Source: a virus
Direction: 5' to 3' (one strand)
Length of the DNA: 64,000 nt
IMG/VR virus record: IMGVR_UViG_3300045391_005035
Shown: positions 1 through 64,000 of the stretch, one piece after another
Position numbering within the stretch: the stretch's first letter is position 1
How the letters are laid out: the number at the start of each line of letters is the position of its first letter
Notes under the pieces: generated by a model
The model's input: the letters and a program-made list of their open reading frames with translations, nothing else
What the model was told of the DNA's origin: nothing
The model's database searches: none
Position numbers and translations under genes: made by a program

Positions 1-1
1 T

Positions 2-58
2 GCGGCGCTGGCTGCACTCACCGGCATCTTCGCGTCTGTCTTTGCAGGTTCGCGATGA
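2..58 (+). CDS. 3' end of a gene truncated by the window edge
   Basis: Frame 2 reads AALAALTGIFASVFAGSR*; TGA overlaps ATG at 55; hydrophobic tail resembles the next two genes. Confidence 0.5.
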   Translation, partial: AALAALTGIFASVFAGSR

Positions 59-267
59 ACGGCGAGGTGAAGGTCGGCAAGGTGCGCTGCGAGTGCTGCC
101 GCCGCTGTGGTCCGTGCATCATCGGCAGCGGCGCCGAGGAAGACGAGTGCATGCGACGGCAGGGATGGACCATCGATGGCGACACGTGCCTCTGCCCCGG
201 CTGTGCCGTTCAGACCGCGCACGCGCTCGCGGTGGTTTTCGCCGCCGCGCTGACCGGACGGCCATGA
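55..267 (+). CDS. small Cys-rich (Zn-finger-like) protein with hydrophobic C-terminus
   Basis: CxCC/CxxC, GW, CPGC, ends AAALT; ATGA overlaps. Confidence 0.7.
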   Translation: MNGEVKVGKVRCECCRRCGPCIIGSGAEEDECMRRQGWTIDGDTCLCPGCAVQTAHALAVVFAAALTGRP

Positions 268-542
268 GCCGCGTGCGCGTGCGATGCGACTACTGTCGTA
301 GGTGTTGGGCGTGCGACGTCTTCGAGACGCCAGCGCAGCAGAACCAGCTCCTTCTGGAGGCCGGCTGGTCGATCGTCGACGCTGGGCAGCCTAGCGGCTT
401 CGCTTGTTCGAGCGGAGGCTGCGCACGCATCGGACGCAAGCACATGTGCCCGAGCTGCACGAGCCTGACGGCGACGGTATTCGGTGTTGCGATCGCCGCG
501 GCGCTTACGCCCGACGACGCTGCCAGAGCAGAGCCGCGATGA
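264..542 (+). CDS. small Cys-rich protein, paralog of 55..267
   Basis: RCDYC..C, GW, CPSC, AAALT; ATGA coupling at 264. Confidence 0.7.
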   Translation: MSRVRVRCDYCRRCWACDVFETPAQQNQLLLEAGWSIVDAGQPSGFACSSGGCARIGRKHMCPSCTSLTATVFGVAIAAALTPDDAARAEPR

Positions 543-1119
543 CGCCGACGGCGGCGGTCCCGAGGACGGCCGTCGCGATCGCCATCGGGCTAACGCCGAA
601 AGGGCGCGTCGCCGCCCCTCCGGGCGCCAGCGCACGAACGACGGCATCGGCGATCGCCTGACCCCATCCCTGGGCCGCAGCGCGCGTGAGGTGCCAGCCA
701 GGCGTGTCGCGCGGCAGGGTCACCGGCGTGCTGGGCCACGCGTCGATGTAGCGGTCTCCGAAGATTCGCATGTTCTGGTCGCGAAGCGCGGTGCCGATCG
801 CCTGGTCGCTCGCGTTCGGGTACATCGGCGGACCGCTCATCATCACCGGAGCGCGGACGGCGTCGCGCATGCGGATGAGCGCGTTGCGCGTCGCGGACCC
901 AGCGTTGCTGTTGTGGCCGAAGATCAGGACGACGATGTCCTTGCCCGCAGCTGCACCGACGTACTGGTTCATCAGCTCCGGCGTGTTCACGTAGGCGATG
1001 GGGCTCTTGCCGTCGTTGTGGATCTGAACGACGGTGAACCCTCGTGCTTCGAGGGCAGCCTTGGCTGCGGCGCCGGGATTTCCGGCCTGTGAGTCTCCAA
1101 CAATCAGCGCGTTCGGCAT
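505..1119 (-). CDS. SGNH/GDSL-type hydrolase with C-terminal TM anchor
   Basis: IVGDSQ, FGHN, D..GWHLT blocks; C-terminal AIATAVLGTAAVGVIAALLW then QRRRA. Confidence 0.75.
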   Translation of the reverse strand: MPNALIVGDSQAGNPGAAAKAALEARGFTVVQIHNDGKSPIAYVNTPELMNQYVGAAAGKDIVVLIFGHNSNAGSATRNALIRMRDAVRAPVMMSGPPMYPNASDQAIGTALRDQNMRIFGDRYIDAWPSTPVTLPRDTPGWHLTRAAAQGWGQAIADAVVRALAPGGAATRPFGVSPMAIATAVLGTAAVGVIAALLWQRRRA

Positions 1120-1144
1120 GGACAGATCGTGCTACAGAGCGGCC

Positions 1145-1306
1145 GTGTCCACAAGGAACCGCCAGAAGCCCGAGACTGTTGCTCTGACCCGCGAGGAGGT
1201 GCGCGCCTGCCTCGTCGAGGGTCGATTCGTGCGAGAAGAGCTGGAAAAGCGCATCGCGAAGATGCACGAGCTGACGATCGAGGAGCGGTTCGCCAAGGCG
1301 AAGTGA
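1145..1306 (+). CDS. hypothetical protein
   Basis: GTG start, helical charged ORF, divergent from 505..1119. Confidence 0.5.
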   Translation: MSTRNRQKPETVALTREEVRACLVEGRFVREELEKRIAKMHELTIEERFAKAK

Positions 1307-1313
1307 TGGCGGC

Positions 1314-1700
1314 TCAGGCTTCCGCGAGGAAGTGCCGCGATAGCGATACGCCAGGCGTCATCCGGCCCCAGTTCATGAGAGCGATCACTCGCCGCGGTGT
1401 CACGTGGAGGCGCCCGGTTCTATAGCGCCTGCCTTGCACGCGCATCTGCGCCTCGTGCCGCTCCACGAACGCTAGGGCTCTGCGCGCCTTGCTCCACATC
1501 GAAGGAGTCCAGCGCGACGCAGGTGTTTCCTTGAGCTTCGCGAGCAACGGCAGCTCCGCCCGGATGTGCGGCAACGACGCCTCCTTGGAGAGGGCACTCC
1601 TGTGCCACCGACGGATCTGCGCGGCGCTCATGTTGATCGTCTTGTCGAAGCGACGCGCGAGACCGTCGTCGATAGGGGCGCGTGAGGTTCGACGTGACAT
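1314..1700 (-). CDS. DUF3140-like protein
   Basis: F..TINMS..Q...W, FVERH, ALMNWG resemble DUF3140 motifs (recalled, not searched). Confidence 0.55.
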   Translation of the reverse strand: MSRRTSRAPIDDGLARRFDKTINMSAAQIRRWHRSALSKEASLPHIRAELPLLAKLKETPASRWTPSMWSKARRALAFVERHEAQMRVQGRRYRTGRLHVTPRRVIALMNWGRMTPGVSLSRHFLAEA

Positions 1701-1758
1701 GCCCCGATCGTGCTACGGGACGGCCGCATCCTCAAGGAAGCGTGGTAGCGTGGTCGAC

Positions 1759-2346
1759 ATGAATACGCGCAACATCGTGATGATCGTCGTCGGTGCGCTC
1801 GTGCTCGTCGGGGCTGTCGCTGGGCTCGTCTACGGGATCGCGACGCACACGGAACCAGGTCTCATGGAGACGACGCCGGGCTTCGGTCGCGACGATTCGC
1901 CGATCGCTGTCTGCGCCGACTCGTATGCGGACGACGACGCGGCAGCTCGGGCGGCCACCCTTGCGGCCGCGCAGACCGTCAACGACAGGCTCGGGTTCGC
2001 GGCCTATCGATTCGTCGACTCGTACAACGACACGGGCTGCCGTGTGCACGTCACCGTCGGGGTCCCGACGGAAGCGGGGTGGCGAGATCCTGGTGGCGAC
2101 GCCACGTTTTCGAACGGCGGTCGCGCCTGCGACGTGACGACCTCGAACGTGCCCACGGACGACTACCTGTCGCTGGTGCTCCAGCACGAGCTGGGGCACT
2201 GCCTCGGCCTGGCGCACGACTGCTGGAATGGCTCGGTCATGTGCGGCGGTGAGTGCTGTACGCTCGAACCTGCGCCGGCAGGCGCGTTCCCGCCGCGCAT
2301 CGACGACTTCGACCGAGAGCTGCTGCGTACCGTCTTCGGTCGCTGA
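1759..2346 (+). CDS. matrixin-like (metzincin) Zn metalloprotease with N-terminal TM
   Basis: HELGHCLGLAH plus SVM Met-turn; TGG-TAGCGT-7 nt-ATG promoter. Confidence 0.8.
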   Translation: MNTRNIVMIVVGALVLVGAVAGLVYGIATHTEPGLMETTPGFGRDDSPIAVCADSYADDDAAARAATLAAAQTVNDRLGFAAYRFVDSYNDTGCRVHVTVGVPTEAGWRDPGGDATFSNGGRACDVTTSNVPTDDYLSLVLQHELGHCLGLAHDCWNGSVMCGGECCTLEPAPAGAFPPRIDDFDRELLRTVFGR

Positions 2347-2349
2347 GCC

Positions 2350-2904
2350 TCAGCCGAGGCGTCGCGGGCGCGCCTTCTTGCCGCCACAGCCGATGCACTG
2401 AATGTCGTGCTGACCGTACTCGATGCGGCGACCGAAAACGTGGCGCGCGATGCTGTCTGCGCGTCGCTCGACGCTGTCGGGCAGGCGTCCCCATAGCCCT
2501 TCGAGGTGCTTGCGGCCGTACCGGAAGTCGATCGCGTGCCCGAACTCGTGCGCCATGAGGCCGTCGATGTACTGCTTCGGCAGCGCCTCCGTCTTCGGGG
2601 CGAATGCGATGCGGATCGGCCTCTCGTCGGCGCAGTAGCCGAACTGACGCTCGCTACCGGCCCCGTTGTCCGAGCCGGCCAGCTCGTCCTCGTGCAGCTC
2701 GACCGTGCCGAGGTCCGGAAACATCCGTTCGGCGACGTCGAAGTGACGGTCGAACGAGTCGTGAACCTTGCGCATCGATCGCCGGCCGTTGGGCGCGATG
2801 GGGCGTGGTCGTTCGCGTACGAGTACCGGCGCTTGGTACACCCCGCCGACGTCCATGGTGTCGATCGGAGTGCTCAGCTCCGGATTGTTCACGAGCTTGG
2901 GCAT
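2350..2904 (-). CDS. putative HExxH metallopeptidase-like protein
   Basis: MAHEFGHAID; TAGGAT-7 nt-ATG. Confidence 0.6.
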   Translation of the reverse strand: MPKLVNNPELSTPIDTMDVGGVYQAPVLVRERPRPIAPNGRRSMRKVHDSFDRHFDVAERMFPDLGTVELHEDELAGSDNGAGSERQFGYCADERPIRIAFAPKTEALPKQYIDGLMAHEFGHAIDFRYGRKHLEGLWGRLPDSVERRADSIARHVFGRRIEYGQHDIQCIGCGGKKARPRRLG

Positions 2905-2914
2905 AGCCCAGATC

Positions 2915-3832
2915 CTACCGCATCGGCGGCGGAACGGCCTTGATCTCGGGCATGGCGCCCGGATGCAGGTGGAACAACTTGGCCTGCGAGATGACCGTCA
3001 TCCCCATCGGGGTCGACATCAGGTTGTCGAGGTAGCTCGCGTCGTGCTGCGTCTCGCGCATCAGCATGAGGATCAGGTCCTGCCACGTCTGCGGCGGCAC
3101 ATCGAGACGGCCGAGGATGTCCCGTACGCGATCGAGTAGCGCGGGCCGATGCACCGGCTCGTCGTTCTCGGCGGCGGGTGGCACCTCGATCAGGTCTTTC
3201 AGTTCCGTGCCAGCGCTCGTGTCGAAACCGGCGTCGCCGATGCCGAGGACGATTGCCGGATCTTCACCGTTGGCGAGGCGTTCGAGCGCATCCAGCGGGT
3301 CGAAGTGGTGCGATTCACCGTCGTGTTCCGGCAGAGCCGGCTCGGTGACAGGGGTCAGGTCCGGCGCGGGCCTCTGCGCTGGCTCGCGCTGACGCACCGG
3401 CGCGCCTTTCACGGTCAGATCGGGCCCGAGCTGCTCGATGGCCTCGTTGAGCGTGAGCGGGCCGAAGCGCATCGGCCAATCCGACAGCCACGGGTGCTCC
3501 GCGCTGAGCTTTTCGTGGCCTGTGCCGTCGCCGTTGAGCACCTCCATCTCCGCCAGCTCGACTCGATGCAGCGGCGTCGATGCGTCCCCATACAGCTCGG
3601 CGTGCAACCATACAGGGTTGCGATCGTCGCCGATGCGTGGGGTCAGGATGGCTACCGCCATGCCTTGGCGCAGGCCCTCGAAGAACATCATGTCTTCGAG
3701 CTTGCCGAAGTTGCGCATGATCTCGTGCACCGTCTGCGTGGGCACGCCGCTCTGCACCAGCCGAATGAAGAACTCGGAGCGGAGCGCGAAGTAGCGCCGC
3801 TCGTCCTCTTCGAGGCGAAACGGGCGTGTCAC
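2915..3832 (-). CDS. hypothetical protein
   Basis: GTGA coupling, GC3-biased codons. Confidence 0.7.
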   Translation of the reverse strand: MTRPFRLEEDERRYFALRSEFFIRLVQSGVPTQTVHEIMRNFGKLEDMMFFEGLRQGMAVAILTPRIGDDRNPVWLHAELYGDASTPLHRVELAEMEVLNGDGTGHEKLSAEHPWLSDWPMRFGPLTLNEAIEQLGPDLTVKGAPVRQREPAQRPAPDLTPVTEPALPEHDGESHHFDPLDALERLANGEDPAIVLGIGDAGFDTSAGTELKDLIEVPPAAENDEPVHRPALLDRVRDILGRLDVPPQTWQDLILMLMRETQHDASYLDNLMSTPMGMTVISQAKLFHLHPGAMPEIKAVPPPMR

Positions 3833-4200
3833 GAGAGGTCCTTCGGATCGGTCGCCGGCACGTGCACGAAGTCGGGCTCGTGGTAGTCGCCGCAGTCCGG
3901 GCACAGCTCCTCGTCCGCGTCTTCGAGCGTTTCGATGGCGACCTGAAAGGCCATCGCCATCACGTTGTGCATGACCTCGATGGGGCTCGCGGTCTGCTTC
4001 GGGCTGGCCATCGCTGCGACGTCACGTAGCAGCGCGGCCGCCGCCTCGTCCTTGTGGTGCTGCGCGATCATGAGGCGGATGTGCTCGTACACGGCGCGCT
4101 TGGCTGTGCGAGGGATGGTGTCCCAGCGCTCTGGCTCGGCGTCGTCCGCCTCGCCGATGTCGTCGATCACGGAATCGCGTTTCTTGTCGTCGCTCATCAC
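3829..4200 (-). CDS. hypothetical protein
   Basis: coupled ORF, CPDCG motif. Confidence 0.7.
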   Translation of the reverse strand: MMSDDKKRDSVIDDIGEADDAEPERWDTIPRTAKRAVYEHIRLMIAQHHKDEAAAALLRDVAAMASPKQTASPIEVMHNVMAMAFQVAIETLEDADEELCPDCGDYHEPDFVHVPATDPKDLS

Positions 4201-4442
4201 CAGCCCTCTTCCTCGTCCTCTGCCTCGGGATCGTGCAGCCCCATCTCCTCTTCGCCGTCCGAGAAGATTCCCGCGTGGCCGCGGTCCTCTCCCATCTCGA
4301 CCGTCGCGGACTTCATCGCTTTCGCGAAGTCGGCGACCCAGAGCTTGATCGATCGCGGTCTCTGGCTGATCGCGTCGATGAAATCGTCCTGATTGGTTTC
4401 GAGCCAGCGGAGAAAGGCGGCGCGGTCGGCGACGTCGAGCAT
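4197..4442 (-). CDS. hypothetical acidic protein
   Basis: leaderless promoter TTGCAC-17-CAGCAT upstream. Confidence 0.7.
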   Translation of the reverse strand: MLDVADRAAFLRWLETNQDDFIDAISQRPRSIKLWVADFAKAMKSATVEMGEDRGHAGIFSDGEEEMGLHDPEAEDEEEGW

Positions 4443-4478
4443 GGCCCGATGCTGCCCGAGGTGAGGCGCTCGTGCAAG

Positions 4479-4494
4479 GTATGTTGCGAGAACC
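4479..4494. promoter_or_regulatory. operator-like motif GTATGTTGCGAGAACC next to a minus-strand -35 box
   Basis: near-identical copies at 13153, 16968, 61989. Confidence 0.65.
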
Positions 4495-4495
4495 G

Positions 4496-4831
4496 CTACT
4501 TTGGCGGCGTGGGATCGCCGGGACGCCAGAACGCCAGCGCCGCGATGTGCTCGGGCGGCTCCTTACCCCAGTGCTCGCGGTATTCCTCGCCGCAGTCCAG
4601 CCGCTCGGCCGGCCACATGTCCGGGCTCAGCACGCGAAGGTGCTCGTGGATCGCTTGGCACCTAGAACAGCGCTTCACGGTCTCGGCAGTGCCCTCCTGC
4701 ACGATGTTCACGACCGTGTACGTTTCTCCTTTGGCGATCGTCTCCCGGCAGGCGGAGCACCGGTGCTCCTTGGCGGCCCGGCGGGGGGTCTCGTCGTAGA
4801 CCGCGTAGTATCCGTCGATCTCGTGGCTCAT
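4496..4831 (-). CDS. hypothetical Zn-binding protein
   Basis: HRCSAC...RCSRC; start coupled to upstream stop. Confidence 0.7.
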   Translation of the reverse strand: MSHEIDGYYAVYDETPRRAAKEHRCSACRETIAKGETYTVVNIVQEGTAETVKRCSRCQAIHEHLRVLSPDMWPAERLDCGEEYREHWGKEPPEHIAALAFWRPGDPTPPK

Positions 4832-5367
4832 TGGACAGCTTCCGCGAGCGCCAAAGCGACGGAGCGCTCCAGCAGCTGCTCGTCCTGCATTCGGGCGCGC
4901 CAGCGGCCCACCTCGTCTGCGCTGAGCGGCCCAGGGAAGCGTGACATGACGTTTTCCCTGACCGCTTCCGCGATCAGGTACGCAACGTCGCCCGTCGCGC
5001 GAAGGGTGCGGATCTTCCGAGCGAGCCCGTCGCAGGTGCCACGATCGCTGCTCGTCGGATCGAACGCCTGCGCGCCGTAGCGCTCGATCGCGTTGGCGGC
5101 GGCTTCGAGGCCGAGCGTGAACGACACCCCCAGCTTCGCGCGCGTCTCCTCGACGTCCTTGTCGAGCTTGGCGATCACATCGCCGAGCGATTCTACGGCG
5201 ACGACGACGAAGTGAGCAGCGCCGATGATCAGCTTGCCGTGCCACGCACCTGAAGTCGCCTGCCAAATGGCCGACTCGCCGCCGCAGTAAAGCAGGGGAC
5301 CGTCGTACTCCTGCTTGGTCAACCTCTGACCCGCGACAACAATCGTCTCCGGTTCCTGCACCATCAT
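4828..5367 (-). CDS. hypothetical protein
   Basis: coupled ORF. Confidence 0.65.
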   Translation of the reverse strand: MMVQEPETIVVAGQRLTKQEYDGPLLYCGGESAIWQATSGAWHGKLIIGAAHFVVVAVESLGDVIAKLDKDVEETRAKLGVSFTLGLEAAANAIERYGAQAFDPTSSDRGTCDGLARKIRTLRATGDVAYLIAEAVRENVMSRFPGPLSADEVGRWRARMQDEQLLERSVALALAEAVQ

Positions 5368-6020
5368 CGTCCTCCCTTCGCCATCGCGCGCTCGATCCAC
5401 GCGTCACAGTCGCTGTCCGACGGCGGCGACGCGCCGGCGTTGTCCGCCCAGGCAGAACCAGCGTCCCATCCCTCGCGAGCAACCGCCCGCAGAAGCCTGC
5501 GCAGTTCTCCGTCCTGCATCGTGAGCCCTCGCAGCGCGGCGTTCGCCGCGTGGGCTTCTTGCGCAGCTTCGGCACGGTCTGCACGGGCGATGGCGGCGTC
5601 ACGGTCGCGCTCCATGGTGAGGGCGTACTCCCCGAGGTTGACCAACCGCGTGGCGGCGTCTACGCCCCACCGCTCGTTATGCAGAGCGCACCATCGCGAG
5701 CATTCCGCGTCGAGGCGATCCCGCTCCAGCCGCGCCTCGTCGCGCTCGGCTTCGGCGCGATATGCGCGGGCGATTGCGGCGTCGCGGTCGGCGAGTGCGT
5801 CCTGGTGCTTGTTCCACAGATCGGACCACGCTGCATCGCGCTCCTCGCACCCAACGCAGCGCATCTCCCGCGCCTCGTCGCGCTCGGCGGTCACGGCGTC
5901 GATGTAGTCGAGGAGGTCGCGGCCCACGTAGTCGTACTCGCCGACCTGGAACCGCTCCGCGACGACGCGGCGGCACTCCGCCAGCCTCTCCGCGCTCATC
6001 AGCTTGGATGTGTCGCTCAT
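5364..6020 (-). CDS. coiled-coil hypothetical (Ea22-like mosaic)
   Basis: internal repeats ERDEAR and DRDAAIARA. Confidence 0.65.
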   Translation of the reverse strand: MSDTSKLMSAERLAECRRVVAERFQVGEYDYVGRDLLDYIDAVTAERDEAREMRCVGCEERDAAWSDLWNKHQDALADRDAAIARAYRAEAERDEARLERDRLDAECSRWCALHNERWGVDAATRLVNLGEYALTMERDRDAAIARADRAEAAQEAHAANAALRGLTMQDGELRRLLRAVAREGWDAGSAWADNAGASPPSDSDCDAWIERAMAKGGR

Positions 6021-6181
6021 GACTTCCTCCGCTTCTTCGCCGCAGTGATCCACGGTGTGGGGTAGACGTGGTTCTGCGTACAGCCGCACCGCTGTCGCGC
6101 ATGTCGACGGCAACAGAACAGCCCGTGCGAGCCGTGCGTCGCGTCCTTGCCGCGCTTCGTGACGTGCTCGCATCGGCTCAT
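6017..6181 (-). CDS. small Cys/His-rich hypothetical
   Basis: ATGA overlaps at both ends. Confidence 0.55.
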   Translation of the reverse strand: MSRCEHVTKRGKDATHGSHGLFCCRRHARQRCGCTQNHVYPTPWITAAKKRRKS

Positions 6182-6507
6182 GACGTCTCCGGGTTGTCGA
6201 GGAGAGCGGCGAGGTCGAGGCGGTTGATCGGCGCGCACGCCGGCTCGCCCTTGGAGGTGTACACGGCCATCCACGCCGCGCGCTGGAGGCGCCCCATCGC
6301 TGCCAACACTTCTTCGCGCGTATACGTCCGCACCCCCGCCTCTCGGACGGCGCGGGCGGGTCGCGTCGGCAAACGATAGCCGTCCATCGGATCTGCCCCG
6401 TACCCTACGGCAGGGAACGCGGGGAACGCGGGCTTCTCCGTCAACGCTTCATCTGCTGCGTGCTCGGCACACGGTCCGGACACGCCGCATCCACACAGGT
6501 CGCTCAT
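6178..6507 (-). CDS. hypothetical mosaic protein
   Basis: shares GVRTYTR.E.LAAM...LLDNPET module with 6504..7226. Confidence 0.65.
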   Translation of the reverse strand: MSDLCGCGVSGPCAEHAADEALTEKPAFPAFPAVGYGADPMDGYRLPTRPARAVREAGVRTYTREEVLAAMGRLQRAAWMAVYTSKGEPACAPINRLDLAALLDNPETS

Positions 6508-7226
6508 GGTGTCTCCGGGTTGTCGAGTAGGTGTTCGAGCGCGGCCGGCGTAACAAGGTTCGCGGCGGTCGGAGCGGCGTCGAGCAGCGCGCATTGGACG
6601 CCAGCGGCTAGTCGCATCGCGGCCAAGCACTCGTCGCGCGTGTACGTCCGCACCCCCGCGTCGTCACCGGACAGTAGAGCATCGATGTGCACACCGAGCT
6701 TCGCAGCGGCGCGAGCTATCGCCATTCGTAGCTGGTCCCGCTCCTCGACGAGTCCAGCTTCCTGAACAGCGCGTGCGGCGCGGGCCATCCGCTCGTGAGC
6801 GGCGGCGAGGGTGCGGTGGCTGTCGACTGGGTACCCCTCGCTGCTCTTCGAGAAGAAGTCCGCCTGCTCGCGGTGGAACCGAGCGTGCCGCGCCTGCGCT
6901 TCCGCCAACGCCTCCACCTCGCGCGGCAGCGTGGCGGACTGCGAGGGCGCGCAGTCGCACGCGACGGTGCCACCTCCGTCCGAACTCACCACGTAGCAGC
7001 CCCGGCCGTGGTTGATCTCGCCGTCCGCGCAGCTGTTGCCGCACACCTTGCAGACGCACGACCGGGCGGGCTGCGGTGGGGCCCAGCCGAGGGCGCGGGC
7101 GTGCGTGAGCAGTGCCTCCGCGAAGTCGGGGCCGTCCTTCGACTCCCCGTCGTAGTAGAAGCCGCCGTGCTTGGCGTGCGCGCCGATCCAGGCCACCGCG
7201 CTCGCGAGGTCTGCTGCGCTGGTCAT
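6504..7226 (-). CDS. hypothetical mosaic protein
   Basis: MTSAAD start shared with 7680..7994; C-terminal module shared with 6178..6507. Confidence 0.7.
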   Translation of the reverse strand: MTSAADLASAVAWIGAHAKHGGFYYDGESKDGPDFAEALLTHARALGWAPPQPARSCVCKVCGNSCADGEINHGRGCYVVSSDGGGTVACDCAPSQSATLPREVEALAEAQARHARFHREQADFFSKSSEGYPVDSHRTLAAAHERMARAARAVQEAGLVEERDQLRMAIARAAAKLGVHIDALLSGDDAGVRTYTRDECLAAMRLAAGVQCALLDAAPTAANLVTPAALEHLLDNPETP

Positions 7227-7408
7227 CGGATCCTCCGTGCGCGCCGCCGCTCGATACGCGTCTTCTCTTCATGCCGTGCCAGTTCTGCGCGCGACCAGTG
7301 CACGAGGATCCACGACGGCGAGCACGCGGTTCGTGGCTCGTCCACGTTAGTGCAGCGGCGACCGGCTCGTGCGCCGCAGGTAGGACATCCGACGATCAGC
7401 GGCGTCAT
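7223..7408 (-). CDS. small Zn-finger protein
   Basis: CPTCGARAGRRC...H. Confidence 0.6.
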   Translation of the reverse strand: MTPLIVGCPTCGARAGRRCTNVDEPRTACSPSWILVHWSRAELARHEEKTRIERRRARRIR

Positions 7409-7683
7409 CGCGCGCCTCGCGGCTTCTTCGGGTGCGCCGCCGCGTCGATGATGAGCGGCAGCAGCTCCTCGATGCGCACGTGTTTGGCCGTTGTGACGTG
7501 GATCTCGCGGCGATCGATGTCTCCGTACTCGAACCGCGCGATCTCCTTCCCGTCGAGCAGGAGGTGATCGTGGTCCTCTTCGCACTCGGCGGCATGGTTG
7601 GGCTTGAGGCTCAGGCGTGGCACTTTCACCGCACGCTCTTTCGCGATGGCGGCGAGGAACCGCTTGGACGCGGGCCGGCTCAC
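7405..7683 (-). CDS. hypothetical protein
   Basis: coupled ORF. Confidence 0.65.
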   Translation of the reverse strand: MSRPASKRFLAAIAKERAVKVPRLSLKPNHAAECEEDHDHLLLDGKEIARFEYGDIDRREIHVTTAKHVRIEELLPLIIDAAAHPKKPRGAR

Positions 7684-7994
7684 CGCCCCCTCCAGCGCTG
7701 CTCGATCGCATCGGCGCTTTCACGGATGGCTCGCGAGGCTAGCGCCACCTCCAACCGCTTGTCGTCGCCTTTCAGGTCGCACGCGTCTGCCAGCTCCCTC
7801 AGGTACGAGACGATCTCCTCCGCGACGCTAGGCGGTGGCGGGTGGGCCTCCTGGATAGCCTCGACGTACCCGTCGATCTGTTCTTGCGCGTATTCCGGCA
7901 GCTTGTCGTAGTCGCGACCAAATGGCTCGCCGAGCGGGCCACCCAGCAGCGCCGCACGCAGCATGCGCACCTCGCGGTCTGCTGCGCTGGTCAT
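7680..7994 (-). CDS. hypothetical mosaic protein
   Basis: C-terminus AIEQRWR shared with 9683..10480. Confidence 0.65.
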   Translation of the reverse strand: MTSAADREVRMLRAALLGGPLGEPFGRDYDKLPEYAQEQIDGYVEAIQEAHPPPPSVAEEIVSYLRELADACDLKGDDKRLEVALASRAIRESADAIEQRWRGR

Positions 7995-8329
7995 CGCGAC
8001 GGACCCCACGCCACGTCCTCGGGAACGCCCACGATCGTGATGTACGCGTGCAGCGTGTCGTCGAGGACGGATGGCGACAGCTTCCACACGGTCGGCCCGA
8101 GCTTGTGGAGCACCCAGCGGGGAGGTCGAGTTTCGTCGCCGTCGAACGGTTCGCCGTCGAAGTGCACCGGCCCCAAGCTCATCGAAACGAACTCACCGCG
8201 GTGATTCTTCGCTGCGAAGATCAGGCTGCCGTGAAACACAGCAGCTCGTCCAAGCAGCGGCATCGTGGGGCTGTACGTGAGCACCAGGTCCACCACGACC
8301 TGGCGCGGGGGTAGATCCTTCTTGTTCAT
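7991..8329 (-). CDS. hypothetical protein
   Basis: coupled ORF. Confidence 0.65.
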   Translation of the reverse strand: MNKKDLPPRQVVVDLVLTYSPTMPLLGRAAVFHGSLIFAAKNHRGEFVSMSLGPVHFDGEPFDGDETRPPRWVLHKLGPTVWKLSPSVLDDTLHAYITIVGVPEDVAWGPSR

Positions 8330-8592
8330 GTGTCGCACATCTCGCATGGGTGGGAGTTGCCGTGGGTCGGGCAGAGGGATGGATCCGGCCGCTTCTTCAT
8401 CAGATCGAGGAAGTCGTACCCGCCGTTGAGGTCGTCGAACTGCACCGGGCTTGCATCGTACTTGGACGCCAGTCGCGTCGCGTCGCGCCTGTTGTAGAGG
8501 CGACGGGCGCGCCGCTGATCCTTCGTCCACTCACCGTCGCTACGCAGGAAACATCCGGCCAACACGACGCCGTACTTGCCGGGCCCCTTCAT
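8326..8592 (-). CDS. hypothetical protein
   Basis: coupled ORF, CPTH...CEMC. Confidence 0.6.
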   Translation of the reverse strand: MKGPGKYGVVLAGCFLRSDGEWTKDQRRARRLYNRRDATRLASKYDASPVQFDDLNGGYDFLDLMKKRPDPSLCPTHGNSHPCEMCDT

Positions 8593-8795
8593 TGCGCACC
8601 TCGGCAGTCGTTGCAGATGCGACCCCGGCGGCGGCGCGCCGAGCACGCGGCACAGCACGGGTGGCCGCAGGCGACGCAGGTGCCGCGGCACGAACCCTCA
8701 CCCTCGGCCCATCCGCCAGCGCAGCCGAAGCCAGCCGGGGCCTTGCAGTCGCCGCTCTGGTCGGACACCTCGCAGACGCGTCGCTCCGTGGTCAT
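8589..8795 (-). CDS. Cys-rich hypothetical
   Basis: multiple CxxC; coupled. Confidence 0.6.
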   Translation of the reverse strand: MTTERRVCEVSDQSGDCKAPAGFGCAGGWAEGEGSCRGTCVACGHPCCAACSARRRRGRICNDCRGAQ

Positions 8796-9133
8796 CGCGC
8801 ACCTCGCGTCTTGAGCAGCCGCTCGACGGCGGCAATGGCGGTGTCGCGAGCGAGCGCGCGGCCCTGAATGGTGGGGCCGAGGCCGCCGAACGTGCGCAGT
8901 CGCAGCTCGTCGAGGAATTGCTTTATGCCCAGCGTCTCCTCCGCGCTCAGGCGCTTCTTGCGGTCGAGCTTCTCGACGTGCTTCTCGGCAGCGCGGATGC
9001 GCCCGTAGTGGCTGAGCTTGCGGTACTTCTGCCAGCCACGGTCGGCGCCCACGTTCATGCAGCGCTCGCCCTTCTTCGCGCCGCAGTCCGGGCACTTCAC
9101 GATGCGGCTACCGCCGCGGGAGTCGAGTCTCAT
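8792..9133 (-). CDS. Zn-finger protein
   Basis: CPDCGAKKGERC...H, same type as 7223..7408. Confidence 0.65.
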   Translation of the reverse strand: MRLDSRGGSRIVKCPDCGAKKGERCMNVGADRGWQKYRKLSHYGRIRAAEKHVEKLDRKKRLSAEETLGIKQFLDELRLRTFGGLGPTIQGRALARDTAIAAVERLLKTRGAR

Positions 9134-9330
9134 CGCGCACGCTCCGTGTAGATCCGGGTCAGGGCGAGGCCGACGCGGGAGGCGTAGCGATGCTCGAACG
9201 TCAGCGGACCGATCCAGTCAAGCACGCTGTCGCCGCGCCGTGCATACTCGCTGCGGGACCTGCTCTCGTCCGGACCGAGCGCCGGGTCGATGACCAGCGC
9301 GTAGTCGCGCACGTAGCCGACGAGACTCAC
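9130..9330 (-). CDS. hypothetical protein
   Basis: GTGA coupling. Confidence 0.5.
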   Translation of the reverse strand: MSLVGYVRDYALVIDPALGPDESRSRSEYARRGDSVLDWIGPLTFEHRYASRVGLALTRIYTERAR

Positions 9331-9686
9331 GACCGCTCCGCGAGGGCGAGGAGGAGAGCTTCGAGAGTGTCGGCGCACAAGCCGTCCGCGCCGGCGTTTC
9401 GCAGAAAGCTGCCGCTCGGCCCGCCGATGCCGTAGACGCGCAACCCGTCGGCGTCGCGCTCCAGGCGCAGCGAGGCGAGTACGTTCAACCGCTCGCACGC
9501 CTCCAGCAGCCTCAGCGCTCGCGCGGCGCGGTCGTCCTCTCGGGGCCCGGCAGCGTAGTGCGGAGCCAGCGCGCCGCGGTAGTTGATGCGAATGTCCGCA
9601 CGCCCGCACTTCGGGCAGTTCACGCGCGGCCACGACGCCTCCGGCTGCGGCTTGACGCGAGCGCCGGTGCACCACAGCGCGCTCAC
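9327..9686 (-). CDS. hypothetical Zn-ribbon protein
   Basis: CPKCG; coupled. Confidence 0.6.
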   Translation of the reverse strand: MSALWCTGARVKPQPEASWPRVNCPKCGRADIRINYRGALAPHYAAGPREDDRAARALRLLEACERLNVLASLRLERDADGLRVYGIGGPSGSFLRNAGADGLCADTLEALLLALAERS

Positions 9687-10480
9687 CGCCGCCTCCAGCG
9701 CTGCTCGATCGCGGCGGCCGCGTCCTGTACTACGGCCGCCGCGAAGTCGTGCGCGATCAACGGCACCGCGGAGCCCGGCGTCTGCTTGCGTATTTCAGGC
9801 GCACGCTCCAGCAGGTACGCGACGATCTCCCCCACGACGCTCGGCGCTGCCTTGATCTCGTTACGCTGACCCAACGCCGTACGGTCCGCGTCGGAGAGGA
9901 CCGGCCAGAGCCAATCGCAGACCTCACGAAAGGCGTCCGCAGCGCACTTGTCGCTCTCGTCGCGACGCATCGCCTCCTGCTCGGCGAAGCCGTACGCGCT
10001 CAGGATGCGGCTCGTGTCCACGTCGGGCGCGAGCGGGGAGGGCGGGGCGGAGGTGAGAGCGCGGACCACTTCGGCGTAGAGCGCAGCGGCGAACTCCTGG
10101 CGCTTCGCAAACCCACCGTTGGGCCCGATCTCAGCATAGACGGGCGGCGGCGTGCGGTTCAGGAACCCGAAAATCGCGGAGCGGACTTGGTCTTCTGCGT
10201 TCGGCGTGAGCGGGGACGGCGAGGCGGAGGCGAGAGCCTCGCTCGATGGCGGCTTCGCCGGCGCGAGCGCATCGAACAAAGCGTCAAGAATTCGCTTCGC
10301 CGCTTCGGGCGTGAGCGTTCCGCGTTCGATCGTCGTCTCGATGCGTGAGAGACCCGTCGCCGTACGCTGTTCGTCCGTGATGTTGAGCGCGTCGAGCTTC
10401 ATGGAGAAGCGCACGGTGCGCCCTTGGGCGGCGTTGCGCGCGTAGAACGCCTCGCGTTCCTTCTTCGTCGTCGCCATCAC
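9683..10480 (-). CDS. hypothetical mosaic protein
   Basis: SAPPSPLA linkers; coupled. Confidence 0.7.
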   Translation of the reverse strand: MMATTKKEREAFYARNAAQGRTVRFSMKLDALNITDEQRTATGLSRIETTIERGTLTPEAAKRILDALFDALAPAKPPSSEALASASPSPLTPNAEDQVRSAIFGFLNRTPPPVYAEIGPNGGFAKRQEFAAALYAEVVRALTSAPPSPLAPDVDTSRILSAYGFAEQEAMRRDESDKCAADAFREVCDWLWPVLSDADRTALGQRNEIKAAPSVVGEIVAYLLERAPEIRKQTPGSAVPLIAHDFAAAVVQDAAAAIEQRWRRR

Positions 10481-11559
10481 TTGGCTCCCTTCGGGACGGC
10501 ACCATCACGTGCGCAGTGCTTGGCGACGAGATCGACGGCTGCGCGCATCAACTTCTCGTCCGTGGCGTCCGGGTCGTTGTTGCGGGCGTCTTCGTCGACG
10601 CACTCGTGGTACTTCGCCCACGCCAGCGCGGCACGTCGCAGGTCGTACGCGGCACGCTCGCGCCGCAGTTGCTCGTAAGTGGCGGTCCACTCTTCTTCGC
10701 GTACGCCCGAGTCGGATGCGAGCGGAGAGGGCGGGGCGGATGCGAGGGTCCGCACGGCATCCGCGGCGGCGGCGAACGTGGACGAGACGAGCGCTTCCGA
10801 CACGTCGCCGGTCTTCTCGAAGCGGGCCTGTGCGCTGTCTGAACGCGCATCGCAGACCTGCGCCGCCGCTTCCAACCCAGCGCGCCGACCCTCTTCGCCG
10901 GCCGCGAGCAGCGCGTCCGTCGCGACCGCGATCGGGCGCAACGCCCGCTCGACCGCAGCGGCACCCTCACGCGGGCAGTGCTTGGCGACGATGGCGGCGA
11001 GGTCGGAGGTGCGCTGCCCGCGTGCGCGCGCATCCCAGCCCTGCGAGAACGCTTCCTCCGCGATCGCGAGGCCCACGTCGGACGCGAGCGGGGAGGGCGG
11101 CGGGCCGGCGTCCAGTGCATCACGTGCTTGCTCGCATGCAGCGGACCACTCCACGCAGCGCGGCTCGTGCGTCTCGCCGGTGCAGTCCGAGTAGCAGCCG
11201 CCGGGGTACGGGCCGGGATTCGCTCCGTACAGCCGCGCGAGCGCTCTGCGCAGCATCAAATCACCCGGCGGAGGCCCGGCCTCAGCAAACGCTGTCTCGT
11301 AGTCGGCCGGGTTCAGGCCGCCTTCGTGCCGTCCGATCAGGCTGCGCACCAGGCGCCGCGCCCACTCTCGCAGCTCCGGAGCCGGCTCGGGGCGGGGGTG
11401 CGTTGCGTCTACGGCGGCGATGATTTCATCGAGGCCACTGCCACACACGTGCAGCGCGACCATGTCTTCCTTCCGCGTGATGAAGCCCGCGGTCCGCTCG
11501 ACGGCCGCACGCACCAACGCGCGGTCACGCGCGGTCTCGATCTGTTCTGCTCTCGTCAT
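10477..11559 (-). CDS. hypothetical mosaic protein
   Basis: AAGGAAG RBS; two PPSPLASD linkers and two AKHC.R.GA repeats. Confidence 0.7.
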   Translation of the reverse strand: MTRAEQIETARDRALVRAAVERTAGFITRKEDMVALHVCGSGLDEIIAAVDATHPRPEPAPELREWARRLVRSLIGRHEGGLNPADYETAFAEAGPPPGDLMLRRALARLYGANPGPYPGGCYSDCTGETHEPRCVEWSAACEQARDALDAGPPPSPLASDVGLAIAEEAFSQGWDARARGQRTSDLAAIVAKHCPREGAAAVERALRPIAVATDALLAAGEEGRRAGLEAAAQVCDARSDSAQARFEKTGDVSEALVSSTFAAAADAVRTLASAPPSPLASDSGVREEEWTATYEQLRRERAAYDLRRAALAWAKYHECVDEDARNNDPDATDEKLMRAAVDLVAKHCARDGAVPKGAK

Positions 11560-11573
11560 CGCAGCTTCCTTCT

Positions 11574-11912
11574 TCATCCGCGCTGACCTCCGGTCGGAAG
11601 CGGACAGCGTGCGATCGCGTCGGCCACGCGTTGTCCGTCTCCGATGTAGGAGATCACCGCGCGTCCGCCCGAATAGTTCCAGTCGATGCGTTGCTCGCTG
11701 ATCTCCCGCAGGCGCACTACCCACGCCTCGATGAGCCACGCCGGACCAGCGACGACGCACGCACACTCACCCTTCTCGTAGATCTCCGGGTCGCACGGCG
11801 GAGGCTCTGCACTCGATCCGAGATGCACGCTCTTGAGCACGTCGAGCGCCGACTTCGGCGCACCCGTTTCGAGGTACACGATCGCACTCTTGATCGCCTC
11901 GTCGTTCGTCAT
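11574..11912 (-). CDS. hypothetical protein
   Basis: AAGGAG RBS, ATGA coupling. Confidence 0.65.
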   Translation of the reverse strand: MTNDEAIKSAIVYLETGAPKSALDVLKSVHLGSSAEPPPCDPEIYEKGECACVVAGPAWLIEAWVVRLREISEQRIDWNYSGGRAVISYIGDGQRVADAIARCPLPTGGQRG

Positions 11913-12289
11913 CGCAGCTCCTTCTTCGCCTGGTCTGTCACGCGCGTCTTGCGCCTGGTCGCGCCGCGAATCAGATCGATCGCTTGTCGCGTGGCTTCGC
12001 GGTGCGACGGGGCGTCGACAGCGACGTGGTAGCCGAAGCACGCGAGCACCTTTGCGACGAGACTCGTGTCGGACTTGCGCAAGCTCTTGCGCGCCTGGCT
12101 CGCCGCCGAATCACACAGCGAGACGCACCACGACGCGCAGAGCGCGGGGGTGGGTGGATCGAGCTTCACGCGGTACCCAGAGGCGCACAGGCGGTCACGC
12201 CGACAACTGGTTACGCGACGCTCGCGTCCATCGTCGTAAATGCCACGCAGCCGCACTCGATCGCCGCGCTTGAACGGAGCCGTGGTCAT
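11909..12289 (-). CDS. hypothetical protein
   Basis: FKRGDRVRL KOW/SH3-like start; follows NADAR stop directly. Confidence 0.6.
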   Translation of the reverse strand: MTTAPFKRGDRVRLRGIYDDGRERRVTSCRRDRLCASGYRVKLDPPTPALCASWCVSLCDSAASQARKSLRKSDTSLVAKVLACFGYHVAVDAPSHREATRQAIDLIRGATRRKTRVTDQAKKELR

Positions 12290-13114
12290 CTACTTAGCCT
12301 CCGCCGCCCGAAGCTCCGAGCGGACCTCCATCCAGAGCTTGCCGAGCATGTTCTGACCGTCGCGGTTCGGACCCCAGCCCCAGAAGTCGTCGCGCCACGA
12401 GTCTTCGACCAGTTCACGATCGCCGGTGGCGAGGAGCTTCCGGCGGACGTACTCGTGCTGCTTGGCCTTCGCGAAGAGGATCTCGCGCATGACGCCGACG
12501 CGTTCGTCGAGCCACGTCGCGCGACGCTCGCGCGCGCTCTTCTCGGCGAGCTTGAATGCCTCGTGCGCGGACGGCGCCATGAGAATCGCGTCTCGCGTGG
12601 CCTCGTTGTCGAACTTCGCCGAGTGGTACGCGTGCTCGCTGGTCGGCCAGGTGCACCCGCGCCACCACACCTGAAACGCCGAGAAGTTCGAGAGCACGTA
12701 GAAGTCGTGCTCGTAGAACCGGACGCGGCGATCGGTGTCGAGGCCGCGGGCCTCGTCGATCGCTTCCTTACGGATACGAGTGTCGCGAGCCTTCGCCGCT
12801 TCGCAGTGGTCCATGGCCTTGACGCCGGGATCGGTCAGCCACGTATCCAGCTCCATGAGCGCACGAGCGCGGGTCGGTTCGTCCTTCGCATCCATGAGGT
12901 TCTGCGAGAGATTGGCGAGCGTGCCCAGTTCTGAGCGAAGGGATGACCACATCTGTCGGAGCAGCTCGACGCGGAACAGCGTGCGGTCGACGCACTCGTC
13001 GGGGCACCGCTCGATTCCGTACTCGTCGAGTAGCTCGTTGATCACCTTCAGCTCGTCGAGTGCCTCCTCCAGCTTGAACTGCGTCTGCGCGAGGTCGTCA
13101 GCGGCGGTGCCCAT
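12290..13114 (-). CDS. NADAR (YbiA-like) domain protein with N-terminal helical extension
   Basis: RFYE..F.VLSNF, WPTSEHAY..AKF, KAKQH....KLLATG..ELVEDS..D.FWG.G...GQNMLGKLWMEVR; start set by TTGACG-17-CACGTT-7 nt-ATG. Confidence 0.9.
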   Translation of the reverse strand: MGTAADDLAQTQFKLEEALDELKVINELLDEYGIERCPDECVDRTLFRVELLRQMWSSLRSELGTLANLSQNLMDAKDEPTRARALMELDTWLTDPGVKAMDHCEAAKARDTRIRKEAIDEARGLDTDRRVRFYEHDFYVLSNFSAFQVWWRGCTWPTSEHAYHSAKFDNEATRDAILMAPSAHEAFKLAEKSARERRATWLDERVGVMREILFAKAKQHEYVRRKLLATGDRELVEDSWRDDFWGWGPNRDGQNMLGKLWMEVRSELRAAEAK

Positions 13115-13152
13115 GGCGAGCAACGTGCGCTCACCTGGTCGTCTCGTCAAGA

Positions 13153-13168
13153 GTATGTTGCAAGAACC
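13153..13168. promoter_or_regulatory. operator-like motif GTATGTTGCAAGAACC next to a minus-strand -35 box
   Basis: exact copy at 16968. Confidence 0.7.
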
Positions 13169-13209
13169 TCGCGTGGCATCAAGCGGGGGCTCCGGTGTAG
13201 ACTCGTCCG

Positions 13210-13353
13210 GTGCCTCTTTCGAGCGGGGACTGGATCAAGATCGCCGGTGGCCTTGCGGCCGTGGTGACGGTACTGTTCGTCGTCCGGGGTCGTCGGTGGA
13301 TGGCTCCGAACCGCCGCAAGGCGCGCCTTCGAGGCTGGAAGGAAACGGCATGA
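13210..13353 (+). CDS. small single-TM protein with basic tail (not in ORF track)
   Basis: MPLSSGDWIKIAGGLAAVVTVLFVVRGRRWMAPNRRKARLRGWKETA; TAGACT-6 nt-GTG; stop overlaps ATG 13350. Confidence 0.65.
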   Translation: MPLSSGDWIKIAGGLAAVVTVLFVVRGRRWMAPNRRKARLRGWKETA

Positions 13354-14087
13354 GTTACGCCCAGGTGCGACGCTTCGGGCGTCCGAATCAGCAGCGCGTC
13401 GGTCGTCCGCCACTGACGTTGATTCGCGGTGGTCTCTACGGTCTGGATGGCCTCGGGAGCGACGAGGACCTGGCCGCCCAGGCCCACATCCCCGTTGGGG
13501 TGCTGCGGGCAATCCGCTCGGTCGAATCCGGCGGGCACGCCAACGCAGTGAGGTTCGAGCCGCACCTCTTCCTCCGGCGGGTGCCAGGCGCGCCGATCCC
13601 CTACACGCCAGGCCCAACGCAGGCCGCGTCGCACGTCGCGACGGAGACAAACCGCGCCGCCTTCGAGCGCGCTCGCAACATCAACGAGCAGGCCGCCATC
13701 GACTCCTCGTCGTGGGGGCTCTACCAGGTGCTCGGCGCGCATCTGCGCAACGTCGCGCCGAGCAACCCGGTGGCGACGTTCGACTCGAATCCGTCGCTCA
13801 CGAGCGACCGTCTTCTCGTCGACTGGTTTGCGTCGAACCCGGCGGCGGCGGCGGCGGCGCGGGCGCTGAACTTCAGCGATCTCGCCTACCGCTACAACGG
13901 CTCGCGCACGTCCCCGTGGGGTGCGCGCGTGGCGGCGGCGTACGCTCGCGGCGGCGGCGCTGGCGCGTCCGGCGCTCTGGCAACGGCCTATGCAGCGGTC
14001 GCGCTGCCATGGATTGCGGCAGGAAGCGCTGGTGCGATCGCGCTCGTCGTGATCAACCACTACGCGCGCAAGAGGAGAGCAGCATGA
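13350..14087 (+). CDS. N-acetylmuramidase (DUF3380-like) with MSY/GLG leader and C-terminal TM
   Basis: LRAIRSVESGG, RFEPHLF, AIDSSSWGLYQVLG; leader MSYAQ...GLDGLGS; TM then RKRRAA. Confidence 0.8.
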   Translation: MSYAQVRRFGRPNQQRVGRPPLTLIRGGLYGLDGLGSDEDLAAQAHIPVGVLRAIRSVESGGHANAVRFEPHLFLRRVPGAPIPYTPGPTQAASHVATETNRAAFERARNINEQAAIDSSSWGLYQVLGAHLRNVAPSNPVATFDSNPSLTSDRLLVDWFASNPAAAAAARALNFSDLAYRYNGSRTSPWGARVAAAYARGGGAGASGALATAYAAVALPWIAAGSAGAIALVVINHYARKRRAA

Positions 14088-14845
14088 CGTCGAAGAAGGG
14101 CAGTCTCTGGAAGACATCGTGGAACCGCGGCCGTGGGACGCCGATCCCCGAGCCCGTGGGCAAGATGGCCTTCTTCCAGAACTTCAAGGACGGCGTCGAC
14201 AGCACGTTCTACAAGACGACGCCGGACTCGACGCTCGGGCTCGCGCTCCCGTTCTGGTTCGGCATCGTCGGCATTCGGACCGGAGATCAGAAGGTCACCG
14301 GACCGGACACGCTCGACAACCTGCGACCCTTCAGCGACACGGACATCATCAACGCGACCGGCACGGTGAACGGCGTAGCTTCCGTCCTCTACGACGTTTC
14401 GCTGCCGGTGGCCGGTGACGACTACGTGTGTGCGGCGCTCGTGCGCGTGACCGAGGACGCGGATGGAACAACGTTCACCGTGCGCGTGCGGCTGTGTGAC
14501 CAGGTCGAGGCCAGGTTCCAGGGCGACTCGATCACCGTCCCGCCGTCGTTCCCGCTGGTACTCAACCCGAACGAGCTGCCCGGCGCGTTGCACGGCTTCT
14601 GCGGCGGCCCCGGTCTGCTGACGGACGCCGAGGTCCGCACATGGTTCAGGCAGCTGCGGTCGATGCTCGCCATCCAGAAGATCCCAGGCAAGACCACGCA
14701 TCTCTACTCCGCGGCGGCGGTGTACCCGCTCGTCCCGGCGACACTGACGAATCTCGGCAGCGATGCGACGCAGGACATGGCCCTCTCGACCACTGGCACG
14801 CCGGCGCCGGTGAACGTCGAGATCCCCGTTCGCTTCGCCTACTGA
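14084..14845 (+). CDS. hypothetical beta-rich protein (possible virion component)
   Basis: GGAG RBS, ATGA coupling. Confidence 0.65.
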   Translation: MTSKKGSLWKTSWNRGRGTPIPEPVGKMAFFQNFKDGVDSTFYKTTPDSTLGLALPFWFGIVGIRTGDQKVTGPDTLDNLRPFSDTDIINATGTVNGVASVLYDVSLPVAGDDYVCAALVRVTEDADGTTFTVRVRLCDQVEARFQGDSITVPPSFPLVLNPNELPGALHGFCGGPGLLTDAEVRTWFRQLRSMLAIQKIPGKTTHLYSAAAVYPLVPATLTNLGSDATQDMALSTTGTPAPVNVEIPVRFAY

Positions 14846-15888
14846 TCGAGCGCAGCGGCCGCCTCGCGCGAGGCCTTCTCGCGAATCGAGTCGATCTGCT
14901 TCTGCACGCCAACGCCACCGGGGCCGCGCAGCTTGCCGGTGTAGATCGCCGTCGTGTTCGGCAGCTCGTGGCCGAGCGCGGCCTGGATCTCCTGTAGCCG
15001 TGCTCCCGCTGCGTCGAGGTCGCGCGCGAACATGTGCCGCAGGCCGTGCAGCTTGAAGCGACTCGGGTCGAGCCCGGCGCGCTTTGCGTTGCGCTTCAGG
15101 ATGCCGTGGACCTGGTCGACCGTCAGGCACCGGTGAGGGTCTCGCGCGTGCTCGCCACCGCCGTGGTTGACGGGACCGAAGACGGACGACTCGGGCGTGA
15201 GCGTCTTGAGGCGGTTGGCGCTGATCCAGTGGTCGAGGATCGCAGCGTGGCACGCGTCGGACAGCTCGTACGTCTGGAGCTTGCCGCCCTTGACCTTCGA
15301 GACGTACGTCTTCGGCGTCGAGGTGAGATTCAGATCCTTGACCTTCAGCTTCGCGACCTCGGCGCGGCGACGTCCCGTGTTCGCGAAGAAGATCAGCATT
15401 GCCCGGTCGCGCTTGCCGACGACGTCGTTCGGGATCGCCTTGAGGAGCTTCTCGAAGTCGAGCCATTCGGTCGGCATGGAGCGCCCGTACGGGGTCGGGG
15501 TGCAGTCCTTGCGCGTCACGAGCCGGAACGGGTTGCTCGTGATCAACGCGACGCCGGTTGCGCCCGTCGGCTTCATCAGGAAGTCGAAGTAGCTCTGGCA
15601 CGACGCGAGACGCAGACAGATCGTCGCGTCGCTGAGGTCGCGACTTCGGAGCCATTTCTTGTAGTAGGCTGCTTCCGCGACGGTGATCTGCTCCGGGCTG
15701 CGCCAGTCCCACAGCTCGAAGAACTCGCGGATCCCGCGCTGATACGCGCGGCGCGTGTTGTCGGGCTTGCTTGCGAGGAAGCCGTAGAGCGCGAGGAGAT
15801 AGGTTCGCGCTCGACCCGCGTCACCGTTGCCGAAGCGGACCAGCTCGGCGGGTGTACGAGGCACAGCGTGAAGCGTCAGGGTCGCCAT
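14839..15888 (-). CDS. tyrosine recombinase/integrase (XerC/D-like)
   Basis: RDRAML..TGRRRAEV, VKGGK, HGLRHMFA, LGH...TTAIY; N-terminal SAM-like region. Confidence 0.92.
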   Translation of the reverse strand: MATLTLHAVPRTPAELVRFGNGDAGRARTYLLALYGFLASKPDNTRRAYQRGIREFFELWDWRSPEQITVAEAAYYKKWLRSRDLSDATICLRLASCQSYFDFLMKPTGATGVALITSNPFRLVTRKDCTPTPYGRSMPTEWLDFEKLLKAIPNDVVGKRDRAMLIFFANTGRRRAEVAKLKVKDLNLTSTPKTYVSKVKGGKLQTYELSDACHAAILDHWISANRLKTLTPESSVFGPVNHGGGEHARDPHRCLTVDQVHGILKRNAKRAGLDPSRFKLHGLRHMFARDLDAAGARLQEIQAALGHELPNTTAIYTGKLRGPGGVGVQKQIDSIREKASREAAAALDQ

Positions 15889-15931
15889 GGGCTCATTGTG
15901 GCACGTAGTGGTTCATGCTACGTACTCGACC

Positions 15932-16150
15932 ATGAAGATCGCAGACCTGGCCGACAACGGCAAGATGGCCAAGGGCACCAAGTTGACCGTGCGGGTACCC
16001 TCTCGTCTCCAGGAGAAGCTCGGGGTGACGACGACGGGGTCGTTCGTCGGTCTGAAGCCCAAGGAGAAGGGCAACCGTGTGCAGCTCGTCTACGTGAAGG
16101 TCGGCTCGCAGCGGCTGACGTTCCGGCCGCAGGATCTCACGCTCGCATGA
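15932..16150 (+). CDS. small basic hypothetical
   Basis: divergent from the recombinase. Confidence 0.6.
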   Translation: MKIADLADNGKMAKGTKLTVRVPSRLQEKLGVTTTGSFVGLKPKEKGNRVQLVYVKVGSQRLTFRPQDLTLA

Positions 16151-16443
16151 GCGCTCCGCTTCAGATCACAATCCGCGGAGGCTCCGGCTCCTACGTCCCA
16201 TCGCCGAGTGAAATGACCAGGGCGCTGGCGCTGCCGAGCATCGCGAGCCGCTTCCATGGCGTACTTCAGTACATGCGCGCCGACGAGCCTGGCACTCCGC
16301 CGACGTGGCGCACCATGGGCCCCAACCACGGCGAGTGCAGCCTGATCCATCTGCTGGAAGCCGTACGCTTTCTTCTTGGCGACCTGCGCGTGACCCAGTT
16401 GCGCATCATCAAAGTGTCGGACGTCGCGCCACAGGCGCCATGA
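16147..16443 (+). CDS. hypothetical protein
   Basis: ATGA coupling. Confidence 0.55.
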   Translation: MSAPLQITIRGGSGSYVPSPSEMTRALALPSIASRFHGVLQYMRADEPGTPPTWRTMGPNHGECSLIHLLEAVRFLLGDLRVTQLRIIKVSDVAPQAP

Positions 16444-16631
16444 AGCCGGCGCGCATCTGCGCAGGATGCGGTTTTCCATCCGTAGGCTTTCGTTTTGTAT
16501 CGGACAAGACCACCGTGCGCACCTGCAACGGGTGCGGGCGCATGTCGGTGTTCAAGTTCGAGAGCGCCGTCGACGAGTGGCGGCGGATTCTGCGCGCCGA
16601 ACGCGAAGAAGCGAAGAAGAAGTCGTGCTGA
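16440..16631 (+). CDS. small Zn-ribbon protein
   Basis: CAGC...CNGC. Confidence 0.6.
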   Translation: MKPARICAGCGFPSVGFRFVSDKTTVRTCNGCGRMSVFKFESAVDEWRRILRAEREEAKKKSC

Positions 16632-16954
16632 GTCCGGAGGGCACGCAGGCGCTGCTCGCTGCTGCGTCGACGATCCGACGTCGAGCGTCCGAGACGATGC
16701 TCGTGGCGCTCGCTCTCTACGCGCACGCTCGAAAAGCGTATCAGGCGAAGTACCGTGCGAAGCATCGGAAGGCGCTGACTTCACGCGAGCCAAGCCCGTA
16801 CATCTACCCGGAGAGGCTCGCCTGCCAGTGGGTGACGGGCGGCGTAATGTGCGGAACGTTCGCGAGGTTTCGGCTCTCGGGTGGCCATCGCTACTGTCGC
16901 GAGCACACGAACGCGCACTTTCGCGGTGAGCGGTCCGGCATGCCACGGGAGTAG
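16625..16954 (+). CDS. hypothetical protein
   Basis: C...C...YCREH motif. Confidence 0.5.
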   Translation: MLSPEGTQALLAAASTIRRRASETMLVALALYAHARKAYQAKYRAKHRKALTSREPSPYIYPERLACQWVTGGVMCGTFARFRLSGGHRYCREHTNAHFRGERSGMPRE

Positions 16955-16967
16955 AGTCGAGCGTAGG

Positions 16968-17006
16968 GTATGTTGCAAGAACCTTGACGCGCGGCGCCGC
17001 GCACAT
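16968..17006 (+). promoter_or_regulatory. operator GTATGTTGCAAGAACC plus -35 TTGACG of a leaderless promoter (-10 TAGGGT at 17007)
   Basis: motif, TTGACG, 17 nt, TAGGGT, 7 nt, ATG 17020. Confidence 0.75.
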
Positions 17007-17019
17007 TAGGGTCGCCGGG

Positions 17020-17475
17020 ATGTCCAAGAAGCGGACCTACTACGTCGCGACGTTCACCGCGTTCATCGAGGCCGACAGCGAGGACGTCGCCATGGAAACG
17101 GCGGACGGCGCAGCTGATGCTATCGAGGACTACATCGGGTCGCACGCCAGCGGCGATCCGATGATCTATCGAACGAAGGCCGTCGGCGTGGTGCTTCACG
17201 ATGGGCCAAATCCGTTCGCAGACGAGGACTACGAAGACGACGAGGAGGAGTACGATGTCGGCCGTGTGCGTGGCGTCGCGCACGAAGCTGCGCGTCTCGC
17301 GCGTCTCGAACCGCAGCGGCCGATCGGGGAGATCGTCGGCCAGCTCGTCGACAAGCAGGAGAGGCCGACGCACTGCGAGCACGGCGTGCCGCTCGACGAG
17401 GAGCCTCAGTGTGCGAGGTGCGCTGCGAAGATCCGCGACTACCTCAGCGGCATGGTCAAGAGGCCGACCCCGTGA
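17020..17475 (+). CDS. hypothetical acidic protein
   Basis: leaderless promoter; CEHG...CARC. Confidence 0.7.
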   Translation: MSKKRTYYVATFTAFIEADSEDVAMETADGAADAIEDYIGSHASGDPMIYRTKAVGVVLHDGPNPFADEDYEDDEEEYDVGRVRGVAHEAARLARLEPQRPIGEIVGQLVDKQERPTHCEHGVPLDEEPQCARCAAKIRDYLSGMVKRPTP

Positions 17476-17729
17476 AGCTCATGCATGCGATCCGCGTCGG
17501 CGAGAAGCTGCTGAGGGAGGCGCAGCCGCCGATGCGGTTGACAGTGGAGCGGGCCTCCATCGGGCGCGACCTGTCGGCCGAGGAGGTGGCGGCGCTGACC
17601 ATCCTTCTGCGCTTCGCGAAGCGCGTGGTGGCCGCCAAGGACGCGCTGCGGTCGCTGGCTCGCGCGGTCGCCGGTGAGGACGAACTGAACCAGAACGAGC
17701 TGCCGCTCGGAGGAGACGAAAAGGCATGA
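17472..17729 (+). CDS. hypothetical protein
   Basis: GTGA coupling. Confidence 0.6.
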   Translation: MKLMHAIRVGEKLLREAQPPMRLTVERASIGRDLSAEEVAALTILLRFAKRVVAAKDALRSLARAVAGEDELNQNELPLGGDEKA

Positions 17730-17839
17730 GCACGAATATCCGGCTGGTGCTCGAAGCTATCGCGTGGCCACCGGTCGCGATCCTCATGGTCGCCATGGGG
17801 TTCCGTCCGTACGGCGGTCGCGGGGCGAGGCGCGCATGA
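17726..17839 (+). CDS. small hydrophobic peptide
   Basis: fills the gap with ATGA overlaps at both ends. Confidence 0.45.
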   Translation: MSTNIRLVLEAIAWPPVAILMVAMGFRPYGGRGARRA

Positions 17840-18021
17840 AGGTCGTCGGTGTGTCGAATCATGGATCGGAGACGACGGACGACATCCTCGTCTGCGAGAA
17901 CGTGAGCGAGTTCTACGGGAAGAAGATCGTAGAAGCGCTCAACGAGTCGGCGGACGACCACTCCAGGTACTTCTTCAAGCTCGTCGACGACGCGTACGAG
18001 CTGTACGAGTGGACGCCATGA
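17836..18021 (+). CDS. hypothetical protein
   Basis: coupled. Confidence 0.6.
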   Translation: MKVVGVSNHGSETTDDILVCENVSEFYGKKIVEALNESADDHSRYFFKLVDDAYELYEWTP

Positions 18022-18488
18022 GCGAACGCGAACGAGAGATCGCCCGTCTCGGGCTGAAGTACGGTGCCGACGGCTGGAAGCCGCTCGATCCTACCGTGAA
18101 CAACGCCGGTCGCATCGATCCTGTCAGCTCGATCTTGCTGGAGGTCGACGAAACTCATCCCGACGTAGCGCTCGCAGAGGCCATTGCACAGCGCGACGCT
18201 GCGTACGCTCGCGCTGATCACTGCTGCGAGGTGCTGGAGAAGTCGTCTCGTGGAAACCGGGCGGACCTGCCTGGTCTCCTGATGCAGGCAACGGAAGCGC
18301 GCGTCGCCCTGGATGCGGAGCGAGATCGCGTGCAGCTGTGGATGGCGAAGACGCGCCGTGCGGAGACGAAGCTGGAGCTGCTGGTGGAGGCGGTGCGAGA
18401 CATCCTCGACGATGAGGACGCGTTCACGAGCGACTACCTGGTGCGTCACCTGTCGGACGCGTATGTCGCAGCGACGAGAGAGCAGTGA
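18018..18488 (+). CDS. coiled-coil hypothetical
   Basis: coupled. Confidence 0.65.
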   Translation: MSEREREIARLGLKYGADGWKPLDPTVNNAGRIDPVSSILLEVDETHPDVALAEAIAQRDAAYARADHCCEVLEKSSRGNRADLPGLLMQATEARVALDAERDRVQLWMAKTRRAETKLELLVEAVRDILDDEDAFTSDYLVRHLSDAYVAATREQ

Positions 18489-18754
18489 CCGTCGACGAAG
18501 CCATGGCGTGGCGCCTGTTCTGGATCGACGTGTACCGCGTCGCCAAGACCATGCTGCGTCGCGCAGAGAAAGAAGTGTCAGTCCTCCCGCGTGGCACGCC
18601 GGAGCGGCGCCGCGCGTCCCGTGTTGCTCGCGAGCGCGCAGCGTTGGTCGGCACGCTCCTGCCTGTGATCGATGATCTCTCGTACAAGACCGGCGCACGA
18701 CTTTGCTCATGCGTGCTCTGCGTGATGTCCGGGAGAGGAGAGTTCAGCGCATGA
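18485..18754 (+). CDS. hypothetical protein
   Basis: coupled. Confidence 0.6.
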   Translation: MTVDEAMAWRLFWIDVYRVAKTMLRRAEKEVSVLPRGTPERRRASRVARERAALVGTLLPVIDDLSYKTGARLCSCVLCVMSGRGEFSA

Positions 18755-19074
18755 TGACCGGCAAGGGGATCGCGAAGTTGATCGAAGAGCTGGGCGAGGT
18801 GCAGCAGGTGCTCGGTGCGCTTGTTCAGACGCTTGGCAAGCGACTCGCCTACTACTCGACAGAGGAGCACCCGGACGGCGGACCGCCGCTCAAACAGCGG
18901 ATGGAGGATGAGATCGGCGACGTGCTCGCGGCGTGTACGTTCGTTGGTCTTCTGCATGGGCTCGACATGGAGCGCGTCGCTGCGCGTAGGGAGCGAAAAC
19001 TCGCGCTGTTCCGCGAGTGGCACGAGCGCACCGACAACAACGAGCACGGCATCGATGCGCCGCGGAGTGCATGA
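18751..19074 (+). CDS. MazG-like NTP pyrophosphohydrolase
   Basis: KLIEELGEV and EDEIGDVL acidic motifs. Confidence 0.7.
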   Translation: MMTGKGIAKLIEELGEVQQVLGALVQTLGKRLAYYSTEEHPDGGPPLKQRMEDEIGDVLAACTFVGLLHGLDMERVAARRERKLALFREWHERTDNNEHGIDAPRSA

Positions 19075-19346
19075 TGGACGCGAACGACGAGGCTCTGAAG
19101 GACGCGCGGGCACGCGGGCGGGCGGAGGGTGAATGGGCCGCCATGCGCCATGCCTGTCAGTACGGCACGCTGCGCTGTTACGTGTGCGGACATCCAGCGA
19201 CGTGCATCGGCGCGTACGAGACGCCGACACCGGTGCTGCCGGCGTGCGATGACTGTTGCGGTCACGGACGCGAAGATGGTGACTGCGAGAAGATCGAAGA
19301 GGCCGCGGCAGAAGCCGAGGGCGACGACGGGACGGGTGACTGGTGA
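19071..19346 (+). CDS. Cys-rich hypothetical
   Basis: CYVCGHPATCIG...CDDCC. Confidence 0.6.
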   Translation: MMDANDEALKDARARGRAEGEWAAMRHACQYGTLRCYVCGHPATCIGAYETPTPVLPACDDCCGHGREDGDCEKIEEAAAEAEGDDGTGDW

Positions 19347-19864
19347 CGGAACTTCCCGAACTGAAGTGTGTGATCTGCTGCCAGCCAGCAGCCGGTGTGT
19401 TCGCGTCAGCATTCGGACCCATCTCCCACGCCTACTGCGTCGACTGCGGCAGGGCTGACCGTGAGGAGTGGAACACGCTGATCGGCGGCTTGATGGGGCT
19501 GCGTCGAGCTGACGTCTCCGACTGGGCGAAGCCGTGCATCGCGGCGACATGCGCGTTCTACTGCAAGACCGAGGACGAGCTGTGGGCGGAGGTGGACGCT
19601 GCGACACGTGACTATGAAGCCGCGATGGATAGCAGCGAGCGCGACGACGCGTTTGCTCGGCACGGACCGGTGTTCAAGCGTCATGGCGTGGCGGTCATAG
19701 CGCTCGATGCGACGACGAAGGCCGAGGCGATCGAGGTGATGGCCAGCGCGCTCTATCAGCTCGAAGGCAGCGCTGGGCCAGAGGAAGAGTGCGTGGGGTG
19801 TGGTGGCAGCGGCGTGGGCTTCATGGCGGACGGCTCGTCTCGCCCGTGCCACTGCAAGGTCTGA
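19343..19864 (+). CDS. Cys-rich hypothetical
   Basis: CVIC, YCVDC, CVGCGGSG...CHC. Confidence 0.65.
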   Translation: MTELPELKCVICCQPAAGVFASAFGPISHAYCVDCGRADREEWNTLIGGLMGLRRADVSDWAKPCIAATCAFYCKTEDELWAEVDAATRDYEAAMDSSERDDAFARHGPVFKRHGVAVIALDATTKAEAIEVMASALYQLEGSAGPEEECVGCGGSGVGFMADGSSRPCHCKV

Positions 19865-19865
19865 C

Positions 19866-20120
19866 GTGGACGCCAACGAGGAATGCGAATACTGCGCGCA
19901 ACCGCCGGGGCGCCGGATGGTCGTGGAGCGCCCGATGGAATCGGAGGTGAAGGTGCTCGCGACCTTTCTCTGGGTTCGCGATCCCAAGCGTCTCGTGTTC
20001 TGCGACGACGACTGCCGCGTGAAGTGGTACGGGCTGCGTCGCAAGGCGATCTGGTTGCAACACTCGCGCACGCACAGCGACGACGTCGGATGCATGTGCG
20101 TCGAATGCATGGAGGGATGA
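19866..20120 (+). CDS. Cys-rich hypothetical
   Basis: CEYC, FCDDDC, CMCVEC. Confidence 0.55.
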   Translation: MDANEECEYCAQPPGRRMVVERPMESEVKVLATFLWVRDPKRLVFCDDDCRVKWYGLRRKAIWLQHSRTHSDDVGCMCVECMEG

Positions 20121-20123
20121 TCG

Positions 20124-20360
20124 ATGGCGCTCAGCGTGGAGACCTGGGCGCTCATCGAGCAGGAGTTCGCGCGAGCGATCTTCTGGTCGCACGCGTGGGG
20201 CAAGCTCAGGTCGTGGAGAGGGCCTCACCCGCTGGAGAAGATGCCGCCGCATGAGCGGCGTCGCGATGAACAACGGTACGCTCGCATCCAGAGCCACACC
20301 CGGCGGGCCGACTGTCGCTTCGCCACGTGCCCGAGGCAGACGATCCCGATACATCCCTGA
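20124..20360 (+). CDS. hypothetical protein
   Basis: in-operon ORF. Confidence 0.5.
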   Translation: MALSVETWALIEQEFARAIFWSHAWGKLRSWRGPHPLEKMPPHERRRDEQRYARIQSHTRRADCRFATCPRQTIPIHP

Positions 20361-20399
20361 CCCGTAGCGTTCCGCGCCGTGCGCCGGTACCCTTGCGGG

Positions 20400-20915
20400 A
20401 TGGACGATTCCGTTGGCAAGGACATCACCTGGTTTTTCGCGCAGTTTTGGAGCAGCCTGGTGGTGGCGCTCGTCATCTACGTCGGCGGCGTGACGGCCGC
20501 ACGGATCGTCAAGGCCATCTGGCCGCAGACGTCCGATCTCGTGGACGAGAAGACGAAGGTCACGGACCCGAAGCTGCCGTTCCTATTCCGGCTCTGGTAC
20601 ACGACACGGCTCTCGCACCCGTTCATCGTGGGCGTGCTGATCAGCTTCGTGCCCGAGCTGCCGCACCCGGAGTTCGTGTCGAGCCACACGAGCGGCGCGC
20701 TCTGGTTCGGCTTCTGCGGTCTCGCGAACGGTCAGATTCACATGCTCGTCGAAGCCATGACCGGGCAGTTCCGCAAGGCGGTCGATCTGTTCGTGCCGTG
20801 GCTGCGTCAGAAACTCGGCCTCCCAAGCGCGACGCTCGCACCAGCGGCACCGGCGACGGATCCGATGCCGTCGGCTGACGACACTTCGATCCCGAAGGAC
20901 GACGAGAAGCCGTGA
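20400..20915 (+). CDS. multi-TM membrane protein (holin-like candidate)
   Basis: 3 hydrophobic segments, charged tail; TACCCT-6 nt-ATG. Confidence 0.65.
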   Translation: MDDSVGKDITWFFAQFWSSLVVALVIYVGGVTAARIVKAIWPQTSDLVDEKTKVTDPKLPFLFRLWYTTRLSHPFIVGVLISFVPELPHPEFVSSHTSGALWFGFCGLANGQIHMLVEAMTGQFRKAVDLFVPWLRQKLGLPSATLAPAAPATDPMPSADDTSIPKDDEKP

Positions 20916-20977
20916 TCAATCTCCTGCGTATTTTGCTCGCTGCGCTCATCGTCTTCATCGTCGGAGCATGGCCGTGA
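20912..20977 (+). CDS. tiny hydrophobic peptide
   Basis: MINLLRILLAALIVFIVGAWP; GTGA overlaps at both ends. Confidence 0.35.
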   Translation: MINLLRILLAALIVFIVGAWP

Positions 20978-21906
20978 GCGCGAGGGGCGGACTTCCGTGG
21001 TCGTTCTGGATGGAGCAGAACCCGCGGCGGCGCATCGAACTGCTCTCGATGTACACGCCGTCGGTCGACTGGTCGGACGAGATCGCGTTCGACCCGGTCA
21101 TGCTGGTCGACGCCGACAGCTACAAGCCGAAGCTCCTCTTTCCAGACGTGAAGCCGGCCAAGCCGTTCACCGAAGATCCTGCGACGTACATCGAGTTCGA
21201 GACGCCTGACGGGCGGTTCTGGCGCTACCGCAACTCCAGACTCCCGATGGGGCAGCACCTGGAGACGGTTTCAGAGGAGCGCATCGAGATCAACGACGAC
21301 GGTTCGACCGAGGGCCGCGTCTGGTTCACCGGCGACGTCGTCTTCCCGGTGCTGACCGAACGAAAGGGACCGCACGCGAACTCTGAGCAGGTGTGGATGA
21401 GCATCACGCCGATGGAGATCTTCACGTGTCGCGATGGCGTGCGGCAAGCAGCTCGTCACGCATCGAAGGCACGTCACCCGGGCAAGAAGGCCATCAAAAA
21501 GGTCGTGATCGCAGGGCTCGGCCTCGGATGGATGCTGGAGAAGGTCGCGTCTCTGAAAGACGTCAAGGAGATCGTGGTTGTCGAGCAGAGCGAGGGTCTG
21601 CTCGACTGGTACGGCCGCGATATGTGCGAAAGCATCAAGAAGGTCAGCGACGTCATCCAGGGCGACTACTGGGAGCACGCTGCACGACTTGGCGATGAGT
21701 ACGTGCACCTGATCGACATCTGGCCGCACCTCGGCCAGGCGTATGACGACGAGCACCTCAAGGATTCGCCATTCGACGACTTCGAGATCCAATGGTGGGC
21801 ATGGGGCTACCAGTTCGGCGAAGACCGCGACTCCGACCAAGTGCTCGACGCGGACGAGGCGGCGGCACGGCAGCTCGATGGCTACGACGAGGACGAGGAC
21901 GAATGA
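20974..21906 (+). CDS. spermidine-synthase-like / class I SAM-binding protein
   Basis: VVIAGLGLG, IVVVE, VIQGD, LIDIW. Confidence 0.7.
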   Translation: MSARGGLPWSFWMEQNPRRRIELLSMYTPSVDWSDEIAFDPVMLVDADSYKPKLLFPDVKPAKPFTEDPATYIEFETPDGRFWRYRNSRLPMGQHLETVSEERIEINDDGSTEGRVWFTGDVVFPVLTERKGPHANSEQVWMSITPMEIFTCRDGVRQAARHASKARHPGKKAIKKVVIAGLGLGWMLEKVASLKDVKEIVVVEQSEGLLDWYGRDMCESIKKVSDVIQGDYWEHAARLGDEYVHLIDIWPHLGQAYDDEHLKDSPFDDFEIQWWAWGYQFGEDRDSDQVLDADEAAARQLDGYDEDEDE

Positions 21907-22268
21907 CGGTTTCCCGTACGCAGGCAATCATCCTCGGCGTGCTCGCGCTCGCGCTGCTCGTCATCGGCGTCGTGCTTGGGCGCGGCTGCTCGCAACCGTC
22001 GGAGCCGCAACCGTCGGTGGTGACGGGCATCGACGCAGGGCCCGGCGAGGAGGTCATCGCCGGCACGCTCGACGGCGCGGTACAGGCGGGGCAGGTCCAC
22101 ATCCAGCAGATCGAGCGGAAGTTCGACAGCGACATGCGCGCCTTCGACGATCAGCAGCGCGCCGAGTACGAGCGCTTGCGTGGGGGAGACGACATCGATG
22201 CGGCGGCGCAGTACCTCAGCGACTGGAACCGTCGTCGGCGCGCGTGGAAGGAAGATGGAGGCATCTGA
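21903..22268 (+). CDS. N-terminal TM protein with coiled region
   Basis: AIILGVLALALLVIGVVLG then RGC. Confidence 0.65.
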   Translation: MTVSRTQAIILGVLALALLVIGVVLGRGCSQPSEPQPSVVTGIDAGPGEEVIAGTLDGAVQAGQVHIQQIERKFDSDMRAFDDQQRAEYERLRGGDDIDAAAQYLSDWNRRRRAWKEDGGI

Positions 22269-22495
22269 TGCACGAGAAGCGTCGGAACGTCCACATCTCG
22301 AATCCTGCCGCCAGCGCGACCGACGACTGGTACGTCGTCGCGACGCTGCGCGCCGGTGATCAGTGGGACGACGCGGAGGCAGTTCGTGGCGTCTACGGTC
22401 CGTTCACCGAAGAGCGCGCAGTCGCCGGTGTGGAGAAGCTGAGGGGACTGCATCCAGATCGGTCGTTCGGTATGCAGCGCGGTGCGCCAAGGTAG
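22268..22495 (+). CDS. hypothetical protein
   Basis: TGATG coupling. Confidence 0.6.
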   Translation: MHEKRRNVHISNPAASATDDWYVVATLRAGDQWDDAEAVRGVYGPFTEERAVAGVEKLRGLHPDRSFGMQRGAPR

Positions 22496-22509
22496 AGAGG
22501 AGCGTGGTC

Positions 22510-22860
22510 ATGTTTCGACGCGTCGACGGCAAGCTCGTGAAGGTTCCCTCGCGGCGCAAGGTGCTCGTCTACAAGGAGGGGCACGAGCTGGCGGTGCTAC
22601 GACCGCTCACGAAGGAGGCGGCGCAGGCGTCAATCGACGAAGCGCGAGCGCTCGTCGGTCAGGATGACCCCGACGGATCGCGCTTCCGCGAGATCTTGGG
22701 CAACCGCGGCCAGATGATCTTCGTCGGCCTGCTGGCGAAGGAAGGTCGCGTTGTCGATCCACAGACGCTGGTCGACGTCGGCCCGGCGGAGCCCGGAGAC
22801 TCGTTTATTCGCGCCGACGATCTTTCGAAGTTCTCGAAGGTGGAGACGGCGAGCGCATGA
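22510..22860 (+). CDS. hypothetical protein
   Basis: AGGAG RBS. Confidence 0.6.
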   Translation: MFRRVDGKLVKVPSRRKVLVYKEGHELAVLRPLTKEAAQASIDEARALVGQDDPDGSRFREILGNRGQMIFVGLLAKEGRVVDPQTLVDVGPAEPGDSFIRADDLSKFSKVETASA

Positions 22861-23054
22861 TCTGCGTCACCGGCAAGGAGCTGCTCGCGGAACACGCCGC
22901 ATCGTGTAGCGCCTGCCGGACAGAGCTGCTGCGCATGGAGCGCGGACCCGCGTCGTTCGGCGGTGCCGCGGCTCGGGCGGAAGTCCCCGTCAACGAGAAG
23001 GGCTTTTACGCGCCGAATCCCACGCAGATTCCGCGTGGCACTTTTTCTTCTTGA
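22857..23054 (+). CDS. hypothetical protein
   Basis: coupled; CSAC. Confidence 0.55.
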   Translation: MICVTGKELLAEHAASCSACRTELLRMERGPASFGGAAARAEVPVNEKGFYAPNPTQIPRGTFSS

Positions 23055-23248
23055 CGGCTGATCCGCCCTCTGTCATTGGTGATGGACCGTGACATCAAGG
23101 TCTTCGCAGTCGAGTCTCTTCGGTCTCTGCCTTCGCGGCGGAGCCGTCGAGGTGCGTCTGGCGTGGACCCAGGATACGCACAACCCGAAGCCCTACATGA
23201 TTATCGGGGCGCCATCGTAGAAGGGACCAGGAGTCCAGTATCTCTACG
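23052..23248 (+). ncRNA. structured leader of the tRNA array (unclassified)
   Basis: helices TGACGGCT/AGCCGTCG, CCGCC/GGCGG, TGTCA/TGACA, GTGCGT/ACGCAC, CCCGA/TCGGG, TCGTAGA/TCTACGA. Confidence 0.5.
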
Positions 23249-23249
23249 A

Positions 23250-23280
23250 GGCCGCCCAGGGAAACCAGGGCGGCCTTCTT
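23250..23280 (+). terminator. terminator-like hairpin just before the first tRNA
   Basis: GGCCGCCC-AGGGAAACCA-GGGCGGCC then TTCTT (imperfect U tract). Confidence 0.5.
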
Positions 23281-23286
23281 CGTTTC

Positions 23287-23368
23287 GCCGGACCACGCAG
23301 CAAGGTGCTGCACCCGCCTGTAAAGCGGACGCCTTCGGGCATGGTGGGTTCGATTCCCACGGACGGCA
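23287..23368 (+). tRNA. tRNA-Tyr(GTA)
   Basis: CT-GTA-AA loop, long V arm, GTGGG-TTCGATT-CCCAC; two acceptor mismatches. Confidence 0.75.
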
Positions 23369-23407
23369 GTGGAAGAGGAGACGAAAACGAGCGCGTTCGC
23401 GCGATGC

Positions 23408-23480
23408 GGGAGCGTAGCTCAATCGGTAGAGCACCCGGCCTTTACCCGGGCGGTTACGGGATCGTCCCCCGTGGCTCCCA
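23408..23480 (+). tRNA. tRNA-Lys(TTT), degenerate
   Basis: cloverleaf; loop CC-TTT-AC (C33), T loop ATCGTCC. Confidence 0.7.
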
Positions 23481-23485
23481 CGAAA

Positions 23486-23905
23486 ATGTGCGGCGGCTGT
23501 CGGACAGAAAAGCACCTCGCAGAGTTCAACGTCAACCGGGCGAAGCCCGATGGACTTCAGTCGCAGTGCAAGGAGTGCAAGGCAAAGTATTTCGTCGACA
23601 ACCGGACGCGGCTGCTTCCAAAGATCAAGGCGGCCAACAAGGCGGCGCGACAGGTAATCTCAGCGTACGTGGTGCAATACAAGAGCGACCATCCGTGTGA
23701 AAAGTGTGGAGAGGCCGATCCGTGCGCTATCGATTTTCACCATCCGGATGGCTCTATCAAGGAGTTCTCGGTAGCAAGCGCTACTCGACTCAGTGTTACG
23801 TTGAAGATGGTGAAAGAGGAGATCTCCAAGTGCCGCGTTTTGTGCGCCAACTGTCACAGGAAGCTGCACGCCGGAAGATTCGCGTTGGAAGCTAGAAAGG
23901 GATAG
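23486..23905 (+). CDS. HNH endonuclease inserted in the tRNA array
   Basis: CGGC..CKEC, CEKCG, DFHH, LCANCHRKLH; 3' end overlaps tRNA-Lys(CTT). Confidence 0.88.
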   Translation: MCGGCRTEKHLAEFNVNRAKPDGLQSQCKECKAKYFVDNRTRLLPKIKAANKAARQVISAYVVQYKSDHPCEKCGEADPCAIDFHHPDGSIKEFSVASATRLSVTLKMVKEEISKCRVLCANCHRKLHAGRFALEARKG

Positions 23906-23955
23906 CACCCGATTCTTACTCGGGAGACTCGTGGGTTCGATCCCCACCCAACGCA
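23882..23955 (+). tRNA. tRNA-Lys(CTT)
   Basis: GCGTTGG/CCAACGC, loop TT-CTT-AC. Confidence 0.9.
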
Positions 23956-24026
23956 TCAGGGCTCGTCTAATGGCAGGACGGCAGTTTCTGGCACTGCCTA
24001 TCGAGGTTCGATTCCTTGGCCCTGAG
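23956..24026 (+). tRNA. tRNA-Gln(CTG)
   Basis: U1-A72, TT-CTG-GC, G73. Confidence 0.9.
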
Positions 24027-24029
24027 CTG

Positions 24030-24042
24030 GTTCTCTGAAAAC
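24030..24042 (+). promoter_or_regulatory. rrn boxA-like sequence
   Basis: GTTCTCTGAAAAC resembles rRNA-spacer boxA GTTCTTTGAAAAC. Confidence 0.45.
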
Positions 24043-24089
24043 CGAAGAGGATGATGAAGACGCGGGGCACCTCGTGGTGCCTCGCTCAT

Positions 24090-24172
24090 TCCAGGAAAGC
24101 CGATCGGTCAGGCACGCGGCTGTTAACCGCGCTGGCGCAAGCCTATGGTAGGTTCGACTCCTACTCCTGGAG
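24090..24172 (+). tRNA. tRNA-Asn(GTT) with long variable arm
   Basis: TCCAGGA/TCCTGGA, CT-GTT-AA, V arm GGC-GCAA-GCC, G73. Confidence 0.85.
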
Positions 24173-24176
24173 TAAT

Positions 24177-24244
24177 AGGTCGGGTGCTGGGCACAGATTG
24201 GTCTCCAAAACCGATTGTGCGGGGTTCGATTCCTCGACGGCCTG
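24177..24244 (+). tRNA. tRNA-Trp(CCA) with 3-nt D loop
   Basis: GTGC-TGG-GCAC D arm, CT-CCA-AA, G73. Confidence 0.8.
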
Positions 24245-24247
24245 TTC

Positions 24248-24320
24248 GCCCTCCAAGCTAACCAGGTGGAAGCGACGCGCTGAAAACGCGTAGGGCCCGG
24301 ATCGATACCGGGGAAGGGCA
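24248..24320 (+). tRNA. tRNA-Phe(GAA)
   Basis: CT-GAA-AA; T loop ATCGATA. Confidence 0.85.
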
Positions 24321-24379
24321 TCGTACGTCGCCGCCTCGCTAGCGGTGGCCTCTGCGAGCCGTTGGGGCAGCACCCTGGC

Positions 24380-24453
24380 GGTCGTGACCTAGGTACAGCT
24401 CGGGCCTCAGGAAGCTCGTGCGCGGCTGGAATGCCGTCGACCGTGGTCACACC
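24380..24453 (+). ncRNA. rod-like spacer RNA (unclassified)
   Basis: GGT[C]GTGACC/GGTCACACC, CAGC/GCTG, CGGGC/GCTCG. Confidence 0.4.
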
Positions 24454-24456
24454 AAT

Positions 24457-24527
24457 GCTTCGTGATGCGACGGGGTCGCAGGTCCGTTGTCTGCGGATTG
24501 AGAGGGGTTCGAGTCCCCTACGAAGCG
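24457..24527 (+). tRNA. tRNA-Asp(GTC)
   Basis: GCTTCGT/ACGAAGC, TT-GTC-TG, G73. Confidence 0.88.
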
Positions 24528-24529
24528 TT

Positions 24530-24601
24530 CGGGGTGTAGGCTAGTGGCAAGTCGCTCGGTCTGGAACCGAGAGTTCGGGAGTTCGATTCTCTCCACCCCG
24601 A
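24530..24601 (+). tRNA. tRNA-Pro(TGG)
   Basis: C1-G72, TC-TGG-AA (C33), A73. Confidence 0.85.
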
Positions 24602-24611
24602 TCTGATCGAT

Positions 24612-24682
24612 GGGCTCGTAGTGAAGCGGGATCACGCACCCCTCGCACGGGTGAGCCGCGGGTTCGATTCCCGCCGAGTCCA
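24612..24682 (+). tRNA. tRNA-Ala(CGC)
   Basis: G3:U70, CT-CGC-AC. Confidence 0.9.
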
Positions 24683-24763
24683 GAGAGCGGAGGTCGCGGG
24701 TTCGAGTCCCGTCGCGCGGCGAAAGCCGGGCGTAGCTCAGTCGGTAGAGCACCGCTCGCTAAT
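24683..24763 (+). ncRNA. circularly permuted tRNA-like RNA (3' half, GAAA, 5' half)
   Basis: GAGCGG AGGTC GCGGG-TTCGAGT-CCCGT CGCGCGGC GAAA GCCGGGCG TA GCTC-AGTCGGTA-GAGC A CCGCTC. Confidence 0.85.
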
Positions 24764-24835
24764 GCGGCATAGGCCCTGAGGTAGGGCGCGTGGTTGCCAT
24801 CCACGATCCAGCAGGTTCGACTCCTGTATGCCGCT
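24764..24835 (+). tRNA. tRNA-Gly(GCC)
   Basis: GCGGCAT/ATGCCGC, TT-GCC-AT, U73. Confidence 0.9.
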
Positions 24836-24840
24836 CTCAC

Positions 24841-24913
24841 GGTGGGCGAAGCCAAATGGTCAGGCGGTCGGTTGTGGTCCGGCTATTAGCGGGTTCGATT
24901 CCCGTCGCTTACC
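24841..24913 (+). tRNA. tRNA-His(GTG)
   Basis: G-1:C73, TT-GTG-GT. Confidence 0.9.
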
Positions 24914-24918
24914 CTCGT

Positions 24919-24991
24919 GTCCCCGCAGCTCGATCGGACGAGCGTTCGTTTCCTAAACGAAAGGCTGGCGGTTCGATCCCGCCCGGGGACG
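24919..24991 (+). tRNA. tRNA-Arg(CCT)
   Basis: GTCCCCG/CGGGGAC, TT-CCT-AA. Confidence 0.92.
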
Positions 24992-24995
24992 CTTC

Positions 24996-25069
24996 GGGAC
25001 AGACAGCTCTGGTTGAACGGCGGATCCTGATACGATCTGCGCGGAGAGGTTCGATTCCTCCCTGTCCCA
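24996..25069 (+). tRNA. tRNA-Ile(GAT)
   Basis: GGGACAG/CTGTCCC, CT-GAT-AC; weak D stem. Confidence 0.8.
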
Positions 25070-25072
25070 CTT

Positions 25073-25145
25073 CGTCGCGTAGCTCAGCTAGCAGAGCGCC
25101 GGTATGACATGCCGGAGGCCCCGAGTGCGATTCTCGGCGCGACGA
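25073..25145 (+). tRNA. tRNA-Val(GAC)
   Basis: AT-GAC-AT; T loop TGCGATT. Confidence 0.85.
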
Positions 25146-25149
25146 TCCC

Positions 25150-25222
25150 GGGCCTGTAGCTCATTCAGGAGAGCGCCTGTTTTGCACGCAGGAGGCGGTG
25201 GGGGCAGAGCCCACCAGGTCCA
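25150..25222 (+). tRNA. tRNA-Ala(TGC)
   Basis: G3:U70, TT-TGC-AC; T loop GGCAGAG. Confidence 0.85.
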
Positions 25223-25226
25223 TGAT

Positions 25227-25299
25227 GCCGCTGAAGCTCAAGGAGAAGAGCACCGACCTGGTACGTCGGTGGTTGCCGGTGCGATGCCGGTCAGCGGCT
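25227..25299 (+). tRNA. tRNA-Thr(GGT)
   Basis: CT-GGT-AC; T loop TGCGATG. Confidence 0.85.
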
Positions 25300-25303
25300 C
25301 TGT

Positions 25304-25375
25304 GCGGGTGAAGCCAACTGGTGAGGCGGCTGCCTTCCAAGCAGTTCCAGGTGGGTTCGATTCCCTCCACCCGCT
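25304..25375 (+). tRNA. tRNA-Gly(TCC)
   Basis: CT-TCC-AA, U73. Confidence 0.9.
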
Positions 25376-25439
25376 TCGGTCGAATGCTCAGCGTGAGTAC
25401 ATTCATCGTGTACGCCTCACGCGAACTCTCGTCGGCCGA
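25376..25439 (+). ncRNA. two-helix spacer RNA with GTCGAATG (Y RNA-like candidate)
   Basis: TCGGTCGA/TCGGCCGA, GCGTGAG/CTCACGC, TACA/TGTA. Confidence 0.45.
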
Positions 25440-25443
25440 GCTT

Positions 25444-25513
25444 GGAGCGGTCCTTCTGGGAAGGCCGGCGGCTGCAACCCGCCGAGAGGTCAGTTCGATC
25501 CTGACCCGCTCCT
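25444..25513 (+). tRNA. tRNA-Cys(GCA) with 3-nt D loop
   Basis: CTTC-TGG-GAAG, CT-GCA-AC, U73. Confidence 0.85.
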
Positions 25514-25517
25514 CTTC

Positions 25518-25588
25518 GCAGCCGAGCCCACCGGAGGGCAGCCGTCGTTCTAAGGCGGTGTGCGAGGGTTCGAGTCCTTCCGGCTGCG
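25518..25588 (+). tRNA. tRNA-Arg(TCT)
   Basis: GCAGCCG/CGGCTGC, GT-TCT-AA. Confidence 0.82.
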
Positions 25589-25593
25589 TTGAT

Positions 25594-25665
25594 GCACTCG
25601 TCGTCCAACGGATAGGGCACGCGGCTACGAACCGCGGAATGAGAGTTCGATTCCCTCCGAGTGCG
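25594..25665 (+). tRNA. tRNA-Arg(ACG)
   Basis: CT-ACG-AA. Confidence 0.9.
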
Positions 25666-25671
25666 TGCGTT

Positions 25672-25742
25672 GCTCTCGATGCCCGAAGGAAGGGCACCGG
25701 CCTCCGAAGCCGGCAATGCAGGTTCGAGTCCTGCCGAGAGCG
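25672..25742 (+). tRNA. tRNA-Arg(CCG)
   Basis: CT-CCG-AA. Confidence 0.92.
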
Positions 25743-25815
25743 TGCGGGGTAGTGTAAAGCTGCACGAGGCGCTCATAACGCCTAGGACCGTGTGCGATTC
25801 CGGCGACCGCAACCA
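25743..25815 (+). tRNA. tRNA-Met/Ile2(CAT), degenerate, with encoded CCA
   Basis: AGGCG-CTCATAA-CGCCT; weak T and acceptor stems; ends ACCA. Confidence 0.7.
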
Positions 25816-25816
25816 A

Positions 25817-25888
25817 CGCGACGTACCTGACGGTCAGGCATGCCTCTCATACGGGCAGCAGAAGGCGGTTCGACTCCGTCCGTCGCGA
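25817..25888 (+). tRNA. tRNA-Met/Ile2(CAT)
   Basis: CGCGACG/CGTCGCG, CT-CAT-AC. Confidence 0.85.
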
Positions 25889-25892
25889 TCAT

Positions 25893-25966
25893 CTGGGTGT
25901 AGTTCAGTCTGGAAGAACGCGTGCTCGGGGAGCACGAGGCCGCCGGATCGAAGCCGGCCACCCAGA
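25893..25966 (+). tRNA. tRNA-Pro(GGG)
   Basis: TC-GGG-GA (C33); T loop ATCGAAG. Confidence 0.85.
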
Positions 25967-25973
25967 TCAGATC

Positions 25974-26081
25974 TTCTGGCCGCAGTTATGGCTGCGGATC
26001 ATGCACGGGCGAGCCTGGCGGCGTCCGTGGGAAGAAACGTGCGCGGCTGATTTGGGCAGCTCGGGCATGGTCCGCCAGGAA
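25974..26081 (+). ncRNA. multi-stem spacer RNA with alternative or pseudoknot pairing (unclassified)
   Basis: TTCTGGC/GCCAGGA, CCGCAGT/GCTGCGG, CACGGGCG/CGTCCGTG, loop CCTGGCGG complementary to 3' CCGCCAGG. Confidence 0.5.
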
Positions 26082-26086
26082 ATCTT

Positions 26087-26159
26087 CGGGGTGTAGTTCA
26101 GCGGCTAGAACGCTCCGTTCGGGACGGAGAGGCCGGCGGTTCGAGTCCGCCTACCCCGA
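26087..26159 (+). tRNA. tRNA-Pro(CGG)
   Basis: C1-G72, TT-CGG-GA. Confidence 0.92.
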
Positions 26160-26161
26160 TC

Positions 26162-26238
26162 GATCGTCAGGCAGCGGAGACGGTGGCGGAGCGGCGTGGC
26201 CCTGCCGTTCATCGGCTTCGTCGTGCCTCCTGGCGATC
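26162..26238 (+). ncRNA. long imperfect hairpin spacer RNA
   Basis: GATCGTCAGG/CCTGGCGATC, GCGGAG/CTTCGT, GAGCGGCG/TGCCGTTC. Confidence 0.45.
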
Positions 26239-26244
26239 ACTTAC

Positions 26245-26319
26245 GCACGACGAGCCAGCTGGATGACGGCAGCGGTATCACAAGCCGCGAAGTGCTGGGT
26301 TCGATCCCCAGGTCGTGCA
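26245..26319 (+). tRNA. tRNA-Val(CAC)
   Basis: GCACGAC/GTCGTGC, AT-CAC-AA. Confidence 0.88.
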
Positions 26320-26326
26320 TGTTCGA

Positions 26327-26400
26327 GCCGACGTACCCCAACTGGCAGAGGGAGCCGCCTCAGAAGCGGTCAAGTGGTGGTTCAAATCCACTCGTCGGTA
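26327..26400 (+). tRNA. tRNA-Leu(CAG), short variable region
   Basis: CT-CAG-AA, 5-nt V region, A73. Confidence 0.88.
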
Positions 26401-26408
26401 TGTGTCTC

Positions 26409-26483
26409 GCGCGAGTACCCCAACTTGGCAGAGGGAGCGGACTAAGAATCCGTCCAGTGTCGGTTCAAATCCGACCTCGCGCA
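26409..26483 (+). tRNA. tRNA-Leu(AAG), short variable region
   Basis: CT-AAG-AA, 5-nt V region. Confidence 0.88.
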
Positions 26484-26501
26484 TGGTACTGATCTGCGAA
26501 C

Positions 26502-26575
26502 GCGGACGTAGCCCAATAGGCAGAGGCGGCGGATTCAAAATCCGTTCAGTGTCGGTTCGACTCCGACGGTCCGCA
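26502..26575 (+). tRNA. tRNA-Leu(CAA), short variable region
   Basis: TT-CAA-AA, 5-nt V region. Confidence 0.88.
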
Positions 26576-26594
26576 CAACCTCACGGAGTGCCCC

Positions 26595-27104
26595 ATGCAA
26601 CGCGTTCTCGTCCTCGATGCTCACTACCAACCAAGCCAAGTCGTCACCTGGGAGCGCGCGATCTGCCTCCTCTACGACGGCAAGGCCGAGACCGTCGAGG
26701 AGACCGACGAAGTGATCCGCTCGCCGTCCGTGTCGATGCGCATGCCGAGCATCATTCGCATGACGCGTAGGCCGCGCTCGCGGAAGGTGTCGATCAAGTT
26801 CTCGCGGGCGAACATGCTGCTGCGCGACCAGCACACCTGCCAGTATTGCGGCAACGTGTTCGAGCCGAAGGAGCTGAACTACGACCACGTGACGCCCCGC
26901 TCGCGCGGCGGCAGCACGCACTGGGAGAACATCGTGATGTCGTGCTTCGAGTGCAACGCTCGCAAGGGTGACCGCACGCCGGAGCAGGCGAAGATGCCGC
27001 TGCTGAAGCAACCTCGGAAGCCGACGTGGCTGCCGGTGGTGCCCAAGAAGTTCGATCTTCGGACCGTTCCGGAGGCGTGGCGGCCCTACTTCAAGGCCGC
27101 GTGA
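26595..27104 (+). CDS. HNH endonuclease (McrA/HNH_5 type) in the tRNA array
   Basis: VLVLD..Y.P, LRDQHTCQYCG, DHVTPRSRGG..HWENIV.SC..CN..KG. Confidence 0.92.
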   Translation: MQRVLVLDAHYQPSQVVTWERAICLLYDGKAETVEETDEVIRSPSVSMRMPSIIRMTRRPRSRKVSIKFSRANMLLRDQHTCQYCGNVFEPKELNYDHVTPRSRGGSTHWENIVMSCFECNARKGDRTPEQAKMPLLKQPRKPTWLPVVPKKFDLRTVPEAWRPYFKAA

Positions 27105-27110
27105 TCGAGA

Positions 27111-27195
27111 GGAAGCTGAACCGGTCGGGCGACCGGGCCCGTGTGCTACACGGTGTCGCTGCTTCGGCAGTTGGGATCGAGACCTACGGCTTCCG
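27111..27195 (+). tRNA. tRNA-Ser(GCT), 8/4 fold, 6-bp D stem
   Basis: GGAAGCTG/CGGCTTCC, CCGGTC-GGGC-GACCGG, GT-GCT-AC, TGGG/CCTA T stem, long V arm. Confidence 0.85.
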
Positions 27196-27201
27196 TTCTT
27201 T

Positions 27202-27284
27202 GGAAGGTGAACTCGCAGTGGTGCGAGACCGGTCTCGAAAACCGGCGGTGCTTCGGCACAGGCGTTCGACTCGTCCTCCTTCCT
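27202..27284 (+). tRNA. tRNA-Ser(CGA), 8/4 fold, 6-bp D stem
   Basis: GGAAGGTG/CTCCTTCC, CTCGCA-GTGG-TGCGAG, CT-CGA-AA, GGCG/CGTC T stem. Confidence 0.85.
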
Positions 27285-27287
27285 CTT

Positions 27288-27361
27288 GTCGGTGTCCTCT
27301 AGTGGCCCAGGAGACGCGGTTCTCACCCGCGCAACGGCGAGTTCGATTCTCCCCACCGACG
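27288..27361 (+). tRNA. tRNA-Glu(CTC)
   Basis: TT-CTC-AC, G73. Confidence 0.88.
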
Positions 27362-27367
27362 TGATCT

Positions 27368-27439
27368 GCCTCCGAAGCGTAGAAAGCGACGCGCCCCGCT
27401 CGTATCGGGGAGAGCCCGGCGCAAGTCCGGGTGGAGGCT
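27368..27439 (+). tRNA. tRNA-Thr(CGT)
   Basis: CT-CGT-AT; T loop CGCAAGT. Confidence 0.85.
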
Positions 27440-27443
27440 CTTC

Positions 27444-27515
27444 GCCCGCGAAACGTAGATAGCGACGCGCCGGCCTTGTAAGTCGGAGAGGTGGATGCGA
27501 GCGCCACCGCGGGCT
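27444..27515 (+). tRNA. tRNA-Thr(TGT)
   Basis: CT-TGT-AA; non-canonical T loop TGCGAGC. Confidence 0.82.
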
Positions 27516-27519
27516 TCAC

Positions 27520-27590
27520 GCAGCGTTCGGCTTCTGGGAGGCCCTGGGTTTTTCACGCCCATGAGGCGGGTTCGATCCCCGCACGCTGCA
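27520..27590 (+). tRNA. tRNA-Glu(TTC)
   Basis: TT-TTC-AC. Confidence 0.88.
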
Positions 27591-27662
27591 TCGGGGATCG
27601 TCTAACAGGAAGGACGCCGGCCTTTGGCACCGGAGATGCGGGTTCGACGCCCGAGCCCCGAA
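27591..27662 (+). tRNA. tRNA-Gln(TTG)
   Basis: U1-A72, CT-TTG-GC; some stem mismatches. Confidence 0.8.
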
Positions 27663-27679
27663 CTTGTACGCTCGTCCGT

Positions 27680-28168
27680 ATGCTCCGCGTCCTCGCCATC
27701 ATCCTCTCAGTTGCTGTCGCGACGCTTCCGGCCCGCGTCGTCGCTCAGCCGCCAGCGGCGCCCGCCGATCAGTTCCAGCTCCCAGAGCCGGGCGACATCC
27801 TGCCGCTGCGTCGCGGGCAATCCGCTCCGCAGGACGGGCTGCTGATCGATGCGCACGATCTGCTGAGCATCCAGCAGGAGTACGAGCGCATGCGCTTCCA
27901 GCTCGGGCTCGTCGAAAGGCGTGACACCGAGGTCTGCGACGTGCGCGTGCAGGTCGAGCACGCTCGCACGGCCGCCGCAGAGGAACGGTTGTCCCTGCAC
28001 GACGAGTTGTGGACCGCTCGGCAGACCGAGCTACTCGCGACGATCGAGCAGGCGCGTCAGCAGGCGCGGCACGCGGCGGAGCGTGGGTTCTTCGACGAGC
28101 CCGCGGTGTGGTTCGCGATCGGCATCATCGTCGCGTCTGTAGCCTTCGTCGCGGTGAGCGTGCGATGA
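27680..28168 (+). CDS. signal peptide, coiled coil and C-terminal TM protein (spanin-like candidate)
   Basis: MLRVLAIILSVAVA..., AVWFAIGIIVASVAFVAV; TACGCT-7 nt-ATG. Confidence 0.65.
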   Translation: MLRVLAIILSVAVATLPARVVAQPPAAPADQFQLPEPGDILPLRRGQSAPQDGLLIDAHDLLSIQQEYERMRFQLGLVERRDTEVCDVRVQVEHARTAAAEERLSLHDELWTARQTELLATIEQARQQARHAAERGFFDEPAVWFAIGIIVASVAFVAVSVR

Positions 28169-28428
28169 GCAGCGAAAAGCAGATCAAGTCGCGCGCGGGC
28201 TACGTCCAGGTCGAGGGCTTCGAGGACGCCCACCAGGGCTACTTCTGCGGCACGTGCCGCCAGCTCGCCTACGGCGACACCGGCATGGGCAAGGGCGACG
28301 GCAGAGACGGTTACTGCATGGGGCTCGAAGTGCCGATCCGCACGTACGGCTGCTGCAACAACTGGAAGCTCGCGCCGGACAGCCAAGTGCGTGGCGCGAA
28401 CGGCGCTCGCCTGCGGGTGCTCCGGTGA
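28165..28428 (+). CDS. small Cys-rich protein
   Basis: CGTC, YC, GCC..W. Confidence 0.65.
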   Translation: MSSEKQIKSRAGYVQVEGFEDAHQGYFCGTCRQLAYGDTGMGKGDGRDGYCMGLEVPIRTYGCCNNWKLAPDSQVRGANGARLRVLR

Positions 28429-28964
28429 GCGTCGCGCGCAGGATCTTGCTCGGGCTCGTCTGCTTGCCGTGGAACCTCGTGGTTGCGTGGCCGTGGACGC
28501 TCTTCGTGCGCCTCTTCTGGGGCACCAGCCTCCTCTGGGAGATCGCGCCGACCTCAGGCGGTCTCTGGGCTCTGACGGTCGATCTGCGCGAGGACTCATG
28601 GTTCAACCGTAAGTGGGGCAGCGCCTGGGCCGGGACGACGCTCGGACACTCCATCGTCTACGGAGCGGGCCGCCGTGTCCCAGGGGCAGCGTGGTCGCCG
28701 ATACAGGCGCATGAACACGACCACGTCGAGCAGTTCGAGGGTTCGATGGCCGTGCACGCGCTACTCGGGTTGCTGATCGGCACCCTCAGCGCCGTCGTCG
28801 ATTTCGCGTGGGCGATCGGCCTCGCCGTGTGGTTCCTCGGGTACCTCGTGTTCCTCGGCGGCGGATGGCTCGGCGCCATCCTGCGCGGCGAGAACGCCTA
28901 CGCCGGAAGTGCGCACGAGGAGGCTGCGGTGGCGGAGACGAAGGCAGAGTTCTCCGATGCGTAA
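28425..28964 (+). CDS. membrane protein with HExxH-like motif
   Basis: TTLGH, HEHDHVEQ, HEEAA, TM segments. Confidence 0.6.
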   Translation: MSVARRILLGLVCLPWNLVVAWPWTLFVRLFWGTSLLWEIAPTSGGLWALTVDLREDSWFNRKWGSAWAGTTLGHSIVYGAGRRVPGAAWSPIQAHEHDHVEQFEGSMAVHALLGLLIGTLSAVVDFAWAIGLAVWFLGYLVFLGGGWLGAILRGENAYAGSAHEEAAVAETKAEFSDA

Positions 28965-29304
28965 GACGGTCCTCATCACGCCGTCCGGTGAGACACACCA
29001 CCTGCTGGTGCCGGAGACGGAAGCCGAGATGCAGCACGGCGCGAACGGAGGGCTGCCGCCTCCGTACACCGGCATCGTCTTCAACTTCGTGCCGCCGAAG
29101 ATCGCGACGATGACGATGGAGAAGACGCCGATGGCGCTCCAGATCGCGTTCGTCAGCCCAGACCGCGTCGTGCACTACGTCGTCGACGCCAAGGCGCGCA
29201 GCGGTCTCTACACGAGCCATCTGCCGTCTCGATGGGTCATCGAGACCTTCGGTGCACACCACGCGCTACGCGTCGGCGACCGCATTCGCTTCACGCGAAC
29301 GTAG
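28957..29304 (+). CDS. DUF192-like protein
   Basis: MEKTPMALQIAFV, WVIET, LRVGDRI. Confidence 0.7.
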   Translation: MRKTVLITPSGETHHLLVPETEAEMQHGANGGLPPPYTGIVFNFVPPKIATMTMEKTPMALQIAFVSPDRVVHYVVDAKARSGLYTSHLPSRWVIETFGAHHALRVGDRIRFTRT

Positions 29305-29340
29305 TTGCGTGTGTTGCGAGAAGGTGTTACCAACGCGCTC

Positions 29341-29547
29341 ATGAGCGGGGGCCAGCAGGAAGCAGCGAGGGTCGAGAAGGAGCTGCGCAACGTAGCTCGC
29401 GCAGCCGACGTGCTCGCAGCCGCGCTGAGTGACGCGAAAGACGCGGTCTTCCCGATCGACGAAGCGTTCATCGAGGAGGTGAACGAGGCCCTGGCGGCTC
29501 AGGGGCTCGATCTCAAGCTCGTACGGGATGGAAAGGGATCACGATGA
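29341..29547 (+). CDS. hypothetical protein
   Basis: helical ORF, coupled to next gene. Confidence 0.55.
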   Translation: MSGGQQEAARVEKELRNVARAADVLAAALSDAKDAVFPIDEAFIEEVNEALAAQGLDLKLVRDGKGSR

Positions 29548-30494
29548 CGAATGTGCTCTGGCGCCAGTACAAGGAGTTCTCTGGCTGTCTGATCCGTGGG
29601 ACCGACCCGATCATCCCGCAGGACCCGACGAGGCACATGTCGTGCGCCGCGTGGCTTACGGCCGAGGCAGAGGCTCCCAGTTTCGGGTTCGTGCAGAGCT
29701 ACGACGGAGCCGGCATCAGTGCGGGGCTGCTGCACAACATCCTCGTGATGCCGGCGACGATGACGCAGGGCGATCTGGGGCAGCTCGTGCGCCGCATGAT
29801 CGACGCCGTGAACCTCGCGAACAAGTACAGCGGGTTTCCGGTCAGGCACGATCTCGACGTGGAGATCGAGATGAAGGGCTGGGTGCTCGCGAGCGACGGC
29901 AAGTTCCGGTACAGCGCCGAGCACGCGCCTGGCTCGCTCGTCTCTGGCGCGGTGCTCCGAGATTGGGTCGCGCCGCCGAACGGTCACGTGCCACGCTCGG
30001 GTCCGCAGTGGGAGCATGCCGCGAAGATGGCGCTCCTCTTCCACGAGCTGTTCAAGGCACCGTCGGCGCGGAAGGTCCAGGAGGACTTCGCGATCGAATG
30101 GCTCGCACGAGGCAACCGCGAGAGCGAGATGCGCGTCTACCGCACGTTCGGTGGTCAGCCCGATCTGGACTCCGTGATCGCGCTACCGAGGGCGAAGCTG
30201 CCGTCGAGCGTGCACGTGGCGATGTGCGTGTACCACTCGTTCTCAGTGAACAGTCCGCGCGTCGCCATGGACTGCCTCACGCGCGTGACGCAGAACCCGG
30301 CGACCGGCCGTGCCGACGCGCCCGATGCGTTCGCGAAGGCGCTGATTCGCGAGCTGGGCATCCACGGGCGCGATGTGTGGCACGACCAGCCAGGCGACGG
30401 GAACAACCGCTACGATCGCACGCGCGTCGCGCTCTGGGGCCGCGAGGACCTCTTCCCCGGCGGCCACGACCTCATGCCGCGAGACCTCACGTGA
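29544..30494 (+). CDS. hypothetical protein, possible lysozyme-fold hydrolase
   Basis: EAE..SFGFVQSYDGAGISAGLLH resembles lysozyme-like E..YD..SxG motifs (weak). Confidence 0.5.
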   Translation: MTNVLWRQYKEFSGCLIRGTDPIIPQDPTRHMSCAAWLTAEAEAPSFGFVQSYDGAGISAGLLHNILVMPATMTQGDLGQLVRRMIDAVNLANKYSGFPVRHDLDVEIEMKGWVLASDGKFRYSAEHAPGSLVSGAVLRDWVAPPNGHVPRSGPQWEHAAKMALLFHELFKAPSARKVQEDFAIEWLARGNRESEMRVYRTFGGQPDLDSVIALPRAKLPSSVHVAMCVYHSFSVNSPRVAMDCLTRVTQNPATGRADAPDAFAKALIRELGIHGRDVWHDQPGDGNNRYDRTRVALWGREDLFPGGHDLMPRDLT

Positions 30495-30715
30495 CCGTCG
30501 CCGAGCTGATCGCGAAGCTCCAACGGGCGCCGCAGGACCTGCCGGTCGTCATCTGTTGCGATCGCGACGGGAACAAGCATCTCGCGCTCGTAGGAGCCGA
30601 CGACGACCTGTACTGGAGAGCGGCGAAGGACATCGACGACCAGCTCAACGGCGACGGCGAGATCGACGAGGACGAATACCGCGGCGGCGTCAAGTGCGTG
30701 GTGCTCTGGCCGTGA
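30491..30715 (+). CDS. hypothetical protein
   Basis: TVAELIAKLQ..P.D..V, a common phage-type start. Confidence 0.65.
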   Translation: MTVAELIAKLQRAPQDLPVVICCDRDGNKHLALVGADDDLYWRAAKDIDDQLNGDGEIDEDEYRGGVKCVVLWP

Positions 30716-30837
30716 GTACCTTCCGCATGCGCGTGGTCGAGGGGATACGAGAAGCGGACCAGGCGTTCGGTGATCGCCAGTTCGCGTTCGTGATGATCGG
30801 CAGCAAGCGCCGCGTCCTATGGAAGTGGATCACATGA
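30712..30837 (+). CDS. small hypothetical
   Basis: overlaps at both ends. Confidence 0.45.
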   Translation: MSTFRMRVVEGIREADQAFGDRQFAFVMIGSKRRVLWKWIT

Positions 30838-31139
30838 ACCCGTTGCAGCTCCCACCGCTACTGACCGGCTACCTTCTCGGCAAGCACGTCGAGCTGCGCT
30901 TTCACGACGGCCGCATCAAAAGGGGCGTCGTCGTGCGGCTCAAGCTCGTGCAGCCGCGTGGCCTCACGCTGACCGAAGAGCGGGGAAGCGACTACGACGA
31001 GACGATCGGCTGCTGGCTGCCTCGACGTCCTCGCGAGGAGGACACGTATGACGTCTCGGACATCGAGACCATCATGGTCGTCGATCGCAACGAAACGCTC
31101 GTGCCGGACGAGTCCAGTCTCGGGAAGAAGTGGACATGA
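30834..31139 (+). CDS. hypothetical protein
   Basis: coupled. Confidence 0.6.
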   Translation: MNPLQLPPLLTGYLLGKHVELRFHDGRIKRGVVVRLKLVQPRGLTLTEERGSDYDETIGCWLPRRPREEDTYDVSDIETIMVVDRNETLVPDESSLGKKWT

Positions 31140-31146
31140 TCGCGTC

Positions 31147-31350
31147 ATGACGAAGTGGTCCGACAAGATCGACGGCGTCGTCACTGTCTCGATCGACGAG
31201 GACTACGTCACGCTCAGCGTCCACGGCCGCATGGTGGCAGCGACGCCCGATGCCGCTCGCGAGATCGCACGCAACCTGTTGCGTAAGGCTGACGAGATCG
31301 AGGCGCGGACTTGCGGGAAGCGCCAGCGACACCTGCGGCGCGTGAAGTGA
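31147..31350 (+). CDS. hypothetical protein
   Basis: in-operon ORF. Confidence 0.55.
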   Translation: MTKWSDKIDGVVTVSIDEDYVTLSVHGRMVAATPDAAREIARNLLRKADEIEARTCGKRQRHLRRVK

Positions 31351-31354
31351 GCGA

Positions 31355-31819
31355 CTAGCGTCGGCCGAGCACGAAGGCGCCGCCGAAGATGGCGATCGTC
31401 AGTGCCCCCGCCGCCCACGGAACCCAGCGCGGCAGGCTGCCCGCGGCTGGCGTCGAGTCGATCACCATCTCTGGAGGCGGAAGCGCCGCGCTCGCCTTGG
31501 CGTCCGGCGCCGGCGTCGTGGTGGCCGGCGCGGAGAACCGCGTCGCGAGGATGGCGTTGAGAAGGACGGTGGGGATCGAAAGGCCGCCACCGCTCGTGCG
31601 GCTGATGCCCGTCGATGGTGCACTGTGCGAGGTGGCCCACGAGCGGATCGCCGCGAGCGTTGCGCTCGTGTCGCTGCTGATGATGCCGTCGGCGGTGCTG
31701 ATGTGCAGTACACCCTGCTGCATCAGGATCGACTGGAGGCGCACGATCAGCGCGCTCCCCGGAGGCAACTGCGTCAGCGCGACGGCGGTCGACGTCTGGC
31801 CGAGGCCGGCGTAGCTCAC
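31355..31819 (-). CDS. MSYAGLGQ-family protein with PG-binding-like region and C-terminal TM
   Basis: GTGA start; VRLQSIL..QG....ADG...T.AAIRSW; WVPWAAGALTIAIFGGAFVLGRR. Confidence 0.7.
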   Translation of the reverse strand: MSYAGLGQTSTAVALTQLPPGSALIVRLQSILMQQGVLHISTADGIISSDTSATLAAIRSWATSHSAPSTGISRTSGGGLSIPTVLLNAILATRFSAPATTTPAPDAKASAALPPPEMVIDSTPAAGSLPRWVPWAAGALTIAIFGGAFVLGRR

Positions 31820-32070
31820 CGACGGCCCCGACGACGGCGGTTCAGCGCGAGGCCGGTCCGCTGCGCATGCTTGCCGATGAAGTAACCGAGGATCAGGCCG
31901 GTCGCCCCGGCACCCGCGATGCCGAGACCCGCCGCGAGCGAGGTGACGGCCGTCGCGACCTGGCCGAGACCGGCCATCGGCATCGGGGGAGCCTGGCAGC
32001 CACAGCCGAGGCCGTCGCCTCCCATCAGGGGGTAGCGTGTCGATCGCATGGCAGAGACGGGCGCGTACAT
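31816..32070 (-). CDS. GLGQ-family small TM protein
   Basis: TACCAT-7 nt-ATG; MYAP...GDGLGC...MAGLGQ, TM, ALNRRRRGRR. Confidence 0.7.
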   Translation of the reverse strand: MYAPVSAMRSTRYPLMGGDGLGCGCQAPPMPMAGLGQVATAVTSLAAGLGIAGAGATGLILGYFIGKHAQRTGLALNRRRRGRR

Positions 32071-32116
32071 GTGCCACATGGTACCTGGCGATCCGCCTGG
32101 ATGCTAGCCTCGGGGA

Positions 32117-32989
32117 GTGCATCCTCTCGCGAAGGCGGCTCTCGGTGCGGCGGCGGCGGCGTATGCGAACCACGCGCTCGTGAAGCCCACGCAGATCGCA
32201 AAAATCGCGCGGTCGTTCGCGACGCGCGTGGGCAAGCCGATGCTCTCGATCATCCCGCCGGCGGGAACGACGCTGAAGTCGGTGTTCATGAGCCCGCTCG
32301 CGATCGGCGACATGAACCTGCACCCGAAGGCGCGGCAACGCGCGTCCGGTCCCGGGCAGATTGGGTTCTGCGTTCCGCACCAGCTCCCCGTCGCATCGCG
32401 GGCGTTCGCGAGCGTCTTCTCGTGCGACACGCTCGAACACCTCGATCGTCCCGACCTCGCGCTGCTCGAATGGCATCGTGTCGCCGACCGCGTGTTCCTG
32501 GTGGTGCCGCCGTGGTGGACGCCGGAGGCATGGCTGAGTAAGTGGTACATCGACCCCGAGCTTCGGAAAGCGTGGCCGGTCTGGGCGAGGCAGAGCCGCA
32601 CGATCTGGTTGCCGACCGAGCAGCCGCGTGCGTATGCTGCGGGAACATGTCAGACACCTCCGAGGACACAGAGCCCGCTGCCGTCGACTCCGATGGGTCG
32701 ACAGAGCGTCCAGAGTCCGACCGTCCAGAGCCCGAGCGCACCGCAGGAGGCGCCTGGGCCCGCCTCGAACGCATCGGCTCAGGCCTCGGTCATGTCGCTA
32801 CCGATCGTGAACCTCCTCCCACCGACAACGCCGACAGCGACGGAGGAGAGCGAGGACTACACGATGACGGAGGAGTCGTCGTCGGAGAGCCCAACCGACC
32901 AGCCCTACATGCCGCCCGCGGGTTCTCCATCGTCCACGTCGGTCTCGTCGATGATGATCGTGAGTGGACCCGATCACGAGAGCGACTGA
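32117..32989 (+). CDS. methyltransferase-11-like protein (degenerate SAM motif I)
   Basis: FASVFSCDTLEHLDRPDLALLEWHRVA; 3' third overlaps 32647..33243. Confidence 0.6.
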   Translation: MHPLAKAALGAAAAAYANHALVKPTQIAKIARSFATRVGKPMLSIIPPAGTTLKSVFMSPLAIGDMNLHPKARQRASGPGQIGFCVPHQLPVASRAFASVFSCDTLEHLDRPDLALLEWHRVADRVFLVVPPWWTPEAWLSKWYIDPELRKAWPVWARQSRTIWLPTEQPRAYAAGTCQTPPRTQSPLPSTPMGRQSVQSPTVQSPSAPQEAPGPASNASAQASVMSLPIVNLLPPTTPTATEESEDYTMTEESSSESPTDQPYMPPAGSPSSTSVSSMMIVSGPDHESD

Positions 32990-33243
32990 GCGCCGATATT
33001 TACACGCGGCAGGTCGCGCTCCGGTACGCGAGCGCGCAGGCCCGCGCCGAAGCCGAGGGCAGCTACTTCGCGCTCATCGACCCGAACGGTCGCTGCGCTG
33101 GCGTCTTCACCACCGGCAGCGGGCGCCCGAGCGGACCGAACACGACGAAGCGAGTGCGCCGGCTGCTCCAGCGCAGCGGGCAGACGCGTAAGCGCACGAG
33201 CCGCCCGAGCCGCCCGAGCAAGCGCACGAGCAAGGCGACATGA
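32647..33243 (+). CDS. acidic-then-basic hypothetical protein
   Basis: TATGCT-8 nt-ATG; better GC3 bias than the overlapping frame; GSGLGH. Confidence 0.6.
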   Translation: MSDTSEDTEPAAVDSDGSTERPESDRPEPERTAGGAWARLERIGSGLGHVATDREPPPTDNADSDGGERGLHDDGGVVVGEPNRPALHAARGFSIVHVGLVDDDREWTRSRERLSADIYTRQVALRYASAQARAEAEGSYFALIDPNGRCAGVFTTGSGRPSGPNTTKRVRRLLQRSGQTRKRTSRPSRPSKRTSKAT

Positions 33244-33488
33244 CCGTCGTGAACGCTTCGTGGACACGGAACGACGACAACGGGCGCGTCACCCACTTCC
33301 GCACGATGGACGATCTGATCGAGGCGGAGCGGTGCCGCGATGCAACCGGACTGTCGCCGCTTCCGCTGTCTGTGATCCCGAACTACATGGGCATCAATCT
33401 GGTGTCCGTCGAAGGCGTCTCGTGGACGGAGGAGGCTGACGGACAGCTCGTCAGCCTCACGATCCACTTCATCCCGGAGAAGAGGTAG
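33240..33488 (+). CDS. hypothetical protein
   Basis: coupled. Confidence 0.6.
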   Translation: MTVVNASWTRNDDNGRVTHFRTMDDLIEAERCRDATGLSPLPLSVIPNYMGINLVSVEGVSWTEEADGQLVSLTIHFIPEKR

Positions 33489-33490
33489 CG

Positions 33491-33793
33491 ATGCAGAAGC
33501 CTACGGTCGGACGGCAGGTCCACTACTACGGTCACAACACGTTTTGGCATCTGAACCGCGAGTCATCGCCGTACCCGAGTATGCCGCCCGTGGCGAGCTT
33601 CGACGGTCCGTTCACCGCGACCGTCGTCTTCGTGCAGCCCGGCGCCGAGGGCGAGGCCACTGGCGAAGTGAATCTCCTGATCTGCTTCCCGAGCATGTGC
33701 CATGGCTCGTCGGAGAAAACGCAGCTCGTGGAGCGCGTGAGTTTCTCGGAAGAGCCCAGGCGCGGCTGCTGGAGCTGGCCGCCGAGGGTCTGA
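33491..33793 (+). CDS. hypothetical protein
   Basis: PTVGRQVHY...A.V..V...VNL, a common phage small-protein pattern. Confidence 0.7.
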   Translation: MQKPTVGRQVHYYGHNTFWHLNRESSPYPSMPPVASFDGPFTATVVFVQPGAEGEATGEVNLLICFPSMCHGSSEKTQLVERVSFSEEPRRGCWSWPPRV

Positions 33794-34332
33794 TGCCGAA
33801 GCCGCAGAAGGTCTCGCTCAACACGTGGACGCTCAGGCCGGAGGTCGCGTACTGGCGTGGCTCTGGAGACGAGGAGCACAGCGTGCTCCTTCGCCAGCTG
33901 GCGACCGGCGAGTACATGGTGCTCATCGTGAAGGGGTCGCTTCAAGATCACGAGCACGCGACACAGAAGTTCCACAGGAACGTCCTCGACGCGATGAAGG
34001 TCGCGCGGAAGCTGATCGGCGCGGATGGGCGCTGGACGCTGTCGTCATCACTGGAGTTCGCGACGAAGAGGCAGGCGAAGGATGGCCGCGTGGCAGTGGT
34101 AGCGACCATCCATTCGCTCGGCGGAGAAGCCATGCTTTCGGTCCTCGTCACGCCGCTGGTGCCCACCATGCGTAAGAAGACCGCGCGCAAGAAGGTCGAC
34201 CAGATTCTGTCGAACCACGCGCACAGCTTCACGAAGTTCAAGGACGTGCCGGCTGCGATCCGCGCGACGCCGGCTGCGATGCGATCTGCGGTCAAGGCGG
34301 CGCGCTGCGAATGCAAGGAGATCGGAACGTGA
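33793..34332 (+). CDS. basic hypothetical protein
   Basis: TGATG coupling. Confidence 0.65.
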   Translation: MPKPQKVSLNTWTLRPEVAYWRGSGDEEHSVLLRQLATGEYMVLIVKGSLQDHEHATQKFHRNVLDAMKVARKLIGADGRWTLSSSLEFATKRQAKDGRVAVVATIHSLGGEAMLSVLVTPLVPTMRKKTARKKVDQILSNHAHSFTKFKDVPAAIRATPAAMRSAVKAARCECKEIGT

Positions 34333-34478
34333 TGCAGCTCTGCAAGGCTCCGGATCGGGACGTACCGAAGCTCACCTGCGGCTATCCGATGCCGTGCCCA
34401 CACCACACCGCGCTGGTCATCCTCGGCGAGTCGAAGAAGAGCGCGCCGAGGAAGGCGCGTCGGAAGGCGAAGCGATGA
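34332..34478 (+). CDS. small Cys-containing basic protein (not in ORF track)
   Basis: MQLCKAP...TCGYPMPCPHH...; coupled at both ends. Confidence 0.55.
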   Translation: MQLCKAPDRDVPKLTCGYPMPCPHHTALVILGESKKSAPRKARRKAKR

Positions 34479-34792
34479 AGGATGTTCGTCACGAGCATCC
34501 GCTGAACGATCCCGCGCACCAGCGGTCGTGCAGACGCTGCCAGCAGATGGAGGTGCTCGGCGAGACCTTTGCTGAGTGGCTTAGCGAGCGACATCTGAAC
34601 GAGGTGATCGACGACGAGGTCATGATCTCGTTCTTCCTGCTCTTCGTCGCGAACATCACGATCAACAGCAACACGGAGCCGTTCGAGCTGCCAGCGCAGC
34701 CCGCGGCGTTGCGCGAACAGCTGCTGCTGGAGGCCGGTCACGCATTCGATGCAGCGCTCAGAGATCTCCGCGAGGAACTGGAGGGAGCATGA
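34475..34792 (+). CDS. hypothetical protein
   Basis: coupled. Confidence 0.6.
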   Translation: MKDVRHEHPLNDPAHQRSCRRCQQMEVLGETFAEWLSERHLNEVIDDEVMISFFLLFVANITINSNTEPFELPAQPAALREQLLLEAGHAFDAALRDLREELEGA

Positions 34793-35133
34793 AGGTCATC
34801 TGCACGAGCGAGAAGGTCGCGGTGCGCGTGTTCGAGCGCGCGATGACGTCGGGAGAGCGCGAGAAGTTCGGACCCAAAGGAGATGGTCGGGTGGTGGGTG
34901 CTGAAGTTACGTCCACCTCCTCCGGTCACGTGTATCTGTCGAGACAGGTCTACATCCTGGACGACAAGGCGGACACCGAGGCCGATCTTCGATGCGTTCG
35001 GACGGCCGCCCTGATCGGGCTCGCACACCTGTGGGGCCTCGGTCGAGTACGGCTCGACAGGCCCAACGAGACGCTGACCCCGGACGAGCAGGTGCTGGTC
35101 GGACTGCGGCCGCTGCCAGACTTCGCTCTGTAA
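34789..35133 (+). CDS. hypothetical protein
   Basis: GGAG RBS, coupled. Confidence 0.65.
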   Translation: MKVICTSEKVAVRVFERAMTSGEREKFGPKGDGRVVGAEVTSTSSGHVYLSRQVYILDDKADTEADLRCVRTAALIGLAHLWGLGRVRLDRPNETLTPDEQVLVGLRPLPDFAL

Positions 35134-35177
35134 GGCGTGACCTTGCCGAATGGCCGGTTTCCGGCGATGCTTGCGGC

Positions 35178-35516
35178 ATGATGGCTCGCGCCTCCAGGTC
35201 GATCCCGGCCTACACCCCATCCCTCTATCTGCCGGGATCGTACGGACGGTACCGACAGTATCCCCGCGTCGTCCGTACGCCGATCCCCGGAGCCGGAGTC
35301 AAGGCAGGCCGGATGATCTGGGGCGAGCAGGTCATGAACCTCTGGGGGGCTCCCGTCGCGCGCTACACGAACAACCGGGTGCCGCTGCTCGGGCTCGGGC
35401 AGATCGGTCCGATGGACATCGCCCGCGGCGCGGCGCCCTACATCGGCGGCGGCTTCCTGGCTGGCGCTCTCGCGATGCACCTCGCCCACAAGTTCCACCT
35501 GTTCGGGATGCGCTGA
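35178..35516 (+). CDS. GLGQ-family protein with C-terminal TM
   Basis: TTGCCG-17-GATGCT-6 nt-ATG; PLLGLGQ; IGGGFLAGALAMHL. Confidence 0.65.
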   Translation: MMARASRSIPAYTPSLYLPGSYGRYRQYPRVVRTPIPGAGVKAGRMIWGEQVMNLWGAPVARYTNNRVPLLGLGQIGPMDIARGAAPYIGGGFLAGALAMHLAHKFHLFGMR

Positions 35517-35518
35517 CC

Positions 35519-35995
35519 ATGAGCTACGCGACGCCGGCCTACTGGAATGCGCGTGCACAGGCGTGCAAGCAGTACGCGGACGAGGGCGCCTGCCTCGCCT
35601 CGCTGAACGTGCCGATCACCATCACGCCCGGCTTCTCTGGCCTGGGGCGCGGCATCTTCTCCGGCATGGCCGGGCTCGGGCAGACAACGGCGCAGGACAT
35701 CGCCTCCGGCGCGTCGCTGATCGCCGGGCTGATCTCGAATCCGGAAGCGACCCTGCGCGTGCAGGGGCCGCGGATCGTCACCGCACTCGACAGCTACATC
35801 GTCGGCCCGGTCGTGCAGGCCGCCGTCGAGCGTTCGACGCCGTACATCCTGCGGTACCTCACGCCGCCCCTCGTCACGATGTACGTGATGACGGCGCTCA
35901 GCACGTGGTTCTCCTACGAAGTTCTCGTCCAGTCTCGACGCGGTGCTCTCCGCGCGAATGGGCGCCGTGGTCGTCGTCAACGTCGAAAGAGGTAG
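35519..35995 (+). CDS. MSY/GLGQ-family protein with C-terminal TM and basic tail
   Basis: MSYA...FSGLG..MAGLGQ...TM..ANGRRGRRQRRKR. Confidence 0.75.
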   Translation: MSYATPAYWNARAQACKQYADEGACLASLNVPITITPGFSGLGRGIFSGMAGLGQTTAQDIASGASLIAGLISNPEATLRVQGPRIVTALDSYIVGPVVQAAVERSTPYILRYLTPPLVTMYVMTALSTWFSYEVLVQSRRGALRANGRRGRRQRRKR

Positions 35996-36001
35996 TGGGG
36001 C

Positions 36002-36616
36002 ATGCCGAACGAGATCAGCAAGCGAGACGCATTCAGCTTCCAGTCGAAGGCCCATGCCGAAGCGGGGCGTCGGCTCTGGGACCGCTCGGGCAAGCAGGGG
36101 CGCCTGGCGAACAGTTCGATGGACGCCGAGGCGACCGCGCTCAAGACGTGGATCCTCTTCAAGAACGCCTACAAGGGCGAGCCCGAGGCGATCATCGAGT
36201 GCGAGATCTACCCCGCGCCACGCGCGTCGAACGCCGAAGAGGCCGTTGGCATGCTCCACGGCATGTGCCCCAAGTGCGGAGAGACGTTCCTCGTGCGCGA
36301 GGACAACAAGTCGATGACGCTGGGTCACGTCGCGTACAAGAACGTGAAGGGGCATCTGAAGGAGCAGTGGGAGCGCCACTGCCGAGAGACGCTGCGTCGT
36401 CATCCGCGCGACGCGGACAAGATCGCGGTGGTCTCGTCGCCCGAGCGGTGGCAGTGCGACTACTGCAAGGCGTGGTGCGTGCGCGTGACCGACAGCATCG
36501 CGATCACGGACATGAGCGGTGCGACGCAGATCATCGTGTCGCAGAGCACGCGCACTGGTGACAACGGCAAGATCGAGCACGGTGTCTCGATCAAGGAATC
36601 GGGGATCATCCTGTGA
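36002..36616 (+). CDS. Zn-binding hypothetical protein
   Basis: MCPKCG, WQCDYC. Confidence 0.7.
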   Translation: MPNEISKRDAFSFQSKAHAEAGRRLWDRSGKQGRLANSSMDAEATALKTWILFKNAYKGEPEAIIECEIYPAPRASNAEEAVGMLHGMCPKCGETFLVREDNKSMTLGHVAYKNVKGHLKEQWERHCRETLRRHPRDADKIAVVSSPERWQCDYCKAWCVRVTDSIAITDMSGATQIIVSQSTRTGDNGKIEHGVSIKESGIIL

Positions 36617-36996
36617 CGTACGCAATCGGACCGCGTCTACTGCACGTGGGCGACAACTACGAGACCGAGTCGAACTCGGCTCCGTACCAGACCTACCCCA
36701 TGTCGATGGCGCTCGGGCAGCTCGCTCCGCCCCAGCCGCTGCCCTCGGGCGGCTTCAGCCTCGCGCGCATCAACATGCGCCAGGTGATGATCGGCGTGGT
36801 CGTGGTCGTCATCGTCGCGCTGCTGCTGCGGCAGATGATGAAGCTCGCGAAGAACACCTCGAAGGTGGAACGCAACGCCGTCGTCTCGCGTCTCTCGACG
36901 AAGGAGCTGGCGCAGCGTCTGTACGAGCGGCTCGAAGCGAAGGGCAGCAAGACGAACGCGGCGACGATGCGGTCGCTGGAACGGCTCGGCCGGTGA
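36613..36996 (+). CDS. MTYA/ALGQ-family TM protein
   Basis: MTYA...MALGQ..VMIGVVVVVIVALLLR. Confidence 0.7.
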   Translation: MTYAIGPRLLHVGDNYETESNSAPYQTYPMSMALGQLAPPQPLPSGGFSLARINMRQVMIGVVVVVIVALLLRQMMKLAKNTSKVERNAVVSRLSTKELAQRLYERLEAKGSKTNAATMRSLERLGR

Positions 36997-37217
36997 CGAA
37001 GACGGGGCAGTTGGCTCTGGTGTTCGGCGCCGGCATGATCGCCGCCGGGGCACTGAACCAGCTGCGCTGGAACATCTGGCCGGTCAGCGGTGGGCCGAGC
37101 ATCGGCAGCGATCCGCGCACCAGGATCCAGCTCTTCGGCTGGCTCGGAGGGCCGCCGGGGTACGGGAACCAGATCGTCGGGATGATCCCCGCCGGAGTGA
37201 TTCCGGGCGTGAGGTGA
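36993..37217 (+). CDS. small N-terminal TM protein
   Basis: GTGA coupling; LALVFGAGMIAAGAL. Confidence 0.55.
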   Translation: MTKTGQLALVFGAGMIAAGALNQLRWNIWPVSGGPSIGSDPRTRIQLFGWLGGPPGYGNQIVGMIPAGVIPGVR

Positions 37218-37220
37218 GCG

Positions 37221-37502
37221 GTGGAGCAGGTGTCCGAGCCCACGTGGTACGGGATCGACGGCGCAGAGCTGGCGCCGGGCGAACACACGCGGCTTCGCCT
37301 GCCGCGTGCCGAGGGTGCGGACTGGGTGATGATCGCGCCCGAGTGTGCGGCGGTCGGCTGCAAGAACGGCGCGCATTCGTGCACCGGTTTGTGCGGTCAC
37401 TGCGAGGACCGGTTCACCGACATCTCGATGATCAAGGTGCGCTGGCGCGTCGCCGAGCCAACACGGTGGGAGTCGCTCGCCGCGTTCCTGGGCCGGCGGT
37501 GA
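37221..37502 (+). CDS. Cys-containing hypothetical
   Basis: ECAAVGC...CGHC. Confidence 0.55.
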   Translation: MEQVSEPTWYGIDGAELAPGEHTRLRLPRAEGADWVMIAPECAAVGCKNGAHSCTGLCGHCEDRFTDISMIKVRWRVAEPTRWESLAAFLGRR

Positions 37503-37506
37503 CCCG

Positions 37507-37737
37507 GTGGCGAACCGAGCCGAGCGTGTTCGCGCGTACGCCAGGCGCTTCCACGAGTCGATAGCCGCTGGGCTCGACGTGGGCGATTGCGTCGCCGCGC
37601 TCGCAGACGCGTGCAAGCGCGCGATCGAGGACCAGACGCCGCCGAACACGAAGGAGCGGAAGCGTAAGCTCGCGTACTACGTGCGATGCGTCGAGGTGCT
37701 CGACGATGCGGCGGCGAAGATCAAGGAAGCGTCATGA
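37507..37737 (+). CDS. hypothetical protein
   Basis: coupled to next gene. Confidence 0.6.
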   Translation: MANRAERVRAYARRFHESIAAGLDVGDCVAALADACKRAIEDQTPPNTKERKRKLAYYVRCVEVLDDAAAKIKEAS

Positions 37738-38906
37738 CCAAGGTCTCCTGGGAAGACGTCGTTCGAGCAATGGACAGGTCGGATCCGCATCGGGGGACCG
37801 CTCGCGAGTGGCAAGCGCCGTGGAACGCCTCTGACCTGCGATGGTCACGGGAAACAGTGAAGCTGGCCGATGTACTCGAAGTGGAGCCATGGTCGAAGCG
37901 GGACGTGGCGCGGTACGCGAAGCTCGCACCCGGCGGACCCCCTGTTCTCCTGGTGCAGGATGAGCGCGGTTACGTTGTGTGGGATGGCGCTCACCGCGTC
38001 GCCGCTGCTCGACTACGCGGCGACCGCCTTCTTGATGCCTTCGTAGGACGAGACGAGGTGCCCGTGAAGCGCAACCACCTTCTCTCGAAGCCGCCGCGGG
38101 CGGTCCATCGTCTCCAGAACACGCGCAGCTTCCAGCGCCTGATGGGTCGGGCTCCGCAGCAGGCCGACTACGACGGTGTCCACACGACCGGCAGCGAGCT
38201 GATCGCCGCCGCGTACGCGATGAGCGCGTGGAATCAGCACTACCGTGAAGGCTACCCGGTCCTCGTGACGCTCGACGTGAGCGGCCTGAAGGCTCTCCCG
38301 GACGTCGACGCAATGCTTCGCGGCGCGGAGCAGGTCGACGCGCTCCTGAACCACTACCGTGGGCTCGTGGGCGACGGCATGGGGTTCTGGGACCTGATGG
38401 ACGACGAGGACTACTCGGAGGCGTCCGCACAGGTGGGCGACGAGCCCGCTGCGTTCATCTTCGAGGACATGGGCAACCACATGCTCCAGGCGATCGACGC
38501 GTATGCGAGCGCTGAGGGGCTCGACGCGGAGGAGATCTTCGCGGAAGTTCTCCAGACGGAGGAGCTGCCGCCCGGAGTGCTCACGCGCATGGTCGACCAG
38601 CAGCGCTACCTCAACGATTTCGACATCGACCGCGTCGTTCAGATCGAGGCGATCAAGCCGTGGTGGGATCGAGTGCTGCTGTCGTGGGACGACGAGGACT
38701 TCAAGCAGATCGCTGCGCGGGGGTGGGAGGTCTTCACGATGGACGAGTGGCCGTTCGGTCGCTTCGACACGAAGACCGTCTGGAAGGCAACGGACGCGTC
38801 GAAGCGCGAGAAGACCGAGTACCACGGCACGACGAGCCTCGTGATCGAGCTGGCGTTTCCTGGCCTGATCCCGGCGAAATCGCCGTTTCCTGTCGAGGAT
38901 GAATGA
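37734..38906 (+). CDS. ParB/Srx-like domain fused to a putative ADP-ribosyltransferase-like domain
   Basis: PPVLLV..GYVVWDGAHRVAAA; GVHTT...AAAYA...VLVTLDV; C-terminal YHGTT...GLIP. Confidence 0.6.
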   Translation: MTKVSWEDVVRAMDRSDPHRGTAREWQAPWNASDLRWSRETVKLADVLEVEPWSKRDVARYAKLAPGGPPVLLVQDERGYVVWDGAHRVAAARLRGDRLLDAFVGRDEVPVKRNHLLSKPPRAVHRLQNTRSFQRLMGRAPQQADYDGVHTTGSELIAAAYAMSAWNQHYREGYPVLVTLDVSGLKALPDVDAMLRGAEQVDALLNHYRGLVGDGMGFWDLMDDEDYSEASAQVGDEPAAFIFEDMGNHMLQAIDAYASAEGLDAEEIFAEVLQTEELPPGVLTRMVDQQRYLNDFDIDRVVQIEAIKPWWDRVLLSWDDEDFKQIAARGWEVFTMDEWPFGRFDTKTVWKATDASKREKTEYHGTTSLVIELAFPGLIPAKSPFPVEDE

Positions 38907-40678
38907 GCACGAAGCGTACATCGCGACCGGCGCGTCCGGTCCAGCCGAACTCGCCCGAAAAGCGCATCGAGCACGTCCTCCGAACGTACTGGAAGAAGCA
39001 CCCGAACCAGTGCATCGACACGGCGACGGTGGCGTCATTCCTCGTTGGGTACGATCGCGACGCTCCGACGTCGCTCATGCGCAGCCAGCACGCCTGGCGC
39101 GAGTTCGATCGAAGTGAGCACGAGAAGGGATCCCTTCTTCTGTACCTCTCCGACGGACGTATTGGATCGCTCCCGGGTCCGACGGCAATGGCGGGGCGCG
39201 TGCGTGATTTGTTCAGCGCGTGGCCACCGCAGACCAGGGACGACTGGGCGCTTGTCACGCTTCTCATCTTTCTGCGCCACTTCCCAGCGCATCACGAATA
39301 TGAATCCATCATCCCCTGGGTCGCACGCGAGCTGGTCGCGCTCTCGAAGTCGAAGCCGGTGCGATGGGTGAAGGCTGAGCGTCCCGCCAACAACATCGTG
39401 TGGCTCGGACACCTCCAGGACGACGAACAGGACGACGAAGAAGAGCCGTCCAAGCGCATCGAACTGCGGTTCCACAGGTGGGCCGATCGCGACGACGGGT
39501 TCTGGGTAGCCTGGTACGGGCTCCGCGAGATCTGCACTTCGGCGAGCATGGGCGAACGTGGCAGCGACCTTGACGAACTCAAGCAGTGCGTCGAGCATCA
39601 TTTCCTCAAGCGGATCACGGACGACCTAGTCGAGCTTCTGAAGCAAAAGATCACGGCCGTCGCGATCTGGGCGAAGGAAACGCGCACCGACATCGGCAAG
39701 GTGACGGTCGCGCAGGCGCTCGATGCTATCGCCACGCACCAGTTCAAGACCGCGCTGCTCCCGCAGGGCACCGTCGTCTACAAGTTCGCGGACGGCTGGA
39801 CAGTGCAGGACCTGCGCACGGCACCAGAGCTGAAGGCCGAGGGCCAGACGATGCAGCACTGCGTCGGCGGCTATGCCGAACGCGTTGACGACGGCGCGTC
39901 ACGCATCTATTCGCTGCGCGATCCGAGCGGCAGCCCACACGTGACGTTGGAGTGGAGTCCGGACGCCGAGAAGTTCGGCGGTGGACGGTACGCGGCTCCA
40001 GGCGACCCCGACTGGGACGAGTTCACTGCGCTTTCGCCGCAGGAGTTCCTCCGGTCGAAGTACCACCTCGCCGGGTACTTTCCGCAGATCTACGGCAAGC
40101 AGAACGAGAAGCCGGCGGCGAAGTACGTGCCGCGGGTCCGCGAGTTCATCGATCAGGTATTCAACGGCGACGTGAAGGCGCTCATGAGCCTCGGTGTGCC
40201 ACTTGTGGACCTTGACCTGCGCCGAAAGGACCTGCGAGGCCTCGACTTCGAAGGTCGCGCTGACGACGGCGAGCTGAAAGTGCGCGGCCTCGACTTCACC
40301 GGCTCGGACATGAGGGGCTGCGTGTTCGACCAGAACACCGTAGAGGATTGCGTCTTCGACCTCTGTGACCTGCGCGACGCTCAGTTCACGAAGGCATCCA
40401 TCCACGACTGCACGTTCGTCGGCGCTGACATGCGCCTCGCGCGCTTCGACTTCGCGCGCTTCAGCGGCAAGCGCACCACGTTCCGCGGCGCCAACGTCGA
40501 CAAGGCATCGTTCCACATGGATCGCTACGGAGGCACCGCCATCATCGAGAAGCTCCTGTCCGAAGCGAGCGGCAGTCCGTACTACTCGACGACGTTCAAG
40601 CGCGAGAATCAGCCACGCGAAGTCTACATCGACGAGGAGCGCGACGATCCGCACGACGAAGACGACGCGCAGCCATGA
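38903..40678 (+). CDS. PcfJ-like domain plus pentapeptide-repeat protein
   Basis: L.AEG..MQHCVGGY....IYSLRD....HVTLE; A(D/N)LxxA-type repeats near C-terminus. Confidence 0.75.
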   Translation: MSTKRTSRPARPVQPNSPEKRIEHVLRTYWKKHPNQCIDTATVASFLVGYDRDAPTSLMRSQHAWREFDRSEHEKGSLLLYLSDGRIGSLPGPTAMAGRVRDLFSAWPPQTRDDWALVTLLIFLRHFPAHHEYESIIPWVARELVALSKSKPVRWVKAERPANNIVWLGHLQDDEQDDEEEPSKRIELRFHRWADRDDGFWVAWYGLREICTSASMGERGSDLDELKQCVEHHFLKRITDDLVELLKQKITAVAIWAKETRTDIGKVTVAQALDAIATHQFKTALLPQGTVVYKFADGWTVQDLRTAPELKAEGQTMQHCVGGYAERVDDGASRIYSLRDPSGSPHVTLEWSPDAEKFGGGRYAAPGDPDWDEFTALSPQEFLRSKYHLAGYFPQIYGKQNEKPAAKYVPRVREFIDQVFNGDVKALMSLGVPLVDLDLRRKDLRGLDFEGRADDGELKVRGLDFTGSDMRGCVFDQNTVEDCVFDLCDLRDAQFTKASIHDCTFVGADMRLARFDFARFSGKRTTFRGANVDKASFHMDRYGGTAIIEKLLSEASGSPYYSTTFKRENQPREVYIDEERDDPHDEDDAQP

Positions 40679-40875
40679 CGCGATCACTCTGGTCGATGCG
40701 CGCCTCTACGACGGTCGCGCTGGACAGCATCAAGGTTCGGCCGCTCTCGAAGTCGGAGGTCGAGGAGATCCGGCGCCGTGTCCAGCAAGAGGAAGACGCC
40801 GGCCCGTGGCGATGCGAGTGCATGCAGTGCGCGTTGCGTAGGTTGCGTGAATACGGTACACATAGCCGATGCTAA
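40675..40875 (+). CDS. small hypothetical
   Basis: coupled; CECMQC. Confidence 0.5.
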   Translation: MTRSLWSMRASTTVALDSIKVRPLSKSEVEEIRRRVQQEEDAGPWRCECMQCALRRLREYGTHSRC

Positions 40876-41162
40876 TGTGGAAGTGCGACGTGTGCGGCGA
40901 AACTGGCGAGAGTCCGACTAGCGCCAACCACTCGCTGCTGCTGCCCGTCGGATGGCGCCAGCGCATGGGGCTCGCGCCCAGGGGAGTTCATACGTACGAG
41001 GTTCGCGTGTACGCATGCTCGTCGCCGTGTGCACAACGCTACGACGAGCGGGAGCGTCAGGTGTTCGCCGCGAACGAGCACGCGTACCGTGGCGAGTGGT
41101 TCGAGGTGACAGAAGAGATGGTTCGCGATCACAGCGTAGCGCTGCCGCTCAGGGTGAAGTGA
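40869..41162 (+). CDS. Zn-ribbon hypothetical
   Basis: WKCDVCG, GW, ACS..C. Confidence 0.6.
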   Translation: MLMWKCDVCGETGESPTSANHSLLLPVGWRQRMGLAPRGVHTYEVRVYACSSPCAQRYDERERQVFAANEHAYRGEWFEVTEEMVRDHSVALPLRVK

Positions 41163-41344
41163 TGGGAACGAAGACTTCGCAGATCGTCCGCGACTCTCCC
41201 GCCGGATTCAGGCCCGGGAAGCAGTATGCGTGGCTGCGCGCCTTGAAGAGGCAGACCGTGCGATCACGGCGTCGCGCTGAGCGGCACGACCCAGAGAATG
41301 CGCCGACGTCTGTGCGGCACGTGACGCGCGGATGGTCGGACTGA
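41162..41344 (+). CDS. small basic hypothetical
   Basis: TGATG coupling. Confidence 0.55.
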   Translation: MGTKTSQIVRDSPAGFRPGKQYAWLRALKRQTVRSRRRAERHDPENAPTSVRHVTRGWSD

Positions 41345-41361
41345 TGAACCGTCCTAGCCGC

Positions 41362-41410
41362 TTGACGTGTGTCAGACACATGTGGCAGTGTCCGACACCG
41401 TGTCCGACAC
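41362..41410 (+). promoter_or_regulatory. promoter of the glycosylation operon with three GTGTCnGACAC palindromes
   Basis: TTGACG at 41362; palindromes at 41369, 41388, 41400. Confidence 0.55.
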
Positions 41411-42773
41411 TTCGACGCCCGCCGATCCTCCGCCCCTCTCGCCCCTGACAGCCGTAGCCGACGAGTACGTCGATCGCACCGCGGACGAGGTGCAGATCCT
41501 CGAACGCCAGTTCAAGGGCGGCGGCTACGGGGGCCTGCCGTACATCGCGCCTCCTGCTCCGGGCCACGATACGAAGGGCTTGTGGCACTACTTCCCGGCG
41601 CACACACGCCAGGGGTACGCGGCGCACGCGATCGCGTTCCACAAGATGCTGCTCGACGAGATGAAGGTGCCGACCTCGCTCGTGCCGCATCGCTATGCCG
41701 CGCTCGACATCGAGCAGTTCCCGAAAGACCGGGCGGACATGCTCACCAAGTGGATGGCGGACGCGGTGGGACTGCCGGAGGCGGTGATCGTGTCGCTGCC
41801 GCCGGACGTCGGCATGTACGACATGACGCGGGCGCTCGTGAACTACGTCGCCGGCCCCGAGTGCACCGAGGTCAGCGCTCACACGGCCGAGCTGGTGAAC
41901 AGCGAGAAGCTCACGGCGCTCTGGTGCGTGAGTCCGTTCGCGGCGCGAGCGTACCTGAACGGTGGCGTGAGGCCGGCGAAGGTGCACGTGGTGCGGCCGG
42001 CGATCTGCGATGGAATCTGGCGGGACATGTTCACGCCGCTCACGGCGCTCACGCCACCGTCGCGCAGCACGTTCGTCTTCGGAACGCTCGGCACGTGGCA
42101 CGAGCGCAAGGGTTTCCACGACCTGCTGCGCGCGTACTTCGCCTCCTTCACGCGCTCGGACGACGTCGAGCTGCATCTTCGTACCTCGTCGCTCGACAGC
42201 AAGCTGTCGATCAAGAAGTTCGAGGAGAAGGTGATCGCCGAGATCGCGGATATCGCCAAGGAGTACGGCGACACGGGCTTTCCCGCGAGCAAGAAGCAGC
42301 CCCGCATCAAGCTCCTGACCGGCACCTCGCTCACCGAGCAGGAGGTCATCAGCTGGCTCGGGTCGCTCGACTGCTTCGTGAACCCGTCCTACGGCGAGGG
42401 GCTTGGGATCCCGCAGATGTGGGCGCTCGCGCAGGGCGTGAGGCTCGTGACGTCGGACTTCGGAGCCGTGGGCGAGTTTGCCACCTCAGTGCTCGACGTT
42501 CCGACGTTCAAGTCGCGACTGGTCCAGGTGCCGGCGTCCATGCGTGGCCACTCGTCCGCCTGGGGCGAGAAGTCGATGTGGGGCGGCTACGCGGTCAAGG
42601 ACCTCGCAGCGTCCATGCTCGAAGCGTCGAAGCGTCGCGACCGAGATCGTGACGCGGCGCAGACCACGCGTTCGCACTTCTCGTACAAGGCGACGCGGCC
42701 CGGGGCCGAGAAGGCGCTCGCGCAGCTGTGCCGCCCGGAGATCTTCGCTGGCTGGGGCTTGAAGGCGCCGTGA
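41400..42773 (+). CDS. glycosyltransferase, GT-B (GT4-like); start uncertain (41367-41400)
   Basis: FVFGTLG...RKG..DLLRAY, VNPSYGEGLGIP. Confidence 0.85.
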   Translation: MSDTSTPADPPPLSPLTAVADEYVDRTADEVQILERQFKGGGYGGLPYIAPPAPGHDTKGLWHYFPAHTRQGYAAHAIAFHKMLLDEMKVPTSLVPHRYAALDIEQFPKDRADMLTKWMADAVGLPEAVIVSLPPDVGMYDMTRALVNYVAGPECTEVSAHTAELVNSEKLTALWCVSPFAARAYLNGGVRPAKVHVVRPAICDGIWRDMFTPLTALTPPSRSTFVFGTLGTWHERKGFHDLLRAYFASFTRSDDVELHLRTSSLDSKLSIKKFEEKVIAEIADIAKEYGDTGFPASKKQPRIKLLTGTSLTEQEVISWLGSLDCFVNPSYGEGLGIPQMWALAQGVRLVTSDFGAVGEFATSVLDVPTFKSRLVQVPASMRGHSSAWGEKSMWGGYAVKDLAASMLEASKRRDRDRDAAQTTRSHFSYKATRPGAEKALAQLCRPEIFAGWGLKAP

Positions 42774-43861
42774 TCGACCTCGTGGGGCACTTCGGGTCGC
42801 GTCTGTCGTACGCGACGATCGCCAACCAGCTCGTCCACGCCCTCACAGCGTGCGACTCGCTGGGAAACGTTACGAACCTCGACGACAAGTTCGTCGACGA
42901 CGCGCTGGCAGCACGAGCGCGGATGCCGCTCGGCAAGAAGGTGCTCCTCCTCTCCGACGCACGCTTGTACCTGATCGAGACGCTCGTCGAGCAGTACGGT
43001 CGCGACAACGTCGCGGTGTTCGTGTGCCCGAACACGACGCGTCTCAGCGAAGAGCGCGTGAGCGTGTGTCGAGCGGTCGGCAGGATCTACACGCCGTCCG
43101 TGTGGTGCCGGGACACGATCTGGAACTGCGACGACATGGGCGACGCACACGTCGAGGTCATGCCGCTCGGCGTCGATGCTCCGTTCACGAGCGGCTGGAT
43201 CGACCGCCGGGCACGTCCACCATCGCCGCTGCGCATGCTGCACGTGACCACCGACACGTTCTGGCCAGGCCGCAAGGGCACCGAGGAGCTGCTCAAGGCG
43301 TGGGCGCAGGCCGCGCCGTGGATGCAGCGGCGGGCAGAGTTGACGGTGCATTGCTTGGCGCAGCTCTATCCTGCGATTCACCAGGAGCTTGGCGATCTCG
43401 GCTTGCTCGACTCGGTGAAGACGATCTACGCGCCGGCTCGCGGCTCGACACCGGAAGAGCTGTGCACACTGTTCGCGGAGCACGACCTGCTCGTCGCTCC
43501 GTCTCGCTCCGAAGGCTTCGGCGTCATGCCGTTGTCAGCGCTGGTCAGCGGCACTCCGGTGCTTACGACGGCCGGCACCGGGCAGGACTACTTGGCCGAG
43601 CTGACTGAGGAGGGGGATCCGGTGCTGGGGGGCTGGATGCAGATCCCGACGCTCGGACAGAGCGAGCTGAGCGGCGAGGACGGCGAAGCTCCGACGGTTC
43701 GTGTGGAGCAGCTCGCACTCTCGATGCTTGGCGGCATCGAGGCCTACGAGCAGCTTGTGTACGGAGTGCGCGACAACTGGAAGATGCAGGCCGAGTGGTC
43801 GTGGTCGGCTCGCAGAACGCAATGGGCACGGTCGTTGTTGGAGTGGGAGGAAACGTCATGA
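42770..43861 (+). CDS. glycosyltransferase, GT-B (GT4-like)
   Basis: RKGTEELLKAW, APSRSEGFGVMPLSALVSGTPV. Confidence 0.85.
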   Translation: MIDLVGHFGSRLSYATIANQLVHALTACDSLGNVTNLDDKFVDDALAARARMPLGKKVLLLSDARLYLIETLVEQYGRDNVAVFVCPNTTRLSEERVSVCRAVGRIYTPSVWCRDTIWNCDDMGDAHVEVMPLGVDAPFTSGWIDRRARPPSPLRMLHVTTDTFWPGRKGTEELLKAWAQAAPWMQRRAELTVHCLAQLYPAIHQELGDLGLLDSVKTIYAPARGSTPEELCTLFAEHDLLVAPSRSEGFGVMPLSALVSGTPVLTTAGTGQDYLAELTEEGDPVLGGWMQIPTLGQSELSGEDGEAPTVRVEQLALSMLGGIEAYEQLVYGVRDNWKMQAEWSWSARRTQWARSLLEWEETS

Positions 43862-44148
43862 GCGAGAAGAGCATGTCGAAGGGTCCGATCTTGCGAGCGC
43901 TGGGGGGCGGAGAGGTTCGCGTCCTGACGACGCGCAAGGACTGCGAGACGCGGACGATCACCATGGGCGAGCAGTCCGCGCCGGCGCTGGCCGACTCGTT
44001 GATCGCCTTCCGAGCGGACAGCTACCGCGAGTTCGAGCCTGGCAGCGACCTCTGGGACTTCGTGGTCGTCGAGAACGGCGAGAAGCTCCACGTGTACCTC
44101 GCCGGGGACGACATCTTCATGCTCTACGCGCCGAGCGCGGTGCTCTGA
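43858..44148 (+). CDS. hypothetical protein
   Basis: GAGG RBS, coupled. Confidence 0.6.
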   Translation: MSEKSMSKGPILRALGGGEVRVLTTRKDCETRTITMGEQSAPALADSLIAFRADSYREFEPGSDLWDFVVVENGEKLHVYLAGDDIFMLYAPSAVL

Positions 44149-44513
44149 TGGCCAGCAAGGAGGTGCTTCTCGAAGCGTGCGCACGTGCTGCGCACGAGGC
44201 GAACCGGGCCTACTGCATCGCGATCGGGGATATGTCGCAGCCCTCGTGGGACGACGCACCCGAGTGGCAGAAGAGCAGCGCACGCAACGGCGTGTCCGGC
44301 GCTCTCGCTGGAGCCACGCCCGAGCAGTCGCACGAGTCGTGGCTGGCCGAGAAGGTTGCGACCGGCTGGAAGTACGGCCCGGTGAAGGATCCGGAGAAGA
44401 AAGAGCACCACTGCATCGTCCCGTACAACGAACTGCCCAAGGAGCAGCGGGCCAAGGACGCGATCTACATCGCCGTTGTCTGCGCCGTGAGCGCTGCGCT
44501 CGACCGAGCATGA
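44148..44513 (+). CDS. RyR-domain protein
   Basis: AHEANRAYC, SHESW..K..GWKYGPVKD..KKEH.CIVPY.ELP.EQRAKD. Confidence 0.85.
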   Translation: MASKEVLLEACARAAHEANRAYCIAIGDMSQPSWDDAPEWQKSSARNGVSGALAGATPEQSHESWLAEKVATGWKYGPVKDPEKKEHHCIVPYNELPKEQRAKDAIYIAVVCAVSAALDRA

Positions 44514-44743
44514 ACGACGTCCCGACAGGTCTGGGTGCCACGAATGTGCGGATGACGTTTCGCACGTTCAAGGCGTACGTGCAGAAGCTGCGCGTGATCG
44601 CTCAGGCGCACGACCTGCGGCTCGGGCGAAGGCTCAGTCTGGGCGCGGCGCTGAACCTGCTGATCGGCAGCTACGACGCGTCGATCGAGCAACGCATGGT
44701 GGACAAGAAGAAGAGCAAGAAGAAGAAGGGAGTGAGGCAATGA
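44510..44743 (+). CDS. small basic protein (possible ribbon-helix-helix)
   Basis: short beta then two helices; Lys-rich tail. Confidence 0.55.
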   Translation: MNDVPTGLGATNVRMTFRTFKAYVQKLRVIAQAHDLRLGRRLSLGAALNLLIGSYDASIEQRMVDKKKSKKKKGVRQ

Positions 44744-45294
44744 GCGACGACGAGAAGCAGCCGGAGCAGCGTGAGATCAACGAAGAGCTGGCGCGGCAGA
44801 TGGGCGACAGGGTGAAGCCCGACGTGCCGACGGGGCTCGCGACGATCCCGAAGGGCATGAGCGCATCGACGCTGGCGCGCCGGATCGGCGGGGAGATCCA
44901 GCAGAACGAGATGGAGTTCCACTGCATGACCTGCGGCTGGAGCGGCTCGCTGCACTTCGACAAGGACGAGATGGAGGCGCTCGACAACAACATCCGCGAC
45001 TACACCGGTCCGTGTCCGCGGAAGGATCCCGCGCCGTGCGGGATGATGACCCTCACGCCGAAGGACGCGCTCTGGGGCAACGACTTCCCGTCGATGTCCG
45101 CGCTCGCGCAGAAGAACAAGCGCGCCGAGGCTCGCGTGAACGCCGAGGAGTTCGTCGACGTCGTTGCCGAGAAGGTCGGCGACATGATGGGCGGAGCGAT
45201 TCCGAAGTCCCCGGCCTCGGCACCCGCCGCGGAAGAGGGCGAGAAGGCGGACGCGACCGACGAGGTCGACGTCACCAAGCTCACGCCGCGCTGA
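44740..45294 (+). CDS. hypothetical protein
   Basis: HCMTCG, CP...C. Confidence 0.7.
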   Translation: MSDDEKQPEQREINEELARQMGDRVKPDVPTGLATIPKGMSASTLARRIGGEIQQNEMEFHCMTCGWSGSLHFDKDEMEALDNNIRDYTGPCPRKDPAPCGMMTLTPKDALWGNDFPSMSALAQKNKRAEARVNAEEFVDVVAEKVGDMMGGAIPKSPASAPAAEEGEKADATDEVDVTKLTPR

Positions 45295-46751
45295 TGCTCG
45301 TCCTCTGCATTCCCACGCTGAGCCCCGGCGGCGCGAAGCGCACGGCGAAGCTCATCGAGGCCGCAATGCGCGGCTCGATCGTCCCTGACCTATTCTTCGT
45401 CATCGACAACGGCGGCCATTTCTCCGTCGACCAGCTTCCGGTGTACGAGGACGAGGACGTCCAGCTGATGGTTCTGCATCCGGGAGCGAACATCGGCGTC
45501 GGCCCGGCATGGAACGAGGCGCTGCGGCGGTTTCCGGATGCGACGATCGTCTTCGCCAACGACGACATCACGCTCATGCCGGAGAGCATCGAGGCGCTCG
45601 TCGCGCCCAGCGCGAAGGTGTCGATGGTCTGCACCGACGGCCACAGCTTCTCGTTCTTCCTGCTGACGCCGGAGCACGTTCGCCGCGTCGGATACTTCGA
45701 CGAGGGCTTCGCCCCCGCCTACTACGAGGACACGGACTACCTTCGCCGGATGGCGATCGCCGGTGCTCCGCGAACGCTGGTGCCGACGAACAGCTCGCAC
45801 AGCGAGCAGAGCACATCGCGCGACATGGGATGGGACGCGCAGGTCCTCATCGACAAGCAAGCGATACGGTACGCGGCGAAGTGGGGCGGCTTCCCGGGCG
45901 AGGAGACGTTCGCCCACCCGTTCGGCATCGACCTGGAGGTCTGCGTTCCGTCGTGCAGCACGGCGAACCTCCAGCGCCTCATCGACAGTCTCGCGTGGCA
46001 GACAGTGCGTCCGAGCGCCGTCACGATCGCCTCGAACGCGGACATACAGATCGACACACGCGGGCTTCGTGTGAGGCAGGTGAAGTTCTGGTCGGATGCG
46101 TACGCGATCGGCGACGGTGACGTATCGCTCCGTCGCAACGTCGCGACATGGGCGGCGACGTCGCCGTACATCGTCTACTCGGACGACGATCAGGTGTGGC
46201 CGCAGACCGCGCTGGAGTGGTTCGCACGACGCTTCACGACGGGGGAGCACTTCGTGGTCGGCCATCACCGCTTCGTGGAGAACATCGAGGCGCGTTGGCA
46301 GGGGCTGCGCAACGCGAAGCCGGAGGTCGGCGCGGCGAGAGAGAAGCATCCGAACCAGGAGCACTGGTGGCAGAGCTGCTGGGGCGGCTGTATCGGGGCG
46401 CACGCCATGATGATCAAGTTCGGCGTTGGCGGTTGGGACATGGGGTACCCGAGCGGCGAAGACCAGCAGCTGTGCCGGCGGGTCGTCGGCATGGGCGACG
46501 ACAGCCAGGTCCGCGTGCACGAGCCACCGTGGGCCTGGCACGAGAAGGAAGCCGTCCATGGGGCCCCGTGGGTCGAGCCACACCGCAACGCGTGCGCGAA
46601 GGGGACGCATGTCATGGTTTCGGACGAGGTGCGTCCGGAGGTGTCGCGCTGCACGCAGTGCGCGCTGCTGCGCCGCACCGACGACAAGACGTGGCCGACG
46701 ATCCAGCTCTACGATCCGTCGAAGGTTCGCATCGAGACCCGCTGGTTGTGA
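45294..46751 (+). CDS. two-domain GT-A (GT2-like) glycosyltransferase
   Basis: VIDNG, N.GV..AWN, FANDD, GYFDE...YYEDTD; second RN....YSDDD. Confidence 0.85.
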   Translation: MLVLCIPTLSPGGAKRTAKLIEAAMRGSIVPDLFFVIDNGGHFSVDQLPVYEDEDVQLMVLHPGANIGVGPAWNEALRRFPDATIVFANDDITLMPESIEALVAPSAKVSMVCTDGHSFSFFLLTPEHVRRVGYFDEGFAPAYYEDTDYLRRMAIAGAPRTLVPTNSSHSEQSTSRDMGWDAQVLIDKQAIRYAAKWGGFPGEETFAHPFGIDLEVCVPSCSTANLQRLIDSLAWQTVRPSAVTIASNADIQIDTRGLRVRQVKFWSDAYAIGDGDVSLRRNVATWAATSPYIVYSDDDQVWPQTALEWFARRFTTGEHFVVGHHRFVENIEARWQGLRNAKPEVGAAREKHPNQEHWWQSCWGGCIGAHAMMIKFGVGGWDMGYPSGEDQQLCRRVVGMGDDSQVRVHEPPWAWHEKEAVHGAPWVEPHRNACAKGTHVMVSDEVRPEVSRCTQCALLRRTDDKTWPTIQLYDPSKVRIETRWL

Positions 46752-47422
46752 CCGTGGACGTCTCGGTGATCATGCCAGTCTGTGCCTGGCCGGCGCCGGA
46801 CGACATGAGCGGTCTCCCTCATCCACAGCTGGGAGCAGCGCTTGCGTCTGTCGCGGCCGCTACGACGTCGAACATCGAGCTGATCGTCGGCGTAGACGGC
46901 CATGCCACGGCGGTGCTCGATGCGGTGCGTGGCTGGGAAGCGCCAAAGAATGTCGCCGTGCACGTGCACGCGTTCGAGAAGCAGAAGGCGGTGACGTTCG
47001 GCAACTACCAACGGAACCAGGTCCTCGAACGCAGGCTGGCAACCGGACGACTCATCTGTTGGCAGGACCAGGACGACCAGTTCTTTCCAGGCGCGCTTGG
47101 TCACGTGATCGCACTCGCGAACGAGCATCCGGGCCGACCGCTCATTTTCAAGATGCAGGTCTGCTCGGACAGCTTCCATTCGCCCCCGTTCGTGCTCTGG
47201 CGGGAGCGCGGTCGAATCGAGCGGAATCACATCGGTGGCCACATGCTCGTGGTGCCGAACGAGCCGGAGCTGCTTGGTCGGTGGGTTCCGGAGACCTCTT
47301 ACGCAGCAGACTTCGACTTCATCGAGGAGACGCTGCGTCGGTTCGCGGTGGCGGGTCGCGAACCTGTCTGGTCAGAGACATACATCAGCAACCTGAGACC
47401 GCATACGATGGGGGGACGATGA
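46748..47422 (+). CDS. GT2-like glycosyltransferase
   Basis: VSVIMP, VGVDG, RN, WQDQDD, ADFDF. Confidence 0.8.
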   Translation: MTVDVSVIMPVCAWPAPDDMSGLPHPQLGAALASVAAATTSNIELIVGVDGHATAVLDAVRGWEAPKNVAVHVHAFEKQKAVTFGNYQRNQVLERRLATGRLICWQDQDDQFFPGALGHVIALANEHPGRPLIFKMQVCSDSFHSPPFVLWRERGRIERNHIGGHMLVVPNEPELLGRWVPETSYAADFDFIEETLRRFAVAGREPVWSETYISNLRPHTMGGR

Positions 47423-47916
47423 GCTGCGTGCTTCGAGAGGTGACGGAGGCGGACCTGGAAGTGCTGCGTTGTCACCGCAACCGAGACGACACGAGGTGTT
47501 GGCTCGGCTCCGATGTGACGATCTCCGAGGCGGATCAGCGGCGCTGGTGGCAGAGCGGTGGAGCGTCGCCGATTCGGATCGCGGTCGTCGACGGCGTCGA
47601 CGTCGGCATGGCGCGCGTCGACATCGACGAAGAGCGCGCCCAGGCGTGCGTGGGGTCGGACGTGTTCGCGGAGCACCGAGGGAAGCGGCTCGGACACGAC
47701 GTGTTTCGCGCTGCCTGTCTCCACGCGGCGGCCGCCGGGGCCAAGATGCTGTGGCTCCAGGTGTTCATCGAGAACACGCCCGCCGTGAAGATCTACCTGA
47801 AGGCCGGCTTCGTGTTCCACCCTGGTCACCATGTCACGCCGATCTGGCGCATGATCCCTGGCCGCTCGTATCCGATCGAGCTTCACTACGCACACATGCG
47901 GAGGTTCAACTCATGA
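47419..47916 (+). CDS. GNAT acetyltransferase (PseH/RimL-like)
   Basis: LREV..DL, HRGKRLG, N.PA..IY.KAGF. Confidence 0.85.
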   Translation: MSCVLREVTEADLEVLRCHRNRDDTRCWLGSDVTISEADQRRWWQSGGASPIRIAVVDGVDVGMARVDIDEERAQACVGSDVFAEHRGKRLGHDVFRAACLHAAAAGAKMLWLQVFIENTPAVKIYLKAGFVFHPGHHVTPIWRMIPGRSYPIELHYAHMRRFNS

Positions 47917-49019
47917 TCCCGATGTTCCGCCCTCCCACGATCGACAAGCAGAAGGCGCTCGAACTGATCTCCAGCGCTCTCGACAGAGGCTACATCGGCG
48001 AAGGTCCGCTTTGCGCACAGCTCGAACAGGAGCTGACGAAGGTCATGCAACTGCCGCGAGCGCCGCTCTACATGAACTCGTGCACGTCGGCGCTTCGTCT
48101 GGCGTACCACCTCGCCGGGGCTCGCCCAGGCGCGGAGGTCATCTGCACGCCGATGACATGTCTCGCGACGGCGACCGCGATCCTGGAGACCGGCGCGTCC
48201 ATCGCCTGGGCCGACGTCGATCCGGAGACCGGCAACATCTCCCCAGAGTCCGTGGCGCGCATGGTGCAGCCGCGCACCGTCGCCGTGGCAGCCGTCGATT
48301 GGGGCGGTCGTGTCTGCGACTTCGAGCGCCTGCGCGAGATCACCGCCGGTATCTCTCTCGTCGAGGACGCGGCGCACGCGTTCGGCGCAGAGCGCTCGCG
48401 GTGGGCGCAGCGTGGCGACTTCGTCTGCTGGTCGGCACAGGCGATCAAGCACTGGACCACAGCAGACGGCGGACTGCTCATGTGCCCCGGCAGTGCGCTG
48501 ACGGAGCGAGCACGGCTGCTTCGCTGGTTCGGGCTCGATCGGACGCGCGGCGCCAGCATGCGCTGCCTCCAAAACGTGCCCGAGGCCGGGTTCAAGATGC
48601 AGGGCAACGACATCCTCGCGTCGATCGGACTCGCGAGCCTCGTCGGCATCGAAGCGCGCCTCGCGCGGCACCGCGCGCACGCGACGCGCTACCGAGAGGA
48701 GCTGAGCGCAGTGCCTCACGTTCGGCTGATGCCGGACGACCCGGGGTCGCCGTGGTGGTTCTTCGGGCTCCGTGTGTCGAACCCCACGCGCTTCGCGCGG
48801 TTCATGGCCGACCGCGACATCGAGGCGGGTCAGGTGCACGCGCGGCTCGACACGCAGGCGTGCTTCGACGGCGCCAGATCTGACCAGCTCTCCGGGCTGG
48901 AGGAGTTCTCGGCGCACCAGGTGAACCTGCCCTGCGGGTCGCACCTCGCGGACGAAGACGTAGAAGTCATCATCCGTGCGGTCGAGGCGTGGGGTCACAG
49001 CGAAGCGGCGAGGTGGTGA
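47913..49019 (+). CDS. DegT/DnrJ/EryC1/StrS PLP-dependent sugar aminotransferase
   Basis: NSCTSAL, WADVDP, VEDAAHAFG, SAQAIKHWTTADGG. Confidence 0.93.
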   Translation: MIPMFRPPTIDKQKALELISSALDRGYIGEGPLCAQLEQELTKVMQLPRAPLYMNSCTSALRLAYHLAGARPGAEVICTPMTCLATATAILETGASIAWADVDPETGNISPESVARMVQPRTVAVAAVDWGGRVCDFERLREITAGISLVEDAAHAFGAERSRWAQRGDFVCWSAQAIKHWTTADGGLLMCPGSALTERARLLRWFGLDRTRGASMRCLQNVPEAGFKMQGNDILASIGLASLVGIEARLARHRAHATRYREELSAVPHVRLMPDDPGSPWWFFGLRVSNPTRFARFMADRDIEAGQVHARLDTQACFDGARSDQLSGLEEFSAHQVNLPCGSHLADEDVEVIIRAVEAWGHSEAARW

Positions 49020-49741
49020 TGGCTCCCCGGGTGAACTACGTGCTGTGCGCCTGGTCCGGCAAGAGGCGGACGCCCGACGTGCGGCGTGAGGTCGACGGTG
49101 CGTTCTACCTGCGCACGCACCTCCGATCACTGCGCGATCTGCGGCATCGGCTGGACCAGATCACGCTGATGGTCCCGGAGAACCAGGCGGAGCCCCCAGA
49201 GTTCCGCGAGCTGCTGCGGCAGCTTCCGCCGCGCGTGCGTGACACGCCCATCGTCGTGATGGAGCGTCCGAACATCGGACTGTCGTACGGATCGCTCTCC
49301 GACTGCTTCGCTCGGTACCGCTGCGACTTCGACTACTACTTCTTCATGGAGGACGACTACGTGTTCACGCAGCACGAGTTCGACCGTCTCCACGTGGAGG
49401 AGATGGAAGCGGATCCAAAGTGCGGCTACCTGTGCGGGCTCGCGTGGACGAACGGCCTGCCGCTGCACGCCGGCATCGCGAACGGCATCATGCGCGCGAC
49501 GGCGCTGGAGCGCGTGTTCTCGTCGTTCGGCGGGAAGATCCCCCACGCCAACGACGCGTCGTACCGACTCGGCGAGGCGACAGGCCAGGTCGGACAGAGT
49601 CAGGCGATCCTCTCGACTGGGTACACGCTGAAGGACTGGAAGGGGAAGTACCGCGTGCTCTTCCGCGAGCACACGGGCGACCTCAAGGAGTTCCACAGCG
49701 ACCAGAAGGTCACGTCGCCGCTGATGATGCGACCCGTATAA
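49019..49741 (+). CDS. putative GT-A glycosyltransferase
   Basis: RPNIGLSYG, YYFFMEDD. Confidence 0.65.
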   Translation: MAPRVNYVLCAWSGKRRTPDVRREVDGAFYLRTHLRSLRDLRHRLDQITLMVPENQAEPPEFRELLRQLPPRVRDTPIVVMERPNIGLSYGSLSDCFARYRCDFDYYFFMEDDYVFTQHEFDRLHVEEMEADPKCGYLCGLAWTNGLPLHAGIANGIMRATALERVFSSFGGKIPHANDASYRLGEATGQVGQSQAILSTGYTLKDWKGKYRVLFREHTGDLKEFHSDQKVTSPLMMRPV

Positions 49742-49755
49742 ATCCGGAGTGGCGC

Positions 49756-49998
49756 GTGGACATCGAGAGCACCAAGGCGGCGCGCTCAGCCCTGCGCGCA
49801 GAGACCGACCGCGGACTGAAGGCGCTCCAGACGGGCGACCGTGACGAGGCTCTGCGGCACCTCGCGCTGGGTGCGTACTATCTCGGGCACCTGCACTCGC
49901 TCGACCCGTCGCTACAGGCGCACGTGCTCGGTACTGAGCCGTACACAGACCCTGACGACGCGCGGTTCCACGCGTTCATGCATCGGCTGCTACGCTAG
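49756..49998 (+). CDS. hypothetical protein
   Basis: GGAG RBS. Confidence 0.55.
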   Translation: MDIESTKAARSALRAETDRGLKALQTGDRDEALRHLALGAYYLGHLHSLDPSLQAHVLGTEPYTDPDDARFHAFMHRLLR

Positions 49999-50489
49999 AC
50001 GACGTAGGGCGCCGTCCAAGTCTTGAATGCGCCATAGGCCAGTACGAGGCCGGCGACCGCACCGATCGCCGGTCGCTTCGAGACCGCGCCGATGGCTCCG
50101 GCGGCGATCCCAGCGGCAATCGCGGCCTGCAACCCGGCGCCCAAGGCATCCCGCGTCCTGGTCGTCCAGGAGGCGTTCAGAGCGCTCCCAGAGCAAGCCA
50201 GGTCTGTGAGCGTCTGACCGAGTCCGTCGCCCGGCCGAACGCCTCTGCTGGGCGTGTCGAGCCACGGCTGGGGATACCTGTACGGGCCGCCGCACAGAAG
50301 CCGCTCCCCGTGCAGCCCAGCGCCTTCTGGGCGGCTCCAGGCGATGATGTCCGGAGCGCCGGTGATCCAGCTCCCATGCTCGACGTACCCGGGCGTCTGA
50401 AGGTAGGCCAGTTCGGGCGACAGGAAGTTCACCTGCCCTGGAACCTGCTTACCGATGTTCTGACCGAGTCCACGTCGCCGGTAGCTCAT
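49995..50489 (-). CDS. MSY/GLGQ-family protein with C-terminal TM segments
   Basis: TGC-TACCAT-7 nt-ATG; MSYRRRGLGQ...GDGLGQ; two hydrophobic helices. Confidence 0.75.
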   Translation of the reverse strand: MSYRRRGLGQNIGKQVPGQVNFLSPELAYLQTPGYVEHGSWITGAPDIIAWSRPEGAGLHGERLLCGGPYRYPQPWLDTPSRGVRPGDGLGQTLTDLACSGSALNASWTTRTRDALGAGLQAAIAAGIAAGAIGAVSKRPAIGAVAGLVLAYGAFKTWTAPYVV

Positions 50490-50535
50490 GTTGGGCATGG
50501 TAGCAGGGCTTGGAGGGCCGGTGTAGCATCGACGC

Positions 50536-51300
50536 ATGCTCATGGGGTACGACGCAGGGATCAGCACGTCCGACGAAGCGGACTCCTGGGACGCGCAGAC
50601 GCGGCAAGTGCATTGGCCGATCGGCGCCGTCTTGAACAGCGAGTACGCGCCCGCGCTGCGCGCCCTCGGACTTCTCGATCCAGTCTCCTCGAAGCTCGGC
50701 ACCGGCGGCTTCGGCTGCGCGTACCACGTGACGCTGTTCGGTCGCGACGCCGTTCTGAAGCTCACTCGCGACCCGCTGGAAGTCGTCGCGAGCTGGGCCC
50801 TGCGCGGCAAGACGACGGAGCACGTGGTGCCGATCCACGAGGTGTGGTCGCTACCGAAGATGCAGAAGTACCCGCACTGGGCGTCGTGGTGGGTCATCCA
50901 CCGCGACTACCTGCACGACTTCTCGAAGCGCGACGGCGACCTGCTCCAGACCGTGTTCGATGTCTGGAAGGACGAAGATCTCGGGCTCAGCATCCCGCGG
51001 GCGGGCGTGTCCGGGCGCGCTACGCGCGAGAAGTGGCGCGCATGCATGCGGGAGCACACGCACTGCACGCCGATCGAGGTGAGCCGAGCGCTCGTGCTCC
51101 TCGATCAGATCTCGAAGGGCATTCGCGAGATGGGCCAGATCGGCATCGACTGGACCGACATCCTCCCAGACAACTTGCTGCGCGACCGGTCGGGCGCGCT
51201 GCGGATCGCCGATGTCGGCTTCGGGCAACCGAAGCGCGACATCGAGTGCGAACCGCCAGAGCTGACGCTTGACCTGGCGCGCCAGTACCGAGGTGCGTGA
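50536..51300 (+). CDS. protein-kinase-like / APH-fold phosphotransferase
   Basis: LGTGGFGCAY, VLKL, TDILPDN, IADVG. Confidence 0.75.
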   Translation: MLMGYDAGISTSDEADSWDAQTRQVHWPIGAVLNSEYAPALRALGLLDPVSSKLGTGGFGCAYHVTLFGRDAVLKLTRDPLEVVASWALRGKTTEHVVPIHEVWSLPKMQKYPHWASWWVIHRDYLHDFSKRDGDLLQTVFDVWKDEDLGLSIPRAGVSGRATREKWRACMREHTHCTPIEVSRALVLLDQISKGIREMGQIGIDWTDILPDNLLRDRSGALRIADVGFGQPKRDIECEPPELTLDLARQYRGA

Positions 51301-51635
51301 TGGGACTCTACGAGCGCGAGCCGATCAAGGTTGGGTTCTGGCGAGGCCGAGACGGCGACCAGAGCGAGTATCCGGACGTGCGATCGTTCATCGACTGGAC
51401 ATGGAACCCGAACGAGAGGGCGCTGGTGGCCGCGTACGTCTCGAACTCGCGATTCCGTGGCGAAGGTTACCGCGGGTGGTCCGATTGCCGGATCTGCGGC
51501 AGGAACAACGGCAGCTCCGACTTCAGCGACCGCGTCTACGTCTGGCCCGAGGGCTTCGTGCACTACATCCGAGATCACGGTGTGAAGCCGCCGTCCGACT
51601 TCGTGGCGCATGTCGTGGCGCAGTCACGCCGATGA
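51297..51635 (+). CDS. conserved-looking Zn-binding hypothetical
   Basis: YRGWSDCRICG.NNGS, YVWPEG..HY..H.V.PP. Confidence 0.7.
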   Translation: MMGLYEREPIKVGFWRGRDGDQSEYPDVRSFIDWTWNPNERALVAAYVSNSRFRGEGYRGWSDCRICGRNNGSSDFSDRVYVWPEGFVHYIRDHGVKPPSDFVAHVVAQSRR

Positions 51636-52081
51636 GGTGGGGACGCTCCGCCGCCGGCGCTCTCATCGTCGCGTGCTCGACCGGGCGCGCCCTGCTCATG
51701 CTACGCAGCGAGGACGTAACCGAGGGCGGCACCTGGGGTCTGCCTGGCGGCAAGATCGAACATGGCGAGGACCCACTCGAAGGAGCGGTCCGCGAGCTGC
51801 GTGAGGAGACGAAGTTCCGCGGCAAGATCGTCCTCGTGCCGAGCTACGTGTACCGAGAAGAGGACTTCGAGTTCCACAACTTCATCGGTATCGTGCGGAG
51901 CGAGTTCAAGCCCAAGCTGAACTGGGAGAGCGACGACGCTCGATGGTTTCGGCTCGACCGGATGCCCGACCCGCTCCACTTCGGCGTCGAGCGCCTGATG
52001 GAGGAGGCCGGGCACGAGATCCCTGGCGTACTTGCTACATGCTCTTCTGCGCAGCTCGCGCCGCGCCGCCGAGCTGGCTGA
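51632..52081 (+). CDS. Nudix hydrolase
   Basis: WGLPGGKIEHGEDPLEGAVRELREET Nudix box. Confidence 0.92.
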   Translation: MRWGRSAAGALIVACSTGRALLMLRSEDVTEGGTWGLPGGKIEHGEDPLEGAVRELREETKFRGKIVLVPSYVYREEDFEFHNFIGIVRSEFKPKLNWESDDARWFRLDRMPDPLHFGVERLMEEAGHEIPGVLATCSSAQLAPRRRAG

Positions 52082-52111
52082 GCACAGCGGCGAAGCCGGC
52101 TCCGCTCATGG

Positions 52112-52492
52112 TCAGCCAAAAGGGAGTGCGTTCGGCGCGTCCTCCTCGGTCGCCGCAACGAACGCATCCCTCAGGCCCTTCACGATGCGCTTCAGCCTGC
52201 CGTTCTCACGCTTGAGCGTGTCGCGCTCGCTCATGATCTTGGTCAGCGCCTCTTCGTCTTGCGCAGCCAGCTTTCCGCGGAGCCTCTTCTCGTCGTTCAG
52301 CTCCTCGCGAAGGTCACATGCCTCCTTCGAGAGAGCGTCGCGCTGTTCGCGCGCGAGCCGCGCGTCTTCCGTCCGACGCGCCGCCACGCGACTGGCCTCG
52401 GCCAGCTCGGCACGAAGCTCCGCGACGAGCGGGTTCTCCTGTCGTCCGCCGAGCCGGACCTGCTTCTTCGCTCCCATCATGCCCTCCTTCAC
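52112..52492 (-). CDS. coiled-coil hypothetical
   Basis: GTGA coupling. Confidence 0.6.
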   Translation of the reverse strand: MKEGMMGAKKQVRLGGRQENPLVAELRAELAEASRVAARRTEDARLAREQRDALSKEACDLREELNDEKRLRGKLAAQDEEALTKIMSERDTLKRENGRLKRIVKGLRDAFVAATEEDAPNALPFG

Positions 52493-54543
52493 GACGCTCC
52501 TCCGAGCATCGTCATCTGTCCTGCCGCGAGCGTTTGCTTGCCGATCCTGTCTGTCGGCGTCAGCCCCAGCTCCTGGATGTACGGCGACGGCTCCGCTTCC
52601 AGGACGCCATCGTCATCCCGGTATCGGTAGCCGTTGAACCACAGCTCGTCACGCGCTCTGGTGACGGCGACGTAGAAGACGCGCCGCTCGTCGACAGGGT
52701 TGTCGCCGCCCCAAGCGACGGGCCACGTGCCCTTGGTCATGCCGGCGATGTACACGACGGGCCACTCCAGGCCCTTCACCGAGTGCACCGTTGCGATCGA
52801 GACGGCGTTGCGCGACGACGCGGCCGCTCGCTGGGCGACCTTCAGCTCGTCGATCGTGGTGAGTAGCGTCGGCACGTCATCGAAGTCGGCGAGGAAGTCG
52901 CGAACGCGGTCGAAGTTCATGGCCGCGTCGTTGTCCGGAGACGCTTCTTTGTCCTCCGATTCGACCCACCGCTCCCAGCTCATCTTCTCGCAGACCTTGG
53001 TGAAGAGCTGTAGCGGCGTCGCGCCCTTCGCGAAGGCCAGGCGCAGCTCGCGGATCTTGCCCATGAAATCGCGGGCGTTTCCGTTGTACTTGCGCTCCTG
53101 CACGATCGGCGCCGCGTCCATCACGTCGAGCCAGTCGAGCCCCTGCTTCCACGCGAGCACGATCTTGTCGATGAACACGCGCCCCAGGTACTTCGGCGGG
53201 TTCATGATCGCCGTCTCGAAATCGTCCTCGTCGGCTTCGCCGGAGATCAGCCGGAGGTACGCGAGCGCCGCCTTCGCCTCGCGGCTCGCGAAGAAGCTGT
53301 GCCCGCGGACGACGCGAGCCGGAATCTTGGCCTTGAGCAGCTCCAGCTCCAGCCGGCCGCTCTGGTCGTTGCGTCGCACGAGCACGGCCTGGTCCCGCCA
53401 CTCGACGCCGGCATCGTGGTGCTTCCGCACGTTCAGCGCGATGTCCTCGGCCTCGGTTCTCGGGTTCTCGGTCTCGCGATACGCCACGAAGCCGGCTTCT
53501 TCGCGGGTGCACTGGAGGCGCATCGGGAGCTTCTCCGACTCCGGGATGCCGTCGAGCACGACGTTCGCGACGCGAATGATGTCTCTGCCGGACCGGAAGT
53601 TCGCGTCCATGTACACGTGCTTCACGCCCGGCTTCTTGCCGAACGCGAGGAAGTGCTCCGGCCGAGCGCCGCGCCACACGTAGATCGCCTGGGCGACGTC
53701 ACCGACGATGAGGATGTTGCCGTGCTGCTCCGCCAGCGCGTTCACGATCCTCCACTGTGCTTCGCAGAGGTCCTGCGCCTCGTCGACGATCACGTGGTCG
53801 AAGCGACGTTGCCAGAGATCACGAACCTGCTCGTCCTCGGTGAGCAGGCGCGCCGATTCGCAGAGTAGATCGTCGAACGTTACGAACTTCGACCACGTTC
53901 CGTCGGGGAGCTGCGTGCCACTTACGCGCGCATCCTCGGCGGCAAAGTAGAGGTCGAGGAGAGCCTCGGGCCGCGTGGCGCAGTTCTTCTTGCCGCGGAC
54001 GATCGAGGCCGCCACGTCGACCAGCTCGCCTGGTGTCTGGCCTAGAGCACGAAGGCCGACGACGAACGAGTTGACCAAGCAGTCGTTCTTGACGCGCGAC
54101 GCGAACTTCGCGACGAGGTCTGCCTCGACGTGATCGTAGCCGATCGACTGTGCGCCCTGTCGGATGGCCCTCTTGTAGTTGCCGCCACCCTTGTCGAGCC
54201 CGAACCCTTGCGAACTGGGCGCGCTCTTCCAGATCGCGTACGCGAGGCCGTGGAGCGTGCGCGCGACCTCGATGTCCTCACCGCGGGCCCCAAGGCGCTT
54301 CTTCAGCTTGCGGTTCAGATCGTTCGCCGCGTCGACGTTGAACGCAGAGAGCATGATGCGGTTGAGCGGTGCGCCAGCGGTGTGGATACGCCAGACACGT
54401 TCAACAAGAGTCGTGCTCTTTCCGGCGCCGGCTACAGCGCCCGCGAGCATCCGCCCCGACGGATGGTCGATGACCGCCTGCTGCGCAGCCGTGAACCGCG
54501 GACCTTCCTGGGCCGCCTTCGGAGCCTTCTTGCGCGCCGCCAC
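52489..54543 (-). CDS. SF1A UvrD/PcrA-like DNA helicase
   Basis: AGAGKST, AFN, TLHG, VDEAQD, GDVAQAIY.WRGA, NFRS, TVHSVKGLEW, ERRVFYVAVTRA. Confidence 0.95.
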   Translation of the reverse strand: MAARKKAPKAAQEGPRFTAAQQAVIDHPSGRMLAGAVAGAGKSTTLVERVWRIHTAGAPLNRIMLSAFNVDAANDLNRKLKKRLGARGEDIEVARTLHGLAYAIWKSAPSSQGFGLDKGGGNYKRAIRQGAQSIGYDHVEADLVAKFASRVKNDCLVNSFVVGLRALGQTPGELVDVAASIVRGKKNCATRPEALLDLYFAAEDARVSGTQLPDGTWSKFVTFDDLLCESARLLTEDEQVRDLWQRRFDHVIVDEAQDLCEAQWRIVNALAEQHGNILIVGDVAQAIYVWRGARPEHFLAFGKKPGVKHVYMDANFRSGRDIIRVANVVLDGIPESEKLPMRLQCTREEAGFVAYRETENPRTEAEDIALNVRKHHDAGVEWRDQAVLVRRNDQSGRLELELLKAKIPARVVRGHSFFASREAKAALAYLRLISGEADEDDFETAIMNPPKYLGRVFIDKIVLAWKQGLDWLDVMDAAPIVQERKYNGNARDFMGKIRELRLAFAKGATPLQLFTKVCEKMSWERWVESEDKEASPDNDAAMNFDRVRDFLADFDDVPTLLTTIDELKVAQRAAASSRNAVSIATVHSVKGLEWPVVYIAGMTKGTWPVAWGGDNPVDERRVFYVAVTRARDELWFNGYRYRDDDGVLEAEPSPYIQELGLTPTDRIGKQTLAAGQMTMLGGAS

Positions 54544-54546
54544 GGT

Positions 54547-55461
54547 TCAGCCGAGAAGGGCTTTGAGCGCGAGCCCGATGCCCTGCGTCTGGCCGGCCTC
54601 GGCGACGCCGTCCATCACGTCACCAAACGGGTTCTTGTAGCGGACGATCTCGGGACGTCCCAGCGCATGGAACAGCGTGGCCTCGTTCCTGAGCCACGGC
54701 TCGCGATGCTCCAGGATGAGCTTCGCGGAAAGCACCTCTTCCTCGGGCGGAACCGAGTTGTCGTGGAAGTGCACGACGAGGTCGTCATCGAGGTCGAAGC
54801 AGATGCGGCCGATTTGCGCCGCGATCGCCGAATGCCTGTGCGCAAGCACGTAGCGGTTGCCCGAGAGACCGCCCTGGACCGTGATGAAGTGCTCCTTGTC
54901 CCACGTGCGCCGCTCGTCGGGCGTCAGGAATGCGTGGAGCACCTCGGACGCACGGCTGACCGCGCCGGGCACGCACTGCGGGCAGCTCGGCGTCGCTCTC
55001 TTCACCGAGACGGCCTTCTTCTCTTTCTTGGGCTTCGCCTCGGGCTCGGCTTCGGGCTTCGGCGGAATGACCGCGTCTGGCGTGAGCGCGTCTTCGACCT
55101 TCTGGAGGTCGCTCGTCTCGAAGACCTCGATCTTGCCGCCGCTCGATCGCACCGCCGTGATGGTTCGATCCGCAGGGCGCACGAACGCGTAGAGAGCGCG
55201 ACCGGCGACGGCGACGGTGGTCGCGAGCAAGATCTCCTGGCGCTGCTTGCCATCGACCTCGGCCGTCGCGATCTTCGTGATGGGCGTCCAGCCGTTCTTG
55301 CGCGCTTCGGCGAGGAACGCGTCGAGCACCGGCAGCTCGTGCGGCGTCGGGTCGACGATCTCCAGTACGCATGAGGTCTTGTCGGCCTGCTCGCGGTACG
55401 AGCTGTTGTCGACCTCGACGAGTCGGAAGTCGCCGGTGTAGCTCGGAAAGTACCACCTCAT
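54547..55461 (-). CDS. hypothetical protein
   Basis: long GC3-biased ORF, CPQC. Confidence 0.75.
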   Translation of the reverse strand: MRWYFPSYTGDFRLVEVDNSSYREQADKTSCVLEIVDPTPHELPVLDAFLAEARKNGWTPITKIATAEVDGKQRQEILLATTVAVAGRALYAFVRPADRTITAVRSSGGKIEVFETSDLQKVEDALTPDAVIPPKPEAEPEAKPKKEKKAVSVKRATPSCPQCVPGAVSRASEVLHAFLTPDERRTWDKEHFITVQGGLSGNRYVLAHRHSAIAAQIGRICFDLDDDLVVHFHDNSVPPEEEVLSAKLILEHREPWLRNEATLFHALGRPEIVRYKNPFGDVMDGVAEAGQTQGIGLALKALLG

Positions 55462-56084
55462 CGCTTGCTCCTGGTCTTCGGCTTCGGCGGCGGAAGCGCC
55501 AGCGCCGTGGCGGCGGGAGCGGCGGCCAAGGCCGCGTCCGCGATCTGCTGTTCCATGACCTTGATCACCGACTTCGAGACCTTCGCCTCCTTCGCGGCAG
55601 CGAGCGCGTTGACCATGTCCGTGATCGACGGTGCTCGCGCTGCCCTCTGCGCCTCGGCCTGCGCGTTGACGATGTCCTTGCCGATCTTCGCAGCCGACTC
55701 GATGAGCCCGCGGGACGCGTTCGTGCCATACGTTTCGATGGCCGGCGCCGGCGCGAGTGCCTCACCGGCACCCAGCTCGTCCTCGTTGCTGGCCATGTAG
55801 TTGCCGATGGTCAGCGCGCCGTACTGCGGTCTGAAGCGGTCGCGCACGAGCTGGTCGGGCCGCTCCAGCGTCACGAGCGCGGCGCCGACCGACGCACAGA
55901 ATCGCTGGAGCTGCGCCATGCTCTTGCTCGTGATGGGTCCTTCGGCGAGCGCGACGATCTGCGCTCTGGTGGACGCCTGGAACTGGGCGAGCGCCGAGTC
56001 GAGCGCCGTGGGCGCCTTCGGAGCACCGTCGATGGCGTTCTCGATGCGCTCGTGCTCGTGTGCGATGTCGATGTGCTGACTCAC
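55458..56084 (-). CDS. hypothetical protein
   Basis: GAAGGAA RBS before GTG. Confidence 0.65.
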   Translation of the reverse strand: MSQHIDIAHEHERIENAIDGAPKAPTALDSALAQFQASTRAQIVALAEGPITSKSMAQLQRFCASVGAALVTLERPDQLVRDRFRPQYGALTIGNYMASNEDELGAGEALAPAPAIETYGTNASRGLIESAAKIGKDIVNAQAEAQRAARAPSITDMVNALAAAKEAKVSKSVIKVMEQQIADAALAAAPAATALALPPPKPKTRSKR

Positions 56085-56139
56085 GCGCTTTCCTTCGTGG
56101 AAGATCCTACGGCGTCTACGGTCGGCTCGCGCGTCCGCG

Positions 56140-57084
56140 TCACTCCTCGGCCTCGGGCGTGTCCAGCTCGCCGACGCGACGAAGAGCCTGGCCCAGGCCC
56201 GGCACCGAGCGGTGCGAACCCTCGCCGATGACCCACTTGAGCAGGCGTGCAGCCTCGGTGCCGAGGGAATCGGTGAACTTCTCGTCGTCGGCGACCTTGC
56301 GCAGAACGCCGATCGTGATGCCCTTGCCGCGCGTCGAGACCTCCTTCGAGGACTTGCCGTTGCGAGCCGCCGAGCGGGCCTTCTTCTGGCGACGCGCCTC
56401 GGGAACCGAGATGATGATGCCCGCCGCCTCGGCCTCCGCGATCTTCGCATCCTGATCCTCGTGCGACATGTCGGCGAACGTCGCCGCCGCCGTCGCCGTG
56501 ATCACGCCGCGCTCGACCGCGTCCTGCATCTTCGGGCTCAGCTCCAGCACGCGCAGGTGGTTGTCGAGCACCTCGACGGACCGCATGCCCATCTTCCGGG
56601 CGACGTCGAGCTTGCTCTGACCCATGTCGAGCAGACGCTGCGCGTCACGCGCCTTCGTCAGCATGTCGTCGTCGTAGCGAACGCCGTTCTCGGCCGCGAC
56701 CGCGCCGGTGAGCGACCCGACGTCGTTGTTCTTCCGAAGCACCGCTCGGAGCATGAACACGCCGTCGCCGCCGGCCTCGCGCAGAAGCCGCTTCACCTCG
56801 CGGCCGGCGAGGACGCGGTTGCGTCCGATGACGCACTCCAGCCTGTCCTCGCCAGCGTCGTCCTGACCGTTCTTGCGGACGACGACGTTCTGCTGCTGGC
56901 CCTCGGCCATCAGCGAGGCGATCAGCTCGGGGCGGTTGAACCCCTCGCGCTTCATCTTGAGCAGGCGCTCGTTGACGAGCGGATGCTCCAGGCCATCGTC
57001 GGTGTCGTAGCCAACGATGACGATCTTGTCGGGATCGAGCTTCCAGAGCGTCTCGCGCTCCGCATCCAGTGCCGTCTTCGCCAT
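56140..57084 (-). CDS. ParB/RepB/Spo0J-like protein
   Basis: LIASL..EGQQQNVVV, VIGRNR, AENG.R, HTH VARKMG. Confidence 0.8.
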   Translation of the reverse strand: MAKTALDAERETLWKLDPDKIVIVGYDTDDGLEHPLVNERLLKMKREGFNRPELIASLMAEGQQQNVVVRKNGQDDAGEDRLECVIGRNRVLAGREVKRLLREAGGDGVFMLRAVLRKNNDVGSLTGAVAAENGVRYDDDMLTKARDAQRLLDMGQSKLDVARKMGMRSVEVLDNHLRVLELSPKMQDAVERGVITATAAATFADMSHEDQDAKIAEAEAAGIIISVPEARRQKKARSAARNGKSSKEVSTRGKGITIGVLRKVADDEKFTDSLGTEAARLLKWVIGEGSHRSVPGLGQALRRVGELDTPEAEE

Positions 57085-57089
57085 CGCCG

Positions 57090-57452
57090 TCAGACCATCC
57101 CTTCTTCGGTGCTCTCGCTGTTCTCGTTCTCGACTTCATCGTCCGTGTTGTCGTGACCGAACTTGATCACGACCTGCGCCTTCATCTTCGTCTCGATCGG
57201 AATCGAGTCGGTGCGGAAGAGGAGGATCCCCTTCGCGTTCGTCGCATCCAGCTCGCGCGCTTCCAGGCTCTTGCGCAGATCGGGCAAGCTGGAGAAACGC
57301 TCGATGGTGTAGAGCGTCTCGATCACTTCCTGCTTGTTCCGCTCGATCGTGCGCTGGCCCGCGGGAACCGCCAGCCACATCGGCTTGCGCCGCGGGGCCT
57401 TTTTGACGGGCTTCTCGTCGCTCGCCGCCACCGTACCGCTCTCGTTGCTCAT
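57090..57452 (-). CDS. hypothetical protein
   Basis: AAGGA upstream; candidate TTGTCA -35 near 57520. Confidence 0.6.
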   Translation of the reverse strand: MSNESGTVAASDEKPVKKAPRRKPMWLAVPAGQRTIERNKQEVIETLYTIERFSSLPDLRKSLEARELDATNAKGILLFRTDSIPIETKMKAQVVIKFGHDNTDDEVENENSESTEEGMV

Positions 57453-57557
57453 CTGCTCTTGGTCCTTTCGCGCCCCACGTGCGCTCAGGCCACGACTAGT
57501 AACGCAACGATCTGTGTCTGACAAGTGCTTTCAGCACACGCAACACACTTTTGTCGA

Positions 57558-57887
57558 TCAGCGCGAGAGAAGTCCGTGATTTCGGCAGACGTGCGTAAGG
57601 TACCCGAGCCAGTCGCTGTCGCGCAGGGAGGGGTTGTTCTCGTGGCGCATGGCCCACCAGACGCACGCCTCGAACGAGTTGGGGGCCGGGTGGCGGGCGT
57701 ACCGGTTCATGCAGTACGTCGTCCAGCGCTCCTCGTCGTCGTCATCGTCGGGGCCCGGGGTCCAGTTCAGAACGGCGAACAAGTACATCAGGCAGGCACC
57801 GGTCTTCGCCTCGTCGGTGAGCGTCTTGCTGCGACCGAGCACATCTGGGTACGCCATCAGCTGCTTTCTGCGTCGGGCCTCACCCAT
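57558..57887 (-). CDS. hypothetical protein
   Basis: MGEARRRK start; TACGGT-7 nt-ATG. Confidence 0.65.
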   Translation of the reverse strand: MGEARRRKQLMAYPDVLGRSKTLTDEAKTGACLMYLFAVLNWTPGPDDDDDEERWTTYCMNRYARHPAPNSFEACVWWAMRHENNPSLRDSDWLGYLTHVCRNHGLLSR

Positions 57888-57911
57888 GGCGTAGACCGTA
57901 CGGTTTCGTCT

Positions 57912-58529
57912 TCACGGCAGCTCATCGATGATGAGGGACGGCCGGCAGATCGTTCGGTACTGACGCCGGAAGATGCGCGCCTGCTGACGTGCGTCTTCGA
58001 GCGCCTGATGGATGGCGACGCGATCTTCGGGTCGGACCCACTCCTCGGGCCAGCTCTTCTTCGACTGCTCGCGGTACGGGCGTCCGTTGTAGCCCATGGC
58101 GAGGGATCCCATGTCGCACGCGTCGAAGCCGAACTTCGCGCCGTCGGTGAAGCGCCACGCGTAGTAGCAGTAGTACGCGAAATCGAACGAGGCCGGATAC
58201 GCGACGAACGTGGGCTTCGGTGGTGAATCGCGGTCCTGACCGAAGCCGACGGTCATGTTGACGATCCAGTCCTCCAGCTCCCGCATGACGTCGCGGGGGT
58301 CGCGGGGGTCGCGGGTCGCCTCAGCGTACTGATCGGGGAAGCCATCCCACCACTTCATCGTGCTGGGGTCCTCGCGAGCGTCCGGCAGCGCGCGGAGCTT
58401 CTGGTAGAAGTGACCGACCTCCTGAAGCGTCTCGGGATGCAGAGCCGTTACACCGATCGACAGCATCGAGAACAGTCCCGCAGCCGGGCCGTTCGTCTCG
58501 ACGTCGGCGCTGAAGTACATCTCGTTCAC
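57912..58529 (-). CDS. DEDDh 3'-5' exonuclease
   Basis: SADVETNG, SFDF, HQALEDA. Confidence 0.9.
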   Translation of the reverse strand: MNEMYFSADVETNGPAAGLFSMLSIGVTALHPETLQEVGHFYQKLRALPDAREDPSTMKWWDGFPDQYAEATRDPRDPRDVMRELEDWIVNMTVGFGQDRDSPPKPTFVAYPASFDFAYYCYYAWRFTDGAKFGFDACDMGSLAMGYNGRPYREQSKKSWPEEWVRPEDRVAIHQALEDARQQARIFRRQYRTICRPSLIIDELP

Positions 58530-58819
58530 AGCTGTTCCGCCTTTCTCTGAAGCGCACGGAGCGCACGCACCGCGTCGATGGTGTGACCGCCCGCTTCTGC
58601 CTCATCGAACTCGGCGAGCAAGAGGCGAAGCGCGGTCTGCTCGGCCGCTCGCAGCTCGGCGTGGGCGATGCTGACGGGCGATGTACGAAACTCCGCAAGC
58701 ACACGGTCGATGATGGGCTCGATGAAGTCGTCGGCGCACCGGCCGTGAACAGCAGTCCGGCGGCCGACACGCAGCGCCACCGTGCGAACCTCGTGCTCGT
58801 ACAGCTCGTCGCGCGTCAT
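58526..58819 (-). CDS. hypothetical protein
   Basis: coupled. Confidence 0.55.
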   Translation of the reverse strand: MTRDELYEHEVRTVALRVGRRTAVHGRCADDFIEPIIDRVLAEFRTSPVSIAHAELRAAEQTALRLLLAEFDEAEAGGHTIDAVRALRALQRKAEQL

Positions 58820-59382
58820 GACCATGCGAACTTCACGACCTGAAGGACCCGGTCGTGCTGGATGCTCGTGTTCAGCCAGAGGATGGGGGCCGCGGTCATG
58901 TACCGCAGCAGCATGTCGACGAGGATCGTCTCGTACCGGTGGTGGTACTCGGCGCCGGTGACGCGAGCGGGATCGTTCGCGAGGTTGTGGAACGCGTTGA
59001 TCGGGCAGAACACGATGTGCGTGTACACCGTCATCGCGTCGAGCACCGCGGCGCGGAATACCTTGTCGGAAGCAAGCTCCGGCGCGTGAATCGACGTGTA
59101 CGTCAGGTTGTCGAAGTGCGTGCGGTCGGTGATGAAGCTCTCGTGGTCGGCCTCCCACAGGCTCTTCGCGGCGAGGAGTCGCTGCTGGAACTCGGCGCGT
59201 TTTCCGGCGGCGTCGACGTCATACGGATTGTCGAAGCCCATGGCCTTGGCGATCTCACGCGAGCCGGTAGGGCACATCGGCAGCTCGTTCGGGAGGAAGT
59301 TTCGGAGGATGTCCTGGACGAGCGTGCTCTTGCCGGTGCCAGAGGCGCCGCAGAATGCGAGGCGGACGGGTCGATCGGTCAC
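58816..59382 (-). CDS. P-loop kinase (AAA_28/NadR-like nucleotide kinase)
   Basis: LAFCGASGTGKST, FITDRT.FD..Y. Confidence 0.85.
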   Translation of the reverse strand: MTDRPVRLAFCGASGTGKSTLVQDILRNFLPNELPMCPTGSREIAKAMGFDNPYDVDAAGKRAEFQQRLLAAKSLWEADHESFITDRTHFDNLTYTSIHAPELASDKVFRAAVLDAMTVYTHIVFCPINAFHNLANDPARVTGAEYHHRYETILVDMLLRYMTAAPILWLNTSIQHDRVLQVVKFAWS

Positions 59383-59600
59383 GTGGCCTCGCACATCGCG
59401 TTGTACGCGTTCATGCCATCGTCAGCGTCCTGCTTGCACAGGATCGCGACCGCGGCCGGATCGGGCCGCATGATCTGCACGGCGCCCGACGCCGGGTTGA
59501 CGACGGTCGGATGCAAGCGCACCGCCTCCACCCATCGGCGGCTCCACGCCGCGCTGTACAGCATCCACCATTCCGGACCGAACCTCTCGACCTTCTTCAT
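59379..59600 (-). CDS. hypothetical protein
   Basis: coupled. Confidence 0.55.
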   Translation of the reverse strand: MKKVERFGPEWWMLYSAAWSRRWVEAVRLHPTVVNPASGAVQIMRPDPAAVAILCKQDADDGMNAYNAMCEAT

Positions 59601-59830
59601 GCGCTCTCCCTCTCGACGATCTCCGCGTCGATCCGTTTGTGGACCACCCCGAACGACAGCTTCCAGCGACTCAGCCCTGGACCGACAGGCTCCAGACAGC
59701 CGTACTTGCCGGTGGCGCCGAACCATTTTTCGCACGCCGCGTGGACAGCGTCGCGGACCGTTGCGCTACTCTCTTCGCGAGTCAGCAGCTGACCGCGGTC
59801 GCCGATCGTAGAGACGCGAACGACGATCAC
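59597..59830 (-). CDS. hypothetical protein
   Basis: coupled. Confidence 0.55.
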   Translation of the reverse strand: MIVVRVSTIGDRGQLLTREESSATVRDAVHAACEKWFGATGKYGCLEPVGPGLSRWKLSFGVVHKRIDAEIVERESA

Positions 59831-60012
59831 GCGCGCTCGTCCTTCATCGCCTCGACGACCGAGCGGCGCACGCGCCAGTGCGCGCCGACCTTCGTCGCCG
59901 ACATCTTCCCGCTACCGATCCAGCGCAGCAGCGTGTCGCGCGACACGCTCAGCTCGGCCTCGACCTCGCGCAGCTTCAGCAGCGGGTCGCTTTCGATGTT
60001 CTCGGACGTCAC
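59827..60012 (-). CDS. excisionase-like HTH_17 DNA-binding protein
   Basis: LL.LREV..EL.VSRDTL.RWI.SG.M.A.KVG..WRV. Confidence 0.8.
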   Translation of the reverse strand: MTSENIESDPLLKLREVEAELSVSRDTLLRWIGSGKMSATKVGAHWRVRRSVVEAMKDERA

Positions 60013-60028
60013 TTCGTTCTCCAGCGAC

Positions 60029-60277
60029 TCATCGTGCTCGCTCCTGCGCCCTGTTCCAACGCTCCAGCAGCACGTCGGACCCATCGAGGTCGGCTTTGGT
60101 GACACCGGCATCACAGTCGCACGCGTCGCAGACCGGACACGTTCCGCGCCCGTGCGCGTCGCATCCGATCTCGACGGGACACGTTGCCGACACGCGAAAG
60201 CGGCACGCGGGCGCATGCCGCGTCTCGATCGCGCACACGCAGGACAGGCGCTTGCACACGTTGCAGCCAATGCTCAT
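60029..60277 (-). CDS. Cys-rich hypothetical
   Basis: many Cys pairs. Confidence 0.5.
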   Translation of the reverse strand: MSIGCNVCKRLSCVCAIETRHAPACRFRVSATCPVEIGCDAHGRGTCPVCDACDCDAGVTKADLDGSDVLLERWNRAQERAR

Positions 60278-60325
60278 TTCACAGCCTCTTTTGCGAAGGA
60301 AGTCGACCGTCGTCGGTCTCGGCGA

Positions 60326-60523
60326 TCATCGAGTCCCTCCGGGGAAAAGCCCCCAGACCCTAGCGTGGAAATGGCAGACGCGATCGTAGGTGTGGTGGTC
60401 TACGATGACCGCGCAGCGGTCGCACAACGGCTTCAAGCAGGCGTTGCTGCGCCCGTCTTCCGCCGTGTAGCTGCACTGGTACACGGCCACGTCGCCGCAT
60501 TCGCACTTCTTTTGGTAGTTCAT
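60326..60523 (-). CDS. Cys-rich hypothetical
   Basis: CECG, C, LCDRC, VCHFH. Confidence 0.6.
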   Translation of the reverse strand: MNYQKKCECGDVAVYQCSYTAEDGRSNACLKPLCDRCAVIVDHHTYDRVCHFHARVWGLFPGGTR

Positions 60524-60942
60524 CAGCCCCTCGCCGCTGCCACCGCCATGGCTTCCAAACGGCACACAGCAGAGTAGAGCGCGGTCCGCTCCCCCGTCTC
60601 GACGCCGCGCATGTACTCGTAGTGTGCTCTGTCGCCTGGTGGCATCGCGAACGCGGGCTCCGCGGCGCGAGGCTTCGGCTTCGTGTCTCGAAACGCGTCG
60701 ATGACGATGGCCGCGGCTAGGTACGTGTCGGAGCGGACTTCGTTGAGGCGAGCCTCCGCCTTCTCGGCGCGCTTGGTCGCATCGCGCAGTTCGTCCAGGG
60801 TAATCGCGGCGCGGATCGTACGACGCAGCTCGTCGATCTCGGCGAGCAGATCGAGCATCATCTCGCCGGCTTCGGCGTCGCGGCTCCATTGGAGCGTTTC
60901 AGCCGCGCCGCGGATGTGGTCGATGCGGTCGTCGGTCAGCAC
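60523..60942 (-). CDS. coiled-coil hypothetical (Ea22-like start)
   Basis: LT...I..IR..AE...LDLLAEID.LR. Confidence 0.6.
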   Translation of the reverse strand: MLTDDRIDHIRGAAETLQWSRDAEAGEMMLDLLAEIDELRRTIRAAITLDELRDATKRAEKAEARLNEVRSDTYLAAAIVIDAFRDTKPKPRAAEPAFAMPPGDRAHYEYMRGVETGERTALYSAVCRLEAMAVAAARG

Positions 60943-61133
60943 GCGTCGTCGTCTCCCAGGTAGTCGCTGACGTTGCCGAGAGCTTCGCTTGCGAGGTCGC
61001 AGCCGTCCTCGGTTTCTGTGTCGAGCAAGTCGTTCTCGTCGAGCAGATCGCGCAGCTCGCCGACCGCAGAGAGCGCTTTGGACAGCGCGGAACGCACCTC
61101 GCTCGGCACCTTTTCCTTCTTCTTTTTGGGCAT
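60936..61133 (-). CDS. small hypothetical
   Basis: TGATG coupling. Confidence 0.6.
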   Translation of the reverse strand: MPKKKKEKVPSEVRSALSKALSAVGELRDLLDENDLLDTETEDGCDLASEALGNVSDYLGDDDAC

Positions 61134-61309
61134 CAGATGTCGCTCGCGGAAAGACAAACCGATCCCTCCTCGGGGTATTCGGTCTCCCATGCGTACCACC
61201 CCGGACCTTCGTGCCCGTCGTTGCACCACTTGACCGTGAGCGACGGCCCACTTTCCGGCGTCCAGTCGAACATGAGACGCGCTTCGGTGATCGCCTGGGC
61301 CTCGGTCAT
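61133..61309 (-). CDS. small hypothetical
   Basis: GPGWYAW; in operon. Confidence 0.55.
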   Translation of the reverse strand: MTEAQAITEARLMFDWTPESGPSLTVKWCNDGHEGPGWYAWETEYPEEGSVCLSASDI

Positions 61310-61324
61310 CTTGCTGTTCATGCA

Positions 61325-61951
61325 CTATGTCTCCAGCGAGGCGATGGCCGTCGCGATCGCGTTGTCGAGAGCGTTGAGGTTGATGCCGCCGATGTCCGAC
61401 TGCTTTTCGGCCAGCTCGCCCAGGATCCTGCGCGCAACGCCAACCTCTCGTGTGAGCGCGTTGATGGACCGCTGCATCGTCGCGACCTTGACCCCGAGCC
61501 GGTTTTCTCGCTGCCGCAGGCTCTCGAACGAAGCTGTACCGTTGTCGAGCATGCGTCCCAGTTCCTGAACGCGAGCGAGCAACCGGTCGCGCTCCGCCGT
61601 GAGGGCCTCGGGATCCGCGGAGCGGTAGCCGGCGGCACGATCTGCCCGCTCCCGAGCCGCAGCCAACTGCTCGCGCAGTTCGGAAACAAATCGCTGAGCG
61701 CGCTCGCGCTCGTCCTTCTCCGTGGCCAGCTCGCTCTGGTACCGCTTGATAACCTTCCCGAACTCCGCGAGAGCCGTTGCGGCGTGTGCGCGCTCGTCCA
61801 CGAGCCCCTGCATCTCGCCGACCAGACGCCTGGAGGTCCCCAGGGCCGCCTCGCGTTCCTCTCGGGCTACCAGGACCAGCATCTTCTGGTGGTCGAGGTC
61901 GCGCGTCAGGGAGTCGACCTTGGATTGCAACTCCTCTTCCGGTCCGGACAT
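61325..61951 (-). CDS. coiled-coil hypothetical
   Basis: start set by TTGACA-17-CAAGCT-7 nt-ATG. Confidence 0.7.
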   Translation of the reverse strand: MSGPEEELQSKVDSLTRDLDHQKMLVLVAREEREAALGTSRRLVGEMQGLVDERAHAATALAEFGKVIKRYQSELATEKDERERAQRFVSELREQLAAARERADRAAGYRSADPEALTAERDRLLARVQELGRMLDNGTASFESLRQRENRLGVKVATMQRSINALTREVGVARRILGELAEKQSDIGGINLNALDNAIATAIASLET

Positions 61952-61958
61952 GGGCGCG

Positions 61959-62004
61959 AGCTTGCTCATCTCACCCGGGTGTGTCAAGGGTTCTTTCAAC
62001 ATAC
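61959..62004 (-). promoter_or_regulatory. operator GTATGTTGAAAGAACC plus TTGACA-17-CAAGCT leaderless promoter
   Basis: read on the minus strand; motif at 61989..62004. Confidence 0.75.
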
Positions 62005-62074
62005 GCGACGCACCCGAGGCTAGGGCTCCTCGGGCTCCGCGGATCTCTCTGGAATCTGGGCCCCAATCTTTTTG

Positions 62075-62160
62075 ACCCTCAAAAAACCGCGTGTTTTCGC
62101 GTAGATAGTATACAGATAATGACTGTTATCTTGACGTAGAATCTACATTGGCTATTCTGA
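62075..62160. other. AT-rich intergenic region with palindromes and a rightward promoter
   Basis: AGATAA-TGACTG-TTATCT, GTAGA-A-TCTAC, TTGACG-16-TATTCT. Confidence 0.5.
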
Positions 62161-62185
62161 GGTTCGAGCGGGGCCAGAGGACGAG

Positions 62186-62590
62186 ATGGGGGACGAGATG
62201 GACGCTGACGTCGCGCTGTTGAAGGAGCTGAGGGAGCTGATGGCGAAGGCCACGCCCGGGTCGATGCAGGCGGTGCCCGTCCAAGGACACGATGGGCACC
62301 GTTCGTGGTCCGCGACGCGCGTCTACCTCGGCGACGACCGGCACTTCGAGCTGGGGACCCCTCGACACGCAAGCGACGGAGCGCTGATCGCCGCCGCGCA
62401 CAACGCGCTACCGAGGCTCCTGGAGGCGCTCGCTGCCCATGTCGCGCGGCGTCCCGAGGTAGAGGCGGCGAAGGATGCGGTGGTGCGCGCCGCGCTGACC
62501 TCGTTCCCTCCGAGTGAGGGGCACTACATAAGCGCGGTGGGGTCGGCGACCGCGGCGCTGCGTCGGATCATGAAGGTGTCCGGTGAGTGA
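62186..62590 (+). CDS. Ea22-like hypothetical
   Basis: LRELMAKATPG.., ALIAAAHNALPRLL. Confidence 0.65.
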   Translation: MGDEMDADVALLKELRELMAKATPGSMQAVPVQGHDGHRSWSATRVYLGDDRHFELGTPRHASDGALIAAAHNALPRLLEALAAHVARRPEVEAAKDAVVRAALTSFPPSEGHYISAVGSATAALRRIMKVSGE

Positions 62591-64000
62591 CGCAGTCAAA
62601 GAGACTCGGATGAAAAAGAAGCCGACGGAGCGAAGCGTTGGGTTCGTCGTCGAGGGCGAGTTCATCACGCGCATAGCGCGCGACCTCTTCGTCTCCGACG
62701 CTCCGGCGAAGGCGTGGCGCCTGATCAAGACCGCCCTGCTGGCGGACGACGAGGGTGCGGTTGACGTTGCGGCGCGCCAGATCCTCGACGGCAAGAAGAA
62801 GCTCGTCGGTGATTCGAATGTCGGCATCCGGATCGTCGACGACGACGCGAAGGGGTACATCAAGCTCGCGCAGCAGATCTACGCCGGCCGCGTGCGCATC
62901 CGTGGTGCCTGGTTCCGGCCCGCATCTCTCGTGGTGCTCGACAGCGCCTCAGCGCGCGCCGCTTCGCGAATCGTGTCTCGCTACGCCGAGATGAGCGACC
63001 GTGCGCTCCGCGGCGACGAGGGCGACGATGCCATCGTGCTCCTGCGACTCTGGTGGAAGGCTCGCCTCGAATGGGGCCACGCAGGAGGTCAGGTCGCCAT
63101 CGAGGTCAACCGTCCCGGCATCGAGCAGCCGGCGTTCGTGCTGTTCGAGCCGGTCAGCGAGCGGCCGTTCTGGTGGGACGAGCTGACTGGAACCGACGAG
63201 GCGTACGAGGACTACCACCGGCATCACGAGCGACCCATCGACGTGACGGAGGTCGCGTCCGAGGACTTCAGCAGTCACGGGTTCGAAGAAGAGGAGGACG
63301 CGGAGGTCCGTGCGGACAGCGCCACGACCGCCCTACAGCAGGCCGCGAGGCTCGCGCAGGAAGAGATCGACGCCGAGGCCGAGGACACCCGCTACGCGGC
63401 GAAGATCGCCGAGCTGCGGATGAAGATCCTTGCCCAAGCCGACGGCGACCTCATCGAGCTGGTCGTGCCCCCTCCCGACGAGGAGCAGCGCGAAGAGCAG
63501 GAAGCGTGGGGCCGCAAGGTACACGCGGCCGAGCGAGTGCTCCATGTGCCGCGAGCGCCGTTCATGCACTGGGCGCTCTCGCGTGGCATCAAAGGCGTCG
63601 CTCCGGACTGGGAGATCGTCTCGCCGCACGGTATGAAGTGCCAGGGCGACAACCCGTACCACACCGACTGGATGATCGGCGCCGGACTCGATCTGCGCGA
63701 CGACTACTACGTGACGTCGCCAGCCTCAAAGGCAGCCTGGGACCTCGCGTTCCGGATCACGACGAGCATCGGCGATTACAACGCCATGGTGCTCTCCATC
63801 GGGAACGAGAAGCCGGTTACTGGTGTCGTCGGCGTCGACGTACTCGTGCTGGAGAACCTGCACCCGAGCCAGGCCGACGCCGTCATGAAGTCGAAGGCCG
63901 TCGTGACCGAGACCGGCGGCGCGCTCGCACACCTCGCGCGCGTCTCCGCGGAGTTCGGCATCCCGATGCTACTCGTGAAGGACGCTCGCAAGGCGTTCCC
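62583..64000 (+). CDS. large protein with C-terminal PEP-utilizing-enzyme mobile (phospho-His) domain, truncated by window end
   Basis: frame open from GTG 62583 / ATG 62610 to the end; AVVTETGGALAHLARVSAEFGIP. Confidence 0.75.
   Translation, partial: MSDAVKETRMKKKPTERSVGFVVEGEFITRIARDLFVSDAPAKAWRLIKTALLADDEGAVDVAARQILDGKKKLVGDSNVGIRIVDDDAKGYIKLAQQIYAGRVRIRGAWFRPASLVVLDSASARAASRIVSRYAEMSDRALRGDEGDDAIVLLRLWWKARLEWGHAGGQVAIEVNRPGIEQPAFVLFEPVSERPFWWDELTGTDEAYEDYHRHHERPIDVTEVASEDFSSHGFEEEEDAEVRADSATTALQQAARLAQEEIDAEAEDTRYAAKIAELRMKILAQADGDLIELVVPPPDEEQREEQEAWGRKVHAAERVLHVPRAPFMHWALSRGIKGVAPDWEIVSPHGMKCQGDNPYHTDWMIGAGLDLRDDYYVTSPASKAAWDLAFRITTSIGDYNAMVLSIGNEKPVTGVVGVDVLVLENLHPSQADAVMKSKAVVTETGGALAHLARVSAEFGIPMLLVKDARKAF

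What the first reader, a model, noticed from the sequence alone, without database searches (positions are those of the whole stretch)
24683..24763. Circularly permuted tRNA-like gene with GAAA-sealed acceptor stem and open anticodon loop
Seen: between tRNA-Ala(CGC) and tRNA-Gly, with no spacer, lie a tRNA 3' half (GAGCGG, AGGTC, T arm GCGGG-TTCGAGT-CCCGT, CGCGCGGC), then GAAA, then a 5' half (GCCGGGCG, TA, D arm GCTC-AGTCGGTA-GAGC, A, CCGCTC). The acceptor is 8 bp (one G-G) capped by a GNRA loop, and the anticodon stem (6 bp) carries the free ends. Its T and D loops are more canonical than many neighbours', implying selection. Established: permuted tRNA genes are known in some algae and archaea, and the bacterial Y RNA YrlA has this T-acceptor-D order but with a long Ro-binding stem that is absent here. 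Inference: processing of the flanking tRNAs releases an ~80-nt unchargeable, pre-nicked tRNA mimic. It may be a decoy for anticodon nucleases, RtcB/Ro repair or uncharged-tRNA sensors, or a precursor that is circularised and reopened into a tRNA.
Basis: partly seen in the sequence, partly recalled or inferred. Interest (0 to 1): 0.92.

Follow-up and report, generated by a model that had tools for sequence, protein, structure and literature searches.

The report
Handle-less Y-RNA tRNA mimic in phage
Between two ordinary tRNA genes of a soil phage lies an 81-base gene for a "tRNA turned inside out". It is the tRNA-like head of the known bacterial and phage Y RNA YrlA, but without the long stem that normally docks that RNA onto the Ro60 protein, so the head may have a job of its own.

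Summary
Window 24683-24763 (+) encodes, in this order:
- a variable loop and a T arm;
- an acceptor stem of 7 bp plus a G-1:C73 pair, sealed by GAAA (one G·G mismatch);
- a D arm;
- a 6-bp basal stem that carries the free ends.

It abuts tRNA-Ala(CGC) and tRNA-Gly(GCC) with no spacer.

It is not a new kind of permuted tRNA gene. [quoted passage not shown]
- Rfam RF02553 scores 36.5 bits (E 4e-6), below the gathering score of 69.
- It is 85% identical over 72 nt to unannotated YrlAs beside Ro genes in cluster L mycobacteriophages.
- A core pattern cut from its T and D arms matched only Streptomyces genomes; the five checked carry Ro60.

The unusual feature is that the Ro-binding handle and the V hairpin are missing. 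Neither a Ro60 (TROVE) nor an RtcB match was found in the 64-kb window.

A separate hairpin at 25377-25441 weakly resembles the missing handle.

Only one copy is known, with no close relatives, so function is inferred. It is most likely cut out by tRNA-processing enzymes and acts as a tRNA mimic.

This scan has noted YrlA-type modules in phage tRNA arrays before; those notes describe a handle or basal stem.

Verdict: new variant of a known kind; moderate interest.

The parts
24683..24763 (+). Whole element: handle-less YrlA-type tRNA-like module (81 nt), lying between the last base of tRNA-Ala and the first base of tRNA-Gly
   Evidence: Sequence; fold; Rfam YrlA 36.5 bits; R1 core model 76.2 bits; blastn 85% over 72 nt to phage YrlAs
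24685..24690 (+). Basal ('anticodon-stem') helix, 5' strand GAGCGG. It pairs with 24752-24757. G24683-C24759 can add one more pair beyond an A·G mismatch.
   Evidence: MFE and centroid structure; Rfam alignment
24691..24695 (+). Five-nt variable loop AGGTC. It supplies C48 for a G15:C48 Levitt pair and G46.
   Evidence: Sequence; the last four columns are conserved in at least 90% of 58 family members
24696..24712 (+). T arm GCGGG / TTCGAGT / CCCGT
   Evidence: Identical to the YrlA consensus, apart from the last stem base, which is T or C across the family.
24713..24732 (+). Closed acceptor stem: CGCGCGG + C73, GAAA loop, G-1 + CCGGGCG. Seven pairs (one G·G) plus G-1:C73.
   Evidence: In the family all 7 acceptor pairs show compensatory changes, 94.6% of cells are paired, and 0 of 500 shuffles reach the observed values.
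24733..24751 (+). U8, A9, D arm GCTC / AGTCGGTA / GAGC, A26
24752..24763 (+). Basal helix 3' strand CCGCTC, then the 6-nt tail GCTAAT. The tail ends where RNase P would cut to make the 5' end of tRNA-Gly.
   Evidence: The cleavage is inferred, not shown.
24612..24682 (+). Upstream tRNA-Ala(CGC), no encoded CCA. Its 3' maturation would define the element's 5' end.
   Evidence: ARAGORN and Rfam, 60.7 bits
24764..24835 (+). Downstream tRNA-Gly(GCC). Its RNase P site would define the element's 3' end.
   Evidence: ARAGORN and Rfam, 50.9 bits
23287..27663 (+). The surrounding tRNA array on the same strand: 31 ARAGORN tRNAs plus about 5 further Rfam tRNA-like hits, interrupted by an HNH endonuclease gene. 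No promoter-like site on the + strand, and no promoter or terminator site at the element.
25377..25441 (+). Possibly associated: a handle-only (YrlB-like) hairpin. Its 5' strand is CGGUCGAAUGCU (it holds GUCGAAUG = GNCGAANG) and its 3' strand is AACUCUCGUCGGCCG.
   Evidence: It aligns to both outer helices of Rfam YrlA with the tRNA-like core deleted: 18.5 bits, E 0.087 in a 141-nt search. Fold -26.5 kcal/mol, z -2.67. Weak evidence: the motif alone occurs 98 times in the window.

Best explanation
The element is a stand-alone copy of the tRNA-like 'head' of a YrlA-class Y RNA. It has a T arm, a sealed acceptor stem and a D arm, and it keeps all the nucleotides that build the tRNA elbow. It is closed by only a 6-8-bp stem instead of the roughly 17-bp bulged Ro60-binding handle and V hairpin seen in its relatives.

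Shown:
- its anatomy;
- its homology to YrlA heads of actinobacteriophages and Streptomyces;
- family-wide covariation of the sealed acceptor stem;
- the absence of a handle, and no Ro60 match in the window.

Inferred:
- It is transcribed with the tRNA operon.
- It is freed as an ~81-nt RNA by RNase P, cutting at the 5' end of tRNA-Gly, and by 3' maturation of tRNA-Ala.
- It folds into an L-shaped tRNA body that cannot be decoded.
- It may be nicked by RNase P next to the GAAA loop and receive CCA, as happens to M. smegmatis YrlA, which likewise has a 7-bp acceptor stem.
- Lacking an anticodon loop, it most likely acts as a mimic or competitor for proteins that recognise the tRNA body. Candidates are host anticodon nucleases and tRNA-processing or repair enzymes.
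- It would do this without itself being tethered to Ro60.
For: Structure:
- The sequence and MFE fold give the permuted cloverleaf.

Homology:
- Rfam YrlA is the only non-tRNA family that matches the element itself: 36.5 bits, E 4e-6. Its T, acceptor and D columns match almost letter for letter.
- blastn finds 82-85% identity over 72 nt to unannotated elements at one fixed place in 17 cluster L mycobacteriophage records. In Kingsolomon that place is 140 nt downstream of the 'Ro-like RNA binding protein' gene.
- It also matches FuzzBuster, 200 nt upstream of its Ro gene, and Phabba, inside its tRNA array.
- The halves match phage YrlAs (45-49 of 68) far better than any tRNA of its own array (33 or less of 68). 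It is therefore not a local rearrangement.

Family support:
- In 58 distinct family members all 7 acceptor pairs covary; 0 of 500 shuffles reach the observed values.
- The core model scores the element 76.2 bits, against 32 or less for true tRNA junctions.

Missing handle:
- Only 12 nt (5') and 14 nt (3') separate its T and D arms from the neighbouring tRNAs. In the other array-embedded members with a tRNA within 60 nt these distances are 38-55 and 27-52 nt.

No partner protein found:
- tblastn with two phage Ro proteins finds nothing significant in the window (best E 0.13).
- Pfam on 50 ORFs and PHROGs on 10 show no TROVE, DUF2828, RtcB or RNA ligase.

Precedents:
- Five complete large phage genomes carry YrlA-like heads but no TROVE gene.
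- The idea that YrlA's head competitively inhibits an anticodon nuclease is raised in PMC7790460.
Against: - Only one genome carries this exact form. No close relative was found in phages, plasmids, IMG/VR, metagenome contigs or species genomes. There is therefore no direct evidence of purifying selection on the short basal stem.
- No RNA data exist: expression, the ends and stability are unknown.
- The acceptor stem holds a G·G mismatch.
- About 28 kb of the source contig lie outside the window. Only the nearest ~8 kb could be checked, by gene list, so a Ro60 gene may still exist there.
- The handle-like hairpin at 25377-25441 hints that Ro60 is involved after all.
- The function of the YrlA head is unknown even in model organisms.
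Confidence: 0.6

Rival explanations
1. Split Y RNA. The head (24683-24763) and a handle-only hairpin (25377-25441) are the two halves of a YrlA, encoded as separate genes in one tRNA operon. Both serve a Ro60 protein, either the host's or one encoded on the unseen part of the phage genome. The handle binds Ro60 and the head works beside it.
For: - The hairpin aligns to both outer helices of Rfam YrlA with the core deleted and with high posterior probabilities. It starts with GUCGAAUG, the GNCGAAN0-1G motif (motif defined in PMC4201824).
- It folds stably.
- Y RNAs that lack the full tRNA-like domain (YrlB) are known beside YrlA.
- A core pattern cut from the window's T and D arms matched only Streptomyces genomes among the species genomes scanned. 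All 5 genomes checked encode TROVE proteins.
Against: - 18.5 bits and E 0.087 come from a 141-nt search, which would not be significant window-wide.
- GNCGAANG occurs 98 times in the window, against about 70 expected.
- blastn-short against the other loci found nothing specific.
- I saw no complementarity that could join the two RNAs.
- No Ro60 match in 64 kb, nor among the called genes of the nearest ~8 kb beyond the window.
Confidence: 0.25
2. Evolutionary relic. A full YrlA captured from a host or another phage lost its handle through the rearrangements that shuffle phage tRNA arrays. What remains is transcribed but has no function.
For: - It is a single occurrence.
- The acceptor holds a G·G mismatch.
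- The array is mosaic and holds an HNH endonuclease gene.
- Rfam scores it below the gathering threshold.
Against: - Every tertiary-interaction position is intact: U8, A14, G15:C48, G18 G19, U54 U55 C56, A58.
- The T and D arms equal the family consensus.
- The deletion left a perfect 6-bp closing helix exactly at the junction, and the borders coincide to the base with the tRNA ends.
- Several of the array's own tRNAs are far more degenerate, scoring 34-45 bits.
Confidence: 0.2
3. A true circularly permuted tRNA gene. Its transcript would be circularised and reopened at the acceptor end to give a functional, chargeable tRNA, as in the red alga Cyanidioschyzon merolae.
For: - The 3' half precedes the 5' half.
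- The acceptor stem has 7 bp plus a discriminator.
- No tRNA-Tyr was called in the array.
Against: - Joining the ends gives an 8-nt loop (GCUAAUGA), or 10 nt with a 5-bp stem, and no U33-anticodon-R37 pattern.
- The closest relatives are Y RNAs lying next to Ro genes, not tRNAs.
- Rfam tRNA scores only 15.6 bits, and only by borrowing the next tRNA's sequence.
- From general knowledge: the known pathway needs the archaeal/eukaryal splicing endonuclease.
Confidence: 0.03
4. An artefact: either a dimeric-tRNA false positive (the T arm of one tRNA plus the D arm of the next) or a chimeric assembly.
For: Chen et al. warn that tRNA dimers can score as YrlA. The element sits in a repeat-rich tRNA array where short-read contigs break.
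Against: - Both neighbours are complete tRNAs with their own T and D arms.
- The two acceptor strands are complementary and sealed by GAAA.
- It scores 76 bits against 32 or less for all real junctions.
- A 15.7-kb contig spans the element with no difference, and two further runs confirm the 5' junction.
Confidence: 0.02

Closest known systems
YrlA Y RNAs of actinobacteriophages (cluster L mycobacteriophages such as Kingsolomon; Microbacterium phage FuzzBuster; cluster C phage Phabba) and of Streptomyces chromosomes (Rfam RF02553; Chen et al. 2014, PMC4201824)
   Same: - The order T arm, sealed acceptor stem, D arm.
- T and D arms identical to the family consensus apart from one T-stem base.
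- The acceptor 5' strand GCCGGGCG is shared with cluster L.
- 82-85% identity over 72 nt with cluster L phages.
- Like the window's element, Phabba's copy sits inside a tRNA array.
   Different: - Those RNAs are about 130-150 nt. The head sits on a long bulged handle, and most copies also carry a V hairpin and a GGTTAC-type block. Kingsolomon and FuzzBuster have a Ro gene within about 0.2 kb; Phabba's is 37 kb away.
- The window's element is 81 nt with a 6-8-bp closing stem and a plain 5-nt variable loop.
- It has no handle motif and no Ro match in 64 kb.
- It misses the Rfam gathering score (36.5 against 69).
Mycobacterium smegmatis YrlA (Chen et al. 2014, PMC4201824)
   Same: [quoted passage not shown] The authors name this as the reason that RNA is cut by RNase P and receives CCA in vivo. 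The same processing is therefore plausible here.
   Different: The M. smegmatis RNA is ~147 nt, is bound by Rsr and is encoded upstream of rsr. Its halves stay together through the long handle. Here only a 6-8-bp stem and the acceptor stem would hold the halves together. Nothing was tested for the window's RNA.
YrlB (second Rsr-bound Y RNA of Salmonella and M. smegmatis)
   Same: YrlB carries the Ro-binding motif but not the full tRNA-like domain. The hairpin at 25377-25441 would be of this type.
   Different: YrlB lies next to YrlA and rsr. Here the candidate lies 613 nt from the head, among tRNAs, and the match is weak (18.5 bits).
Circularly permuted tRNA genes of Cyanidioschyzon merolae and some other algae and archaea (recalled from general knowledge, not tested against sequences here)
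   Same: The 3' half is encoded upstream of the 5' half, and the acceptor strands are joined by a short linker.
   Different: Those genes give real tRNAs with a 7-nt anticodon loop after circularisation. This element cannot form one, and its relatives are Y RNAs.
mascRNA/MEN-beta tRNA-like small RNAs (Rfam RF01684), cut out of a longer transcript by RNase P and RNase Z (recalled from general knowledge)
   Same: A tRNA-shaped RNA with no decoding role whose ends are made by tRNA-processing enzymes. This is the release mechanism proposed here.
   Different: They are eukaryotic, have normal tRNA strand order and an open acceptor end, and share no homology with this element.

Membership tests
YrlA (Rfam RF02553; Chen et al. 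2014) | tRNA-like domain in the order T arm, closed acceptor-like stem-loop, D arm, with conserved T- and D-loop sequences | tested here: met
   Fold; Rfam alignment; family alignment and covariation; core model 76.2 bits
YrlA (Rfam RF02553; Chen et al. 2014) | Nucleotides for tRNA tertiary contacts (U8:A14, G15:C48 Levitt pair, G18 G19 with U55 C56, U54:A58) | tested here: met
   Read directly from the sequence: T24733, A24739, G24740 with C24695, G24743 G24744, T24701 T24702 C24703, A24705
YrlA (Rfam RF02553; Chen et al. 2014) | GNCGAAN0-1G motif near the 5' end, within a long basal helix (the presumed Ro60 binding site) | tested here: not met
   The basal helix has only 6-8 bp and is hemmed in by the tRNAs. 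The only motif match inside the element, GGCGAAAG at 24718-24725, sits in the acceptor loop, and such matches are frequent by chance. The outer stems in the Rfam alignment are borrowed from tRNA-Ala and tRNA-Gly.
YrlA (Rfam RF02553; Chen et al. 2014) | Encoded within about 4 kb of a Ro60/TROVE gene, on the same strand | tested here: not met
   No significant tblastn hit of two phage Ro proteins in 64 kb (best E 0.13). No TROVE or DUF2828 in 50 ORFs scanned. The ~8 kb beyond the right end shows no TROVE by gene list. About 20 kb of the contig remain unseen.
YrlA (Rfam RF02553; Chen et al. 2014) | Score at or above Rfam's gathering threshold (69 bits) | tested here: not met
   36.5 bits; absent from the gathering-threshold scan
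YrlA (Rfam RF02553; Chen et al. 2014) | Bound by Rsr/Ro60 in vivo | not testable with these tools
   Needs immunoprecipitation or EMSA
M. smegmatis-type YrlA (RNase P substrate) | [quoted passage not shown] | tested here: inconclusive
   The 7-bp stem (one G·G) plus G-1:C73 is present. Cleavage cannot be tested here. Precedent in PMC4201824.
Circularly permuted tRNA gene | 3' half encoded upstream of the 5' half | tested here: met
Circularly permuted tRNA gene | Joining the transcript ends restores a 7-nt anticodon loop with an anticodon | tested here: not met
   The joined ends give GCUAAUGA (8 nt), or 10 nt with a 5-bp stem
Standard tRNA (RF00005) | Cloverleaf in the normal strand order with an anticodon arm | tested here: not met
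   No ARAGORN call. Rfam tRNA gives only 15.6 bits, E 0.76, and runs into the next tRNA.
Handle-only Y RNA (YrlB-like), for 25377-25441 | Ro-binding motif in the 5' strand of a bulged terminal helix; Rsr binding | tested here: inconclusive
   The motif and both helix strands align to the YrlA model, but at 18.5 bits. The motif is common in this DNA.

The most novel reading that the evidence does not exclude
A phage has taken the Y RNA apart. The tRNA-like head (24683-24763) and a Ro-binding handle (25377-25441) are separate genes in one tRNA operon, each cut out by tRNA-processing enzymes.

This would mean that the head, whose role has been unknown since 2014, has a function that does not require being tethered to Ro60. 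One example is blocking host enzymes that cut or inspect tRNAs during infection.

The handle-poor, tandem or nested heads seen in four complete Ro-less large phage genomes (L052, L076, L090, L091) would belong to the same wider class.
Probability: 0.25. Interest if true: 0.75.

Novelty: new variant of a known kind. Interest (0 to 1): 0.55.

Why it matters
YrlA-type Y RNAs are known as Ro60 partners, but what their tRNA-like head does is still open. The only published suggestion I found is that it might competitively inhibit an anticodon nuclease (PMC7790460).

A natural head-only version would be a natural separation-of-function experiment. This one sits in a phage tRNA array, has borders that coincide with tRNA processing sites, and has no Ro gene nearby. 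If the RNA is made and stable, it shows that the head can work alone. It also gives a compact 81-nt object for binding, cleavage and phage-defence tests.

It further adds to signs that large phages without Ro60 carry YrlA-like heads.

If it is only a relic, it is a minor curiosity of tRNA-array evolution.

Tried and rejected
- **Own genome.** None is held.
- **Close relatives.** Megablast of the region against phages and plasmids found nothing. An exact 52-nt pattern in IMG/VR also found nothing.
- **Metagenome scan.** It returned only two other contigs, L133 and L134, and not the source contig. I therefore could not fetch the remaining ~28 kb.
- **Source record.** The look-up of encoding contigs located the JGI record (92,578 bp). 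It gave DNA only for the left end. For the right side only gene lists came back. The genome search does not hold that record.
- **Neighbouring protein.** Relatives of the 312-aa protein upstream of the array are 24-40% identical. They have no tRNA array within 10 kb, so no orthologous locus was available.
- **Handle hairpin.** blastn-short of 25377-25441 against 1.3 Mb of collected loci gave only noise.
- **Rfam control.** The control scan of 28200-64000 cannot calibrate an 18.5-bit hit.
- **Promoters and terminators.** The scan found nothing informative.
- **Flank folding.** Folding the window's flanks is meaningless here, because the flanks are tRNAs.
- **GGCGAAAG at the acceptor loop.** I considered it as a Ro site and set it aside as likely chance.
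- **G-1:C73 as a histidine-type acceptor identity.** I considered this. It is not conserved in relatives (the Kingsolomon stem is shifted by one base) and is left as speculation.
- **Full YrlA built with tRNA flanks.** Rejected. The outer stem has only 4 bp, the stretch there reads GCCGAGUC rather than the motif, and it overlaps mature tRNA sequence.

Full report
**What is there**

The window carries a same-strand array of 31 ARAGORN tRNAs and about five more Rfam tRNA-like hits between roughly 23290 and 27660.

tRNA-Ala(CGC) ends at 24682 and tRNA-Gly(GCC) starts at 24764.
- a 6-nt strand, GAGCGG;
- a 5-nt variable loop;
- a consensus T arm;
- the 3' acceptor strand plus a discriminator C;
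- GAAA;
- G plus the 5' acceptor strand;
- U8 A9;
- a consensus D arm;
- A26;
- CCGCTC, which pairs with the first strand;
- a 6-nt tail.

RNAfold returns this four-way structure as both MFE and centroid (-37.5 kcal/mol). Every nucleotide used for the tRNA elbow and core is in place: U8:A14, G15:C48, G18 G19 with U55 C56, and U54:A58.

**Is it more than chance or artefact?**

I built a covariance model of the T-acceptor-D core from 58 distinct sequences. It scores the element 76.2 bits. All other hits in the window, the genuine tRNA-tRNA junctions included, stay at 32 bits or below. The window's row was 1 of the 58 seed rows.

Rfam's independent YrlA model also finds it at 36.5 bits, E 4e-6.

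Logan contigs of four soil metagenome runs were laid on the region. One 15.7-kb contig spans the element and both junctions without a difference. Two other runs confirm the 5' junction. The first run may be the source sample.

**What it is related to**

blastn against phage records gives 82-85% identity over 72 nt to unannotated elements at one fixed place in 17 cluster L mycobacteriophage records.
- In Kingsolomon that place is 140 nt downstream of the 'Ro-like RNA binding protein' gene.
- In Microbacterium phage FuzzBuster the match is 200 nt upstream of the Ro gene.
- In Phabba it lies inside the tRNA array, and the Ro gene is 37 kb away.

These are the YrlA Y RNAs described by Chen et al. 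2014. That paper reports them in 254 bacterial species and 22 phages and shows that they mimic tRNA (PMC4201824).

The acceptor 5' strand GCCGGGCG is shared with cluster L. The position that is G·G here is G·U there.

The element's halves match phage YrlAs at 45-49 of 68. They match the tRNAs of their own array at 33 of 68 or less. It was therefore not made by a local tRNA rearrangement.

A scan of IMG/VR gave about 70 YrlA-like loci, many next to Ro genes. In the 58 distinct cores all seven acceptor pairs show compensatory changes. 94.6% of cells are paired, and 0 of 500 shuffles reach the observed covariation.

A core pattern cut from the window's own T and D arms matched only Streptomyces among the 185,579 species genomes scanned (9 genomes). 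The five genomes checked all encode TROVE proteins. That points to an actinobacterial, perhaps Streptomyces, host or donor.

**What is different**

Canonical members carry the head on a long bulged handle. Most also have a V hairpin and a GGTTAC-type block.

In the array-embedded members with a tRNA within 60 nt, the T arm starts 38-55 nt after the previous tRNA and the D arm ends 27-52 nt before the next. Here the figures are 12 and 14.

The Rfam alignment can only fill its outer stems by borrowing 13 nt of tRNA-Ala and 8 nt of tRNA-Gly. That gives a 4-bp stem, and the 5' stretch reads GCCGAGUC instead of the GNCGAAN0-1G motif.

The element therefore fails three defining features of YrlA: the handle with its motif, proximity to Ro60, and the Rfam threshold. 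It meets the two features that describe the head.

No Ro60 match turned up in the window. tBLASTn with two phage Ro proteins gave nothing significant (best E 0.13). Pfam on 50 ORFs and PHROGs on 10 found no TROVE, DUF2828, RtcB or RNA ligase.

The window is part of a 92.6-kb soil contig. The 8 kb beyond its right end have no TROVE hit among the called genes. About 20 kb remain unseen.

**A possible missing half**

613 nt downstream, between tRNA-Gly(UCC) and tRNA-Cys, a 65-nt hairpin (25377-25441) aligns to both outer helices of the Rfam YrlA model with the whole head deleted (18.5 bits). It begins with GUCGAAUG and folds stably.

On its own it is weak:
- E is 0.087 only for a 141-nt search.
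- The 8-nt motif occurs 98 times in this GC-rich window.
- Similarity searches gave nothing further.

I treat a 'split Y RNA' as the most novel reading that is not excluded, at about one chance in four.

**Mechanism**

Shown:
- the structure;
- the homology;
- the family covariation;
- the lack of a handle and of a nearby Ro gene.

Inferred:
- The element is co-transcribed with the tRNAs. The scan found no promoter-like site on the + strand and no promoter or terminator site at the element.
- Its 3' end is made by RNase P at the 5' end of tRNA-Gly.
- Its 5' end is made by 3' maturation of tRNA-Ala, which has no encoded CCA.
- RNase P may also open the sealed acceptor next to GAAA, followed by CCA addition. 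This happens in vivo to M. smegmatis YrlA, and Chen et al. attribute it to that RNA's 7-bp acceptor stem. This element has such a stem too.

Lacking an anticodon loop, the RNA cannot be decoded or cut by an anticodon nuclease. The published suggestion that YrlA's head may competitively inhibit such a nuclease (PMC7790460) fits a phage that brings its own tRNA set. It remains untested.

**Rivals**
- A relic of a full YrlA is possible (about 0.2). Against it stand the intact tertiary positions, the perfect closing helix and the base-exact borders.
- A real permuted tRNA gene is very unlikely. The joined ends give an 8- or 10-nt loop without an anticodon context.
- A dimeric-tRNA false positive or an assembly error is excluded for practical purposes.

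**Wider context**

Five complete large phage genomes in IMG/VR carry YrlA-like heads but no TROVE gene. Four of them were also checked for DUF2828 and have none; that scan's control genomes did not ring either.

Those four carry tandem or nested heads. In L052, for example, a head is inserted in the anticodon region of an outer tRNA-like body.

Two other contigs have heads closed by only GCGG/CCGC.

Head-type modules without a phage Ro60 are thus not unique to this window, although this exact form is.

Earlier notes of this scan describe YrlA-type modules in phage tRNA arrays, mostly Felix O1-type; those shown that describe the architecture put the module on a handle or basal stem.

**Verdict**

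This is a new, handle-less variant of a known RNA kind, seen in a single copy and with inferred function. Interest is moderate.

Noticed in passing
window 25377-25441 (+): A hairpin between tRNA-Gly(UCC) and tRNA-Cys. Its two strands align to the outer, Ro-binding helices of Rfam YrlA with the tRNA-like core deleted (18.5 bits). It starts with GUCGAAUG. It may be a YrlB-like, handle-only Y RNA.
   Followed up: partly
L052:2236-2390 (+) (IMGVR_UViG_3300041411_000129, complete 254-kb phage): A permuted head (2279-2337, 72 bits) sits inside the anticodon region of an outer tRNA-like body. That body has the acceptor ACTTCTA/TAGAAGT, a discriminator C and an encoded CCA, so the whole is a two-headed tRNA-like RNA. 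The genome has no TROVE or DUF2828 gene.
   Followed up: partly
L090 (- strand; 543-606 and 474-533), L076 (4709-4767 and 4861-4920), L091 (four hits, 1982-2336): Tandem chains of two to four permuted tRNA-like heads in the tRNA regions of three complete large phage genomes (162, 279 and 323 kb). None of these genomes encodes TROVE or DUF2828.
   Followed up: partly
L013:5136-5280, L133 (same contig as L021), L134:1-152: Two adjacent permuted heads joined by an 11-nt linker. The second is closed by only GCGG/CCGC, the same closing-stem letters as in the window. ARAGORN called no tRNA in L013, L133 or L134.
   Followed up: partly
window 25150-25222, 27444-27515, 23287-23367, 27111-27194, 25744-25811 (+): tRNA or tRNA-like hits found by Rfam but missed by ARAGORN. 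They include a likely tRNA-Ala(UGC) at 46.5 bits and two class II-like hits. No tRNA-Tyr was called in the array.
   Followed up: no
window 24718-24725 (+): The acceptor end reads GGCGAAAG, which formally fits the Y RNA motif GNCGAAN0-1G. It is in the wrong place for a handle, and the motif is frequent in this DNA (98 hits), so it is probably chance.
   Followed up: partly
window 57912-58529 (-), 12290-13150 (-), 26595-27104 (+), 14839-15888 (-): Genes in the window, in the order listed: an Rv2179c-like 3'-5' exoribonuclease, a NADAR-domain protein, an HNH endonuclease inside the tRNA array, and a tyrosine integrase. Most other ORFs have no Pfam or PHROG match, so this is a poorly charted phage lineage.
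   Followed up: no
L115 (IMGVR_UViG_3300021400_000034, complete 243-kb phage with terminal repeats): A YrlA-like RNA with a full handle sits in a 33-tRNA array of a complete genome that has no TROVE match. Its 5' strand shares ACAGCAATT with the cluster L YrlA handle.
   Followed up: no
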